Positions 1 to 64,000 of a stretch of 64,000 nucleotides of DNA are shown here, in pieces. The DNA is from Tetramitus jugosus. Lineage: Eukaryota; Protista; Heterolobosea. The notes under the pieces are model-generated. The model was not told where the DNA came from and did no database searches. It saw only the letters and a program-made list of their open reading frames with translations. The stretch lies in contig OW569355.1 in NCBI GenBank assembly GCA_937625935.1, positions 62,001 to 126,000 of the forward strand. Reading direction: 5' to 3'. A program made the translations under genes and the position numbers. Every line of letters begins with the position of its first letter. Within the stretch, counting starts at the first letter, position 1.

Positions 1-232
1 AGCTTGTGTCGCCATAAACTCCCTCTGAAAACATTCTTGAGAATTTTGCAAACTGCTGTAGTTTGGAGATGGCTGGTTTTTTCAGTTCGGGATGGAAAAT
101 GTACAAGTCGAATATATACAAAGAGCTCCATCGAATGTTGAAGAAGGAGCAAGGTCTTATGATCACAGAAGTTGGAGTTGAAAGACTTTAACAATTTGTG
201 GTGTCTGATGGTTGATTCTGTAGATCTACAAG

Positions 233-2950
233 TTAATTTAACTGTGTGCAAGGCAAAAGGTCATTTGTGAAGAGGTGACGCATCACCTCCACAAATCTCC
301 TCTTGGTGTTGTCCACAAACCGCTTAGCTTTCAGCTTGGCTACCTCCTTCTTGATTCCACTCTTCTTGAGCCCTTGGGCCTCTTGCTTAACAGCTTGAGT
401 TTCTACCCCTAACATTCCGATCAAATAGTCTTTGCCTGTCTTTCTCTGCTTGTTCATTGCTCGTTTTCCATTGCATCATTGCTGGTTATCAAACCAAATA
501 TCAACACATTGCGACTTATGCAGACCCATAGAGCTTAACCTTTTTGAGACCTCCTTTGAGAGCAAAATCCTGGCCATTCGAGCAACTGGACAGTTCACAA
601 GGCAATGCAAGACCGTCTCTTGCTCAAAATTGCACTTGGGACACGCCGTGTCCATATCTTCCACCCCGTAGAGATGCTTCACCACAGCTTTTGTGTGAAG
701 TGTTTGGCTTTTGACTTGAGCAATGAACCATTCAAGCTTCCTATCAACCCTAAAGGGGCATTTCATAAAGGAGAAGTCTGTTGCACCTCCCAAACATGCC
801 TTCTGAATCCACCACAACTTCTCCCGACCGATCAGATCTCGATACTGCCGAGTGAAAGCATGCCATATCTGCTTTTTTTCAACCACTTCAAAATTGTCCT
901 TGTACATCAGTATTGGTAGGGTTGCAGTAGAACGATCGTGTGTGTCGTTGCATTGTAGGAGTTCAAGGTCCATGAGAATGTATCCATATCTCTTCGCACT
1001 GATGCCAAATTTACCGTGCGCTTTGACAAGCTCGCCATGCTTGACCCATTTACCATTTCTTGTCAGCTGCTCCTTCAAGCTGACACCAATCTTAAAAAAC
1101 TTCTTGACCACATCGTTTGGCTGCGACATGGCAAGGTTACAGCTCAAACAATTGACCTCATCTCCATATGAGACAGTCAAATTGTTGTTGTGCATGCGCT
1201 CCGCACACCACTTGAGGTATGTGTGTCTGACAAGCTCTAGCCTGTTGTTGGACTGAAAGACATTCTCCCTTTGGAATGTTTGCAGAAGCTTGATCTCCTC
1301 AAGCGAGTCCAACATTAGCTTGTGAGCCTCGTTGTCATTCTTTCCTCTCAGCATGTCCTTAACGAACCATGCAGTTCTTACTAGAATGGACTCCTCAATC
1401 TTTCGTAGTCCAAACCCACCGTTGTCACACGAAACCTGCAGCAGATCGGATGGGTATCGCTTCATTGCTACTGATCCTTGTTTTATGAGCGCTTTGCCCA
1501 TCTGATTGACTCTATTGATCCACGCTTTAGTCCAGTGAGTGAATTCACAGGCGTAAAGGAACACCGGGTGGATGCAGGTGTTAATGATTCTAGCCACTTG
1601 TCTCGCTGTGAGTCTCATGATGCCGAGACGGTTCACTACTCTCTTCACCTTTTCGAGTGCCTGCTCCTTTTGTCTTGTCGTACAACCGTTCAGGCTCGTG
1701 AAGAGTCCTAACGCCCTGAAAGTTTTTTCACTTCCATTTGCAGGCACAACAACATTATTAACCGTTATGTTGTGTACTGAGCTACTTCTGCCCATCTTCC
1801 TGACATAGAGTTCCAATTTGTTTGGGTGCATGACCATCCTGAGCATGCTCAACACTTCATTCATTTTGTTAGCGGTCTTCTCAATGGCTTCTCTGTTATT
1901 GGACATTAGGTTGCAGTCATCCACGTACGCTACATTCCAAATGTCTTGCGACATTGCCTCGTAGCCCTTGGCAAAACCAGCGGTGTACATCAGTACCGTT
2001 TGGTGAACGAGCACATATGTCGTCGGAGACAATGAGTCACCTTGTCTCGTGCCTTTCCCCATCAGAAAGCGCCTTGACAACTTACCAGCCATTACTCTGG
2101 CTCCGTTGCCAGTTACCATGTCGTGAACCAAATTGACGATGTGCTCCGGGAATCCAAAGAACGAATACACTTCCTTAATGGCATTATGGGGAACAGAGTC
2201 GAAAGCCTTTGCGATATCAGTCAGGAGGAGGTACAATTGACCATCATTCCTGTTGACATGATCAATGACCCCTCTCATGATTGATAGCTTTTCCCTTATA
2301 TCTCTGAACTTTCGCCCTCCCCCTTGCGTGTTCGTAAACAATGAGGGAGCCTCTGCTGCCTTTGACACTCGGGCATTGAGTAGCCTTGTGAAGAGCTTCG
2401 ACAGAGCGCTTAACAGGCATATAGGTCTGTAATTTGAAATGTCTTGCGCGTCGCCTTTCTTATAGGCAGGAACGATAGTGCATTCCTTCCACCTGTTAGG
2501 AAGCGACCCACTCTCCAGGATATTGTTGAAGAACCCTGATAAAATTTCCGACAGCTCCCAGCTGTAGTCCCTGCTATCTGTCCTTGGTAACTTCAACATT
2601 TCATTGTGGACCCCATCAGGTCCAGGGCACTTTTTGTTTCTAAGCCATCCGATTGAATCGCGCACCTCCTCAGTTGTAATCTGCGTGAATTCCTTTCTGA
2701 TGGTATCTTGAGCACTCGGAGCTGGGATAGTCCTGAGATAGGACATGTCCGCCGTTTCCTTTGAAAACGCAGATTCAAAGTAATATGCTGCTTTTTCCCC
2801 AACACTTTCACTATCAGTACATGTCATATTTCCATCGTTAACTGTGTTGAGTCTGATGCGGTTGGCCTTCTTCGCACTTGCAGCAGAGAAGGCCATACCG
2901 ACTCTTTGGAGAGTTGAGTCCTTGGTTCTCCCTTCACTCCTCTTCACGAC
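233..2950 (-). mobile_element. Non-LTR (LINE-like) retrotransposon, 5'-truncated: RT domain plus C-terminal CCHC zinc knuckle, with one in-frame nonsense codon
   Basis: ORF 476..3166 has RT motifs KCPGPDG, NYRPICLLS, DIAKAFDSV, GTRQGDSLSP and YVDD, plus CPKC-x8-H-x4-C. TGA at 476-478 is followed in frame by ORF 233..457, which matches the C-terminus of the copies at 61-62 kb. No APE or REL endonuclease is visible. The 5' boundary is approximate. Confidence 0.92.
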
Positions 2951-3013
2951 AGAATCAGCTGTAGAAATGATGATTGTTCTTAAAATGTACCTAAGCTTGT
3001 CTCGCGTGTACAC

Positions 3014-3055
3014 TCCATTTTCTCTCGTGCGTGGGTTCGAATCCGACCGACCACG
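3014..3055 (+). pseudogene. tRNA-Ser-like 3' half (T arm/B box plus acceptor 3' strand)
   Basis: TCCATT..GCGTGGGTTCGAATCCGACCGACCACG resembles eukaryotic tRNA-Ser 3' halves. B box GGTTCGAATCC at 3034-3044, one T-stem mismatch, G discriminator. No 5' half or D arm is found upstream. Confidence 0.6.
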
Positions 3056-3384
3056 AGTGTATCTGAAGTGGCGACGGAGACAGGCCGAAAATCCCCCTGC
3101 TTCTAACACCAAGACAAGAGATGTCAAGGTTCTCTCTGAACATTCCTTCTTGAGAATCTCATTCATGGTGAAGGACTGTTTTGCGACAATAGCAAAGAAA
3201 AATAGGAGGCGATAAGCTTCATATTAAGAATACTAAATTCTATACTACACGCCTCCTTTCGGCGCACCTTCCTCCTTCGTACTAGAAACACGCGAGCGAA
3301 AACAAATTGGACTCCCCTTGGATCGGAAAGTAACTTGATTCCGACGAACAAAATTTGTTCACCAAAAAACGTAACCACTGCAAC

Positions 3385-4278
3385 ATGACCAATTACTTGT
3401 TTGATTTCTTCCAAAACTATAAGCCTGGTAGCGCCCTCCACAAACGCAATGGAGGACGTTATGTCGAACTATCATTATCAGGCCACTGTTTACCCAAAGA
3501 AATCGCGATGGGTATTGCAGAATATGTCCCCTTGAATGATTACATTCACTTGTTCTTGTTAAATTCTAGCTGGAACAATCTATTGAATCAAGATGAGTAT
3601 TGGCAGAAGCGTTTTATTGACGATTTCTCAGGAGATGAGAGGCAAGAACTCTGTTTGTTCCATCAGTCTGATAAAGGGAAAAGAGGGAAAACGTGGAAAG
3701 ATCTATACGGTCTTCGTTTTAAATACGAGAGTATTCATAAGAAATGGCAACTACCCCTCTATCATCCAGAGTTCATTAAAGCAATGGGCAACGTTCTGGT
3801 TCTAGGTTCAGGAAACGGTATCGGAACAACAACCTTGTTCAATGCCATTCTGAACCATCGATTTGATGACCGAACCAATCGAAATGCTGATCAAGACATT
3901 GCTGTTCCAAACTATCAAATGGGTTCATCAACATTAACCATGTATTACTCTGATCTCCCATTCTCCTCTCATGCAGTTATTGAGGTCATTCTGTACTTAT
4001 TTGATCTTTCTAACCCTAAATCATTGGAATACATTCTCAAAACAAAGAGTGTAGAAATGAGTATGAAAAGCTGGGTGAATGACTGCCAAGTGGTTCTGGT
4101 TGGATTGAAAAGTGATCTGAAGAACGATAACACTTTAAGTTATCAGGCTTTCGATCACTGTGTACAGAAGGGTTGGACCTATTGGGAACTCAGCTGCAAA
4201 TCAAGAGTTGATCAAGTTGAGACACTTGAGCACATGTGTGTATTCTATGTTATTGAGAAAATTAGACAAAAGATGTGA
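3385..4278 (+). CDS. F-box protein fused to a degenerate Ras/Rho-like small GTPase domain
   Basis: LPKEIAMGIAEYV..SSWNNLL..YWQKRF (F-box); VLVLGSGNGIGTTT (G1-like), YLFDLSN, VLVGLKSDL (G4), ELSCK (G5). First ATG at 3385. Confidence 0.72.
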   Translation: MTNYLFDFFQNYKPGSALHKRNGGRYVELSLSGHCLPKEIAMGIAEYVPLNDYIHLFLLNSSWNNLLNQDEYWQKRFIDDFSGDERQELCLFHQSDKGKRGKTWKDLYGLRFKYESIHKKWQLPLYHPEFIKAMGNVLVLGSGNGIGTTTLFNAILNHRFDDRTNRNADQDIAVPNYQMGSSTLTMYYSDLPFSSHAVIEVILYLFDLSNPKSLEYILKTKSVEMSMKSWVNDCQVVLVGLKSDLKNDNTLSYQAFDHCVQKGWTYWELSCKSRVDQVETLEHMCVFYVIEKIRQKM

Positions 4279-4331
4279 TGTTGAACTAGATAGTAGTAGT
4301 TCAATAAAATGAAAGAGAGACAATTACTCTG

Positions 4332-4604
4332 TTAATATTTATACAAGCATTGACCACTTCTACAATCTTTAGAGAAAGCACCGTCTTTCTGATCACAGTA
4401 ACCACCATTACATTGTCCAGGGCTAGTTTGGGTTCAGTCAAGACCCCACCATCCATCTTTGTAGCTCTGTGAGCATGGTTCTCCCTTCTGAGAGATGGTT
4501 GTAGAGGTAGTTGGCGGGACTCCAGTACACAGGCCTTGAGAACTCGTAGCCACCGTAACATTTGCCAGATTTAACACTATGAATAAGAACAGAGTTGCTG
4601 TCAT
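4332..4604 (-). pseudogene. Small secreted Cys-rich protein interrupted by an in-frame TGA
   Basis: Signal-like MTATLFLFIVLNLANVTVA, then ..CTG..EPCSQ..GWWGLD*TQTSPGQCNGGYCDQKDGAFSKDCRSGQCLYKY* read through the TGA at 4434-4436. Confidence 0.4.
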
Positions 4605-4777
4605 TGCGTCCGTTGTTCTTCTGTTCCTGGAGTGATACGACCAAGAACAATTAGAGACAACGGACATATCTTGGGTTTAGAACTCCGAAAGATGGCACGG
4701 TCACTTGATTAACTTTATTTAAGCTTCCTCTGGAGGATTGGTTTTTGGAGCAGAAAACAGCAATAAGACGAAAAAAA

Positions 4778-5593
4778 ATGGGACAAAGTCAAACATCTGA
4801 ATCGCATCAGCAGCAAAGCTCGTGCCAACCTGATCCATCTGCAACAAGAGAAATCTTGTTTGCAGGAAGCCAACCTACTCTCTTCTCGACAGAAGAAGCC
4901 TCCATCCTGCGATCACATCTCCCTGATCGTCACCAAAAACATGATGTGTGGAATCTGTTGTACAACTCGGCACGCGACGGAGTTTCAGTTCGTACCTTTT
5001 ACAATTCTGTCATGAATCGAGGCCCACAGTTCCTGATTATCAAGGATCAAAAGGGTTATGTATTCGGGGCGTTTGTCAGTGAAGCATGGGACAAGAAGGT
5101 AAATTTTTATGGATCGGATGAATGCTTTGTCTTTCAATTGAAACCCACTCTCCAAGTGTTTAAAGCAGCCTCCAAGATCAATCGTAACTTTATGTACTTT
5201 AATTTTGGGAATCCTTCGCATAGCCCCATCTACAACGGATTAGGCATCGGGGGCCAAGTCAAATTCTTTGCCCTGGAACTTCGGTCAGAGTTTACATCTG
5301 GTGTAAGCAATGCTCACTGTGCTACCTTTCAGTCCCCGTGCTTGGCAAGTGACACAAATTTTGATGTAGTGGAAATTGAAGCTTGGGGATTTCCATTAGA
5401 TGCCAAATCAGAAGAAGCGTTGAGAGATACGTTGCGGATGCAATCACTCATTCAACAAAAGGCCAGAAAGGTTGATCCTAAGGACTTTATTGGAGATATG
5501 ACATTGATGCAGCATGCTGGTATCAATATTGGAGAAAGTGGATATATACAAGAGAAACTTGAGAAGCATTCCCAGCAGGACAGTAGTCAGTAG
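4778..5593 (+). CDS. TLDc-domain protein, MEAK7/TLDC1-like, with N-myristoylation motif
   Basis: MGQSQTS start; WNLLYNSARDG, GYVFGAF, FYGSDECFVF, NGLGIGGQ, CATFQSPCL, EIEAWG. Confidence 0.85.
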   Translation: MGQSQTSESHQQQSSCQPDPSATREILFAGSQPTLFSTEEASILRSHLPDRHQKHDVWNLLYNSARDGVSVRTFYNSVMNRGPQFLIIKDQKGYVFGAFVSEAWDKKVNFYGSDECFVFQLKPTLQVFKAASKINRNFMYFNFGNPSHSPIYNGLGIGGQVKFFALELRSEFTSGVSNAHCATFQSPCLASDTNFDVVEIEAWGFPLDAKSEEALRDTLRMQSLIQQKARKVDPKDFIGDMTLMQHAGINIGESGYIQEKLEKHSQQDSSQ

Positions 5594-5645
5594 AACAATG
5601 ATGGACGTCATTTTAGTAAAAATATGTAAATATCTCGGCACCTGT

Positions 5646-7130
5646 TTATCTGGCAAACTTGTGGAAATGCGGAGCATACATGTTATGGACCATGAGTTGT
5701 CGATACACCTTTGTAAAGTGGTGCGTTCCAACATGGACTGATTGTATTCGGTCGTACTTGCCCAGTAAATCTGAGCATCCAATCGCTGACTCTCCCAAAG
5801 AAATAGCTCGAAAGATGACATTCAACATGGAATCATTTTCGTTCCAGTAGCTGTATGAAGTGTTTTTGAGGTTTCTCCAATTTGTCAGACCCTCTTTGAA
5901 TATCTCATTGTAATCCTTCTCTGCGAACGCCCCAGCGCATAAGTGAACCTCTGAAGGTCTTTGATCATTTGCCAATAACTTAATTGCCTCGACGGCATGC
6001 TTTGCTCCGAGACTATGAGCCACAATTCTCACCTTCTTGTACTTGTCATTCAATTTAACTAGTTCATCTCTAAGTAAGTGAGCATATTGTTGTGCATTGA
6101 CATTTGCTTGCTGAAACTCCAAGTATCCAACAACGACTGTGAGTGCCACATCTTGCAACACTGTTCCCAAGAGCAGTGTAGGATTGAAGAATTTGGTTAT
6201 TGATGTTCCTCTGTACAACATGGTTACAATTTGAAAAGCAGCATATGTTAACGTTGCTACTGGTAGTGGTAGACCGCTGAAAGAAAGCGGAATCTCATCA
6301 GATCCTAACTTTCCCTCATTCTTTAGCTCCTCATGTTTCTTCTTCTGGCCCAGAGATGAGTAATCAAACTGGTGAGGAAAGCGCCCATTTGGCCATTCCC
6401 AACCATATGCTCTATCACCCCACATGTGACTCGACTTTTGAGAGAGTTCGATGTGCGATTGTCGCCAATATCGAAAATACGATCGATCAAACACCCTGTC
6501 ATCGTTCTCTGGTGGTTTTAATCCACGATCTTCATCTGGATCCCTCCTTAGTAGAAACGATGGAACGGATAAACTCGTATTCGTATGACTGGACAAGAAC
6601 CCTCGGACATAAACAGTGCATTCGTCCAGCTTGTCCTTGGCTTGCATACGGTGATGCTGGTCTTGATGCGACAACAATGGAGACTGACCAGGTGTAAGCA
6701 AGTGATCATCATGCAATGTGATCATACGGAATACATGAGGACGTTCTTCCGAGCTCCTGAATGGATCAGCTTGCTTGATTTCTTCATCTTGATCATCGTC
6801 ATCATATCCATTGTGAGGAGGAACTCTTTTCACCGCATTCGGGGTAGGAGTCTTCTGACTCATCATGGATCCAAAAGTCGAAGCCGCAGAAGTAGCTGCA
6901 GCAGATGCACTCGAAGCAACAGAGGAGGCTGCGGCTGATGCAGCTGATGCAGCAGAGGGAACTGTAGTGGAAAGCTGGTTCCAGGCTTCCAAAATCTTTT
7001 CATTCAGAATTTCTTGGATCTGAGATGGAGTTGGAAAGGAGATGTAACTTCGACTCGGTTGATGATAATACCTTGAGCTAAAACCATTCTTGCGGCTGCG
7101 CAGAGCCACATTCAAACAAGATCTATTCAT
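5646..7130 (-). CDS. Alpha/beta-hydrolase-fold protein (DUF726/DUF900-like), possible mitochondrial presequence
   Basis: Nucleophile elbow IVAHSLGA, EVHLCAGAF, NENDSML, C-terminal His; Arg/Ser-rich, acid-free N-terminus. Confidence 0.7.
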   Translation of the reverse strand: MNRSCLNVALRSRKNGFSSRYYHQPSRSYISFPTPSQIQEILNEKILEAWNQLSTTVPSAASAASAAASSVASSASAAATSAASTFGSMMSQKTPTPNAVKRVPPHNGYDDDDQDEEIKQADPFRSSEERPHVFRMITLHDDHLLTPGQSPLLSHQDQHHRMQAKDKLDECTVYVRGFLSSHTNTSLSVPSFLLRRDPDEDRGLKPPENDDRVFDRSYFRYWRQSHIELSQKSSHMWGDRAYGWEWPNGRFPHQFDYSSLGQKKKHEELKNEGKLGSDEIPLSFSGLPLPVATLTYAAFQIVTMLYRGTSITKFFNPTLLLGTVLQDVALTVVVGYLEFQQANVNAQQYAHLLRDELVKLNDKYKKVRIVAHSLGAKHAVEAIKLLANDQRPSEVHLCAGAFAEKDYNEIFKEGLTNWRNLKNTSYSYWNENDSMLNVIFRAISLGESAIGCSDLLGKYDRIQSVHVGTHHFTKVYRQLMVHNMYAPHFHKFAR

Positions 7131-7308
7131 TTTTTGTCTCCGGAACTTTTATCCAATGTTCTGTTTTTATCCGACAACTTCATTTGACTCTGTGAAATTT
7201 CAACAAGTTCATGGAAGTTTTTGTAAGATCACGCCGACACTCCGACTTTCAACAAGGCAAAACGATTGTTGTCGAACTGGAAAAAAAATTTAAATCACGA
7301 CGACAACG

Positions 7309-9853
7309 ATGATGCAGTTTGGAGAATCCTCTTTTGCAGTCAATAAACCTTCTGCTACCACCAACACCAATACAAACAACCCACTCACCAACAACAACAA
7401 CAACTATACGACAACAGCAGACTCTGCTGAAGACGATCCAATGGACACTGAACCATTTGAAAACTTGTATGAAGAGTCAAAGAGACTTGTCGTAGGCAGT
7501 GATTTTGGTAGCTCTGTTGTTCAACACCGCTTGGATGCACTAGAGAGAGGAATTTCAAGGAATTTGGCCAGTGTTCTCCAACAATCTCAAATGTTGAAGG
7601 AGAAGAATAAGAGAATTGCTGAAGTGGGTCCAAAGAGTGATTACCTGCTGTCTCAGAAGGGATTCAATGTTGAGAGATACAAGAATAGTCTATTGGCCAT
7701 TAAACCATCGACTCATGTCGAACCATCAATGGACATGTTGGATATGGAAACGTACTTGAGACGTCAACAATCATTGGTCATTCTACAGACGATTGAAGAT
7801 GCAAAAAAAGCAACGAGCAATCGTTTCTATGCCAATTATGAACAGTTTGTGAAGAGAGATTGGGAGGAAAATGTGAGAAAACGAGTGGAGAATCAAGTGT
7901 TTATGCCAACGAGAGAAGAACTCATGTTGCCAATGAGTGCCAGTCATATGTTTACGCCAGTCAAGGGAGATGTCATGTCATCGCCTCTCACGACAACTTC
8001 TACGACGTTTGCATCTGGTTACAGTGCAAGTGGAACAACGCCATACACACTCTCCACTCCATCTCTATTGCCAGTGGAAAAGAGGTATGAAACGAGAGGA
8101 AAGATGACTGGTCGCGTGGCACAATACGCTCAAGTGTTGAATCAATGGATGATGACGACCACTACGACATTGAACCAATCATTTGATCTCATTCAACAAT
8201 TCAAACAACAAACAGAAATCATATCGGACGTTCAAGAGAAGTCAGAAGTGATTGAATGTTGGAATTTGTTGCGATATTTGGTCGAGGATCGCAACAGAGG
8301 AGCCATCAAAGCACTAGCCAATCAATACTTGACACTTGTGAAAACAATTGTAAAGAATCATTATGCTACGAGTCGAAAGGAAGCCATTAGAGAGAATAAG
8401 CTGTACATGGTGAGTGACAATATGCGAGAAGTGGAGAGATATGTTGAGATTTTAGTCGAAAATGACAAGTCATACTCTGAGACATCTGAACGATTCCAGA
8501 TTAGCAATGGAAAATTCTTGCCTCTGTGGGCACTTGTTTATTATTGCATCAGATGTGGTTTGCGCGATGATGCATTAGCCATCTTGAAGAGATGTGGACA
8601 TGAAGGCAGACCCGTTTTGACAAGACTCATTTCAGGTCAAGCCGAGCAAATGTATGATTCTTTTGTTGTTCAAGTTATTCTCTTTTTGTGCTTCATAACG
8701 AAAGCTAACACCTTTTTATTTTAGCTCCCATGAAACAATTGACAAGGAAAGCAAACAACTACCAACCGATAAATACTTGAATGCTCTCTATCTGGTACTA
8801 GGCAAGCTCTCTCCAGACAAGAACCATGCTGATATTTTCACAACGACCGAAGACTGGATCTGGTACAAATTGAATGTGAAGAATATTAGTGATCTTCAGA
8901 GTCTGATTTTGAATTTTGGTCCTGATCACTTCTGTCGTGGTACCAATGTGATGAGATACTTTAAACTACTACTGCTAACACAGCAATTCTCAGAGGCAAT
9001 CAAATATTTATTTAATCAAAATGGTGGACAGTTTGCAATTGAAGCTGTTCACTTTGCCATAGCGATCAATTATTACCATCTCGAACAACCTCAGAAGCTT
9101 CAATTTGCTAATATTATCAACGATTATGTACGAATGCTCTCTCAATGTGATGTACGAAGTGCAATCTCCTATTTGCTTCTGTTGAGAGAAGATGAACAAT
9201 TTGAAAAGTATCTCATATCATTTGTATTTGAGATTGATGATGTGGCTCTCTTATTTGGTACGAGTGATGCTTCGAGAGCTGGATTGCTTGCTATTTTACC
9301 GGATCATATTTTGAGATCACTCATCAAGAAGGTTGCTGAAGAATACAAAAACAAGGCACGGTACAAGGAAGCCATCAACCTCTATTATATTGCTTATTTC
9401 AAGGGCGAACACTGTCAAAAGGCTATTGTCGAGAGTGCTACCAAATTCCTCAGAGATAGCCTCCTTCAGGAAGCACCTACGAATGATGCCTTGGCAGCAG
9501 CAAGTATCATTCTTTCATCAAAGGACAGCGAATTCATTGGTGAAACAGATACTCTTCGCTTGCTCATTAACATTGCCAAGTTCTTTGCCCAGCCCTCAAA
9601 GGAAACCCTGAAGCAATACATGTCCGACATCTTACCTCTCAGGGGAGATATTGATAAGTGTATTGAGATTGCCAATGTTCACGAAGATGTGAAACAACTC
9701 TATTCGCGCATTCTATTACTTGCTGGTCAAATCTTAGCAGACGACAGGCAAGCAATCCAAAACCTGTTCAACTTTGCAGGACGCATTAACCAGTACATCT
9801 CGATAGATTGCTCTAGATATCTCTTCCAGTTGAACTCTCAATTAAACCAATAA
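7309..9853 (+). CDS. NUP93: Nucleoporin Nup93/Nic96 (2 exons; intron 8652-8724)
   Basis: LWALVYYCIRCG, TTEDWIWYKL, YFKLLLLTQQFSEAI, EAVHFAIA. The intron GTATGA..GCTAAC..TTAG joins ORFs 7309 and 8777 in frame. Confidence 0.9.
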
Positions 9854-9907
9854 AAACATATTGCAAGACGAATCAAGTTGTCATGTGAAACTCGCAAAGT
9901 TTTATTC

Positions 9908-11989
9908 TCACGCGAACTTGTGCCACCAAGGATGGTCCATGATTTGTGCAATGGTCAACCGTTGCACTGGATCAGGGTTCAACATCTTGCACAAAAAGTC
10001 CTTGACTTCTTGACTCAATTCCTCTTCTTCTTCCAACGGAATCGTGAATTGGCCCATTAATGTTCTCTGTGCATTCCGGAACGGCAAATAACCAGTGAGC
10101 ATCTTGTACAAGATACATCCAGAAGCCCACAAGTCAACTTCAGGGCCCTTGTACCGTTTCTCCAGTAACATCTCTGGCGGAGAATAGTTTACATTACCTG
10201 CAAATAGCGTGTGTTTGAACTCTGTGGGAGAAAAGTAGTCCGCGAGTCCAAAATCCACAATCTTGATCACATCATTATCAGTGCGACAAATGTTGGCCAA
10301 TTGTAGGTCTCTGTGCATGATGTGATGTCTCTCGTGCAGATACTGCAACGCACTAATGATCTGACAAAAATAGTTATGTGCTTGACGTTCAGGAAACTGC
10401 TCATGTTCGTCAAACGTATTCTCCAGTGATCCACCAGAGCAATACTCGAGCACAATGTGCAAATAATCACCGTGTCGCACCGTGTTGAACCACCGAACAA
10501 TGTTCTCATGTGCATCTGGTGCCTCTGACAATTGCTGCATGATTTGAAGCTCTCTCTGTACAAATGACTCAATGCCCATGCTTCTCACCTGTTTCATGTC
10601 CATTTCCTTGACAGCTACTTTGCGTCCAGTGTTTCGATCATAGGCCAAGCGCACCTTTCCAAATGATCCCTCACCCAAGTAGCCTTCAACGACATAGCGA
10701 TCACCAATCACTTCAACACACCTGTAAATTTGACCAAGCTTCAAATTGGCAGTTCGCAACGCTTGTTCAAACTCATCAATACTCTTGCACGTGCAGTTGG
10801 TAGGAGTAGATGAAGAGGCCACGTGACGATGATAGGGAGTACACTTTCCGCAACGATATTGGTCCGCATAGGCCTTATCAACGGCACCACCACTGGTTGA
10901 AGAGGGAGTATCTTGTATCGCCGCCCGCGTCGTGTACCGTTGTATGCTACGGTAGTATTTTTCCGACAGGTACCGCACCACACGTTCCGTATACAATTTC
11001 ATGAGCTCATCATTGGCACAAGTGAACTCATCATAGTTGACGAGACAGTGAATTTGGTGGGCCTTGTGACTCTCAAGCAAGCTCTCAATGCTCAACCGAA
11101 TATTTTCCACGTGCTGTTCGCACGCGATAAAAATATGGGAAAAGTCAATCAGGAGACACTGTTGCTCCGAATTGAACTTTATGCGATGATAAATGTTCTC
11201 CATGGTTGGCTCCGTGTGGTGACCAATGCTTGAAAAACCAACGTCATCACTCATTGATCCTCCCACAATTGTCTGACGATCACCACCTCCACTGACAATG
11301 GCCTTGTCTTCATCGTTCAACGTGCTAGGAACAGTGGTGGTGGACATTGTTGTTGTAGTCATTGTTGTCGTTGTACTACTCGTTGTCGTCACAGGACTTG
11401 CAACAATGGATGAAACAACAATAGTGTCATGATCATCATTATCACCACCACTAATCATCATACTCACATCATCATCATCATCATCCTCATTACCATCAAT
11501 CACACCAAGATGAAGATTGTTTGTCGTTGTTGTTGTTACAACAGGTGACAAGTTGGTACAGGCAGGCAAGGGAGCTGCTGCAGCAGCAGAGCTCATCAAG
11601 TACGATGATGAAGAGCTTTCATCTGTTGTTGTTGTGGCCCAAGTTGTCGTTGTCGTCGTTGTTGTCGTAGTTGTCGTAGTAGTGGTCATGGTCTTTGACA
11701 AAGTGGTTGATGATGATGATGAAGAGGAGGAAGAAGAAGATGATGTTGTCCTTTGAAAGGTTGGTGTAGTGGGTGAAGCACTGCTGTGTGGAGTAAAGAA
11801 GCGATTATTACTACCAGAAGGAGCGATCACAGTGGAGAGAATGGGAGTCGGAGAATTAGGTTCGTTATGATTGTTGTGGTTGGCAATGGTGATAGCAGTG
11901 CTCTGAGTATTGTTATTGTTATTATTAGTAGAGCGGTGAGGATGGAGGAACAAGTTTAATTGTTGTTGTTGAGTTGCAACTACAGTCAT
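9908..11989 (-). CDS. Ser/Thr protein kinase (CAMK/SNF1-like group) with low-complexity N-terminus and an extra globular domain
   Basis: LGEGSFGKV, VAVK, HRDLQLAN, DFGLA, YSPPE, YKGPEVDLWASG. Confidence 0.9.
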   Translation of the reverse strand: MTVVATQQQQLNLFLHPHRSTNNNNNNTQSTAITIANHNNHNEPNSPTPILSTVIAPSGSNNRFFTPHSSASPTTPTFQRTTSSSSSSSSSSSSTTLSKTMTTTTTTTTTTTTTTTWATTTTDESSSSSYLMSSAAAAAPLPACTNLSPVVTTTTTNNLHLGVIDGNEDDDDDDVSMMISGGDNDDHDTIVVSSIVASPVTTTSSTTTTMTTTTMSTTTVPSTLNDEDKAIVSGGGDRQTIVGGSMSDDVGFSSIGHHTEPTMENIYHRIKFNSEQQCLLIDFSHIFIACEQHVENIRLSIESLLESHKAHQIHCLVNYDEFTCANDELMKLYTERVVRYLSEKYYRSIQRYTTRAAIQDTPSSTSGGAVDKAYADQYRCGKCTPYHRHVASSSTPTNCTCKSIDEFEQALRTANLKLGQIYRCVEVIGDRYVVEGYLGEGSFGKVRLAYDRNTGRKVAVKEMDMKQVRSMGIESFVQRELQIMQQLSEAPDAHENIVRWFNTVRHGDYLHIVLEYCSGGSLENTFDEHEQFPERQAHNYFCQIISALQYLHERHHIMHRDLQLANICRTDNDVIKIVDFGLADYFSPTEFKHTLFAGNVNYSPPEMLLEKRYKGPEVDLWASGCILYKMLTGYLPFRNAQRTLMGQFTIPLEEEEELSQEVKDFLCKMLNPDPVQRLTIAQIMDHPWWHKFA

Positions 11990-12497
11990 TATATTTCAAA
12001 ACAGGTGCTGTTGAGATTGATTAGAATAATAATAAATAGAAGTGGTGAGAGAGAGAAATGATCAATGGTTGTTTGTGGTGGTTTTCAACAGTTCGTAGTT
12101 GTAGTGGAATGAGAAGAGACTACAACTATGTAAAACAGCAGCAGCAGCAACAGCAGCAAGAAAGGTGGGAGACTGGTGTGATGGTTTTGATGTGCGCTTG
12201 TTGCGTGTTGTGCTGTGTGGGAAGGATTACGGGCTGTTTTCTGATTTTTGCTCGGGTTCTGGAAAAAAAGTTTGGGACTTTCTTTGGTGCGCAAATAGAT
12301 CGATTGAATTTGTCCTTTGTTACGTTGTGACTTTTGTTATGGTGAAATTCACAGCTTGGAATCGTAGATGTGAATTTTGATTGGAATTGATTAGAATCTA
12401 AACGTTGGAGATTGACTGATTTTTCTCCCGCTATCACGGAAGAATAGCCAACTACGAGACAGAATTCAAGTTTGAATACAAAACAACCAATCGAAAA

Positions 12498-13670
12498 ATG
12501 AACTGCAAGACTTGGATAGACAGTATTGAAAAATATTCTTTTTCAAAACATACTTTCTCTATGGGAGAAATTGATGCAATGAGACACTTTTTACTCCAAG
12601 TCACACAAGTTCTTCATCAAGCCAATGCTCATCCTAGCTCAGTCACATGTGAATGGACAATAGAAGTTCTTGATTTCATACAAAATTTGGCCTCTCATTC
12701 TGATAGAAAGTATTCTATTGTTTTTACAGATTTCTCAAAGGAATTGATGCAATTGTCATCTGCGTTCAGTCAGTTTAGCCATAGTCACGTGTAAGTTTCG
12801 CCATTCGTTCTGCTGTTTTCTAACTGTGTGCTAAAACTATCGTTGGTCGAATTAGGGAGTCAAATGAAGGCTCGCAATGGGACTTGAGTTTTCTAGCTTT
12901 GCGATTGGACTCTTGCTTGCTCTCCGTCTCCTGTAACTTGGACTTGAAAGCTATGGCGCAAAGGTGGCACCATGCAATGATACAAGCTGATGTACAGGGA
13001 AAGGAATCAATTATTCAAGAACTGATTCAATCAATGGTAATGAACAAGAGTAGTTCAAACGACAAGAAGAATGAAACAATGAACTCACAATCATTATTAG
13101 GATGCAAGAGAAGAGCTACATTGTTGAAACTCATTACGAACCAATCTGTAAAGTCCATGTTGCGTCTGGAGAGTATCTTGTCCGTGATACTACGCTTTAT
13201 CACAATAGAAGGAGTAAAAACAAGACCGAAGAATATGATTATGATCATCCAGGCATTTCTACTTGGATTCAAGGAAGAACAGAAAGAAACAAGGCTCGAT
13301 TGTGAACGAAAGATTTTTTGGAGATCAACCATGGCTCTATTGATCAACAATAACGACCTTGGAAAGCCAAAAGAAGGAAACTCGAGTTCGTTGTTCTTCT
13401 ATGTCTAACAATTGTGTGGTATGATGGGTTCTCAGGAGTCAACCCAGCTCATAGATGAAAGTATGTGATATGTGACACAGTTTCAAACATGGCTTATCAT
13501 TTTTTAAACTCAACTACTCACGAATGAGCAGTTATAATTCTCATAAAGTCAGGCAGAGTACAGGGACGAGATGCAAGAACTTGGCTCATACTGATTATCG
13601 ACGAACTCAAGAAAAACTTGGAGGCCTCACCTTATGATATGATTATTTCTCAAGTTTTTGATGCAAAGTA
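12498..13670 (+). CDS. Hypothetical multi-exon protein
   Basis: Intron 12791-12855 (GTAAGT..CTAAC..TAG) joins ORFs 12498 and 12884 in frame. Downstream exon structure and end are uncertain. No recognisable motif. Confidence 0.5.
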
Positions 13671-14263
13671 GTACGATCACAAAGTCCATTCCTCAACATA
13701 TCAAAGTTCGCTTCTGTTGATGGGTAGCGAGGTTCCACTCTATTCGTAAAAGGAGCCATAATTGTTCATACAATAAACCTCTGTACATCAAGAGCTATAA
13801 TGCGGGGCTGAACTCTGGAGAAGGATATGTAAATATCAGATCAGTAGAAGTAAGAGATGGAGGAAAACTTTGTCTGTGGCACAAAGGGATGGTTTTTCTC
13901 CACTGCACATAGAGCACAATAATGAATTGTAAACTTACTCATCTACACTGACGTATCAAACCTTCTCCATCACAAAACTAGACCCACGTATTAGAGTCAA
14001 ACATGACTACTCACATCATGACAAAACCAACAGCCAGAATGACCTCATCAGGTCAATAATAACGGAACATGAAGTCATTCAAATGGAATAGTTCAACCAT
14101 CAGAAGTAAATTAAAAGAAAAACTTGGAAACTTCTCCAACGTACATGGTTGTTCACATATTTTTTGTTCAAGACCACCTTCGCCACATCCATACAACAAC
14201 ACAAAGCGCGCCAAAACAAAAAAAACGCATTTTCTCGTGTCAGGGAGACAACAAGAAAACCTT

Positions 14264-14271
14264 TTTCGCGC
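14264..14271 (+). promoter_or_regulatory. E2F-like site TTTCGCGC upstream of EPC
   Basis: Exact TTTSSCGC match in an AT-rich intergenic region. Confidence 0.4.
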
Positions 14272-14497
14272 CAAACTTACCAGTAATCAAAAACATTGTG
14301 TTTTTGTGTGATCTACATGATAGATACAATATTTCTTTAGAATACCCAAACAGGCCATCCTCACTGAGCAGACACAAACAAACACACATAAAATATATAT
14401 ATATTTAAAACGATATATCACAGAATAACAATAACCATCATCATATCATCAATCACACATTTGAATTTTTAACAATCAATCAATCAACAATATACAT

Positions 14498-16635
14498 ATG
14501 CACGACAGTCAACAATCAAGTAGTGCAGCAACAGCGAGTTCTGGTCGCAGAATGAACTTTCGACAACGAAAAATCGATGTGGATCGTCCATTGCCCATCA
14601 TCTTTCTCAAAACTGAGAATGATGAACAAGAGTTGGAAGAAATGAACTTGGTCGCATCAGATTCATCCACTAGTAAAAGCATGAAACGCAACAGTAGCAC
14701 CACTAGTGGTGGTAGTGGTAGTGGTACGACCGATGAAGGAGAAAAAATGATGAATGTTCCGATACAGGACATGGAAGAATTGAATAGAGTGATTCCGATT
14801 CCACCTGTAATCATGAAAGAGAACATGGATTATGTCAATGTTCATCATTTTGATCAACCGAGATTTTATATTCGTTATTTGGGAAGGAGTTTTGATGAGG
14901 AGAACACTGTGGTGGAATATGATTTGGACACGGATGATTTTGAGTTTATAGAACGGACGAATGCACGATTTCAACAACAACAACAACAACAGCAACAACA
15001 AGAAGAATTGACTCAAAATAACAAGAACAACAATAGTACTACTACTGAAGAGTTGGATAACGAAGATAATGACTCGAATCATTCAACAGAGCACACTCAT
15101 CATCATCAGAATGGTCATCATGACACAAACAACAAACACAATAATCATAACGACAATCATGCAATGAACAATGCAAGTCTAATAAGGAATCATTATCGAA
15201 AGAATGGAAGGCGAATTCATTCCAACGCACGTCAATCAATGAATCGTACGCTCCCAACGCACGTCGATATGACACTATCAGAGGATACATTGGAAGTGTG
15301 CATTGATCGATTCGAGAAAACAACTGGTTTCAATAAGACACTATGTTCCATTTCAGATACAATCAAGCATTATCCTTCCCTATCAAAAGTAGCACCAAAG
15401 TTACTGCATTATATTTATTCGTATTGGAAGGAGAAGCGATTGAAGCGAGTGTTTAAACAGGATGGAGGTCTTTATAAGACATGTGGTAAGCCACTGTTGG
15501 AAGAATATGCGGTATGTATCTCTATCTATGTGTGTCTGCATGTGCACATGTGCAGTTGAAGCATCGACACACTCACAATATATATGTCTATCTTACGATT
15601 ATAATGGTGTAGTTGCAACCGGATATGGACGATACGAATCCAGCACTTGCTTTTCGACCTAGAGAACGTGCTCCAAAGAAACAGAGAAAAAACGATCTAG
15701 ATGCCTATCAACGACTACAGCAGCTTCGTGGTGATTTCGTTAGGTTACGACAACTGATGCAAGATATGCATCACCGAGAAACTCTGAAGCATAACTATTG
15801 TAAAATAACGAGACAAATTCTGTTGAAGAATCTATGCGGCGATGAACGAGAATCATCTGTAATATCACCTAACAACGAGGCAGAAGCGAACAATGAAGAG
15901 AACCAGAGTATGAAGCAAATTGCCGTGGCAGTACAGACCGAAACAAATAAAACGAAGAACAAGCGGAAAGCCAATCGACCAGATGGAGAGGAACAGTCTC
16001 GGAAGAGAGTGAAACGATACAAAGAAGAAAAAGTGAAGGAGATCAATTTATTAGAGTTGGTGAAGGCCAAACCCACGATTCAAACACCAGTTTTCTCTTT
16101 CCTGGTCAGTATGAGAAAAACTGGTGGTTTTGAGGGTGATGAAATTATTGACTCATTGACTGATGATTTACGAGAGACTCCAAAGTGTTATCTAGGAAGA
16201 GGAGGAAGAATTATATTCGAACAACCTAGTGTCAATAATGAAGCGACAACAACCCCTCAGTCAAGACTGGAGAGTGTGCTTCTGCAGCAAGAGAAAGTGC
16301 AATACCGGAAGTTGGCAGTCTCGAATCAAAAGAGAGAAATGCACAAATTTGCACGTGAGGATGACTTTGGATTTGAGGATCCGGATGAAGAGGATGACGA
16401 TGACGATCCAGGTGAAGTGGTGACTAATATTGCTGCTCATTCTCGCAGTACAGCGCTCATTCCCTCCTTCCATCACACTCTATCAATAGTCAGTCCAGCA
16501 TCTGATTCGATCTCAACCTCGACTCATCATCCATCCATTATCGATCTATCCACCTTACACTCAAGTGACAACAAGCAACCACAAAAGCCATCAGATGTTC
16601 CAGTTGTTGCATCCTCTCGAATCGGTGTGACCTAA
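14498..16635 (+). CDS. EPC1: Enhancer of polycomb-like protein (NuA4 subunit Epl1/EPC; intron 15512-15612)
   Basis: FRQRKIDVDRPLPI, IPIPPV, EYDLDTDD, IYSYWKEKR, NPALAFRPRE. A phase-0 GTATGT..TAG intron joins ORFs 14498 and 15613. Confidence 0.88.
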
Positions 16636-16801
16636 CTGTATCATCTTTGGTTCGAACTGGGAACAACAGTAACAGAATCGAATAGTTACAACTTCGAGTT
16701 TCATAGATCAACCTCTGTGAATGAATCATCTGTTTCAGTACTTGCAATAAATCATTCTTTAGCTGAGAACGAACTATCACAAACTGCGTAACGGTCATGG
16801 G

Positions 16802-16850
16802 TTTCGCGCTCAAAATGAATCGTTGCGCTTCAAACTTCTTTGGCGCCAAA
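16802..16850. promoter_or_regulatory. Paired E2F-like sites upstream of kinesin-7
   Basis: TTTCGCGC at 16802-16809 and palindromic TTTGGCGCCAAA at 16839-16850. Confidence 0.5.
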
Positions 16851-16889
16851 AGAAAAACCAAAGAATAGTATTTATCGACAGAGGGTCAA

Positions 16890-18998
16890 ATGGATTCTCC
16901 AACAGCAGCACACAGCAAGAACAACATGTCTTCCTCACTTGCCCCACCTCTGGCCGTGTGTCAAACGAACAAGCCAACCTCTAGGCATGCCAGTAGCTAT
17001 GATAAAATCTCTGTCTGTATCCGTATTCGTCCCTTAAACGAACGAGAAAGCAAGCTGGGCTCTCCTGCTGTCTGGGGAACATCTCATAACTCACTTTATC
17101 AGTGTAATTCAAAGACTGGAGCACCTATTCCCGGCTCTACAGTGTACTCTTTTGATCACGTGTATGACTCCGCGTCCACGACAAGCCTAGTGTACGAACA
17201 AGTGGCGCAACGCATTGTACAGAGTGTTGTCCAAGGTTACAATGGTACAATTTTTGCCTATGGTCAGACATCCAGTGGAAAAACCTTTACAATGAAGGGA
17301 ACAGAAGAGGAAACTGGTATCATACCTCAATCGGTGTATGAAGTGTTTGATACAATTATGAGAACACAGGACAGAGAGTTTTTAATTCGAGTGTCCTACT
17401 TGGAGATTTATAATGAAGTGATTATGGATCTGTTGGATCCCGAGAGTAAAAACCTAAAGATTCATGAAGACCTGCACAGAGGCATCTTTGTGGGAGGTCT
17501 AAAGGAACAGAGTGTCACATCTCCAGACGAGATTTTAGAATTGATGGCCAATGGTGAGCGCCACAGACATGTCGGCTCTACAAACATGAATGAGAGAAGT
17601 TCTCGTTCTCATACGATATTCCGGTTGATTATCGAATCGAGAGTGAGAATGAATAGCAACGATGATGATTCTTGTGAGGCACAAGCTGTGAGAGTAGCCA
17701 CTTTAAATCTTGTGGATTTGGCTGGATCGGAGCGTGTGCAACACACTGGATCAGAAGGTCAGCGATTAGTTGAAGGTGGTCACATCAATAAGAGCTTGCT
17801 TACATTAGGAACTGTGATTGGAAAGTTGAGTGAAGGAGGGGTTCATATACCGTACAGAGACAGTAAATTAACGCGTATCTTGCAACCTGCTCTTGGTGGT
17901 AATTCCCGAACAGCAATCATATGCACAATCACTCCAGCTGCTGCACATGCCGAGGAGAGTTTGTCAACATTGAAATTTGCTGGTAGAGCCAAGAGTATTA
18001 CGAATGAAGCTCACATTAATGAAATCATTCGAGATCAAAATTTGATGCAAAAACACAAGAAAGAAGCCGCTGAATGGAAGGCCAAGTATGAAACACAATT
18101 CGAAGTCTGCGAGCAATTAACACAGCAAAATAGCAGTTTAAAGACTTTGATGGCAACATCGGAGGCTCACTCCTTTGAACTTCAACAAAAGATTGAACAA
18201 AAGACCAAGATAGCTACTGAACTAACAGAACAGGTAAAGCGCTATGAACAAGAGTTGTTTCAAGTTAAGGAGCAACTACGGATTAAATCGGAACAATATG
18301 AGAAGGATCTCAATCAAGCAAAGGAATTCCAGAATCAAGAGCTAAAACAAAGTAAGGAGACCCAAGAACAAGTTGAAAAGTTAAATGAACAAATACAGAG
18401 CCTAACCAATCAATTACAAGAACAAGATACTGCTCATCAAGAACAACTATCATCTCTAAAAACCAAATATGATGATATGCTGTTGAGAGAGCGAGCAAAC
18501 TTTGATAGTATGTCTCGGGAACAATTACAAAAGTGTCTAGAATTGGAAGAACAAATTGAGAGAACGCAAACACTCTCATCTGAGCACTCGGAGCAGGCTA
18601 CTTTGATTGCTGAGGAGTTACAAAAGCAAGCCGAGGAGTTTGAATCAGAAAAGATGGAATTAATTGAACAGTTCGAGTTAGATAGAAATGACATGGTGCA
18701 ACAGTTTCTAGAGTCTGAGAAAGAATTGCAATCACGAATAGATGAACTTGAACAAGAGAAGAGTGAATTCGTTGTGGACAATACAGGCACTTATGAGAAG
18801 GTAAACACTCTTCAGAGGCAAATTATTGCTCTAAAAACCGAGAACCAAGAACTGCGGACAAAGATGCAGAAGAGAAAACGTGTGTCCAAAAAGAATGTAG
18901 ATAATGTGAGTTCAAAGAGAGTGTGTCTCGGTGCTTTACAAGAAAATGTTATAAACAATGAGAGCAACAAGGAGAATGCCCTTGTAGCGCCACATTAA
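16890..18998 (+). CDS. Kinesin-7 (CENP-E-like) motor with coiled-coil stalk
   Basis: FAYGQTSSGKT, NERSSRSH, LVDLAGSE, HIPYRDSKLTRILQPALGGN; C-terminal coiled coil and KEN box. Confidence 0.92.
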   Translation: MDSPTAAHSKNNMSSSLAPPLAVCQTNKPTSRHASSYDKISVCIRIRPLNERESKLGSPAVWGTSHNSLYQCNSKTGAPIPGSTVYSFDHVYDSASTTSLVYEQVAQRIVQSVVQGYNGTIFAYGQTSSGKTFTMKGTEEETGIIPQSVYEVFDTIMRTQDREFLIRVSYLEIYNEVIMDLLDPESKNLKIHEDLHRGIFVGGLKEQSVTSPDEILELMANGERHRHVGSTNMNERSSRSHTIFRLIIESRVRMNSNDDDSCEAQAVRVATLNLVDLAGSERVQHTGSEGQRLVEGGHINKSLLTLGTVIGKLSEGGVHIPYRDSKLTRILQPALGGNSRTAIICTITPAAAHAEESLSTLKFAGRAKSITNEAHINEIIRDQNLMQKHKKEAAEWKAKYETQFEVCEQLTQQNSSLKTLMATSEAHSFELQQKIEQKTKIATELTEQVKRYEQELFQVKEQLRIKSEQYEKDLNQAKEFQNQELKQSKETQEQVEKLNEQIQSLTNQLQEQDTAHQEQLSSLKTKYDDMLLRERANFDSMSREQLQKCLELEEQIERTQTLSSEHSEQATLIAEELQKQAEEFESEKMELIEQFELDRNDMVQQFLESEKELQSRIDELEQEKSEFVVDNTGTYEKVNTLQRQIIALKTENQELRTKMQKRKRVSKKNVDNVSSKRVCLGALQENVINNESNKENALVAPH

Positions 18999-21900
18999 TG
19001 CAATGTAACTGCAAGTTCTTCAATTCTTCTGACGATTTCGTCAATGGATGAGATTTCATCATTCTTTGTCAGGTTTCTCACCTCTGCAGCCACTTGTCTT
19101 TGTCGCTCCTTCCTCAGATCCAGGAATGATTCAATCAAGTCACCATCCAAAAAGTTGTTAGCCTTCTCTTTGCGACCAGCAATCTTAAAAGCTCTATAAT
19201 CTTCATGCTTGAAGAAGCCAACTCCCTTCACAACAGTGTTCATCGCTTCTTGAATTTGAAGGAAGTAGTCATATTGTTCCTTTGTCAGGCGAGCAATAAT
19301 GCCAATGGCACCGGATACGGTAGCATAAATGATTGGTTTCAAGATTTCTTCCAGCTTACCGTCTCTTGTCGATTTGGAACCATTGTCCTTCTTACCTGAC
19401 ATATCTACATCATCATTGTCAGAGGTCTTTGCCGCAGTGTTCATAACGAGTGATCCATGATGGAATCTATTAATCAAATCCCCAACATGATATCTACCCA
19501 CAACTTCAAGTGTTCTTCGCTCCTCTTCATTCTCTGATGTGGTATTTCTTCGAACAGTGAAGATGTTGTATTCATTCTCTGCTCCTATAGTTACATCTTG
19601 ATCAACGACTTCTATATCGGACATCCAATAGAAGTTGTTATCTCTCGCAATTTCCTCCATGGTTCCCTCTTGCTGCTTGTAATTGAACACAGTAATGGAT
19701 TTCATCATATCAGCTGAAACGATAAAATCACCAACCGATCGCAAAGAAACAGTAAACACTCTATTCTTTGCTTGATACTCAACACCTAATTCCTTACTGC
19801 CATCATCTGCCTCCGACCACTTGTAGCACTGTATGGTGCCATTCACACCTGCAAGTAATTTGCCCTCATTAAACTCGGATAGAGTATTGACAGCTCCCTT
19901 GGTGTCTCTCTCCGAAATCAAAGTTAATTGCTTTTCTTCAGATTTGATGTCAAACACCAAAATTCTACCTCTCTTTGGTTGTTGTTCCTCTGGAGAAACA
20001 TATGCAGTACCAACGACGAGATATTCCTTCTCATCATCTGCAAATTCAGTGGACAGCAGCGACAGGCCAATCTCTTCCTTTTCCAACGCGAACTCACCAA
20101 TCTTTTCGAACGATGTAGCATCGATCAACAAAATATAGTGAGACTGTTTCTCGATACCACTCTTGACATCATTTGTGAATCGAGTAGCCGAAACAACGAG
20201 ACATTGACTCGATTCATGATAACAAATTCGAAGAGCTTGATCACCCAATTGCATCGTTCTGATGTGAAGCTTCTGAATCTCATCAATCGAACCAATCATC
20301 AAGCTATCCTCTCTTGCAATGGCAAAGCAATTAGGGAAGAACTCTGAATTGAAAGGACACATGAAGTTCACATCCTTCAAATTCACATTCGAATAAAGCA
20401 GCTTTTGATTGTTGCTGTAAATGACAGTAGGTCTATCTGAAGCAGCAAACACATTCTTGATATCGTCCTTGGATGTAAACATTGTTAAACGAATTGGCTT
20501 CGTTCCTAATGACACCTTCTTGCTCTCTGATAACTTTCCACTCTCAACATCGAATCGGAAGCTGAACAAGTGACCATCACCAAGACCACATAGCAAATAA
20601 TTAATTCCTTCGAATGTGGCGAATATGAGCGATCTTGGCAAGACTTCAACTGGGAGAGCATAGGACTGAACTTGTTCCAAATCTGGCAGAGTCAACAGAC
20701 GAATGCTGTAGTCTGTCCACATTCCCACAGCACAGAAGGTAGATCTTGTATTATCACCGAGTGGGTGAATATCCAAGGAGGCAATTTCATGATCCATGAC
20801 AGTTTCCTTGACCTTTACGAGCTTCGAATTTTGAATCTCAAAATAGAAGAGTTTGCCACCTCCCGTGGAAATAATGACTTGAGTTGGACTGATGGATGCA
20901 TGAAGGATCTTGTCCGATGAACACCATTCATCAACTAATTGCAAGCCATCGGTACTGATCAGTCTGATAGAGGCCTCAGTCACTTGAACAAACATCTCAT
21001 TCAGCACATTGTCACAACTCACAGTTTGTTTACCGCTTTCTAGTCCACTGATTTCAACACTTCCCAATTCTTCATCCTGATCAAATCCCAGGGCTGTTGT
21101 TGTGCCGAGGAAGGTCAGGATAATGTATCGATCGAATCCATTGGCTTGAACAGACCAAACACCGTTGATACCCGAAAAATCAATACTTGCAATCTCTTCG
21201 ATACCAATACCATTTCTAATGACTCTCAACGTACTGTTCTGAAAGGCGCCAGAGCATGTTACTATTTGATCTTGTCCCTGCTTCTCCAAATCAACCACAC
21301 AAAAATCAACAATGGATCCCAAATTTGTGTACGTTGAAAAGATTTCAAACATGTTTCCATTGTCATCTTTGGCATCTTGCAACTTGATCAATTGAGAATC
21401 ACCATAAGTCGATCCAATAAACGTATATCCGTTGTCAATGTATGTAATCGAGGAAGAAATACTCGTCGAACCAATCTTTTCAATGTCCAATGAGACAATC
21501 TTGTGCGTCTTGGTGGCATTCAAGCGTAACACATACAATAATCCATCACTATCACCCAATAGATATCTTGTCTGATCAATCTTGCCATACGATCTGAACA
21601 AGGCAGGTGCTTTCAATGGAGACGATATAAAGTTCACACCGTCGTGATACGTAATGGTTGACTCACCCACGATCACTACACCACCCATTGGATTCGACAC
21701 TGGAATGAGAATATTGGCTCCCTTGTCGACATTGGGCTGTTCCCATGGTCCCTTTAGCAAATCCTTGGACTTGATCGATACTTGATATGTTTTGACGTGT
21801 CTGGATCGTTTTGTGTCTTCGTACAGGACAGCCAATACAGATGTCGATGGATCACTGGTCTCCAAGAATTTAATATCGAAAATATCGGTTTCTTCGAATC

Positions 21901-22612
21901 GAACGTTGAAAGCCTCAGACGTTGTCGAATAACCACCACTACCTCCACTGTTGTTATTGTTACTGCTGCTACTACTCTGCTGCAGAGCTGGCAATTGAGT
22001 CAATGGCAAAATTTTAATAGATCCCTGATACAAGTGAAGAACCACCATTTTGGACAAGGGATCAAACAAGGCAAATATTCCATTTTCAGTGACTCGTTCT
22101 CTGTGTTCCTGCACGTTTCCAGCTGCCACTGTTTCAATCTCATTGGTCCTACTATTGTATCTCAGAATGCACGTATCATAGTTTTCAGTCATCAAAAACA
22201 AGTAATCTTGTTGTTGTTGTTGTTGTTGTGTCGCAAAGGAACTTCCACCACCACTACTACTACTACTACTGGAAGCAGTAGATGATGATGATGATGACAA
22301 TGAGGATGAAGATGACAATGATTGAGCACAGGGCCTGAACAACTCCATACATGCAATACGACCATAAATGGGCACTTCAAGAACAGGTTGAACACCTTCT
22401 TCAGTGATTCGATGGATCTCAATCAGTGTACACTTACCAATAATGAGATTTCGATCTGTTGGTGATGTGAAATTACCAGCGAGAGAATGACTGACACAGG
22501 TTGGTTTTTGAGCTGTGACCGCATAGTGATAAATGGAGTCACTCATGATTGTTGATGATGAAGAAGAAGGTTGTTGTTGGTGTTGTTGTTGTTGATCAGA
22601 GGTGGTGGACAT
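18995..22612 (-). CDS. DDB1: DNA damage-binding protein 1 (CUL4 adaptor)
   Basis: [69 protein letters not shown]. ATG at 22612. Confidence 0.95.
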   Translation of the reverse strand: [1205 protein letters not shown]

Positions 22613-22748
22613 GATGATGATGGAAAAAAAACAAGTGGAGAGCTTTTGGTTGAGCTGGTGTGCTGTGTTTTGTTTGATGACGGAGAAAGCTCCTCGTTTT
22701 TTGAAGATCAAGAATTTGAGCGGGATCAATGTTCGGGAAAAAGTTTGG

Positions 22749-22756
22749 GCGCGAAA
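22749..22756 (-). promoter_or_regulatory. E2F-like site upstream of DDB1
   Basis: GCGCGAAA on the plus strand = TTTCGCGC on the minus strand. Confidence 0.4.
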
Positions 22757-22846
22757 TTTCGGTTGTGATCTTTGTGCTTAAGGTTGTTGGTTGGGAATGG
22801 TTTATTGGACGACAAACTCGCTTACTGTATCTGAAAGATAGCTCGC

Positions 22847-23863
22847 TTAAGCCTGTCTGATAACATAGACATTTCCTGCAGGGTCTCTGCAAACGAGGTG
22901 ATTACATCTCAATGGAACTGGGGCTAAGTTTTCTCCTCTTCTCACAACTGGTGCATCGCTCAAAGAAAAGGAAGGTCTTGGTCTTACAATATGGTTGTTT
23001 TTGTCAGACATGGACCATCCAAGTTGTCTATATTTTCCTTGAGTTTGGATGACTCCTCTGTCACTCATTGAGAATGAAGGGCGAGGTCTCTTATCGGACA
23101 GTGAGAATCCAGATGGCTTATGCCTTCCACCCTTAAAACGGTTGCTTATGTCGCTCATGGAGAATGAAGGACGAAGTCTCTTCTTATCAGACATTGAGAA
23201 TCCAGATTGCTTCTTTGCTACAGCTGGCAAAACATCAGAGAGAGACCACCACCAATTTTTGTAGTGTTGAGATTCACTGTCAGACAAGGAGAAGGCAGTT
23301 CTATAGGCATTTGTGTAAGCCTTAGCACCAGTAAACTCGGACAAGGAAAAAGTAGGTCTATAGCCACCAACCAGACCACCCTTTGGCGAATCACTAGCAA
23401 AGGAAGTCTTTGGCTTTCTGTATGCAAGATCAATGCTTTTCTTAACACTTCTCTTGTCAAAACCAAGAGGCAAAATTCTATCACTAGCAAATGAAGTTCT
23501 TGGCTTAATGTACGCAATCTGCTTATAAAGACGCGTTTCATCAGAGTAAAACTTGTCACCACGAGGCATCAGATCACTCCACGTACTTGGCTTATTGAAT
23601 CTCTCAATTCTCTTGTCAAAACCAATTGGCAAAATTCGATCAGTGGAAAAAACTGGTTTGTACAATTGATAGTTGACTGGAGTTTCCTCACTCAATGACC
23701 AACCACCTGCCTTTCTACCGTTATCACTCATTGAAAATGAGCCTCTTGGCTTGAGACCTAGCAGTTTTCTGCTGATAACAATTGGACGATAAGCTGCGAC
23801 AAATGAACAAGCAAACAGTGCGAACACGAGAGCTGCGACAATCAGACGAATATTCATTCTCAT
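22847..23863 (-). CDS. Secreted repetitive polyprotein A (putative multi-core peptide precursor)
   Basis: Signal peptide (LIVAALVFALFACSFVAA); ~18 cassettes ending in [FW]S[ML]S[DE] or related FxSD/GFD; C-terminal CNHLVCRD module. Confidence 0.85.
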   Translation of the reverse strand: MRMNIRLIVAALVFALFACSFVAAYRPIVISRKLLGLKPRGSFSMSDNGRKAGGWSLSEETPVNYQLYKPVFSTDRILPIGFDKRIERFNKPSTWSDLMPRGDKFYSDETRLYKQIAYIKPRTSFASDRILPLGFDKRSVKKSIDLAYRKPKTSFASDSPKGGLVGGYRPTFSLSEFTGAKAYTNAYRTAFSLSDSESQHYKNWWWSLSDVLPAVAKKQSGFSMSDKKRLRPSFSMSDISNRFKGGRHKPSGFSLSDKRPRPSFSMSDRGVIQTQGKYRQLGWSMSDKNNHIVRPRPSFSLSDAPVVRRGENLAPVPLRCNHLVCRDPAGNVYVIRQA

Positions 23864-24128
23864 TGTGTGTTTGTAGTTGTGGTTGGGTATATATGTAAGA
23901 GATAGTATGGATGATGGTGCAGCTTTTTTTTATGTGGTGCAGATGGCCAGTTTGGAAGAAGAGGGGAAACGGAGAGTTCGTATGCGACATGTGACGCTTT
24001 TCCTGGATTGGCAGCATCGCATTGTAAGAATTCCCAGAGATGTTTCTAAATTCCTTTTGTATTTCATTCATTTGACTGTACAACGCTTTGGAGAAAGGGA
24101 GTCAATTGCTCTCGTTGCGCAATTGTCT

Positions 24129-24899
24129 TTATTGGACACGCTTCAAGATGACATACTTTCCTGACAAATCCTTGCAAACAAATTGAGTACACTTGAGAAG
24201 GACTGGAACCTCTTTCCCACTGGTACTTCTCTTGATAACAGTCAAATCGCTAGAGAATGAAGGACGAGTCTTAATCACCAGGTTTGGCTTATTGTCAGAC
24301 ATGGAGAACACTTGATTTTTCTTGATTGTGAGCAAATCGGATGACAACTTCATCTTTCTTCTTGGTCTAACGGAGGCAACCTGAACATCAGAGTAGAATC
24401 CTCGTGGATATAGATCAGAATAGAATCCCCTTGGATATCCTCTTGGATAGAGATCAGAGTAAAATCCCCTTGGATAGAGGTCAGCCATCTCTTGTTGTTC
24501 TTGATAGTAGTACACTGGAGCAATCTTTGAAGAGCGAATACGGTCACTCATGGAGAATGAATTCGAATAAGCTCTTGGCTGAACAACACCATCAGTGGAA
24601 AATGAAGAAGCGTATGCAGTGGATTGGATATCGGCAGGCACATCACTCATGGACCAACCACCATCTCTTCTTCTTCCATGATCACTCATGAAGGAGGATC
24701 TCTTGTATCTTTTGATCTCAGAGTCACTCATTGAGAAGGAATAAGGCTGCTTGAGACCGACTTGAATAATTTTGTAAGCAGTGTTGCTGTCACTGTGACT
24801 GTCACTGGAAAAGTAATTGTAACCATGTCCGTATGCCATGACAGTTCCTGCATAGCAAACGACCAATGCTAGGAGAATGAAAAACTTGCTGGAAGACAT
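24129..24899 (-). CDS. Secreted repetitive polyprotein B, paralog of A
   Basis: Signal peptide (FFILLALVVCYAGTVMA); ~14 cassettes ending in FSMSD/WSMSD/FYSD/FSSD; C-terminal CTQFVCKD module. Confidence 0.85.
   Translation of the reverse strand: MSSSKFFILLALVVCYAGTVMAYGHGYNYFSSDSHSDSNTAYKIIQVGLKQPYSFSMSDSEIKRYKRSSFMSDHGRRRDGGWSMSDVPADIQSTAYASSFSTDGVVQPRAYSNSFSMSDRIRSSKIAPVYYYQEQQEMADLYPRGFYSDLYPRGYPRGFYSDLYPRGFYSDVQVASVRPRRKMKLSSDLLTIKKNQVFSMSDNKPNLVIKTRPSFSSDLTVIKRSTSGKEVPVLLKCTQFVCKDLSGKYVILKRVQ
24390..24482. repeat. Coding tandem repeat (~27-bp unit) encoding LYPRGFYSD x3, one copy with an internal YPRG duplication
   Basis: DLYPRGFYSDLYPRGYPRGFYSDLYPRGFYSD in ORF 24129..24899. Confidence 0.85.
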
Positions 24900-25199
24900 T
24901 CTGTTCTGAAGATGTTTTTGTGAATGATATTTTGTGAATGCGAGCTAAGTGAAGAACCGATTTCAACAAGGGGAATTGGGTTCCCAGAGAAGACATTTGA
25001 CGTTTTCGCTTCGAGCGGGGATATTGCATGCACGTGCAATTCCTTCCCCTTCGTGAGGATTACGGACAGATCAAATGGTTCACAGGTGACAATCTTCTGC
25101 ATCACTTACGATGTCAGCACGCACAGATCTGAGAGCCCGAACCTGTCCGAACAATTTCAGATTTGTTTTTTGCCAAGAGAAAATGGAGTTTATCGGAAA

Positions 25200-28100
25200 T
25201 TACAGACAGAAGACAAATTCCGTGACAGCATGAGCCAGAATGACAAACTCAATGTTCTGCTGCACAAAGAACATGTAGCAGTAGATGAGGGAGGTGAGGC
25301 CGTGGATCACGATGCATCTCACCAATGCAATTGACCACATAAATAAGTTCGTCGGTGGATACATTGTCATTTCCCAAGGACACTTGGTAAGGGCAAACAA
25401 AATGGAGGCCGTAATCATGGCCGTGATGATTACGCCGTTCACTCTTCCATTCATTGTCACGGTAGCGTTCACTGATTCGTCGACTGGCACATCATCTGCT
25501 GGCTTCTTTTGCTCGGCATTTGGCTCGATGTTGAGATAGTTCTTAATCGCTCCTTCAATATCGATGGGAGAAAGAGTCAAAAACTGTCTGCCATACTTCT
25601 TCAGAGTATTGACAACAAAGTGCGAGTTTGAATTATCTTTTTGCTGGATCAAATAGACTCTGACTCTTCTGGCAACTTCAACAAGGAAGAGGAACAAGAA
25701 TAATCGGCCAAGTAATTCATCAGACACAGCACAATATAGACTGTAGAACAATCTCTTCCACAATGCAACGTTGGTGATCAATGTGACATCTGCAACCAAA
25801 TCACTTACAGCTGGTGAAGCCACAGCCAGAGAGGAGTTGTCATTAGAGAAAGGAACGAGACTTGTGGAGGGAATAATCCATCTGAAGAAGAACAACCAAT
25901 CAATAAACTTCATCACTAAACCGAGACATAGTCCCCACAAGCAGCTACTCTTTGCATTTTCGATGAACTGGTTGTCAAAAGAGAACATTGAAATATCTGG
26001 ATTCTGTACAAGGAGGATACTTCTCACAGTCTTCATCAAATAAGTTCCATTCATGTGCATATTCAACTGTCTCGCCAGCTTCAAACCAAATGTCGAAAAT
26101 AGAGTAATCACTCCAAAACAGGCCAACCCGTGCCTGAAAATATATTCGGATGTTTCAAGTTCGTCTTCTAACGTTCTACCAGATGATGATCGCGTTGACA
26201 GTGATGCAAGTACTTGATGTATGAATGGGAATGCTAATATAATACAGAATGTACAAATAAATCCCCAAGCAATGGCTGTCACAGCAGGATGGAAATCCTC
26301 TGATTGTTGCTGTACAACAACAGGCTTAAGTTGAACTGAGACAACTTGTTCCTTTTTTGCTTCTTCTGCTGATAGGAGTTGAGCTTCTTGATGCTTAATG
26401 CGGATTCTCATCTTTTGGACATCGTTTTGCAAGTTTTTGTTCTCTTCATCCAACTTTTGCTTCACATTTTCCATTTCAGATAACTTTTCGCTCAACTTGT
26501 TTTGTTCTTCCTTTGTAGATGACTCGCGTTGCATTGCTTCACGGCATTCTTCTTCCTTTGCATGTAAAGTGCTGTTCAGGCGTGATAATTCTTCATTTAA
26601 TTCATCAATTCTGTTGCTGAGCTTCAAGCGTTCCTCGCTAAGAGTGCTATTGGATGACTCCAAATCAGATACCTTTTGTTGAAGTTCAGTGATATTGTCA
26701 TTCAGTACCTGTATTCTTGATTCATAGGCTGATTTCTGGGATTGAGAATTCTCAGCCTCTCTACTCAACAGTGACTCTACTTGGAGCTTGTATTGCACAA
26801 GTGCTTGTTCTGCTCCCTGTAGTTTCTCCTTCAATTCCTTATTCTCTGAGACGAGTGCTTCCATGCGAGGTGAATTGTCTTCATTCGTGCTTTGCTTTGA
26901 TTTTTTGATTGAATCGAACAGAGAGAATGACCTCTTGGTCTGCAACTTATCGGGCAGAGGAGATATGACTCCAGTGTCACTTGTGAACGAAATGGATGGA
27001 GATCCAGTGTTGCGAGGGGAGATGGACAGCTTTTCTTTCGTCTGCGTAGATCTCATGTCCGGACTACCACTGATCGGAATTGAACCAGAGCCCGAATTGG
27101 CTCTCTCTCTGGACGCCAACATGTCCAATGAAACACTTCTTGTCATTGCATTATCCAACAACGACTGAGGCTCACGCAAACTCTTCGCACTACTGCTACT
27201 GGTGCTTCGCGATCTCATCTCCGAGTCATCTTCCTCCAAATCAGAATGAGTGTCGTCTTCCTCCGTTAAAATATTATCTACAGAAACAACAGTGTCAGAA
27301 TCAACAGTCTCCTCATCCATATCCGTAAACTTTGGTTCGATATTCATCTTCAACAACAGTAGACCACCTGTTGTTGGCGATGACAAATCCAGTGTGTTCT
27401 CACTGTCATCATTCGCCGAAGTTGTCATTTTCCCACTGCTGTTACTTCGACTAAACAACGGTGTCTTACTAAATAGACTCAATCGCTTCTTCTCTGTTGG
27501 TATCGGTGGCGGTACAACCTTTGCAAACGACTTGTTCGTCAATGTCATCATTGGCAACGTTGCCGTACACTGCTCGCCCAGTTTTTGTTGACGCTGTTTC
27601 ATTTGTGTGAAGCAATCGGACAAATCATACACGTGACTACAAATTTTCTTGTTGAGCAAGTTGGTAGCGAGTTGTGAGTCAATAAACTTGAATTGGTCGT
27701 CCACAAACTCCTCAATCGTAATTTTTAGCTGCTTCTGTTTCCATGATTGCTCAATAAGAGTGTTTGGATTACTGGATAGCTTGTCAGATGACAATGGTTC
27801 CATTGTGGCAACAAAGCTAAACATTGGTGTTGACACTCGATCAAAATCATATTCATTGGTAGTCGGATTGAACGTTGCTGTTGCAATTTTTCCTCCTCTA
27901 AAAAAAATAGCATCATTATCATCAATCACAGTATGATGATTGAATCATGCACAATCAACAGAGATCAAACAAGAGAGAGAAAATGTATGTGTAAGAAAAT
28001 GGGCACGCAAAACAAACAAGCAACAATAACAAGAATAATGGTTAAAATATGACAAACTTTTTGTGACCTCTCTTCCAAGAAATGACAATTTTCTTCTGTA

Positions 28101-28326
28101 AAACACCAGTCCTGGGAGCACTGCTGTCTGACTCACCCAACACACGATCATTGATTGCTTCAATCATTTGATTGATATTGTTGGCAATTTTGAGACCACT
28201 GAGCATTGATTTTCTGGATTGTTGCTGTTGTTGAATGAGACATGTTAAGCTCTGGAGTTGAATTGTGAATTCACATGCATGACCTCTCTTGATACCACCA
28301 AATCTGTTTTTTTTGTTCACGTTCAT
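25200..28326 (-). CDS. NT-C2 domain + coiled coil + multi-TM CPBP/Abi (Rce1-like) domain protein (intron 27898-28057)
   Basis: Exon 1 (EFTIQLQSL..ISWKRG) splices in frame via GTTTGT..TTTAG to GGKIATA. Central heptad region. The C-terminal TM region has SDELLGRLF, SILFALTK and LAHAVTEF at the positions of CPBP motifs EExxxR, FxxxH and HxxxN. Confidence 0.7.
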
Positions 28327-28835
28327 GTTGATGTTTTGTTGTCGTTGGTTTCTGTGTGAGTTACCACCGAAATAAATTTTTCTACTTTGGCTTCTCTTCT
28401 GGGGACAAGGTGGTGGTTGTTTTCTGCTCTGTGTTATTACAAACGTTTGACCTCAAAAGAGAAACCAAAAGCGATATTTCGAAAATAGAGGTACGACGCA
28501 ACAAGAAGCACGTGACAACGATCGAGGTGATCGTTGAGAGGAAATGGAGAAATGAGGGTAATTGGAGAGTATTCTCCTCATTCACACGTAGTGCCAACAC
28601 ACCTGTGTAAAACCCATTCACACATCTTCACTAAAACCCCTTCGAGGAGATATTTCAGCCGTTGAGATATTATTATTCGAGAATTCGCGATATACTTAGG
28701 ATCAAAAACTCCGCTCCTTCATACAATTTCAATACCATGGCCAGTTTGTGAGAACAGGATCTCTGGTGACTCGCCATCTGTTCTTGTTCTCAATCAAGAA
28801 ACAAAACACATTGAAGATTTCTGAGTACTCAAATC

Positions 28836-31400
28836 ATGTTTTCGATCGGTCAACCCTTTTCTCACGAACTTACAAAATTTGAAAAGACGAGACAGGATCA
28901 TAATTTGAACCCTAATACTTGTCCCTATTGGGGTCCTTCTTACCGTAAACCTTATCCAACCAACACATGGTGGATCAACCTTGTTCTCGATGGAAATAAC
29001 CCCATTCAGACCTATCCCTATCTCATCAAGGCACATGAAGGATTCAAGGTTTGCTATCCCAGTAGAGTCGCCAATCCAGACTTTATTCTCGAACCATTTG
29101 TTGACAATTTGACTCTGACAGCCAAAGAGCCCATGGGAACTCGTTCTGTCATGTGCCATGATGACCTCTCCGTCACTGTTCAATACTCGAATCCGTATGA
29201 TCAGGGTGCCACCCTGCAGAGTCCCATTTTTCGAGGACAAGTCTACCACACAGTAGAGTACAATAGCATGACTCCGTTGATTCGATCGATTCATGCCATT
29301 CTCAAAGTCAATGGACGCTATTTGAACGAGTACTATCAAGGAGGTGGTGCAGCCAACACCCCTACATTGTCAACCAACAAACTCAAACTAGAATTGAACA
29401 ATGGACAAACATGGATCGTGTACAGCTCTAGTACTATTGCATGGAACATTGGAATGTCTCACTTGGAGGCCTACTGTCCCTTCCAAGGTGTCATTCGAGT
29501 GGCACATGTGCTTCAACCGAATTTCGAACCTGCATTGGACCAATTTCAAGGCACTTATCCGGTGTCTGCTTTAGTGGACATGTTTGTAGCTCATACGGAA
29601 GATTCAGGTGACGTGGGCACTGTTGTTTTTCGATTCTCCAAGAGAGGCAACGGACCCATCATTCTGTTCACTCTACCTCATCATCGAGACATCCTAAGAG
29701 AACCCATATATACGAGACCACGGTTGCGCTATCGTAGCATCAAGGGATGGTGTGAAGCAGTGATTGGAGATGAGTGGCTCATGGATGATACACTCGTACA
29801 GGATATTGGCTTTTACTCCCGTTATTCCATCCCCATGGAACGCATTCCCACCTTGGTTGACTCACTGAGAGCTGACTCGGATTTTATGCCCACAGCGAAT
29901 GATCCCTACTTTTATGGAAAATCCATTGCCAAGTTGGGTCGGTTAGCTGTGATTGCCGACGAGTTAGCACAACCAGATTTAGCACGAAAGATACGTGAGA
30001 ATATGAAGCAGTCCATTGACAAGTGGCTCGACGGCATCATCTATAATGCTGTTGAACAAGATAATAAGCTTGTTTATGAGAGGAGTTATGGAGCTCTGGT
30101 GAGCAAGAAGAGTGTTGGAAATCCACATGCTGACTTTGGTCAATACTATATGAACGATCACCATTTTCACTATGGCTACTTTGTGTATGCAGCTGCATGC
30201 ATTATCAAGGAGGACATTGACTGGGGAAAATTGTATCGTAGCAAGATACTAGAGATTGTGCGTGACTATGCCAATCCGAGCAAGAACGATCCAGAGTATC
30301 CCTACCTGAGATGCAAGGATTGGTATACGGGACACTCGTTTGCAGCAGGATTATTCCCATTTGCAGATAGTAGAAACCAAGAATCTACTTCTGAAGCTGT
30401 AAATGCATACTACGCAGTGTACTTGCTAGGAATGTCTCTGAACGATGAGAACATGACAGATGTGGGTCGATTATTGATGCAAACAGAGATTCGATCCGCA
30501 CAAAAGTATTGGCAAATTAAGGATGAGAACAATGACATTTACGAACGAGAATTCTCAAAGAATCGCGTCGTTGGTGTACTGTGGGAAACAAAGGTCGATT
30601 ATGCAACGTTCTTTGGTAAGAATGTAGAGTACATTCACGGAATTCAGATGCTTCCCTTCACACCTATCACAGAAGATTTGTTAGACCCTGATTGGATCAA
30701 AGGTGCCTGTCAAGTGTATGGAGAAGCTTTCCGAAGAAGTCAACCCAAGCTCGAAGAAGGATGGAAGGGATTCTTGTTGATGGCTAATTCGATAATTGAC
30801 AAGGAAGGAGCCACGAATTTTATTCAAAAGTTGACTGGTTTCGATGACGGAAACTCAAGAACCAATACCTTGTATTTTCTGTACACTCGGCCTGGTCGAG
30901 ACAATCACAAGAGAGCGTCAATTTACTCTGGTGTTGAGAGACGAGTCATGGAAGAGGAAGAGGTGCGATCGAATCGTAGTATGCTCGTACCTTATGACCG
31001 AAGATCCTACAACACTGCGCCATTGTCTCCAGAGTATCAACGACCTCCACCGCAACCTATCGTACCATACAGGAGTCCTACTTCGCCCATGTACCGCCAA
31101 CAACCTCCTTACAATTATCCATATCAACACTCGCAATACCTCAGTCCTACTTCCCCATCACCGTATGGACCACCTCCTCCTGCTCAGCATCCATATCCTT
31201 ATCACGCTGGTTATCCTGCCAGACAAGCTTTGACACCACCTCCTCCGCAACCATCAAGTCAAGCTCTTTCACCTCCTTTGCCTGCTCCAATGTCTCCTGG
31301 TCCGATTGCAGTATATCCTGGAGTTATTGTTTATAAACGTGAACGGATGTCCACGAGAGCAAGAAAGATGCTGAAAAGGGCCAAGAAAGAATTCTTTTGA
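28836..31400 (+). CDS. GH81 endo-1,3-beta-glucanase, no signal peptide, Pro/Tyr-rich tail
   Basis: PTNTWW, DPYFYGK, MNDHHFHYGYF, WYTGHSFAAG, RNQESTSEAVNAYY, IHGIQMLPFTP. Confidence 0.92.
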   Translation: MFSIGQPFSHELTKFEKTRQDHNLNPNTCPYWGPSYRKPYPTNTWWINLVLDGNNPIQTYPYLIKAHEGFKVCYPSRVANPDFILEPFVDNLTLTAKEPMGTRSVMCHDDLSVTVQYSNPYDQGATLQSPIFRGQVYHTVEYNSMTPLIRSIHAILKVNGRYLNEYYQGGGAANTPTLSTNKLKLELNNGQTWIVYSSSTIAWNIGMSHLEAYCPFQGVIRVAHVLQPNFEPALDQFQGTYPVSALVDMFVAHTEDSGDVGTVVFRFSKRGNGPIILFTLPHHRDILREPIYTRPRLRYRSIKGWCEAVIGDEWLMDDTLVQDIGFYSRYSIPMERIPTLVDSLRADSDFMPTANDPYFYGKSIAKLGRLAVIADELAQPDLARKIRENMKQSIDKWLDGIIYNAVEQDNKLVYERSYGALVSKKSVGNPHADFGQYYMNDHHFHYGYFVYAAACIIKEDIDWGKLYRSKILEIVRDYANPSKNDPEYPYLRCKDWYTGHSFAAGLFPFADSRNQESTSEAVNAYYAVYLLGMSLNDENMTDVGRLLMQTEIRSAQKYWQIKDENNDIYEREFSKNRVVGVLWETKVDYATFFGKNVEYIHGIQMLPFTPITEDLLDPDWIKGACQVYGEAFRRSQPKLEEGWKGFLLMANSIIDKEGATNFIQKLTGFDDGNSRTNTLYFLYTRPGRDNHKRASIYSGVERRVMEEEEVRSNRSMLVPYDRRSYNTAPLSPEYQRPPPQPIVPYRSPTSPMYRQQPPYNYPYQHSQYLSPTSPSPYGPPPPAQHPYPYHAGYPARQALTPPPPQPSSQALSPPLPAPMSPGPIAVYPGVIVYKRERMSTRARKMLKRAKKEFF

Positions 31401-31454
31401 ACCTTGACTCCAACAACTCCATGATAAAAAAGAATAATTTAATTAGAACATTGA

Positions 31455-34400
31455 TTATTGGCCTTGATAACTTGGATGTACAATTAAGACAGCCTGATCC
31501 TTATCCTTGTCGGTCAACTCAATGAGAACACTCTCGGTATGCACCAATCTGTCAATAATTTTGTTGAGTACTTTGATCTTGTCTCTTGCCTCTTTCTCTG
31601 TGGCGGAGGGCATATGTGTCGTTATGTACCAATTCATGACATTCTTTCTGGTACATGATCCAGATTCACCATTCACTTCATCACCATCTCTAATAAAGTC
31701 AAGAATGGACATGGATATCTTCTTATATTCCTCATAACCGAGAGTTTTAGTCTTCTTTTTCTTGGACTGTGGAGCCAAACTGCCGTATTCTTCACTGGAT
31801 CTTCGTCTCTTGGAGGCTGAGGAATGTTCAGTTTCGTCGACATATTCATCTCTGTCAACACCATAATCTTGTGACAGTTTCAAAATAGACTCATCTTCCT
31901 TTCTTAACTCTCCTTCAAATTGATTAACAGATCTCCTAAACGCATCAAGTTGCTCTTCTTTCTCCTCTTGAAGTTGCTTCACTTTTTCGAGTTCTTCCTT
32001 CAAAGCCAAGTCCTCTTGTTCATCTGGATCATCACTATACATTATCCTTTCAATCTTTTCCTCCAGAACCATACGCCTCTCGATACACTCTCGAACAGCA
32101 GACTGAGCATCGGATGTGTTCTGTCTAGCTTTTTCAAGACCCTTCTCAAGAAGAGACTTCTTTTTCCTCAATTCTAAGACTGCTTGTTTCGTGGAGTCTG
32201 CTTGATTCTCCTTTCTTCGCTTTTTGATTGCATTCTCATCAGTGAAGTTGTATGAATAGTTGTCTGCAGCATCAAGATCAATTGGATCTCTGTCTACCTT
32301 CGTAATACTAGCTCTCAACAACCGAACAGCCTCGCGTACATGATATGGCTCAATATTCCTCTCATAATACACTCTAGCAAGGGCCTCAGATAATCTAATT
32401 AATGACTCAAGTTGTCTGACAGTAATTCTATACGAATTTGTACCAACTTTGTCGTTTTGTCTTAACTTACGGTATGCCAATACGAGCAACTTTTTAGAAT
32501 CCTCAGTCAGCTCTGGTTTTAGTGTCCTACAATATCGGATATACAATTTCAAATCATCAGGGGAATACACTGGCTTAACAACCTGGAACGCTCTACCTTG
32601 ATGAACATTGACAATGTGGTCAGCGATGCTTGTATCTCTCTCCTCATCACACTCATCACGAACTACGAAGAATAAATCGAAACGAGACATAATAGCTGGT
32701 GAAATACCCAAATTGGCCTTCAATGTTTTCCTAGGATTGTATCTTCCTCCAATTGGATTTGCGGCAGCCAAAATAGAAGCTCTGGCATTAAGCGTTGCTC
32801 GGATACCTGCCTTGGCAATAGAAATAGTTTGCTGTTCCATAGCTTCGTGAATAGCTACTTGATCCATCTGATCCATTTTATCAAACTCATCAATACAACA
32901 AACACCATTATCAGCAAGCATAAGCGCACCCGCCTCAATTGTAAACTCGCCTCTATCAGAATCTTTGACAACTGAAGCAGTCAAACCAGCTGCACTAGAG
33001 GCTTTACCACTCGTATATACAGCACGAGGTAACAAGGATGAAACATATTTTAAGAACTGACTCTTGGCTGTACTAGGATCTCCTACAACACAAACATTGA
33101 TGTCACCTCTCAGATTGATGTTTTCGTGAGCAGTTTGCTTATGAACACCTCCAAACAACATCATTAAAATTCCCTTCTTCACTTCTTCGTGACCAAAGAT
33201 GTTTGGCGCAAGACTAGTGACCAGCTTTTCATAAATCTTTTCATCTGTTTTCATTTGCAGAATTGTTTCGACTTGCTCCGTAGTACATGAATTGAAAAAC
33301 TCTCCTTCTTCTGGATCAACAACAGTGGATAGATGCTCTAATCTCTTTCGTTCTTCGTCATGTAGTCCATCTCTCAAAGCACGACCGCCGGTATAATTAT
33401 TTCCTATTCCATCGATAGTTTCAACACCTGAACATAAGAAACATAACTTATAATTTAAATCTCTAACACCGAGAACTTTCAATCCGGTTACGCCCTCATT
33501 TGGACCACCAGCATCATTCTTATTTTTGTTATTGTTTCCACCATCTCCTCCCCCGCCGCCTCCACTTGGCGCATCCACTGTTCCTTCTGACTGTGCTGCG
33601 ATTGATTGAGTGCCTCGACCAAACATTTTGGCCACATCAGGAATAACAATAAGAGACCCAGTAAACAAACATCGGTCACCAGCTTTGGCCAACTCAACAC
33701 AATCATTTCTCAAAATGACATCAATACAACGAGGCATACTTCCAGATGGAATTTCCTGGGCATTCTCCTGAACACGAACACGCTGCCAATCAACAAATCT
33801 GGATCTGTCCATATCTAATTGCCATTTTGTGCGATTGAAGCAGGCGTGATTTGGACAAGCGAGAGGCTCTGTGTACTTGAACTGTTGAGTGATTGGATCG
33901 GTTAATGTACCACACTCCAAACACCGAAAAACACCAAACAACAACTCTGGACGAACTTCACTCGTTCTCGTCACAGTACCACTCATCGTCAACAGTGCTC
34001 CAATTTCCTTTGTTCTCAGCTCTCGAATCTTCTTTTGTGAGCCAACATCATAAAAAGTGACCCAAAAATCTCTGAATAAAGCCTTTGTGGCATCCTCTGC
34101 ATCCGAAACCATATCAACAGCCATATACGTCTGTGGAAACAGTGATTTCAACACCTTGAACACAGAGTGTTGCAAATAGGGTTGTACTCTATAAAAATTC
34201 TTTCGAATCACCAATCCTAGTGCGTCGCTGTAATGCTCCAGATCACTCATACTCACTCTGAGTGTTGTCTTCTTGTCCGAAGAGTGCATTTCTTGAAACT
34301 CTCCACGCAGACGAAATCCAGGTGACTTGTCATTCGACTCTGCATCAGGTAAATTCACCATACTATCGTCATGTGTCATAAAAAAGATGGTGAGCAATGA

Positions 34401-34557
34401 CAAGCTTCAAGGTGCCACCACGCCATAATAATGGTTGCTTTGTTGTGTGAAAAACATACTCGAATAAAAACTTTTCAAACTGGACCTTTACAGTCTCTGC
34501 AAAATAGTCCAGGTGTCTATCGGCTGGGACACCATTACTCATGGTCGCTGCTGACAT
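31455..34557 (-). CDS. MCM6: DNA replication licensing factor MCM6 (intron 34363-34459)
   Basis: VTRTSEVRPEL, QQFKYTEP, GDPSTAKSQFL, YTSGKASSAAGLTA, IDEFDKM, SRFDLFF. The short first exon splices in frame. Confidence 0.95.
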
Positions 34558-35019
34558 GACGTTCGCTCTTTTGTTGGAAATTGATTTTGTGTTTGTTCGT
34601 TCTTGGTAACGACAAACAAAATTTTTGGAGGGAGAAAAATGGCGCGAACGAAACAAACAATTTCAAGGAAAAGTATGCAGATCTCCTTGAGCACTGAAAT
34701 GCAAGGACTGGATACATCCAGCTGAATTAATAAAAAGATCAGTTTTATAAAAAATTTCCCTCGCTCATTTGTACAGTTAGCATCATTACACTTTATTGTC
34801 CAAGTGGCTTAGAGAATGTTGCTCAGAGCCTTTTGTCTTTGGATCTCTGTTCAATCAAAATCATTCATTGTTTCATTCATGGTCGGCAACGAGCATTGCA
34901 AAGAAGCAGAAAAAAAAGCAATGTTGTTGTTAGCTCACAATAACGTCAACCCAAAAAAATAACAAGACAATTGGCAATCATCATCGTTTTAGCGGCAACA
35001 TTCTCGGATCAAAAAAAAG

Positions 35020-35391
35020 CTACATACTTTCCCAAGCAGCCTTCTTTTCCTCATTCTCCTTCTTGCATTGCTTGTGGCATTCACGGTCGAACAATGAACA
35101 CTTGTAGCAATCCCACATGTATGGCTTGGTTCTAACGTTCAAGTATCTTGGCTTAGATTCCTCAGAGAAGACATAAATCTTCTTGTCATCTTCTTCAGTC
35201 ATAGCAACCAACAATGGACCACCAATCATGACAAGAGCAGCCATACCCCATGCCTTTGGGACAGCGTCCTTCAAGATTTTCTTTCCTCCCTCATATGTAT
35301 CAAAAGGAGCAGTGGTCAAGTTTCTTTGTTGTTGATGTTGTCTGGCGAATTTGTTGGTGTTACCAATGGTTTGTCTAAAAGCGCGGAACAT
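35020..35391 (-). CDS. COX6A: Cytochrome c oxidase subunit 6A (Cox13)-like
   Basis: Mitochondrial presequence MFRAFRQ.., one TM helix, YLNVRTKPYMW..SLF motif. Confidence 0.75.
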   Translation of the reverse strand: MFRAFRQTIGNTNKFARQHQQQRNLTTAPFDTYEGGKKILKDAVPKAWGMAALVMIGGPLLVAMTEEDDKKIYVFSEESKPRYLNVRTKPYMWDCYKCSLFDRECHKQCKKENEEKKAAWESM

Positions 35392-35638
35392 GATGAATTG
35401 ACTGTCTAATTTTTTATGCTTGTGGGTGTTGATGTTGTGCGTTCGTTGCAGCGCTTTCTCTCCATCATTTCCACGACAGCCAAAAGTATACAAGAAAATC
35501 CCTAAACATGGTCTTTTATCGGATTTTTTCATTTTGCCGACATGGTCAACTAGTGGTTCAGTGAAGAGATTGAGACTTCAATGAAATTTTCGGACAAACA
35601 ACAAGGGAAAACGCGGGAGCAAGCTACAATAATTGAAG

Positions 35639-37252
35639 ATGCTTATCCAAGATCAACAACAAGAAGCTTTCACACGAAGGCTCCACACCATTCAACAACA
35701 CTTTCAACAATGTCACTCATCTGATGGGGATGCATCCAACACACATCAACAGAAACAATTATCTCTCATCTCCCACCATCACACAGCATCTGAAAGCTTT
35801 ACAAACTGGGCCAAGATCCACTCATGCCAACCCAAGAAAATCCACAGGCCAAAGACAGAGCAAGACCTCATTGATATCATGTCCTCCTCTGCTCTGACCA
35901 AGGAAAAGATTAGAGTCGTCGGTGTTGGACACTCACCATCTGATATCTCAATGACCAGTGAACACATGATCTCTCTTCATGAGAATTACAATCAAATTCT
36001 AATGGTCGATCGAGAGCATCACCTGGTTCGTGTTCAATCCGGTATTCAACTCAAAAAGCTAAACCATGAATTGGAAACCAAGTATAGCATGTCTCTGTCG
36101 AGTCTTGGATCCATTTCAGAGCAAACCATATCTGGAGCAATCTCAACGGGCACTCATGGAACAGGGATTCAATTTGGTTGCCTTGGAGACACTATTGTTC
36201 AACTTCAAGTGCTTTGTTATGTGAAAAAGTCGTTGAGCAACAGCAGTAACAACTCAGGAGAGCAAGGTGAAGCTCTCCACGTCCAAAAACTAACATTGAA
36301 CAAGGGATCAAAAGACAAGAGAGAAAGAGATCTTTTGGCGGCTCATTTGTGTGGGTTGGGATGTCTTGGTATCATTTCTACGGTAACCATTCAATGTGAA
36401 CCATTATTTTATTTGACAGCAGTTCAAAAACCGATGAAATTTGATCAAGTTGTGAACCAGTTACCAGAGCTAATACCGAGTGAGGATCATTGGAGATTTT
36501 GGTATTTTCCACATACGAATGATTGCATCACTTGGGGGGCAAGTCGCGTCAATCCACCTGAGCTTATTCATCACCCAAAGAGCACAGTATCGGCCTTGAC
36601 TAACGCAGTGGCAAGGCGTGTGAATCCTTTGCACATGGCAAGGGAGTTAAATGTGTATATGCGTGATCGAGTTGTTGGATATCATTTATTAGAGTTGCTT
36701 TTGTTTGTTTCAAAGTTTGTGCCAAAGCTTGTACCATTTATCAATCGGTTGTACTATCATCTCTTGTTCAGTATGAAGAAGGTATCAACTGATGTCAGCT
36801 ACAAGGTTTTCAATTTTGATTGTCTATTCTATCAATTCGTGAATGAATGGTCCATACCGATCGAGAATACTGCAATCGCTATGCAACAAATTAAGCAAAT
36901 GATTGAGACAAAGAGATACAATGTCCATTTTCCGATCGAAGTTCGATTTGTAAAGGGAGATGATATTTGGCTCAGTCCATGTTATGGAAGGGACAGTTGC
37001 TACATTGGAATTATCATGTATCGCCCTTATAATTACACGATTGATTATGAGAATTACTTTGCTGACTTTTTCAAGATTATGAGTGCTCTGGGAGGAAGAC
37101 CGCATTGGGCAAAAGACTTCTCGCTCTCTGAAGCACAACTTAGGTCCATGTACCCCAAGTGGCAACAATTTAAACAACTGAGGCGCGAGGTTGATCCACT
37201 GAATATCTTTGTGAATGATTACATGCAGCGCTTACATATTCTCGATGAATAA
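35639..37252 (+). CDS. L-gulonolactone / D-arabinono-1,4-lactone oxidase (FAD)
   Basis: FTNWAK, RVVGVGHSPSDI (covalent-FAD His), GAISTGTHGTG, HFPIEVRF, GGRPHWAK. Confidence 0.92.
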   Translation: MLIQDQQQEAFTRRLHTIQQHFQQCHSSDGDASNTHQQKQLSLISHHHTASESFTNWAKIHSCQPKKIHRPKTEQDLIDIMSSSALTKEKIRVVGVGHSPSDISMTSEHMISLHENYNQILMVDREHHLVRVQSGIQLKKLNHELETKYSMSLSSLGSISEQTISGAISTGTHGTGIQFGCLGDTIVQLQVLCYVKKSLSNSSNNSGEQGEALHVQKLTLNKGSKDKRERDLLAAHLCGLGCLGIISTVTIQCEPLFYLTAVQKPMKFDQVVNQLPELIPSEDHWRFWYFPHTNDCITWGASRVNPPELIHHPKSTVSALTNAVARRVNPLHMARELNVYMRDRVVGYHLLELLLFVSKFVPKLVPFINRLYYHLLFSMKKVSTDVSYKVFNFDCLFYQFVNEWSIPIENTAIAMQQIKQMIETKRYNVHFPIEVRFVKGDDIWLSPCYGRDSCYIGIIMYRPYNYTIDYENYFADFFKIMSALGGRPHWAKDFSLSEAQLRSMYPKWQQFKQLRREVDPLNIFVNDYMQRLHILDE

Positions 37253-37322
37253 ACAGTCTCTCAAATACATGTTTGCAATACACTATCAATTCATCAAAAC
37301 ATAAAATTTTATTTTAAGGTCA

Positions 37323-40300
37323 TCAATGCATGTTGACTCCTGGGAAACAAGGTGGCGCTGTGCAGAAAGTTGGAAGGTCAGCTAGCTCTGGCACCATGAA
37401 GGCACAAGTTACTTTGCTGCTGGCGCTCGATCCCCAGATCCACTTTGTTGACGCCAAGAATCCTGAGTAGAGCCAATTACCTTCATATGTTTGTTCGTTT
37501 GCTGTTGTCCAGCCATATACACTCAAGTCATCACTGCGCACAGGTTTGACATCCAAGAACCCTGTGCTGCATTTCCACGCGGAGGAACCGGTGCCGATAG
37601 TCTGTATTACTCTATTTCCCAAAATTATCTCAAATATGACTCCACGAACTCCTCCAGTGTTCTCTCCTTCCAGTACGATCATGTCTCCTGCTTGGATAGT
37701 CAGTTGGCCTTGGTATACATTTGACCATTTATTTCCCGCAACGATCAACACATTATTGACATACAGAGAGAAATAGTCATCAGCATTGACTCTGTACTGA
37801 CCCGTTTCGTACAAGCGAGTATCTATGGAGCTACATATCTGAGTTTCCATTTGTTGGGCAAACTGATTTCTCTGACTGGCAGTGGAAAGGTCGGACCAAT
37901 CAACTGGCATAATACTGCGGCCGAATTGGTTATCAAAACCCATGCGTTTGAAGGAACGCATCTCATAGGTACCCGGATTGGATCCCAGAGGTATGACAAC
38001 CACCTTATTGTCCCATCGATTGAGAGCCGTATTCAACGTATTCAATGCTTGGGCTGCTGGAACGGGATCTGCACATGGCATACATCGATTAGCCGAGCAG
38101 GTAGAGCACGTCGATTGATAAAGGGTAACAGCGGAGCATTTCTGTCCCGCGATATTACAGTACGAATCATCGCATTTGCATGGATAGTTTGGACCGTCGT
38201 CCGTTATCAGGAAAGTCACAGTTCTAGCTCCAGTTCTCTTACTCATCGCGTAGTACATCGCTCCCATTTCCATCATGTAACGTTGGTTTGTATTAGAGGA
38301 CGAGTCGAGCGAAACATCTGAAGTAGAACCAGTGAACGAACTAGAAGAGCTCGTGAGTTCTTGATAATCAATAACGTCGGTAGAGAAGGTTCCAAAGGCC
38401 AGACGAACTTGGGTGGATGATTGAAGGAGATCACTGGCTATCTTGTTAAGAATCAACCTAACAATCTTGTAGTTATCTCCCTGACCTTTAGCTACATCCC
38501 ATGCAAATACCACCTCAATTTTGTCTGTTCCGCATGTATTGCAGTTCGAGTTTTCAACATAAAGAGTTCCTGTGGCAGTTCGGGCGTTGTTTGAAGTCGA
38601 GCGAACTATATACTGGTAAGTCTTAACCTCGCAGCTATCAGTATTGGGTACAATAGAGAAGTACTTTGTTGAGCCTGATGTGGATACAGTCGGGCATGTT
38701 CCTCCAGAGCAAGTGAACTGTACAAATTCAATAGGAGAACCCATTGGATCATAGTCATTCCTGAGAAGCCATGATACAAGATAACTTGCGGATGAAGCTG
38801 ATTGGGATATCGTTACTCTGTCATTATTAGCCACAACACCTTGCTTGATATAGTTGAAAGTGATAGTCACCACTGTGATGGCTTCCCACCCACTATCACC
38901 ATCACTGATTTCGACAGAGGCTTGACAAGATAAGAACGATGAAGGATTGATAGTCAACAACAAACTACGAGCTACTGTTCCTACTCTAGCGGCCGGAGCA
39001 AGAGCACCAGTTCCACAATTACTACTTAATACACTACGAATATAGAGAGTACTGAGAGAATTATCAGAATCATCGACTTGAGCATCGGATAGATAGTCGA
39101 AGTAAAATTGCGAGGTAGTGGCTGAAGGAGCGACACTTGGCTTGGTGAAGTTGTAGATATATGAAGAGGCTATTGGAGGATTATTTTGAACTTGAGCACT
39201 GATTGAGAACACTGAAGTTGCAACACCATCACTGACGCGATATATAATTGAGAATGGAGCAACGCCGTTAGATGACCCAGAATACTTGATGGAGTATTGA
39301 CCACCTGACGATGTCAGCTGAACACTTCCATAGGAACTAGGGATTGGATCAACCGAGTAACTTATACTATCTCCATTCGGATCAGTACAATCCAACCTTA
39401 CAGTCGCCGAGCCTCCTTTGCTCACAACAATCGGAGCTATCGCTGTACATGTAGGAGGAGTGTTTGTTACATTAATAAAAACAGTTCCAGTTGCTGAGGT
39501 CAACTGGCCATCTGTCAGAGCGTAGGTGAAGGATGTCACTGATGAGAATGATGCGGAGACAGATACTTTCACTTGGTATCTGTTCAATAGCACAACTGCT
39601 AAACCTCCTGTTGATGATGGATTCAAACTCGAGGATAGAATAGAAATCGTGTTTCCATCGTCGTCCGTTAAGTAAGTGGAGGGAATTACATCAATAGTGG
39701 TAGAGGCTCCGTTGGTTGATTGTCTTGGAATAGTTATTGTTTGATTAACTGCTAGCAGCTGTGGTCTAGAGTTTGTAATGTTAATCGTGGCTACCCTGGT
39801 GTCTGAGAGCAATCCATCGGAGCAAAGGAACTGAAGACTCTCTGTTACGAAGCATCGACCTGTTGCACAACCACTGAAAGTAATTAGAGACGTAGTCGGA
39901 GTATAGGTAAGTATAGATCCGGACTTTGAAATTGATCCATAGTTCAGACTAACAGTAGTGTTCAATATCACATATTGAACACCAGATTTGATAGAGAGAA
40001 TAGGAGAGTCTTGGGAGTCTGAATCAGTACAACTCATTTGGTAGGTAACATTTTGAGGAGACCAGGCAGAACCAGCCCACATCATTGCTGTTTGAAGAGC
40101 AGAGGTTGTTGTAATTAATGGCTGTGTGTCATAAAATTGAACGGTAACATTGGCGAACATAAGAGCAGATACTTGATCCGACATTGAGTATCGGAATGTG
40201 GTATTGCTCGTTAGGTCGTTCACTTCGACCTTCTTGGCGAAGTTCAGCTTTTTGTTATCAGTGGATTTTTGGATTGTTGGAGGAGAAGTACCGGTTGGAT

Positions 40301-43300
40301 ATGCAATACTATCAGTAGAGGAGATACTTAACACATCACCATCTGCATCCAAATCGTTGGCGAGTGGATAAATATCAAACGAGCTATTCTTCCAGTGCTG
40401 ATACAGATAATCGTTTCTCGCAATTGGGTCGTTGTTGTACACGTATATTGTGGCCGAAACGGACACAGTTGTTGCATTATCAGACACCAAGTAGGAAAAG
40501 GTGCAAGTCTGCAAGTTGAACGCAGCAGGCTTATAGTTGATCAAGTCTCCGTAAGGGTTGCTATATTGAGAGGTGATCACTCCTTGAGAGGGTGTTGTTA
40601 TCTGAACAACATACAACCTATCTCCATCAATGTCAGTTGCATTGGCTAACAGACTAATATTAACTCCATTGAGATATGTTGACCAATGGATAGACTTTAC
40701 AATGTTCGGAACAACCGGTTTTGTGTTGTTGAGAATGACTGTGATAGAACCAGACACAAGAGCTAAACCATCTGTTACAGAATAGGTAATTGTTTGAGTA
40801 TCAAGAGGTTGCGATGAAGCTTGCTTGATAACAATGCTCTTGAAATCTGAGGTCGTGCTCAAAGAATCTACTTTCAAGCCAGTTCCTCCCAAAGTTCCAT
40901 TTTGAATCCGAAGATAAGTAATGTCTTCGGAGTCAACGTCATTCGCAATGTCAGGAGTGACGACTAATAGGGTTATGTTTTGTCCTTGATGAAGATAGAG
41001 AGTCTTTGTGGACACAGTAGGCGCATTATTGTACACATTCACTAGAACTGACTGGATGTTTTGAGACCAACCATCTGTAATTGTGACTTGAATAGTATCG
41101 TTGCTGTTGACGTTGGTAGAAGGGATGAAGAGAATTCGCTGGGAGTCAATGACCAGAGCAGTACCGCCATTTGTCGAGTTACGAACGGAGACGATAGACA
41201 CATGACCAGATACATCATTATCTTTCATCACTTGTGTGAGGTTCAGTTGGGCTCCAACATTGTTGAGTCTTGCTCTCCAATGGACTTGGTAATAGTGGGC
41301 ACTGTTATCAATGTAAGGAATACTGTTACGAATCGATACATATGCAATACCTTTTGATGAATCAAGTCTATCAGTTAAGTCGTACTCAAACAGTGCAGTT
41401 GCCACAAATCCTTGCGAAGGTTTGATTAACAAGATCGTGTTGTTCGTTGTGCAGTTAAATTGACCTTGGAATATGGTTCCAGAAGTAGAACAAGATGTTA
41501 TGTGTAAGTGTCCTTTGTCTTCAACATCCGCATCAGAACTATCAGATCCTGCGTTGAGGAAGAAAGATCCTCCTTGAGATATCAAATCTTCCCAATACAG
41601 ACTGACGTTATAGTTTTGGGCTTGAGGGGGATGATTATAAACTGTGACAATAGCAGAGCCAGGTGTAGCTAACATTCCATCTGACACTGAATAAGATAGT
41701 GAGTAACTTGTTTTGTCCGTTGTTGGTGGAGTGAAATACACATGTTTTCCATCAGAAGTCAAATTGAGGAATGAAGGAAGCATGGAAGCTACTTTCAAAT
41801 TGGCTTGATCTAAGCTATCCAGATCAGTAAAATTACTCAAGACACCCAATTCAACATTGCGTAGGGAATAGTGGACATTGAATTGATCTCCCAGGGTATT
41901 CAAATTGACAGGAGGGTTGTTGTAGATCGTTAAATCAATTGAAGAAGAAACGAAAACTACTCCATCTGTCACTAAATAGGAAATGAAACAATGACCGGAA
42001 GTTTGTCCAGTAGCAGGCGCAATCACACGCACAGAAGTACCTGATTCCACAGTGATCGACGATAGAACTTGCTGAGAGCAAGATGAAGTAACGTTCACTA
42101 TCAGAATGCTATCTCCATCACTGTCGTGTGCGTTGTCTAGAATATGGTTCAGCAATTTTCCGGTAGGACTCAAAATTTCTCTCCAGTGAAGAGTATAGTT
42201 TGTTGGTGGAACGATCGGTTGGCTGTTTGTGATCTCCACAGTAACAAGTCCGGTGGTGTTCTCGAATCCGTCACTTACAGTGTATGAAAAATAGAAAACT
42301 CCAATTTGATTGATTGTGTTAGTTCGGAATTGAACTGACGTCGAATTGGTTTGAGTCACGGATATTCCTGTTGAGAGCATAGCAAAACCAGGAAGTACTT
42401 GAAGAGTATCACCATCCGGATCTGTGGTTGAAGAGAGTAACGTCAGATCTACACTACCAGTAGGCAGCATATTATGGGTAAATGAGAACTTCCAAGGAGT
42501 AATCAAAGGAGGAGTATTATATACTTGAATCACGAGAGTGACGGATGCTGAATTCGTGCCATCAATCACAGTAAATGTCACTGAATCTCGTTCAAGGTTG
42601 ATCTGACTTTGCTTATACAAAATGTACCTTCCGTTGATACTAGCTACTCCAAAAGCTGGTTGAGTAGTAATGCTCGAGATGCTAAATGTACTATTTCGTA
42701 TTAAACTTGTATCGATATAAATTGGTATGTTTTTTCCGGCTTTGGCTTCGCTCCATTCTACCTTGGCAAACAAGGAGTACGGATTATAGTAAATGTTGTT
42801 CACTGTCATTGTTAGATTGCAAGTTGAGTTTTTCATGCCGTCGGTCACATAGTAGTCGAACACAATAGTACCTGTGTCGTTCGTTGGCATGTAAAAGACC
42901 GAATTTTCATCAACCTTGGAAATGTTTCCCTTGCTCATCGCACTGCTACTCAGATAAAATTCAAGATAATAGCTATCAAATATGTCGGCATCAAATATGT
43001 CTCTTCTAACGAAGATGGTGACACCGTCTATCAATTCCTGATAATGAAGAGAAAGTTGATAATTCTTACAAGTAGGGGCAGTATTTGTTACATTCACACC
43101 TATCACTGAACTTGAGTTGGATAATCCATCGCTCAGTGAATAGGGAAATGTTTCATAACCTACGAAGTAGTCATGATGATACTTCATTGAATTCACTCCA
43201 GAGGAGTCCGTGAGTTGAGCTACAGACCCTCCAAGAGTTGGTTGATCGAACGTCAGTGTCATTGTATCTCCATCATCGTCCAAGCGAGAGGAATACACCT

Positions 43301-46300
43301 GAAAAACGATTGGCTCACCCAATAATTGTCTCCAGTGTGTCGTTTTTTTAATATTGCTGGTGGAAGGCCGATTATTGTTGGTGACAGAAATGTTCACCAT
43401 GGCTGAATTACTGAGCGAAACGGAATCAGTTATGGTGTATCTGAATGAGAAATGACCGAGAGCAGGAGGTTGAGAAGTAAAGTAAGTTACCAGGCCGTTT
43501 TGAGAATCAATGATTGTTGCATTTCCTGAAGAAGGTTGGGCTACGATAGCTTGGATAGCTAATGAGTCTCCATCTGGATCCACATCATTTGCGAGCAGGT
43601 TAAATGACTTTGATCCTGTTCTCCAATGTAGCTCTGACATGTCGTCATTATTGGCAATTGGATTAGTGTTGGTCACGTTAACAAAAACGGTCTGCTTGAC
43701 TAGGGCGATACCATCAGTAATAATTAACTGAAAACTATCGAAACCAACGAACTTCATGTTAGGAGTATAGTTAATACGGTTGTCTGTCGTACGAACAGCT
43801 GTTCCGTTCGCTGCGTTGATGGTAACGTTAAAGATCGTGATAGGATCAGAATCAGCATCTGAAGCTGCACTCAAGACATTGAAGGCTTTTCCGTTAATGT
43901 AATTATTCCAATGAATGGAGATAGTGACAGAAGGAACCACAGGATCATGATTGTATACTGTAATGTTAAATGGAATACTCACGAGTGACCAACCATCGGT
44001 AATTCTAACCGTGAAAGTATCTGCTCCAAGAAATCCAGTTGGTTGTTTGTATTGGATTTGATACTTTCCATTCACGAAAACCTTTCCTGCCGATCCATTC
44101 AAAACGCTTTCCACAATATCGATAGTAATGATATCTCCATTCGCATCTGTTATCATACTAAGCACATCAATGACTGTTCCTGTAGTTTGAGTGGACCAGG
44201 GAGTACTCAATGGTGCTAAATTGGATTTGAGAGCAGGTAGGTTGTTTGTGATTGATACATCCACTAGGATAGTTCTATTCTCAATACCGTCAGTTACTAT
44301 TGCATCAATACGATGAGCTCCAACGAATCCAGAGGTTGGTGTGTAGCAAAATCCTCCAGGGGATAAAACAGAAATTCCCTGGGAACTAATTTCATCTGTG
44401 ACGCTTAGGATAGTGAGTGTGTCTTGAGTATCTGGATCACTAGCAATCGACAATAAATTAACCTGGGCACATGATGATTGGATGGACTTCCAATAAAAAC
44501 TGATTGAGGAGTTCAGTGCTTGAGGTGGGTTATTATACACAGTAAAAGTGTATGTAGTATTGGCACAATCTAAACCATCGCACACTTGAAGTTTGAAGGT
44601 ATCAATTCCCAAAAACTTGGAATTCTGTACATAGAGTAAATCGACTCTTCCTTTGCTGTAATCCAATGAGGCATGCCCATGAGAAGATTGGAAAAGAGTG
44701 AAATTTAGGTAATCGCCATCATTGTCTGTGGGGTTAAGAATTGGATACAAAGTAATGGATGTTCCGACAGTTTCGGTGGACCAGTGGATTGTCTGCGAAA
44801 TCGTGCTGGCTTTTGGAACATCCTCGTTGACAACATTGATTGTCACATTTGCTTTCGAGGTTTGAATACCGTCCCAAATTGTGTATTCAAATACCTGAAC
44901 ACCCTTCCAGTGACCGGAAGGCACAAATTGGAAGTTCGTATCCGAACGAGATAAGTTTCCATCGAATGGAGAAAAAGGAGCATAAGAAATGATGCTGATA
45001 GGGTCAGAATCGAGATCATAATCATTCTGAAGAACAGGTAGCACTATTCCACTCGGTTTCAGCCAATGAACAGTGGCAGTGTCAGCCACAGCATTTGGTC
45101 GGTAATTCTGAACAGTAATATTGACCAGTCCGATTGCGATCTTCTCTCCATCTGTGATTTCATAAGTGAAGATGTCAGAACCAACAAAACCAGAATTTGG
45201 GGTGTATCGTATCTTGCTAGAAACTATTGTTGCACTACCATTCAAGCCTTGATTAACTATATGCGTTATGTTCAAAGTATCACCATCTGGATCGACATCA
45301 AGTGATAATACATCTAATGTATAAGTCATTTGAGACCAGTGGAAGGAAATAGTCTTTGGATTCGCAATTGGAGCTTGATTTCTTACTGTTATGTTGACAA
45401 AAGCTATGTTACTGCTATCGTATCCATCATTGATTATGTAGGAGAACAAATCATTCCCAACATATCCAGAATTCGGAGTGTATCGAATTGATCTTCCACT
45501 AATAATCTCTACATTACCATGACTAGGAACCAATGGTATCTGAGTAATTTGCAACTGATCCCAATCACCAGGGTTGTCATCAACGTCATTGCTTAATATA
45601 GAGAGGAGAGCTGCTCTATTCCAGGTGATGGTGTAGGAATCATTACTTGCCACAGGAGGGGTATTGGAAACTTCAAGGGTCACAGTCGTAGTTGCGTTGG
45701 CTCCATCTAGATCTCTAATCGTGTAAATGAATCTATCAATTCCAGTCGAGTTCAAGGCATTGTAAACAATAGATCCAGCAGAAATAGTTGTTTTGGCACC
45801 TGAGAAAGTTGGATCCACTTGCACAAAAAATAGAGGTCCTCTATTGGGATCCGTATCATTACTCATTACATCTAGACGTGTGGAAACTCCCTTTTTGATT
45901 AGATAATAGTCAGGTAGAGCAATGGGAGGTTGATTCTCGACAATCAACGTTACCGTAGCACTCCCTTGTTTCACATACTTTACATCATCTTGTCTGTCCT
46001 TGATAATGTACGAGAAAGTATCATTCCCGACAAAGAAAGAGTACGGAGTGTATCTTAAAGTTGAGTTGTTCAACCATGAAACAACTCCCTTGTTTGCTGT
46101 TTGAAAGGATGCAAAAGGCACTAGATCGAAAATATCCCCATTGGAGTCGTAGTCATTATTTGTCACTTGGATATCTATAGAGATATTCTTCATCACATGG
46201 ACAACATCGTCCACTGCTGTTGGAGCAGTATTCTCAATCGAAATAAATACATAGCCAGATGTGGTATCATAACCATCAGACACAACAAACTGAATGATGT

Positions 46301-47836
46301 CATCTCCTAGTCTATTAGAATAAGGAAGATACTGGATCGTATAGTTGTGCATGGTAACATCCACCCAAGTTCTACCCAGATAAAGCTCAGTGATTACATA
46401 GGGCTCCGATGTCAGAACAGCTGATCCCTTGGTTGGATCTTGGGTGATTCCAATCTTCAGCTCGTCAAATCTGTCCTCGTCAAAGCGATACAATTTGATC
46501 AATGTTGCATTGACAGAATTTTTAGGTACGGATATGGTCACATTCTGAGTGACAGGAGGCAGATTTTGAACAAATACGATCACATAGGAAGCAGCAGTAT
46601 CAATATCATCGGTACACGTATACTCGAATGAGTCAGAGTAAGAATCTGTGGTTAGCTGTGGTTCATAAATGACTTGTTTCCTATCTTCTGATTCATAAAT
46701 CACTGCGAATCCCACAGTGAACAACTCTGAAATGAACAATTCATCTCCATTGGCATCATAGTCATTGCTCAAAATATCTAGTACTGTCCTCTGATACTTT
46801 CTAACAATATATTGATCCGGACTGGCCACTGGTGGTGTATTGGTGACGGATATAGTCAAAAGAGCACTGCTTTCATCAAATCCATCTGAAACTGTATAGT
46901 TTCGAACATCTGTCAGAACAAGTGAGGCATTACTGGAAGAATATTGGATCATGGTGTTGTTGTGACTGAGAATCAATTCAATCACACCGTTCGTTGATGA
47001 CGTGATGTTGCCAATCGTTTGATTCAACAACACGGGTGCCCCAACAAGATACAAATCATCACCATCCAAATCTCCAATACTTTCACCAGTCAACGCATTC
47101 TTCAATGAAAAAAAGTCAATGGATACACTCTTCGTATTTCTGGATATCTCAAATTGCAGATCAACAGCTGTTGGTGCTCTGTTCAGAACGTTTACTTGAA
47201 TCCATGTAGTAGCAGTTGATTTATCATTTGTTGCAGTGTAATTGAAATAATCCATACCACTGTAGCTCTTCAATGGTACATAGGAAATGCTTGTGCTGTC
47301 AATGATCCTGGCTAATCCATGACTCGGTTGAGTAATGGAAACAAGTGTGAGGTTGGCTCCTTTTGGATCTACGTCGTTGTCCAATGGACGAATCACAGTC
47401 TCCCTGTTTTTGTTCAGTACGATATAGTCACTGTGAATAAAGGAACAAGCGTGTGGTGTTAGCACAAAAGTCGTCAAAAGTTGTTATGTTGTGTGAAAGA
47501 AGTCCCAAACAACAACAAAAAAAACACCTAGACATACGGTTTGAGCTTTGGTGGAGCATAACCGACTCCAGTACTAATCAGTGCAATGAGCGCACCAGTC
47601 GTCACAGCCACAATCACGCTCAGAATCAGACCAAAGACAGCTTGTTGAACAGCTGTTCCCTTAACAAGTGAAACATTCACCTTCTTCTCATCGACAACCG
47701 CAACGGATTCTCCAATGATTAAGGCATTATCTTTGCCGTCTGGAACGAGCTCTACTTGGTTGGCAGCATTCTCTTCCATCTCTTGTGCCTCCCAACGAGT
47801 AAACACCTTGAAGATACCACTTCCTTTGGTAGACAT
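37323..47836 (-). CDS. Giant (~3,468 aa) type II membrane protein: ~30 Ig/cadherin-like repeats, vWA-like domain, Cys-rich segment, C-terminal beta-sandwich (intron 47431-47537)
   Basis: Exon 1 (47836-47538) encodes a TM helix and splices in frame (GTATGT..CACAG) to give APPKLKPDYIVL. Repeats follow N-x-x-P-x-A..D..ND-x-D-x-DGD..F-x-Y-x-x-x-DG. Confidence 0.88.
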
Positions 47837-48199
47837 TTTGTGTTATCTTTGAATGTCAGAAGCGAGTGGCAGTTAACTATCTGCTTTAGATTTAGAAAAA
47901 CAGATGTAGAGGTCTGAGATGGTTTTATGGTTGTTGGTTTTGAGGGGTGTTGAAAATCCTTCCCCTGTGAAAAGTTGGTTGCTTCAAGAGAATAATCATT
48001 GGATTGTTCCATGACTGTACTTTTGGAAATTAGGGGGTTTCACCTCTCAAAAGTCATGTATTTCTCGTGTCTGCAATCGCAGGAAAGGGTATGTGTCGTC
48101 AAAATTTATTGACGCGAGCGCGATTTTGCTTTCAACCCTTACCCAAAGTAAGTGTCAACAAAATCCACCACCATCTTTAAGAAAACTGCGCTCGTTGCG

Positions 48200-48772
48200 G
48201 TTCAGTGAAAGATTGAATTCGAGCGGTCCATGTTCAAAAGGAGCAGGATTTTGAATATTCGAAGCACAGCCTTAATAGTACAAAATGTTCCTACCTTCGT
48301 CCTTGTTGAGTTGAGTGGCAGTCGGTTTGGCGTAGCTGGGGATATTGGGTGTGCTCTGGTGTACTACTTTTCTTATTCTGTGAAGGAGTGTCAGAGACTG
48401 TTAAGTTGTCGAACAACAATTGCACAAAAATGGAAGAGTATCTTACGGTCTATCGGTCAAGTAGGAATAGAGAGCTTCCACGATGGGAATGGCAGCATTC
48501 GGTTTGCATGCCAAGAGATCTTCAATCATTTGCTTGGTTACAGGAACATCCTTTTTCCTAAAGTACTTCTCTAACTGTGCCCAATTATCAAGCTTTGTGC
48601 TCTGACTTACACCAGTGCCATATGAGTGCATGCTGATATCATCAACATGATACTTGGATATCATCTCTGCAACGAGAAAACCATTGGCGAAATCCCGTTT
48701 CACATTTCTCACAGGATAGGACAGCTCCAAACTCTGTAGCCACTTTATTACCTCTCTTGGTAATCCACTCAT
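48200..48772 (-). CDS. SPATA4/SPEF1-like calponin-homology protein (3' exons uncertain)
   Basis: LPREVIKWLQSLELS..KRDFANGFLVAEM..KLDNWAQL; GTAAGA donor at 48446. The lower coordinate is approximate. Confidence 0.8.
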
Positions 48773-48845
48773 GTCTCAGTCGTGTTTCAGCGAATCCGAT
48801 TGTTAGAAAACACAGTGGCCCACGTAAATATCGGATAATTAGAAT

Positions 48846-49247
48846 ATGGCGCCAATTCAAAGCTCAAACAGAAAAAAAAGAATGCCACGATATCTGATAC
48901 GAACGTTGCTTGTGGGTGGTGCAGGCGCAGGTCTCTTTCTCTACGGCTATCAACAGCATCAAAACAATGAAAAGAATTCCTTCTTCACCAATATTGATGA
49001 GATCTATCAAAGTGGATTGCGAAAATGGGACGAATTTCGACAACCAACCACCACGACTACAACACCTGCGACAAACAATGAAAGCTTACTCGTCGTGGAA
49101 CAACCTCCAGTCATAGAATCGGAGAAATTATCAAAACAGGAAAACGAAAGTACCATTGAGACGAACAAGACAAATAGTAGACCATCTGATCCAGCTCGTG
49201 CACTGCTCTTTGATGACAATGGAAGGATAAAACGAAGGTTCATATGA
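48846..49247 (+). CDS. Small hypothetical protein with an N-terminal hydrophobic segment
   Basis: 133-aa ORF with LLVGGAGAGLFLYGY; divergent from the SPATA4-like gene. Confidence 0.5.
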   Translation: MAPIQSSNRKKRMPRYLIRTLLVGGAGAGLFLYGYQQHQNNEKNSFFTNIDEIYQSGLRKWDEFRQPTTTTTTPATNNESLLVVEQPPVIESEKLSKQENESTIETNKTNSRPSDPARALLFDDNGRIKRRFI

Positions 49248-49397
49248 ACTCGCAAGCTACCCCTACTCCTTGATATTTGTATTCCTTCACCAATAAAGCA
49301 TTTGTTACTCCGATAATCGGAGTAAATCTGAGCAGGAAAATTACTGAGCCTTTTTTTCGGCAGCCGCCTAACTTTGCATAAAAGCAACAATATCTCC

Positions 49398-52088
49398 ATG
49401 AGTCACTATTATCGACTGTTCAATCAGCATCACCAACAACAGAATAATGTTGATGTTGGTGGTGTATATGATGACAATGATAATGACCCAGCAGATGATG
49501 TAGGTTCATTTGATGATCAACAACCCATTGACGACGATGACAATGACGATTTTGTCGAAAGTGAAAACAAGTATGACGACAATGATGATGATCTGTACAA
49601 TATCAACAATAATCAAACCGAATCAGATGGAGAAGAAACAGATTTTGCTTCTTCCCAATATCAACAACAACAACAACAACAACAACACACATCTCACAGT
49701 GTCATCATACCTGCTGTCAATGCACTCAATAAGACAATTGTACCTGCCATTAGAGAACCGAATGGTAGAGTACTCGTCGTCACTCCTACCAGTACAAGCA
49801 CCACTAAGAAGAAGACAAGTACTACGGGTAAAATGAAGAATCGGTCAATGATCAGTCATGTGGTTGAAGAGGAACATGAAAATGATATTGATGAGGATGA
49901 TGATAATCATGTGGATGAGATGGGAGTTCCGAGAGACTACACTGATAATGTCACTGATCGATTATTGAAAAATAACAATCATAGTGAAATTGTGAATGTG
50001 GTTGATCATGTTGTTGATGATGATGATCGTTATCAACTGTTTCGACAATACACGGATGCAATTGAAAGAGAAGCAAACTCTAGTAGGAATCGCAAGTTCA
50101 ATAGTAGGCGTCGAATAAGGATGAATGGATATTTTTGTTGTTTTTGTCGTGGTTGTGACACCTGTTGGAGATATTTGTTTGTCTGTTTGATTGATTCATG
50201 GAATTGGTTCTCATCTCAGTTTCATTGCTGTGCAAGCAGTGAGAGCGAAGGTTTATCGTACATGAGAGATGATTTATTGATGGGAAATGGAGGAGGAGTA
50301 GGGGATCAACATTTGCAGGAGATGGGTGCAGGAGGGGCTGTTGTCTCTTCTGTTGTTGGTAGTGATGCCAAGATGAGTAATAGGAGGGGTCGCTATTCTC
50401 GTCTGAACAACATGATTTCGTGTCATTGGTTGTTTGATCGAACAAATTTCGTGTTGAGTACGCTGGTGTCCAGGGAGCCTTATCTTGCCTTTTTGCACTC
50501 GATGATCTCATTGCCCATTTCCATTTTCTTATTTATTGCAGTGTTTAGTTTGTTGAGTGTGGGAGGCTTCTTTTATTGCATATGTGGCGTTGGTATCTTG
50601 TTGTTGGCAGCGATGAGTGGAATGTTGCGGCTCATGACATTTGTGGAGATTATGTTGGCACGGCACTTGCTCTGCATGAAAGATACACTGTCTTATCCGG
50701 TCATTATCCAACCGACGGTCGATTGGGTAGTGGGCACCATTTACACTTTGGACTGCCTGGGTAGACTGAAGAAAAAACGAAACAAGAAAAAGAAGCAGCG
50801 AAAAAAACAACAACACGTTTCCAACGAGCATCACCAACCAAATAATAGTTCGAACAATACGGATGGATCCGAAGAATACGTGTCATCGGCGAACATGTCT
50901 GTGCACTCGCGACCGCCCAAACATGCGACCACCAATCATCACATGTCATCATCATCTGCAGAAAAGAACTATCGTTCTTTAGGGTATGAAGCTGTTGCAG
51001 ATGAGACCTCTCATGCATCCTATATTACTTCACCCAAAGTATATCACTCATACCAGAGCAATATACCTCACCATCAAAACGAAAGTGTTCAGGGTTCCAG
51101 AAGTAGACGCACGACAAACAGTACGGCTACAGTTAAGAAATTAGCGTCTGTCAACAGTAACGAAGATTCAATCGCCATCTCAGTGAATTTGATACCTTAT
51201 GAAGACAGTGACGATAGTGATGATTATTCGAGTGAAAGCGAAACAGAGGATTTCGTTTTTCATTCTGATTCCTATGCGCGAAGGAGTTTTGGGAGCCCAG
51301 ATGAAACAAATCACTACTACTATCAACAGTATGGTACGATGATGAGTCGGTCTTTGGATACGGGTAGTCCGCATTCCTATGCCCATCCATCATCCATGGT
51401 TGATTCTCTAATGTTCAGCAATGACAGTATTGCCAGATCACCAATCAAACGACCTCCATCTAGACGCCCAAAAAAGAGCAAGAGTCGCAGCAAGTCGAAA
51501 CGAAAGAGTTCAGTCAAAGACATAACAAATCAACCACAACGATCGAGATCCAACACTGATGGTTCATCAACACCATTACCACAAAATTATGGAGCAATTG
51601 CACGTGCAGCTACTCCAGGGCCTCAGTCGACAGTGGCAACACCAAAGAAAAAGTCTTCATTGAGATCGATCGGCACTCAGTTGTCGAACTATGTTTTCGA
51701 TTCTCATGTAGGGTTTTCTCTGTTATATGTTGTTGTGAAGCTTCCAATCAGTATGCTCACATTTGTTGTCAGTATATTCTTGGTTGGATTTCCTTTATTG
51801 CTAATGGGTATACCTTTATTGCATATTGCATGCAAGCAAATCAAACATATGAATATGTTTTGTGCAGTTTTGATGGCTCCTGACCAGTTCCATTTCGGAT
51901 GGCTGCCTTTTGTTTCGTGGACATTTGGGCTTGTGCGCAACGATATTGGTAATGTCCTCGCCTGTCTCATCGGCTTCTCTATACTGCCTATTTGTGTGTT
52001 CCTTCTTGTTCCGGTTACTAGGATGGCCAAGGATGCTATTACGCTCATTGGTGATGACGCGGAGCTGTATTCTCTGGATGATAATTAA
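49398..52088 (+). CDS. Membrane protein with a split 'putative sensor' (PF13796-like) TM domain and long disordered regions
   Basis: Two hydrophobic blocks (SLPISIFLF..GVGILLL..VEIMLARHLL and SLLYVVVKLPISMLTF..IGFSILP) separated by a ~320-aa low-complexity insert. Confidence 0.65.
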   Translation: MSHYYRLFNQHHQQQNNVDVGGVYDDNDNDPADDVGSFDDQQPIDDDDNDDFVESENKYDDNDDDLYNINNNQTESDGEETDFASSQYQQQQQQQQHTSHSVIIPAVNALNKTIVPAIREPNGRVLVVTPTSTSTTKKKTSTTGKMKNRSMISHVVEEEHENDIDEDDDNHVDEMGVPRDYTDNVTDRLLKNNNHSEIVNVVDHVVDDDDRYQLFRQYTDAIEREANSSRNRKFNSRRRIRMNGYFCCFCRGCDTCWRYLFVCLIDSWNWFSSQFHCCASSESEGLSYMRDDLLMGNGGGVGDQHLQEMGAGGAVVSSVVGSDAKMSNRRGRYSRLNNMISCHWLFDRTNFVLSTLVSREPYLAFLHSMISLPISIFLFIAVFSLLSVGGFFYCICGVGILLLAAMSGMLRLMTFVEIMLARHLLCMKDTLSYPVIIQPTVDWVVGTIYTLDCLGRLKKKRNKKKKQRKKQQHVSNEHHQPNNSSNNTDGSEEYVSSANMSVHSRPPKHATTNHHMSSSSAEKNYRSLGYEAVADETSHASYITSPKVYHSYQSNIPHHQNESVQGSRSRRTTNSTATVKKLASVNSNEDSIAISVNLIPYEDSDDSDDYSSESETEDFVFHSDSYARRSFGSPDETNHYYYQQYGTMMSRSLDTGSPHSYAHPSSMVDSLMFSNDSIARSPIKRPPSRRPKKSKSRSKSKRKSSVKDITNQPQRSRSNTDGSSTPLPQNYGAIARAATPGPQSTVATPKKKSSLRSIGTQLSNYVFDSHVGFSLLYVVVKLPISMLTFVVSIFLVGFPLLLMGIPLLHIACKQIKHMNMFCAVLMAPDQFHFGWLPFVSWTFGLVRNDIGNVLACLIGFSILPICVFLLVPVTRMAKDAITLIGDDAELYSLDDN

Positions 52089-52102
52089 CTGCTGAGATAA
52101 AA

Positions 52103-52900
52103 CTAGTTGATGCCCAATTGACCCATTTCCCGTGGAAAGCTTTGGAGCATAAAATGGTTGAACACTTGAATGAGATGTGGACTCGCGTCGTATATCTTCC
52201 TCCACTCCTTCAACGTGATGGCTGTTATCGGCTTGTCGAAATAATTTTTCTGAACTGCCTTGAATATTTGTTTGATGGTTGTGTCAATGTACTCCTCAGA
52301 TTGTTGTGGCAGAACAATCTTGTAAATTCTTTTCAATTCACCAAACTCTACACTACCATTCTTGTCAGAATCGATAATCTTGAACAACAGCTCTACTTTG
52401 CTCTGATTGGTACCTGATATGAATACTGCTAGTACGACTACAAAGTCATTGAAGTCAACACTATTCTCTTCCCGAGTATCCATCACCCGAAACAACTGAT
52501 CAGTTAAGAAACTATTCGCATTTAACAACTTGTGACAACAAACTTCAAAATTCTTCTTGTCCATGGAACCATCGACACTCTTCGTATTAGAATATTGCTT
52601 GAACATATCAGTCAACACCTTTAAGTCATTGATTTGCATCGAACTTTGTTGAGAGACTTGTCGCACGACAGCATAGACCGCCGATTCCTCGGTGCTTTTC
52701 GCAAATCCATGATGCGTCAATTGTTGCCTCAATGTCCGTATCGTCGTTTCCGAAGGTCTAAAGTTGTACTCCTTTAGTAACCTTTCATACTGGTTGGCGA
52801 GTGCTTTATTTGCATTGGATGTTGTGTAAGGCGAGGTCATAGAGAATGTAATCGTTGTTTCTTCCAAAGTGAAAAGACAACGGTGATCACCCGGACCCAT
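52103..52900 (-). CDS. EF-hand calcium sensor (calcineurin B / NCS-like)
   Basis: LFRVMDTREENSVDFNDF, KVELLFKIIDSDKNGSVEFGEL. Confidence 0.85.
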   Translation of the reverse strand: MGPGDHRCLFTLEETTITFSMTSPYTTSNANKALANQYERLLKEYNFRPSETTIRTLRQQLTHHGFAKSTEESAVYAVVRQVSQQSSMQINDLKVLTDMFKQYSNTKSVDGSMDKKNFEVCCHKLLNANSFLTDQLFRVMDTREENSVDFNDFVVVLAVFISGTNQSKVELLFKIIDSDKNGSVEFGELKRIYKIVLPQQSEEYIDTTIKQIFKAVQKNYFDKPITAITLKEWRKIYDASPHLIQVFNHFMLQSFPREMGQLGIN

Positions 52901-53035
52901 GAAAGATTCATCGTAGTTACGATTAATTACCCGATGTAGAAAGTGGAGTTCCAGTTCGAAATGGCAGAAAGGGTGGAACTTACTAGTTCTTTCGGTCCTA
53001 CAACCGGTACAATCGAGAATGTTTATTGAACCATC

Positions 53036-53517
53036 CTAAAGCAGATCGGCAATGAGATCCTTGCTTCCTTTCTCGCCGGTTTCTCTTGCATATCGAATCA
53101 GAGAAATGTATTTTTCTTCGGATGTAGCTCCTACGACTATATAGAGAAATATTAGACAAGGGAACTACTCGATATCACATCATGTTCATCAGACTTACAT
53201 TTACAATCATCATCCCAGTTGGGTCTCTGTACATTCAACACAGATCCATCCCACAAGAAAACCACAGCTGGTGTCACTTCTATTTGATAATCAAATGAAG
53301 CTTCTTGATCAGAGAAGGCATCAAGAATGAAAATTTGAGCGAATGGCATATCTCCACTCATTCTTATTCTTTCGAAGCTTTGAGCTACATGAGTCGAAGT
53401 TCTGTTCCACTGTTCAGCAAAACAAATGACCATCAACCTCAATTGAGGTTGTTTTGATTGAATTGTATCTTTTACTGTTTGATACTCGTCCCATCTCACA
53501 ACACTCTGCTCGTTCAT
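53036..53517 (-). CDS. Thioredoxin-fold protein without CxxC, Dim1/TXNL4B-like (one intron from 53198)
   Basis: LMVICFAEQW, YQIEVTPAVVFLWDG; the spliced C-terminus reads DDCKFVGATSEEKYISLIRYARETGEKG. Confidence 0.6.
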
Positions 53518-53606
53518 TGTTGCCCACCGTTTCGTACATTGCGCCAAAAACTATCGGGGAAAATAACACAAAAACAACGAAAACACAACATCAACAAACG
53601 AAAAAC

Positions 53607-54326
53607 ATGAATGAAGCAAACACAAAGTTCAAAAAATTGTTCATGAAGATGCTAGATGAAGTTGAGATATGGCAAGACCAACATCAAGCCACCATGGATC
53701 TCTTATCAGACTTGATTGGAAACATGAAGCATTTTTCAGTGATGAATCGTGCATGTGCCAGTAGCAGCCGTAGCAGTACTACCAATTCATCAAGGAATGG
53801 TGGAATAGGTGGACTCTTTTCACATTTTCCACACACCACTCGCCTCACTCAATTCAGTTACATGCAACAACTGGAGAAGGGTCAATCGGAGATTTATAAA
53901 TATCTCCGAGTGCAGAAACAAGTGTGTGATCGGTTGAATCAATTACAGAATGATGCATTCCAGTATTTTGAGCAACATAGGCTTGATTTGAACACGTGGA
54001 TGGACTTGAATCGGACAAATTTACACAAGAGTACACAAAAGTTTGCCAAGTTGTATGAGAGTGTGAACAGGGGTGCGACAAGTGATGATGATGTGGAGCA
54101 GCATCCATTCTATACCATTTCGAGCTATTTGAGTGAGTGTCAAGATATTTTTATCATGTTTCAGAAAGAATTGGACAGTAAGAGTCAATTGATTGAACAG
54201 GTGGATTATATGAAGAGTGTGGATGAGCTCACGAACATTTATCATCAATTTTCACAGTACAAGTTTGTGAATGTGGACAAGGTGATTGAGATTTTGGAGA
54301 AGGCAGAGTCTGAATCTGTGAAATAA
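53607..54326 (+). CDS. Helical protein, C1orf109/AIRIM-like
   Basis: Overall pattern W..Q, LFSHFP, MFQKELDSKSQLI recalls the family; recognition is tentative. Confidence 0.5.
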   Translation: MNEANTKFKKLFMKMLDEVEIWQDQHQATMDLLSDLIGNMKHFSVMNRACASSSRSSTTNSSRNGGIGGLFSHFPHTTRLTQFSYMQQLEKGQSEIYKYLRVQKQVCDRLNQLQNDAFQYFEQHRLDLNTWMDLNRTNLHKSTQKFAKLYESVNRGATSDDDVEQHPFYTISSYLSECQDIFIMFQKELDSKSQLIEQVDYMKSVDELTNIYHQFSQYKFVNVDKVIEILEKAESESVK

Positions 54327-54689
54327 GCTGAGTGTACTGTGATGGATGGTGATCTATTCTAGTAGAATGGATGCATCGTTCCTGGGTCACGGGTATTCAA
54401 TTGTCATCTCGGTCATCATCTCGGTCAGAGTATCCCAGAAGCGAGCAGATAGCCCCACTCCGTATTCTTATAAATTGAGTATGGGATGACAGAGGCGCGA
54501 CATTGTGACATGGTGTGACCATGTCAGCTGCTCGCTTGCAGCTGTGCTGAGAACGACCATCTTTTTTCAGTAAATTTTTCCGTTCGCTCTTCGGAGTTTT
54601 ACAAGTCAACAGTCAAAAATCTTCTGTGGCAAAAACAAAGAATCACAACATCAAAACCCATCCACCGAAACAAGACAACAATCCACAGA

Positions 54690-57600
54690 ATGAGTGATTC
54701 TCCAGCAACTCCCAACATCAACAGGAGAAGGCTACGAAACAGGCAAACCATTGCCAACATTTACTCTGATTCTTCTCAAATCCTCCAAAATGTCTCCAAC
54801 AACAACAACAACAACAATAGTAACAGTAACAATAGCACATTGACAGTCGATACCAATGTATCATCATCATCATCAACAGCACCACTCTCACCTGCAATCA
54901 AAAACAACAATAACTCTACAAAGAAACCCTTGTCCGTCCAAACTGTTGACAAGAACAACAAAAACAACAACAAAAATAAGAGTAGTAGTAGTGCAGCAGC
55001 TGCGGTTCTATCTCCCTCGTCTTCTCATGGAGACAACAACATGTTTGGAGATTCTGCATTGATGGAGAGTGATAGTGAACAGGATGGAGGTGAAGAGCAC
55101 TATCGATTCCTCATGTCATCGAGTGCCATGCAAGAAATTGTGGACAAGGCACACAGTGCGGCACTGCAGAGAGCTCAAGAGTACTTGGACAATGAGAATG
55201 ATTTGAAAAAAGTCAATTATTTGATTGAGATGACAGAGAAGCAAGTAGCAAACGAAAAGCTAAAATTGTTGACATTGTCGTCGACGCAGATTGAAGAAGC
55301 GAGTAATGCACTGAGATTGATTGAACAGTCAGATGGGTTGATTACTGGTCTAAAAACATGTTTCAAGTCGATTAATCAGATTGGAGAGAGTAATTACAAG
55401 TTGATTTCGAGTTATGGAATGATTAGAGATGTGTCGAACACGGTGCAGAATATTGTAAAGACGAGTGAGACACTCAAGGGACTGTTGGGATTAAAGGATG
55501 ATATCGAGCAGGTGGATGAGTATTTGATGGATGATGAGGACTCTATGCTGCAAATGGCACATGATTCCATATTGGAGATGGAGAAGACGAGAGATGATAT
55601 TATGATGGAGGTGTACAATAGAGATTCATCGTTCGATACGCACTTTGAAGTATTTGAAGAGTACTTTAAGAGGATTGATGACGTGGTGGAGAGATTTCAA
55701 AATGTGTTGTGGCACATTTTGGAAGATGTTGAGTCGAGGGCTCAAGAGGATCCTGGTACTATTGTGAGAGTGATCGCAATTGTCGTGGCAGAGGAGGAGA
55801 GAGATGCAGAGAAGAGAAGTCGCGAAGAGGTGAGAATTTTGAAGGCAGAGGATGATCTCGATATGGACGAGATGACATATAATGATGACGATGATGATGA
55901 AGCATCTTCTGGCATGTATTCAGCAAGATTATCTACCAAGAAGACAACATCATCTGTTCGATCCAGGTCACTGAGCACCAAGAAATCACAAAGGAATGGA
56001 GAACAGGCGCAAACGATACGATACAGTAATTTCAAACAAAAAATGTATGAGGTCCTGAAGAATACAATTCGATTTAAATTTGAAGAAGGATTGGAGGATT
56101 GTAAATCAATGGACGAAAAGATTGAGCTTATCAAGTCTTATTTCGAAGATGATTTATGTCGTGTCACAGTGAGAGATATTGTGCCGTGCTTCCCTGCTAC
56201 TTTTGATATTTGGAAGTTCTTTGTGGACACATATGAGAACGAACTGGTCGAAATGGTGAACCGAATGATTGTAAAGTCAAACAAGAGATACAATGAAACT
56301 CCAATGGGTGAGAAGTTGAAAATGGTGCGATTTTTATCTTCATATCATGAGCTGGTTCAAGACACGATTGACACTCCAAGAAACTTTACAAAGGAGGCCG
56401 AGATTTTAGTCAGTGATTTCATCACGAACAGATCTGTAAGTATTTCAGTGATGTTTTGTTGAATTTGCTTTCTCTTGTTTCTTATTAACACTATTCTCAA
56501 TACATAGACATTTATGATCCAATGTGCTGTAAATACTGTGCAACAAGATTTTGGTGATGATTTGAAGAAGTCTATCTCTCTAAGTGCCAATAAGCGTGGT
56601 TATCCCTGTACTCCTACTCCAACAGAAGTGTTTACAATGTTGAACAGTCAAGTCGATGAAATTTATCGTAATGAGATTGATCAACTGATTCCGCTATTGG
56701 GAGAGAATTGCAGAGCTACGCTTCGATTGTTTGCCTCAGAAACAGTGAATCAAATCCAGTCAAGATTATCAGAATTGAATTTAGTCACACTGTGTGCTCT
56801 AGCAAATAACTGCACAAGAATTAAGTACTATACGAGGAATTTAAGTTCTCGTATCCTTCATTTGTTCGAAGAGAGGCACATTGACCAAGTTTTTGTCACT
56901 TATGACCAAGTTGTGGAAGAATTTAATCTCTTAGGCGAGAAATGTGTGGGATATGCATGTGATGTTATTACTAAAGATTTGGGTCCGCTCTATCAGCAGC
57001 TTTTCCAAAAGGATTGGGTGCGGTATCTCGAACCTGCTCAAGTACAAAACGGAGACAAATCAGATTCTGACTCTGATGATGATGGAAAGAAACAGAACGT
57101 GCACGAAGAATCACTAAAACAGGCGCTAATGGTAAAGGTAGTGAAATTACTAACAAAGTACTTTACAGAGAATCTTGAGCAAAATCTGCTGGAAGATGAA
57201 TGGTTGCCAATGTTGACAGAAAAGATTGCAACATATTGTGTGAATCAATACTTGGACCAGTTGCTGAATCCTAACTACAAATCACCAAAGTTTGACAATC
57301 CATCACTAGCTATGAGACAAATGAAGTTCGATATTCGAACGTTGAAGCAGTTCTTCTCTGATCCAGTTGAGATTATAGAAGGACATGGAGACGAAGCAAG
57401 TCAGAGTGGCAGCGAGGATGAGAGTGAAAGTGACAGCGAAAGTGGAAGCGATAGTGACTCTGATACAAATTCATCCAAGAGTGGATCGAGTGATGGAAAA
57501 GGGAAGGAGGAGTTGGATGAGTCGCTCGTTGATCCTGAGCCTCGAGCCATTAAGAGAAACAGACTCAGCGAAACTCAGCTGAAGAACGTTTTCAAACCGC

Positions 57601-58112
57601 TTGAGCTAACCTGTAAACTTATATTGTGTGACGACGCAGATGATGTCACCCTAGCATTGACAGATCTGACTCAAAATTACCCTGACATTAGTGCCAGTGT
57701 TGTGATTCGATTGTTGAAGTTAAGGAGCGACATCAACAAGAGTGAATACAAGAATATGACAGATGTTGTGTTCAATCACTTTGAACGATATGCAGATCGT
57801 GATATCGCTTCCTTCTCTTTGTTTGCAAAGTACGATTCTGGTATGAACAGGAGAATGATAGAAGCAAGCGAAACAACAGAGAAGAAGGCCAAGAGAAAGT
57901 GGTTCCGTTTTGGACGCTCGAAAAAACATCGAGCCTCACAAATGCGACTCATTGAATCGACCACACCTGTACCTGCCCCAACACAAGCTCAGAACAATTC
58001 AGAGGTGAGAGCTTCTGAGAACGTCCCATCATCTTCTGCTGGACAAAAACCAAAGCGAGGCGAACACACACAATACGATTCCATGAGCTTGGACGATTTT
58101 CTGTCGCTGTAA
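54690..58112 (+). CDS. SEC6: Exocyst subunit Sec6/EXOC3-like (intron 56436-56507)
   Basis: IVRVIAIVVAEE, IVPCFPATFDIWKF, TPTPTEVFTML, LCALANN, YPDIS..LLKLRSD; phase-0 GTAAGT..ATAG intron. Confidence 0.85.
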
Positions 58113-58206
58113 CGGCTGCTTCTCCCGCTCGAACTATTTAGACACAAATTTGATCTCTTCTCCGTTCTTGTTTCTCACTGAACAATTAATTAGCTAAGTT
58201 GCTATC

Positions 58207-59995
58207 ATGTTAACAGCAGGACCTCGTGTGGGAAGACGATCTGCGCAGAGCAAACAAAGACAACAGCTACGGAATGATGATGAAGAATCTCAAACCATTT
58301 ACATGTACGAAGAGCACACTTCGAACGTTCAGAACTCGCCAGAATCTCCTCCTTCTCACAATGTAAAGATAATAAAGCCTAGGAGAACATTATTGAGTTC
58401 AAGAATGCTGAACATGGATCTCATAGAGAAAAACATAACAGTCTCACCTCCACAACCTGCCAGAGCTCAGACAACCAGTGGAACTAATAATGCAGCAAGA
58501 TCTTCCGTTGTTCAATCTCCTCCATCGGCTGATTCAGTGATGGTGAGTATCAAAGAACCTCCCCGGCCCAGAGTGTTTTCATCTCCTCCACCGATAAGAA
58601 CTAACATTTCAATGGAGAGTACGGCTCCCCAGAAAAGTTCATCAACGAGTTATCAGAGCAATCAAACACCAAAAACTCAATCGCCTATATCCTCCTCTGC
58701 ACAAGCCAATACGTCAGGCATTGAAACCAAGCTGCTCAAGTACAAGAAAAAGATAGAAAAGCAGAAAAAACTACTCAATATCAAAGTAAAGGAGTTGGAG
58801 AGTAAAGAGGAACAAATTAGTGGCCTACAAGGTCAAATGAATCATTGGCGATGTGAATGTGAAAAGTTGCAGGAAAAGATGCGGGAGAGTAGCGCCTCTT
58901 TGAAAGATCAAGCATTGAAAGAAGAACAAGTGTCCACACGGGAAAATGAATTGTTCCAGCAGTTAGGACAAATGAAATTAGAGCTCGACAAGGAGAGAAT
59001 TTTCAGTAAATCGATACGAGACGAGAGTAATCTGCAGATAGAAACATTGGAGAGGTCGATAATAGAGAAGAATACAATCATAGACGAGATGGAGAAAAGA
59101 ATGAAAGCAATGAGCTTAGATTATGATGAGACATTCCGAAAAATGAAAGCGGACTTGGAATTACAGTCACAGAGCGAGATTCAACTGCATAATGCCAGAG
59201 AACAATTGAAACAAGATGCCCATATGTTGCATCTCGAAAATGAAAGCCTAAAACAAGAAGTGAAGAGCAATTCGATCACAATCAATGAACTTCAAAGTGC
59301 GTTATCAATTGTCAAGAGAGAAAGTGACTTTTATAAAAAGCAAAAGGACGATCTACTGGTTGAGAACACGAAAATGAGAGCAGTTCACAATTCGACGTAT
59401 AGTACGCTCTCAACAAACCCAGTATCATCGAATTTTTCTCATTATGACAGACACTTCGAGAGTTTACATCAAAAGTATCACTCTGACTCTACAATACAAC
59501 TAAGTGAGCCACCAAAACGTATTAGCGAACCAACTTCTTTCGAACCAACTCAGAGTAATGCCTACAACACTTCTCCTCCTAAGATATTCGCCAGAGGAAA
59601 GCACTTTCAATCTCATCAACATGATGTATTGAAGCCTGATTCCTCACCGAAAGAGTACATAACATCGAGCGTTCGAGTCACCCGAGCCCAGAATTCTGCA
59701 ACTCCCTTCGCTACAGAAGAAACGAGCAAGTAAGTAATTTCTTTTCAAGAATAACTTCTCAATTCGCTTACACCAAATTGATAATAGAGAACTGAAAAAC
59801 ATTGAGACACTGGAACAGAAAATCACCAAATTGAACTTAGAGCGGACACAATTGGATGGAGAACTTCAGAAACTACTCAGCACGAGGATCACGAACATCG
59901 AGCTGAGGAAGAGGAAAATGAACCTTGAACGGCGCTTGGAGGAAATTGCAAAGGAGAGTAGCGAGATTCGCCAAAGACTCCGAGATATAACATGA
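58207..59995 (+). CDS. Coiled-coil protein (intron 59730-59787)
   Basis: Heptad-rich. The GTAAGT..ATAG intron adds an in-frame exon ELKNIETLEQK..LERRLEEI..IT* ending at 59995. Confidence 0.75.
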
Positions 59996-60126
59996 TTGAA
60001 TTGGACTGACAAGAGTCAACCACCTTTTTGATAAAAGCATTACTATTATACCAATTGAGTGTCAAAAAAGTAATGCATTCCAGCTGGACAGATGATCATG
60101 GTTCCCAACAAAAATATGAAAACTAT

Positions 60127-60200
60127 TACGATTGACCGGGATCGAACCGGCGACCTTGAGCGTGTTAAGCTCACGATCTAACCAACTGATCTACAACCGC
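60127..60200 (-). tRNA. tRNA-Val(AAC)
   Basis: GCGGTTG-TA-GATC..GATC-G-TGAGC-TTAACAC-GCTCA-AGGTC-GCCGG-TTCGATC-CCGGT-CAATCGT-A folds into a full cloverleaf; T-run terminator just downstream. Confidence 0.95.
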
Positions 60201-60246
60201 TTACATTTTTGAATTTTTCGCCGTATTTTGGCCCTAAATGGCCCAC

Positions 60247-62460
60247 AGACAGAGTTGCATTGTCTGATAATATGTCCGGTATATGATAGCTAGGCGCCTG
60301 CATGAGTATGCACCTCGATAAGTTGGAGTTGTTTGCCCGAAAGGACAGTGACAAGATATCAATTAGGGTTGCTGGCAAGGAAATTGCTTCGAAAGATCTT
60401 CCGTGCCTTGGGTCTGTTCACCAATTTGCATGGGGACTCTGATGCTCAAAAGAAACAGAGCAAACTGAAGGCCGCTCGAGTTCTCAACAGGTTGAAGGTG
60501 TTGAGACTGGGGCCAGCTCAGGTTGCTAGGATCGTGAACACTTGTATTCACCCAATTTTTCTCTATGCATCAGAGTTTACCAACTGGCCAAAAAGGTGGC
60601 TTAACGAGGTAAATTGCATGGGACGTAAAGCTGTGAAGCACGGATCAAGAGCCTTGAAGAGGTACCCGTCGGTACTTCTCTCTATCGGTAGGGACAGTGG
60701 TGGAATTGGACTGTGTGAGTTCAAGGAGTCCAATTGCCGCTTTCATATTCGGCATGCTACAAGGGAAGAGAGATGCGGAAGCACGTACACTGTTGTTGGA
60801 CACGCTTGATGATGTCAAGCAAAATCACCTACTCACCCAATTGAGTATTTTCCAATCCTGCAACAGGCTGGATCAAGTTAAGAATACATACTTGGTTTGG
60901 TGTGCAAAGCTCCTACATGAATCCAACATCACCATCGGAGATGCTTCTCTACACGAATGTCAAGGTTGCAATGTGGCTTTTCATCTCCCCTTAAGTGAAG
61001 CATTCTCAAGGCAAACGGAGTGCACAGAAACGAACAACTATATCACGAAGGTAGTATCATGTCTTATGAGAAGGCAAAGAGTTTCTACGGTCTAAAGGGC
61101 TTAGGACCCAGGAAGTACCGACATGTACAGTTCTATATGGAACTGTCGGGCACTCCGAGTGAGTGCTCCAATGACCGAAAACATTAACGAACTCTTCACT
61201 GATGGAGTCCGAACCGTGGATATCCATGCCAAGACACATCTGGCAAATTTCCACCAACGAAAAAGAGAAAAGGAGATCTTGAGTAACAGTAAGTGGTGGC
61301 TTGATGGAGAACTCACGAGGTGGAATAAGTGGAATACTTTTCTGAAGTGTCCTTTTGGTCTCGACAGAAGAGACCTTTGGTTTTATCATCAGGTGAGGAG
61401 TGGCACCTTGCATACTCTTTCAGTGATGCAGAGTTTATATGGAGGCACTCATGGCACGACGTGTCCTTGTTGTGGAGAGGATGATGATACAATCACTCAT
61501 CTTTTGGTTGAGTGTTCATTTGCACAAGAAGTAAGAAAGAGAATATGTGTGTCCGTGGTTGATAAACTCAACAGATTAAGGTTGCCTAAAGACACAAAGG
61601 TGGAACTCTGGTTCGACAGTTACTTGTACTGTAATGGTAGCTTGATCAAAAGAAATGCTGCCATGACCTCACATGATATTTTGGCTGGTCTGATGGGGAA
61701 GGAGGGAGAGACAAGGGAGGATATCCTCAATGCTCTCATAAAGACAGGATGCAAAAAGAAGGTCGCAGAAAAAAGGGCTGCGAGTGTAGTTGACTGCACC
61801 AAGAGGGAGTGTGTTAAAGAGCTGCACAAGTTGTTCATCACGTCTAAGGAGAGGTGGAGAGAAACGATGCTCTGCTCCGTGCCGGTGCAGAGCAACACAA
61901 CAACTACTAGTCATCATGGACTTGACAGGGTAAGGAAGTGAACAAGCGCTCTGCACCGTGCCGGTGCAGAGCAGCATCACTCCCAGTAACAAGGTGAAAT
62001 GAATAAAGAGGCAACTCATGTTGTATGGAAAAAAAAAAAGCTAGGCGCCTGCTAGTCAAAGAAGTTTCGGAGAAACTAGGAAGGTTAGGTATACACAGAG
62101 CTAAATCTGTGGACCTTTGGTTCGACAATCAGAAGTAATGGTTGGCTTAAGATGAATAGTGCGAGGAAAACAAGTAAGGAGTACAGACTAGGTATGTTGA
62201 GAGTAGAAACACGAGCTACGAAGCAAATAACGAGAGGATTAACGAAGAATGGAATGACGAAGGACGTAGCAGAGAGAAAAGCCAAACTAATTGTACACAA
62301 CACCAAGGTGTCTTGAGGTGATGCATCACCTCTTCACTAGCTCCAAAGAACTTGACGGTTGTTAATGCATTCTGCCGTCACGAAGCAAACAAGTACTGCA
62401 AGTACAGAGAGCAACAAAGAAATAAAAGTGCAACCAATTGGTTGTATTTAAAACAAAAAA
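60247..62460 (+). mobile_element. Older 5'-truncated LINE copy (60247-60301 + 62053-62460), split by a younger insertion
   Basis: The left part encodes TELHCLIICPV..ARRL and the right part LVKEVSEKLGRLG..DLWFDNQ, collinear with ETVLHCLVNCPVARMARILLSKEVS..IWFDNQ of the left-end element. AATAAA at 62421, A-rich tail at 62450-62460. Confidence 0.85.
60302..62039 (+). mobile_element. Youngest 5'-truncated LINE copy with poly(A) tail and 14-bp TSD
   Basis: TSD AGCTAGGCGCCTGC at 60288-60301 and 62039-62052; A11 at 62029-62039; AATAAA at 62002. Frameshifted ORFs 60333, 60697 and 61123 match the post-YVDD part of ORF 476..3166. Confidence 0.92.
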
Positions 62461-62466
62461 GCCCAC

Positions 62467-62780
62467 TCAGTTTCAAACTCCACGTAAAGAGAGGCACCCT
62501 GCACACAAAAGAGGTTGTTCGTGGGCTGTATAATCCCAGTGAAAAGAACCAGAAAGTGTGCTGCACTGAGCAGATGCCCGAGGGCTGTTTATGCCAGACG
62601 GTCAGGGAGTTAACAGCTATGGGAGTAGCCTCCGATAGCTGTATCGATATTTGGTTCGACAATCGAGGTAAGATTGAAAAGCGACCACTGAGGTTGACGA
62701 GTAGGGAATTCCTCATGGGTATGATGGGAATTGTGAAACGGAGGTGTCTCACGACCCTCCTTCATCGATGGTTGAAGAAA
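62467..62780 (+). mobile_element. Third, most decayed LINE 3' fragment
   Basis: HVKRGTLHTKEVVRGLY and CIDIWFDN..FLMGMMG match QVKSQTLHTKAVVKHLY and CVDIWFDN..YLIGMLG, with internal deletions. Confidence 0.8.
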
Positions 62781-62921
62781 ACAAAAGACAATGCAGTGAG
62801 CAACCGAAATGGTTGTATTTGCTGACCCTAAGAAACAGTTTGTTTCCTTCGAATTCCCAGGAGTAATTCTAGTTTTTGATCATGTTGATCTTTTCGTGCT
62901 CCACTAAAAAAAATCATGTAA

Positions 62922-63746
62922 ATGCAAGATCAACATCCACAACAACAACCACATCATCATCAAGGTAGTGGCGCCACCACTCACCCAAAGAGATCCTACA
63001 ATTCACCTCCAAGAATCACTCCATCCGCTTCTCCCACCACCAATGACGATCAAACACGACCAAAAAGCTTTCGATTCATCACAGAAGAAACATACTTTGC
63101 ACAAGAACAGATTGAGCACAAGGACACGCGTGAGAAGGCAATTAATCCCATTATTCTCAGTCGCCTACAAGAAAATATCATGGACAGCTTTGTCTTCAAG
63201 TTTTCAAGCGTCGTGTGCTCGTTAGAGTACAATCAGTTGGTTGACTGTTTCCAACAAGGAGATCAAGAACAAAAAGCGTTGCCATCATTGTCAGGAACGA
63301 CAAGCTTAGCTCCTTTGGTTCGTGAGAAAACTCGCTCTTCATTAGAGTCTGCTGCTCTTCAGTTGGAAGAAGATCAAGAAGAAGTCAAGCCGTCAAAGAA
63401 ATCGACATGTTTGAAGCGTGAAAAATGGTGTGCAAAACAGAGCAAACAGTATGGTGATTGTGTGTACAGTCGATTTAATCAAGTGGTGGGCTTATTGTGT
63501 GTTCATGAGTGGAAGTGCAAACAAGAGTATGACTGGTATGAAACGTGTTTGAAGCTCATGTCGACAAATGGTCATGCTGATCAATCACTCAAGTCGTTCT
63601 TCTCCTCGTACAAGTGGAACCAAGTTCAGGGAACAAAGCACAGTTTGCCCTATGTCAACGTGTGTGAGACATACCTGTGGCGAAGGCTTTACAAGTGTCT
63701 CACCAATCATCTGCGGATTGATCCAGCTCCCTTTAATCAAGAGTAA
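62922..63746 (+). CDS. Hypothetical protein with twin CX9C (CHCH-like) motif
   Basis: CAKQSKQYGDC and CKQEYDWYETC in a 274-aa ORF. Confidence 0.6.
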   Translation: MQDQHPQQQPHHHQGSGATTHPKRSYNSPPRITPSASPTTNDDQTRPKSFRFITEETYFAQEQIEHKDTREKAINPIILSRLQENIMDSFVFKFSSVVCSLEYNQLVDCFQQGDQEQKALPSLSGTTSLAPLVREKTRSSLESAALQLEEDQEEVKPSKKSTCLKREKWCAKQSKQYGDCVYSRFNQVVGLLCVHEWKCKQEYDWYETCLKLMSTNGHADQSLKSFFSSYKWNQVQGTKHSLPYVNVCETYLWRRLYKCLTNHLRIDPAPFNQE

Positions 63747-64000
63747 CTGTCGCGAATGGTACCACTCATTACTTGCTTTACTTTCATAAATATAACTCAA
63801 TGACAATCAATATTTGTTTGGATAACACTTAATTTGCGATAGGCATTACCATAGCGGGCAAAAGGTTCCAGATTCAGAATTCTTCTCCGCCCAAACAAGA
63901 AGGGAATTCTCTCCCAGCAACAACAATCCAAGAAAAAAAACAAAAAAGGTCATGATCTCTTCAAAGTCATCCCTGGTTTTTTATTGTCTGGCAGTCCTCC

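Follow-up and report, generated by a model that had tools for sequence, protein, structure and literature searches.

The locus at positions 22847–24899 of the window, i.e., of the whole stretch of 64,000 nucleotides of Tetramitus jugosus DNA analyzed here, raises the question of which products are made from two neighboring genes, A and B, that encode putatively secreted proteins built from short and variable cassettes with a recurring end. The initial annotation, made from the DNA letters, had placed two tandem cassette polyproteins here; both open reading frames lie at these positions and all cassettes that it had quoted as examples are present. It had also read the proteins as multi-peptide precursors, which is the best reading of the data and is strengthened by the finding of the same junction in an unrelated gene family, as described below.

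Structure, transcription and conservation of genes A and B

Gene A (22847–23863, minus strand) encodes an intronless open reading frame of 338 amino acids and gene B (24129–24899, minus strand) one of 256 amino acids, equally without intron. They are separated by a spacer of 265 nt comprising the promoter region of A (23864–24128). Both proteins start with a hydrophobic stretch, which reaches a KD11 hydropathy value of 3.2 in A and 3.0 in B, while the rest of both proteins never exceeds 1.5. This fits signal peptides, as had been claimed before, which are predicted to span residues 1–24 in A (23792–23863, minus strand; putative cut after VAA; helix with a pLDDT of 74–80) and residues 1–22 in B (24834–24899, minus strand; putative cut after VMA). 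They are followed in A by 16 cassettes of 11–30 amino acids that end in hydrophobic-(x)-[ST]-[DE] (22955–23791, minus strand) and in B by 13 cassettes of 9–26 amino acids (24246–24833, minus strand), as delimited by motif and unit analysis; across both proteins the unit lengths are irregular. Applying one uniform junction rule and counting the tail, A has 17 units (16 junctions) and B has 14 (13 junctions), by which the earlier estimate of about 14 units for B is borne out and the one of about 18 for A is lowered. The only recent tandem expansion at the DNA level consists of the LYPRGFYSD units of B (24387–24476, minus strand).

Both proteins close with a C-terminal tail containing a C-x4-C element, which in A has 35 amino acids and a net charge of +3 (22847–22954, minus strand) and in B 38 amino acids and a net charge of +6 (24129–24245, minus strand), the latter being predicted as a small beta-sheet with a mean pLDDT of 70. 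Fold searches with the tail model returned no structural match (best Z 2.5). The AF2 model of A consists of the signal helix, an unmodelled middle part with a mean pLDDT of 35 and a beta-rich tail. The expectation of a library of cationic peptides holds for A, in which 10 of 17 units carry a net charge of +2 or more, and fails for B, in which this applies to 4 of 14. The hydrophobic moments of the cores are mostly low, and B is mostly neutral. Dibasic KR/RR sites (five in A, seven in B) are scattered in the cassettes or the tail and do not lie at the junctions.

A and B are real genes and are separately transcribed. In contigs from three metatranscriptomes they are covered as separate RNA blocks, in which splice joints are absent; RNA depth is zero at 22646–22786 and, within the spacer, at 23915–24055, and there is next to none at 24902–25042, while a DNA run fills all 30 bins. 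As this RNA coverage derives from assembled contigs, its depth gives no ranking of expression. For B, an orthologue was found in a JGI contig (P0001), which is 93% identical and has the same upstream neighbor; the 11 synonymous versus seven non-synonymous changes between the two indicate purifying selection on B. The coding indels listed among strains have lengths of 3, 6, 9, 12, and 18 nt, all multiples of three. Some strain variants affect the junctions themselves (S201Y and L185P or L185S in B, F234L in A). The single nucleotide variants of A and B together (17 non-synonymous, 14 synonymous) and of a neighboring gene (two and seven) are few and pre-selected and do not carry a claim of positive selection.

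The surrounding assembly of 26.35 Mb in 56 contigs has a GC content of about 42% and intron-poor housekeeping genes. The Pfam-scanned open reading frames place the tandem pair between DDB1 and a coiled-coil membrane protein, and the assigned neighbors encode housekeeping functions (DDB1, kinesin, MCM6, GH81, EPL1, and Nic96). Among the 12 neighboring open reading frames scanned, all of them housekeeping or without assignment, no cluster of modifying or tailoring enzymes was found. Directly upstream of B, and in the same place in the P0001 contig, lies a transcribed open reading frame of 909 amino acids (25200–27929, minus strand), which combines a coiled coil with a multi-pass membrane region at its C-terminus; the latter weakly matches a CAAX protease (Rce1-like, E = 0.53). 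Moreover, the GH81 endo-1,3-beta-glucanase (28836–31400, plus strand) has a Pro/Tyr-rich C-terminal extension, and two consecutive open reading frames at 7309–9853 (plus strand) split one Nup93/Nic96 match, probably representing one gene with an intron.

Neither A nor B has a meaningful match in Pfam, NCBIfam or PDB sequences, in agreement with the initial annotation, which had not recognized the family. Homologues of A were absent from 2,192 candidates, and beyond P0001 no relative of A or B was found in 1.84 billion representatives, 5.8 billion proteins and JGI metagenome contigs, in searches limited by word and length that leave room for distant kin, e.g., in Naegleria. Viral contigs likewise contained no relative, and searches of the own genome gave no third paralogue; the candidate L005 was rejected as an unrelated GTPase-like open reading frame.

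The junction between cassettes and its use in a second family

The ends of the cassettes had been described as near-invariant [FW]S[ML]SD. This holds for most of A, in which 11 of 16 junctions follow the strict form [FW]-S-[ML]-S-[DE], and for few of the junctions of B (4 of 13), the remaining ones in both proteins being of the F-x-S-D type or degenerate. As read from the aligned cassettes, the common core of the junction is hydrophobic-[S/A]-D, and A and B conserve two positions beyond it. The acidic residue is Asp in 27 of the 29 junctions and Glu in two. All conserved positions are located N-terminal to this Asp and none follows it in the position profile. Asp is preceded by Ser in 13 of 19 cases in A and 12 of 17 in B, compared to 10.5% in background open reading frames comprising 34,163 amino acids (binomial P = 3e-9 and 7e-9). 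The junction motif occurs 14 times in A and 11 times in B, whereas 20,000 shuffles gave means of about one and a maximum of six. The Ser residues of the junctions are encoded by AGY and TCN codons at ratios of 8:7 in A and 6:5 in B, and the DNA of the two genes shares only scraps of similarity. The mixed Ser codons and the near absence of DNA similarity mean that the motif is kept at the protein level and does not stem from recent duplication. The earlier claim of selection on the motif is thereby upheld: judging from its excess over shuffles and background and from its codons, the junction is maintained by selection on the protein.

Screening the genome by pattern and homology, as had been recommended, produced no further paralogue of A and B, but a DNA pattern search met genes with the same type of junction on contigs C42 and C43. 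The gene on C42 (L048:4166–5191; G000:C42) encodes a signal peptide and Pro/Arg-rich cassettes closed by [FYL]-S-D, and a tandem pair on C43 (L049:3665–4339 and 5108–5908; G000:C43) has the same layout. Downstream of the cassettes, these proteins contain an acidic spacer and a C-terminal domain of Gly/Asn/Trp repeats ending in Phe, a layout that presumably recalls the Pro-rich plus Gly-rich antimicrobial precursors of insects. The family has no Pfam match and was not picked up by searches with A or B. The sole homologue found, P0002 from another sample in Logan, is 34% identical to the query; its cores are changed and its hydrophobic-[S/A]-D junctions are retained. Both in the C42 protein and in P0002 the last junction directly precedes the acidic spacer and the distinct Gly-rich domain. 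Hydrophobic residues are present at positions −4 and −2 of the junctions in this family as well. Regarding the DNA patterns, a triple F-[AS]-D pattern gave no matches, and with looser ones true matches were swamped by chance ones.

A further regularity of the junction concerns the position after the Asp. In six proteins, Pro follows the Asp in none of 50 junctions, while the repeat regions contain 6–20% Pro (naive P = 0.0025, the junctions being non-independent). Its recurrence in unrelated families, its position at a domain boundary and the exclusion of Pro at +1 are together most simply explained if the junction is a protease site. These observations point to a cleavage site common to several families rather than a family-specific motif, by which the recognized element is probably shorter than the [FWY]-S-x-S-D of the initial annotation. 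In the literature, no description of the A/B family or of a hydrophobic-[S/A]-D junction was found. A and B probably represent a lineage-restricted pair of multi-peptide precursors with an apparently undescribed Asp-based junction code that is shared across families.

A motif search brought up the hexamer AGGGGA in the spacer upstream of A (23962–23967) and twice upstream of B (24969–24974, plus strand, and 25045–25050, minus strand, both within 24969–25050 and both kept in the P0001 contig). It also occurs upstream of both C43 genes (L049:3549 and 4983). In all these cases it lies 75–150 nt upstream of the gene, and in three of them AATT follows. It was chosen post hoc and has 30 matches in 212 kb of DNA; a promoter element common to A, B and the C43 genes is possible.

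Proposed processing and competing explanations

A and B are probably precursors that are cut by an Asp-directed protease of the secretory or vacuolar route into linear peptides. For the steps downstream of translation we infer the following course. The signal peptide would direct A and B into the secretory route, where an Asp-directed endoprotease of a late secretory or digestive-vacuole compartment would cut at every hydrophobic-[S/A]-D junction, yielding about 16 linear peptides from A and 13 from B with lengths of 9–30 amino acids, plus one disulfide-bonded, beta-rich tail peptide. Linear products are expected since no modifying enzymes are clustered with the genes and the flanks of the junctions depart from the rules of AEP ligases and cyanobactins. 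The junction would serve as a genome-wide convertase code, as KR does for Kex2, which is also used by unrelated precursor families. A cut after the Asp is slightly favored by the lack of Pro at +1, and would be hardly more probable than one before it. Trimming of X-Ser dipeptides after the few SD-SE junctions was considered and dropped, as it is compatible with both cut sides. As a lead for the model, the language-model neighbors of A are neuropeptide precursors (0.85–0.87). Several observations count against it: some junctions vary between strains, the KR/RR sites within the cores could be cut by a kexin, the saposin polyproteins of the amoeba are without this junction, the cores would make poor classical antimicrobial peptides, and the language-model search with B gave no neuropeptide signal.

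By analogy to plants, the enzyme is most likely to be found among the 11 subtilases (S8) located in the genome. In plants, phytaspases acting on prosystemin and PSK cleave C-terminal to an Asp that is preceded by hydrophobic residues, and SBT3.8, acting on CLEL6, PSK1 and PROSCOOP20, cleaves before Asp; both release peptide hormones (PMC6043521, PMC13082318). The Asp at the scissile bond and the hydrophobic residues upstream are shared with A and B, whereas the plant precursors mostly yield one peptide and A and B would yield many; an Asp-specific subtilase in T. jugosus is putative. Other candidates were discarded. Astacin/BMP1-like enzymes cut before Asp, and the genome has no match to PF01400; for PF13688 metalloproteases, a single sub-threshold match of 26 residues was unconvincing. 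Legumain, of which two copies are encoded, prefers Asn, and the cores contain 12 Asn in A and six in B.

The same general layout is known from the fungal KEX2-processed repeat proteins (KEPs) such as the precursors of alpha-factor, Rep1 and ustiloxin, which share with A and B the signal peptide, internal repeats, many short cores and a recurring junction that is reused by unrelated families (PMC6339444). In KEPs, KR, RR or KK sites separate the repeats, whereas the junction in A and B is hydrophobic-[S/A]-D, the cores are far more diverse, the lineage is Discoba and sequence similarity is absent. As the defining dibasic sites are not found at the junctions, assignment of A and B to the KEPs was rejected.

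Alternatively, A and B might stay uncleaved and form a secreted structural or adhesive polymer of a cyst wall, surface coat or extrusome, which we regard as an appreciable minor possibility. F-S-M-S would then act as beta-strand stickers or as sites of Ser phosphorylation or glycosylation, separated by charged disordered spacers, and the Cys-containing tail would anchor or cross-link the chains. The alternation of hydrophobic residues and Ser would suit a beta-strand, Tetramitus makes cysts (PMC11106597) and the degeneration of some junctions among strains is consistent with such a role. The irregular spacing of 9–30 amino acids argues against it, as does the AF2 prediction, which is without a solenoid, a weak argument given a pLDDT of 35 and an alignment of three sequences. 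Further arguments against a polymer are that the Asp hardly varies, that Pro never comes after it and that an unrelated family has the same junction at a domain boundary.

A sub-case of cleavage, which we consider rather unlikely, assigns the additional conserved residues of A and B to a receptor and not to the protease. In that case, [FW]-S-[ML]-S(-D) at the end of the cassettes would be the bioactive message of pheromone- or neuropeptide-like signals read by one receptor, in the manner of tachykinins or FMRFamides, e.g., in encystment, the switch to the flagellate or density sensing. A and B do conserve two positions more than the minimal junction, and their cores are many, short, non-amphipathic and low in charge. 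In the animal tachykinin, allatostatin and FMRFamide precursors, many repeated peptides with variable N-terminal portions likewise share a conserved aromatic motif at the C-terminus, and these precursors are the language-model neighbors of A, with scores of 0.83–0.87 that lie below the reliability line of 0.9 and with low recognition; the search with B gave no neuropeptide signal and scores below 0.9. Processing at acidic residues is known for cnidarian and placozoan precursors (PMC9545775). In contrast, animal precursors carry dibasic and amidation signals after each peptide, which the junctions of A and B lack, G[KR][KR] occurring once per protein and within cores, and no homology to them is seen. 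As the C42/C43 family is also hydrophobic at −4 and −2, the longer motif may just be the protease site.

Finally, cyclisation or modification of the cores, as had originally been suggested, through a RiPP-like route with a legumain/AEP ligase or a PatG-like subtilase as the enzyme, is highly improbable: the Asp at P1 resembles the Asn/Asp of cyclotide and PawS precursors, F-x-S-D presumably has a superficial likeness to cyanobactin follower sequences and two legumain-type C13 proteases are encoded whose catalytic His-Gly and Cys motifs are intact (set L062, L063/L065, L064), but the neighbors of A and B are housekeeping genes instead of PatA/PatG and tailoring enzymes, a single junction with nothing conserved after the Asp replaces the leader and the separate N- and C-terminal recognition sequences of each cyanobactin core, the hydrophobic P2′ and Gly-type core start of AEP substrates are rare (L/I/V at +2 in 6 of 29 junctions, Gly at +1 in 1 of 29) and the Asn residues within the cores (12 in A, six in B) would be the first cuts of legumain, which prefers Asn. 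Identification of A and B as cyanobactin-type or cyclotide-type precursors was rejected on these grounds. The same C13 set also includes one GPI8-like member, and the match to the copy on contig C12 is broken into two parts, probably by an intron.

Possible functions and meaning

Provided that A and B are processed by an Asp-directed protease, an action of the peptides on ingested or neighboring bacteria is a plausible function, held with less than even confidence; a role as cell–cell signal and a role as structural or surface peptides are both tentative, and each is somewhat less likely. An action on bacteria is suggested by the bacterivorous lifestyle of the amoeba, the cationic cores of A, the disulfide tail and the precedent of the naegleriapores, whose A and B precursors in Naegleria are heterolobosean pre-pro-multipeptides with a proposed role in killing phagocytosed bacteria (PMC6723116). 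The cores would be poor classical antimicrobial peptides, since they are weakly amphipathic and those of B mostly neutral, and signaling would be an equally good fit for a large set of short peptides that share one aromatic end.

The units of the naegleriapores are saposin-like domains with six cysteines, of which Pfam and saposin searches found none in A and B. The saposin polyproteins of the own genome are without the hydrophobic-[S/A]-D junction, and a link to the naegleriapores via a common junction was rejected. These prosaposin/naegleriapore-like polyproteins, with several saposin domains each, are located at about 638.7–640.7 kb of G000:C4 (L055) and about 21.0–21.7 kb of G000:C48 (L052). 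Three further saposin-domain open reading frames (L051, L057, and L058) are acyloxyacyl hydrolase-like by layout.

In its most far-reaching form, which we think doubtful, a non-dibasic proprotein-convertase code would serve several unrelated and possibly co-regulated families, and A and B would release neuropeptide-like signals whose conserved aromatic-Ser-Met/Leu-Ser end is read by a receptor, which would mean that hormone-style signaling arose independently in Discoba. Reusable cleavage codes in multi-peptide precursors have been described for animals, fungi and plants. If the reading of A and B as Asp-cut precursors is true, a separate Asp code in a heterolobosean amoeba would mean that such a code was invented independently in a lineage that diverged deeply from these groups. 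The junction rule could then be used to mine protist genomes for peptide libraries, possibly including new antimicrobial or signaling peptides, that are missed by KR-based pipelines.
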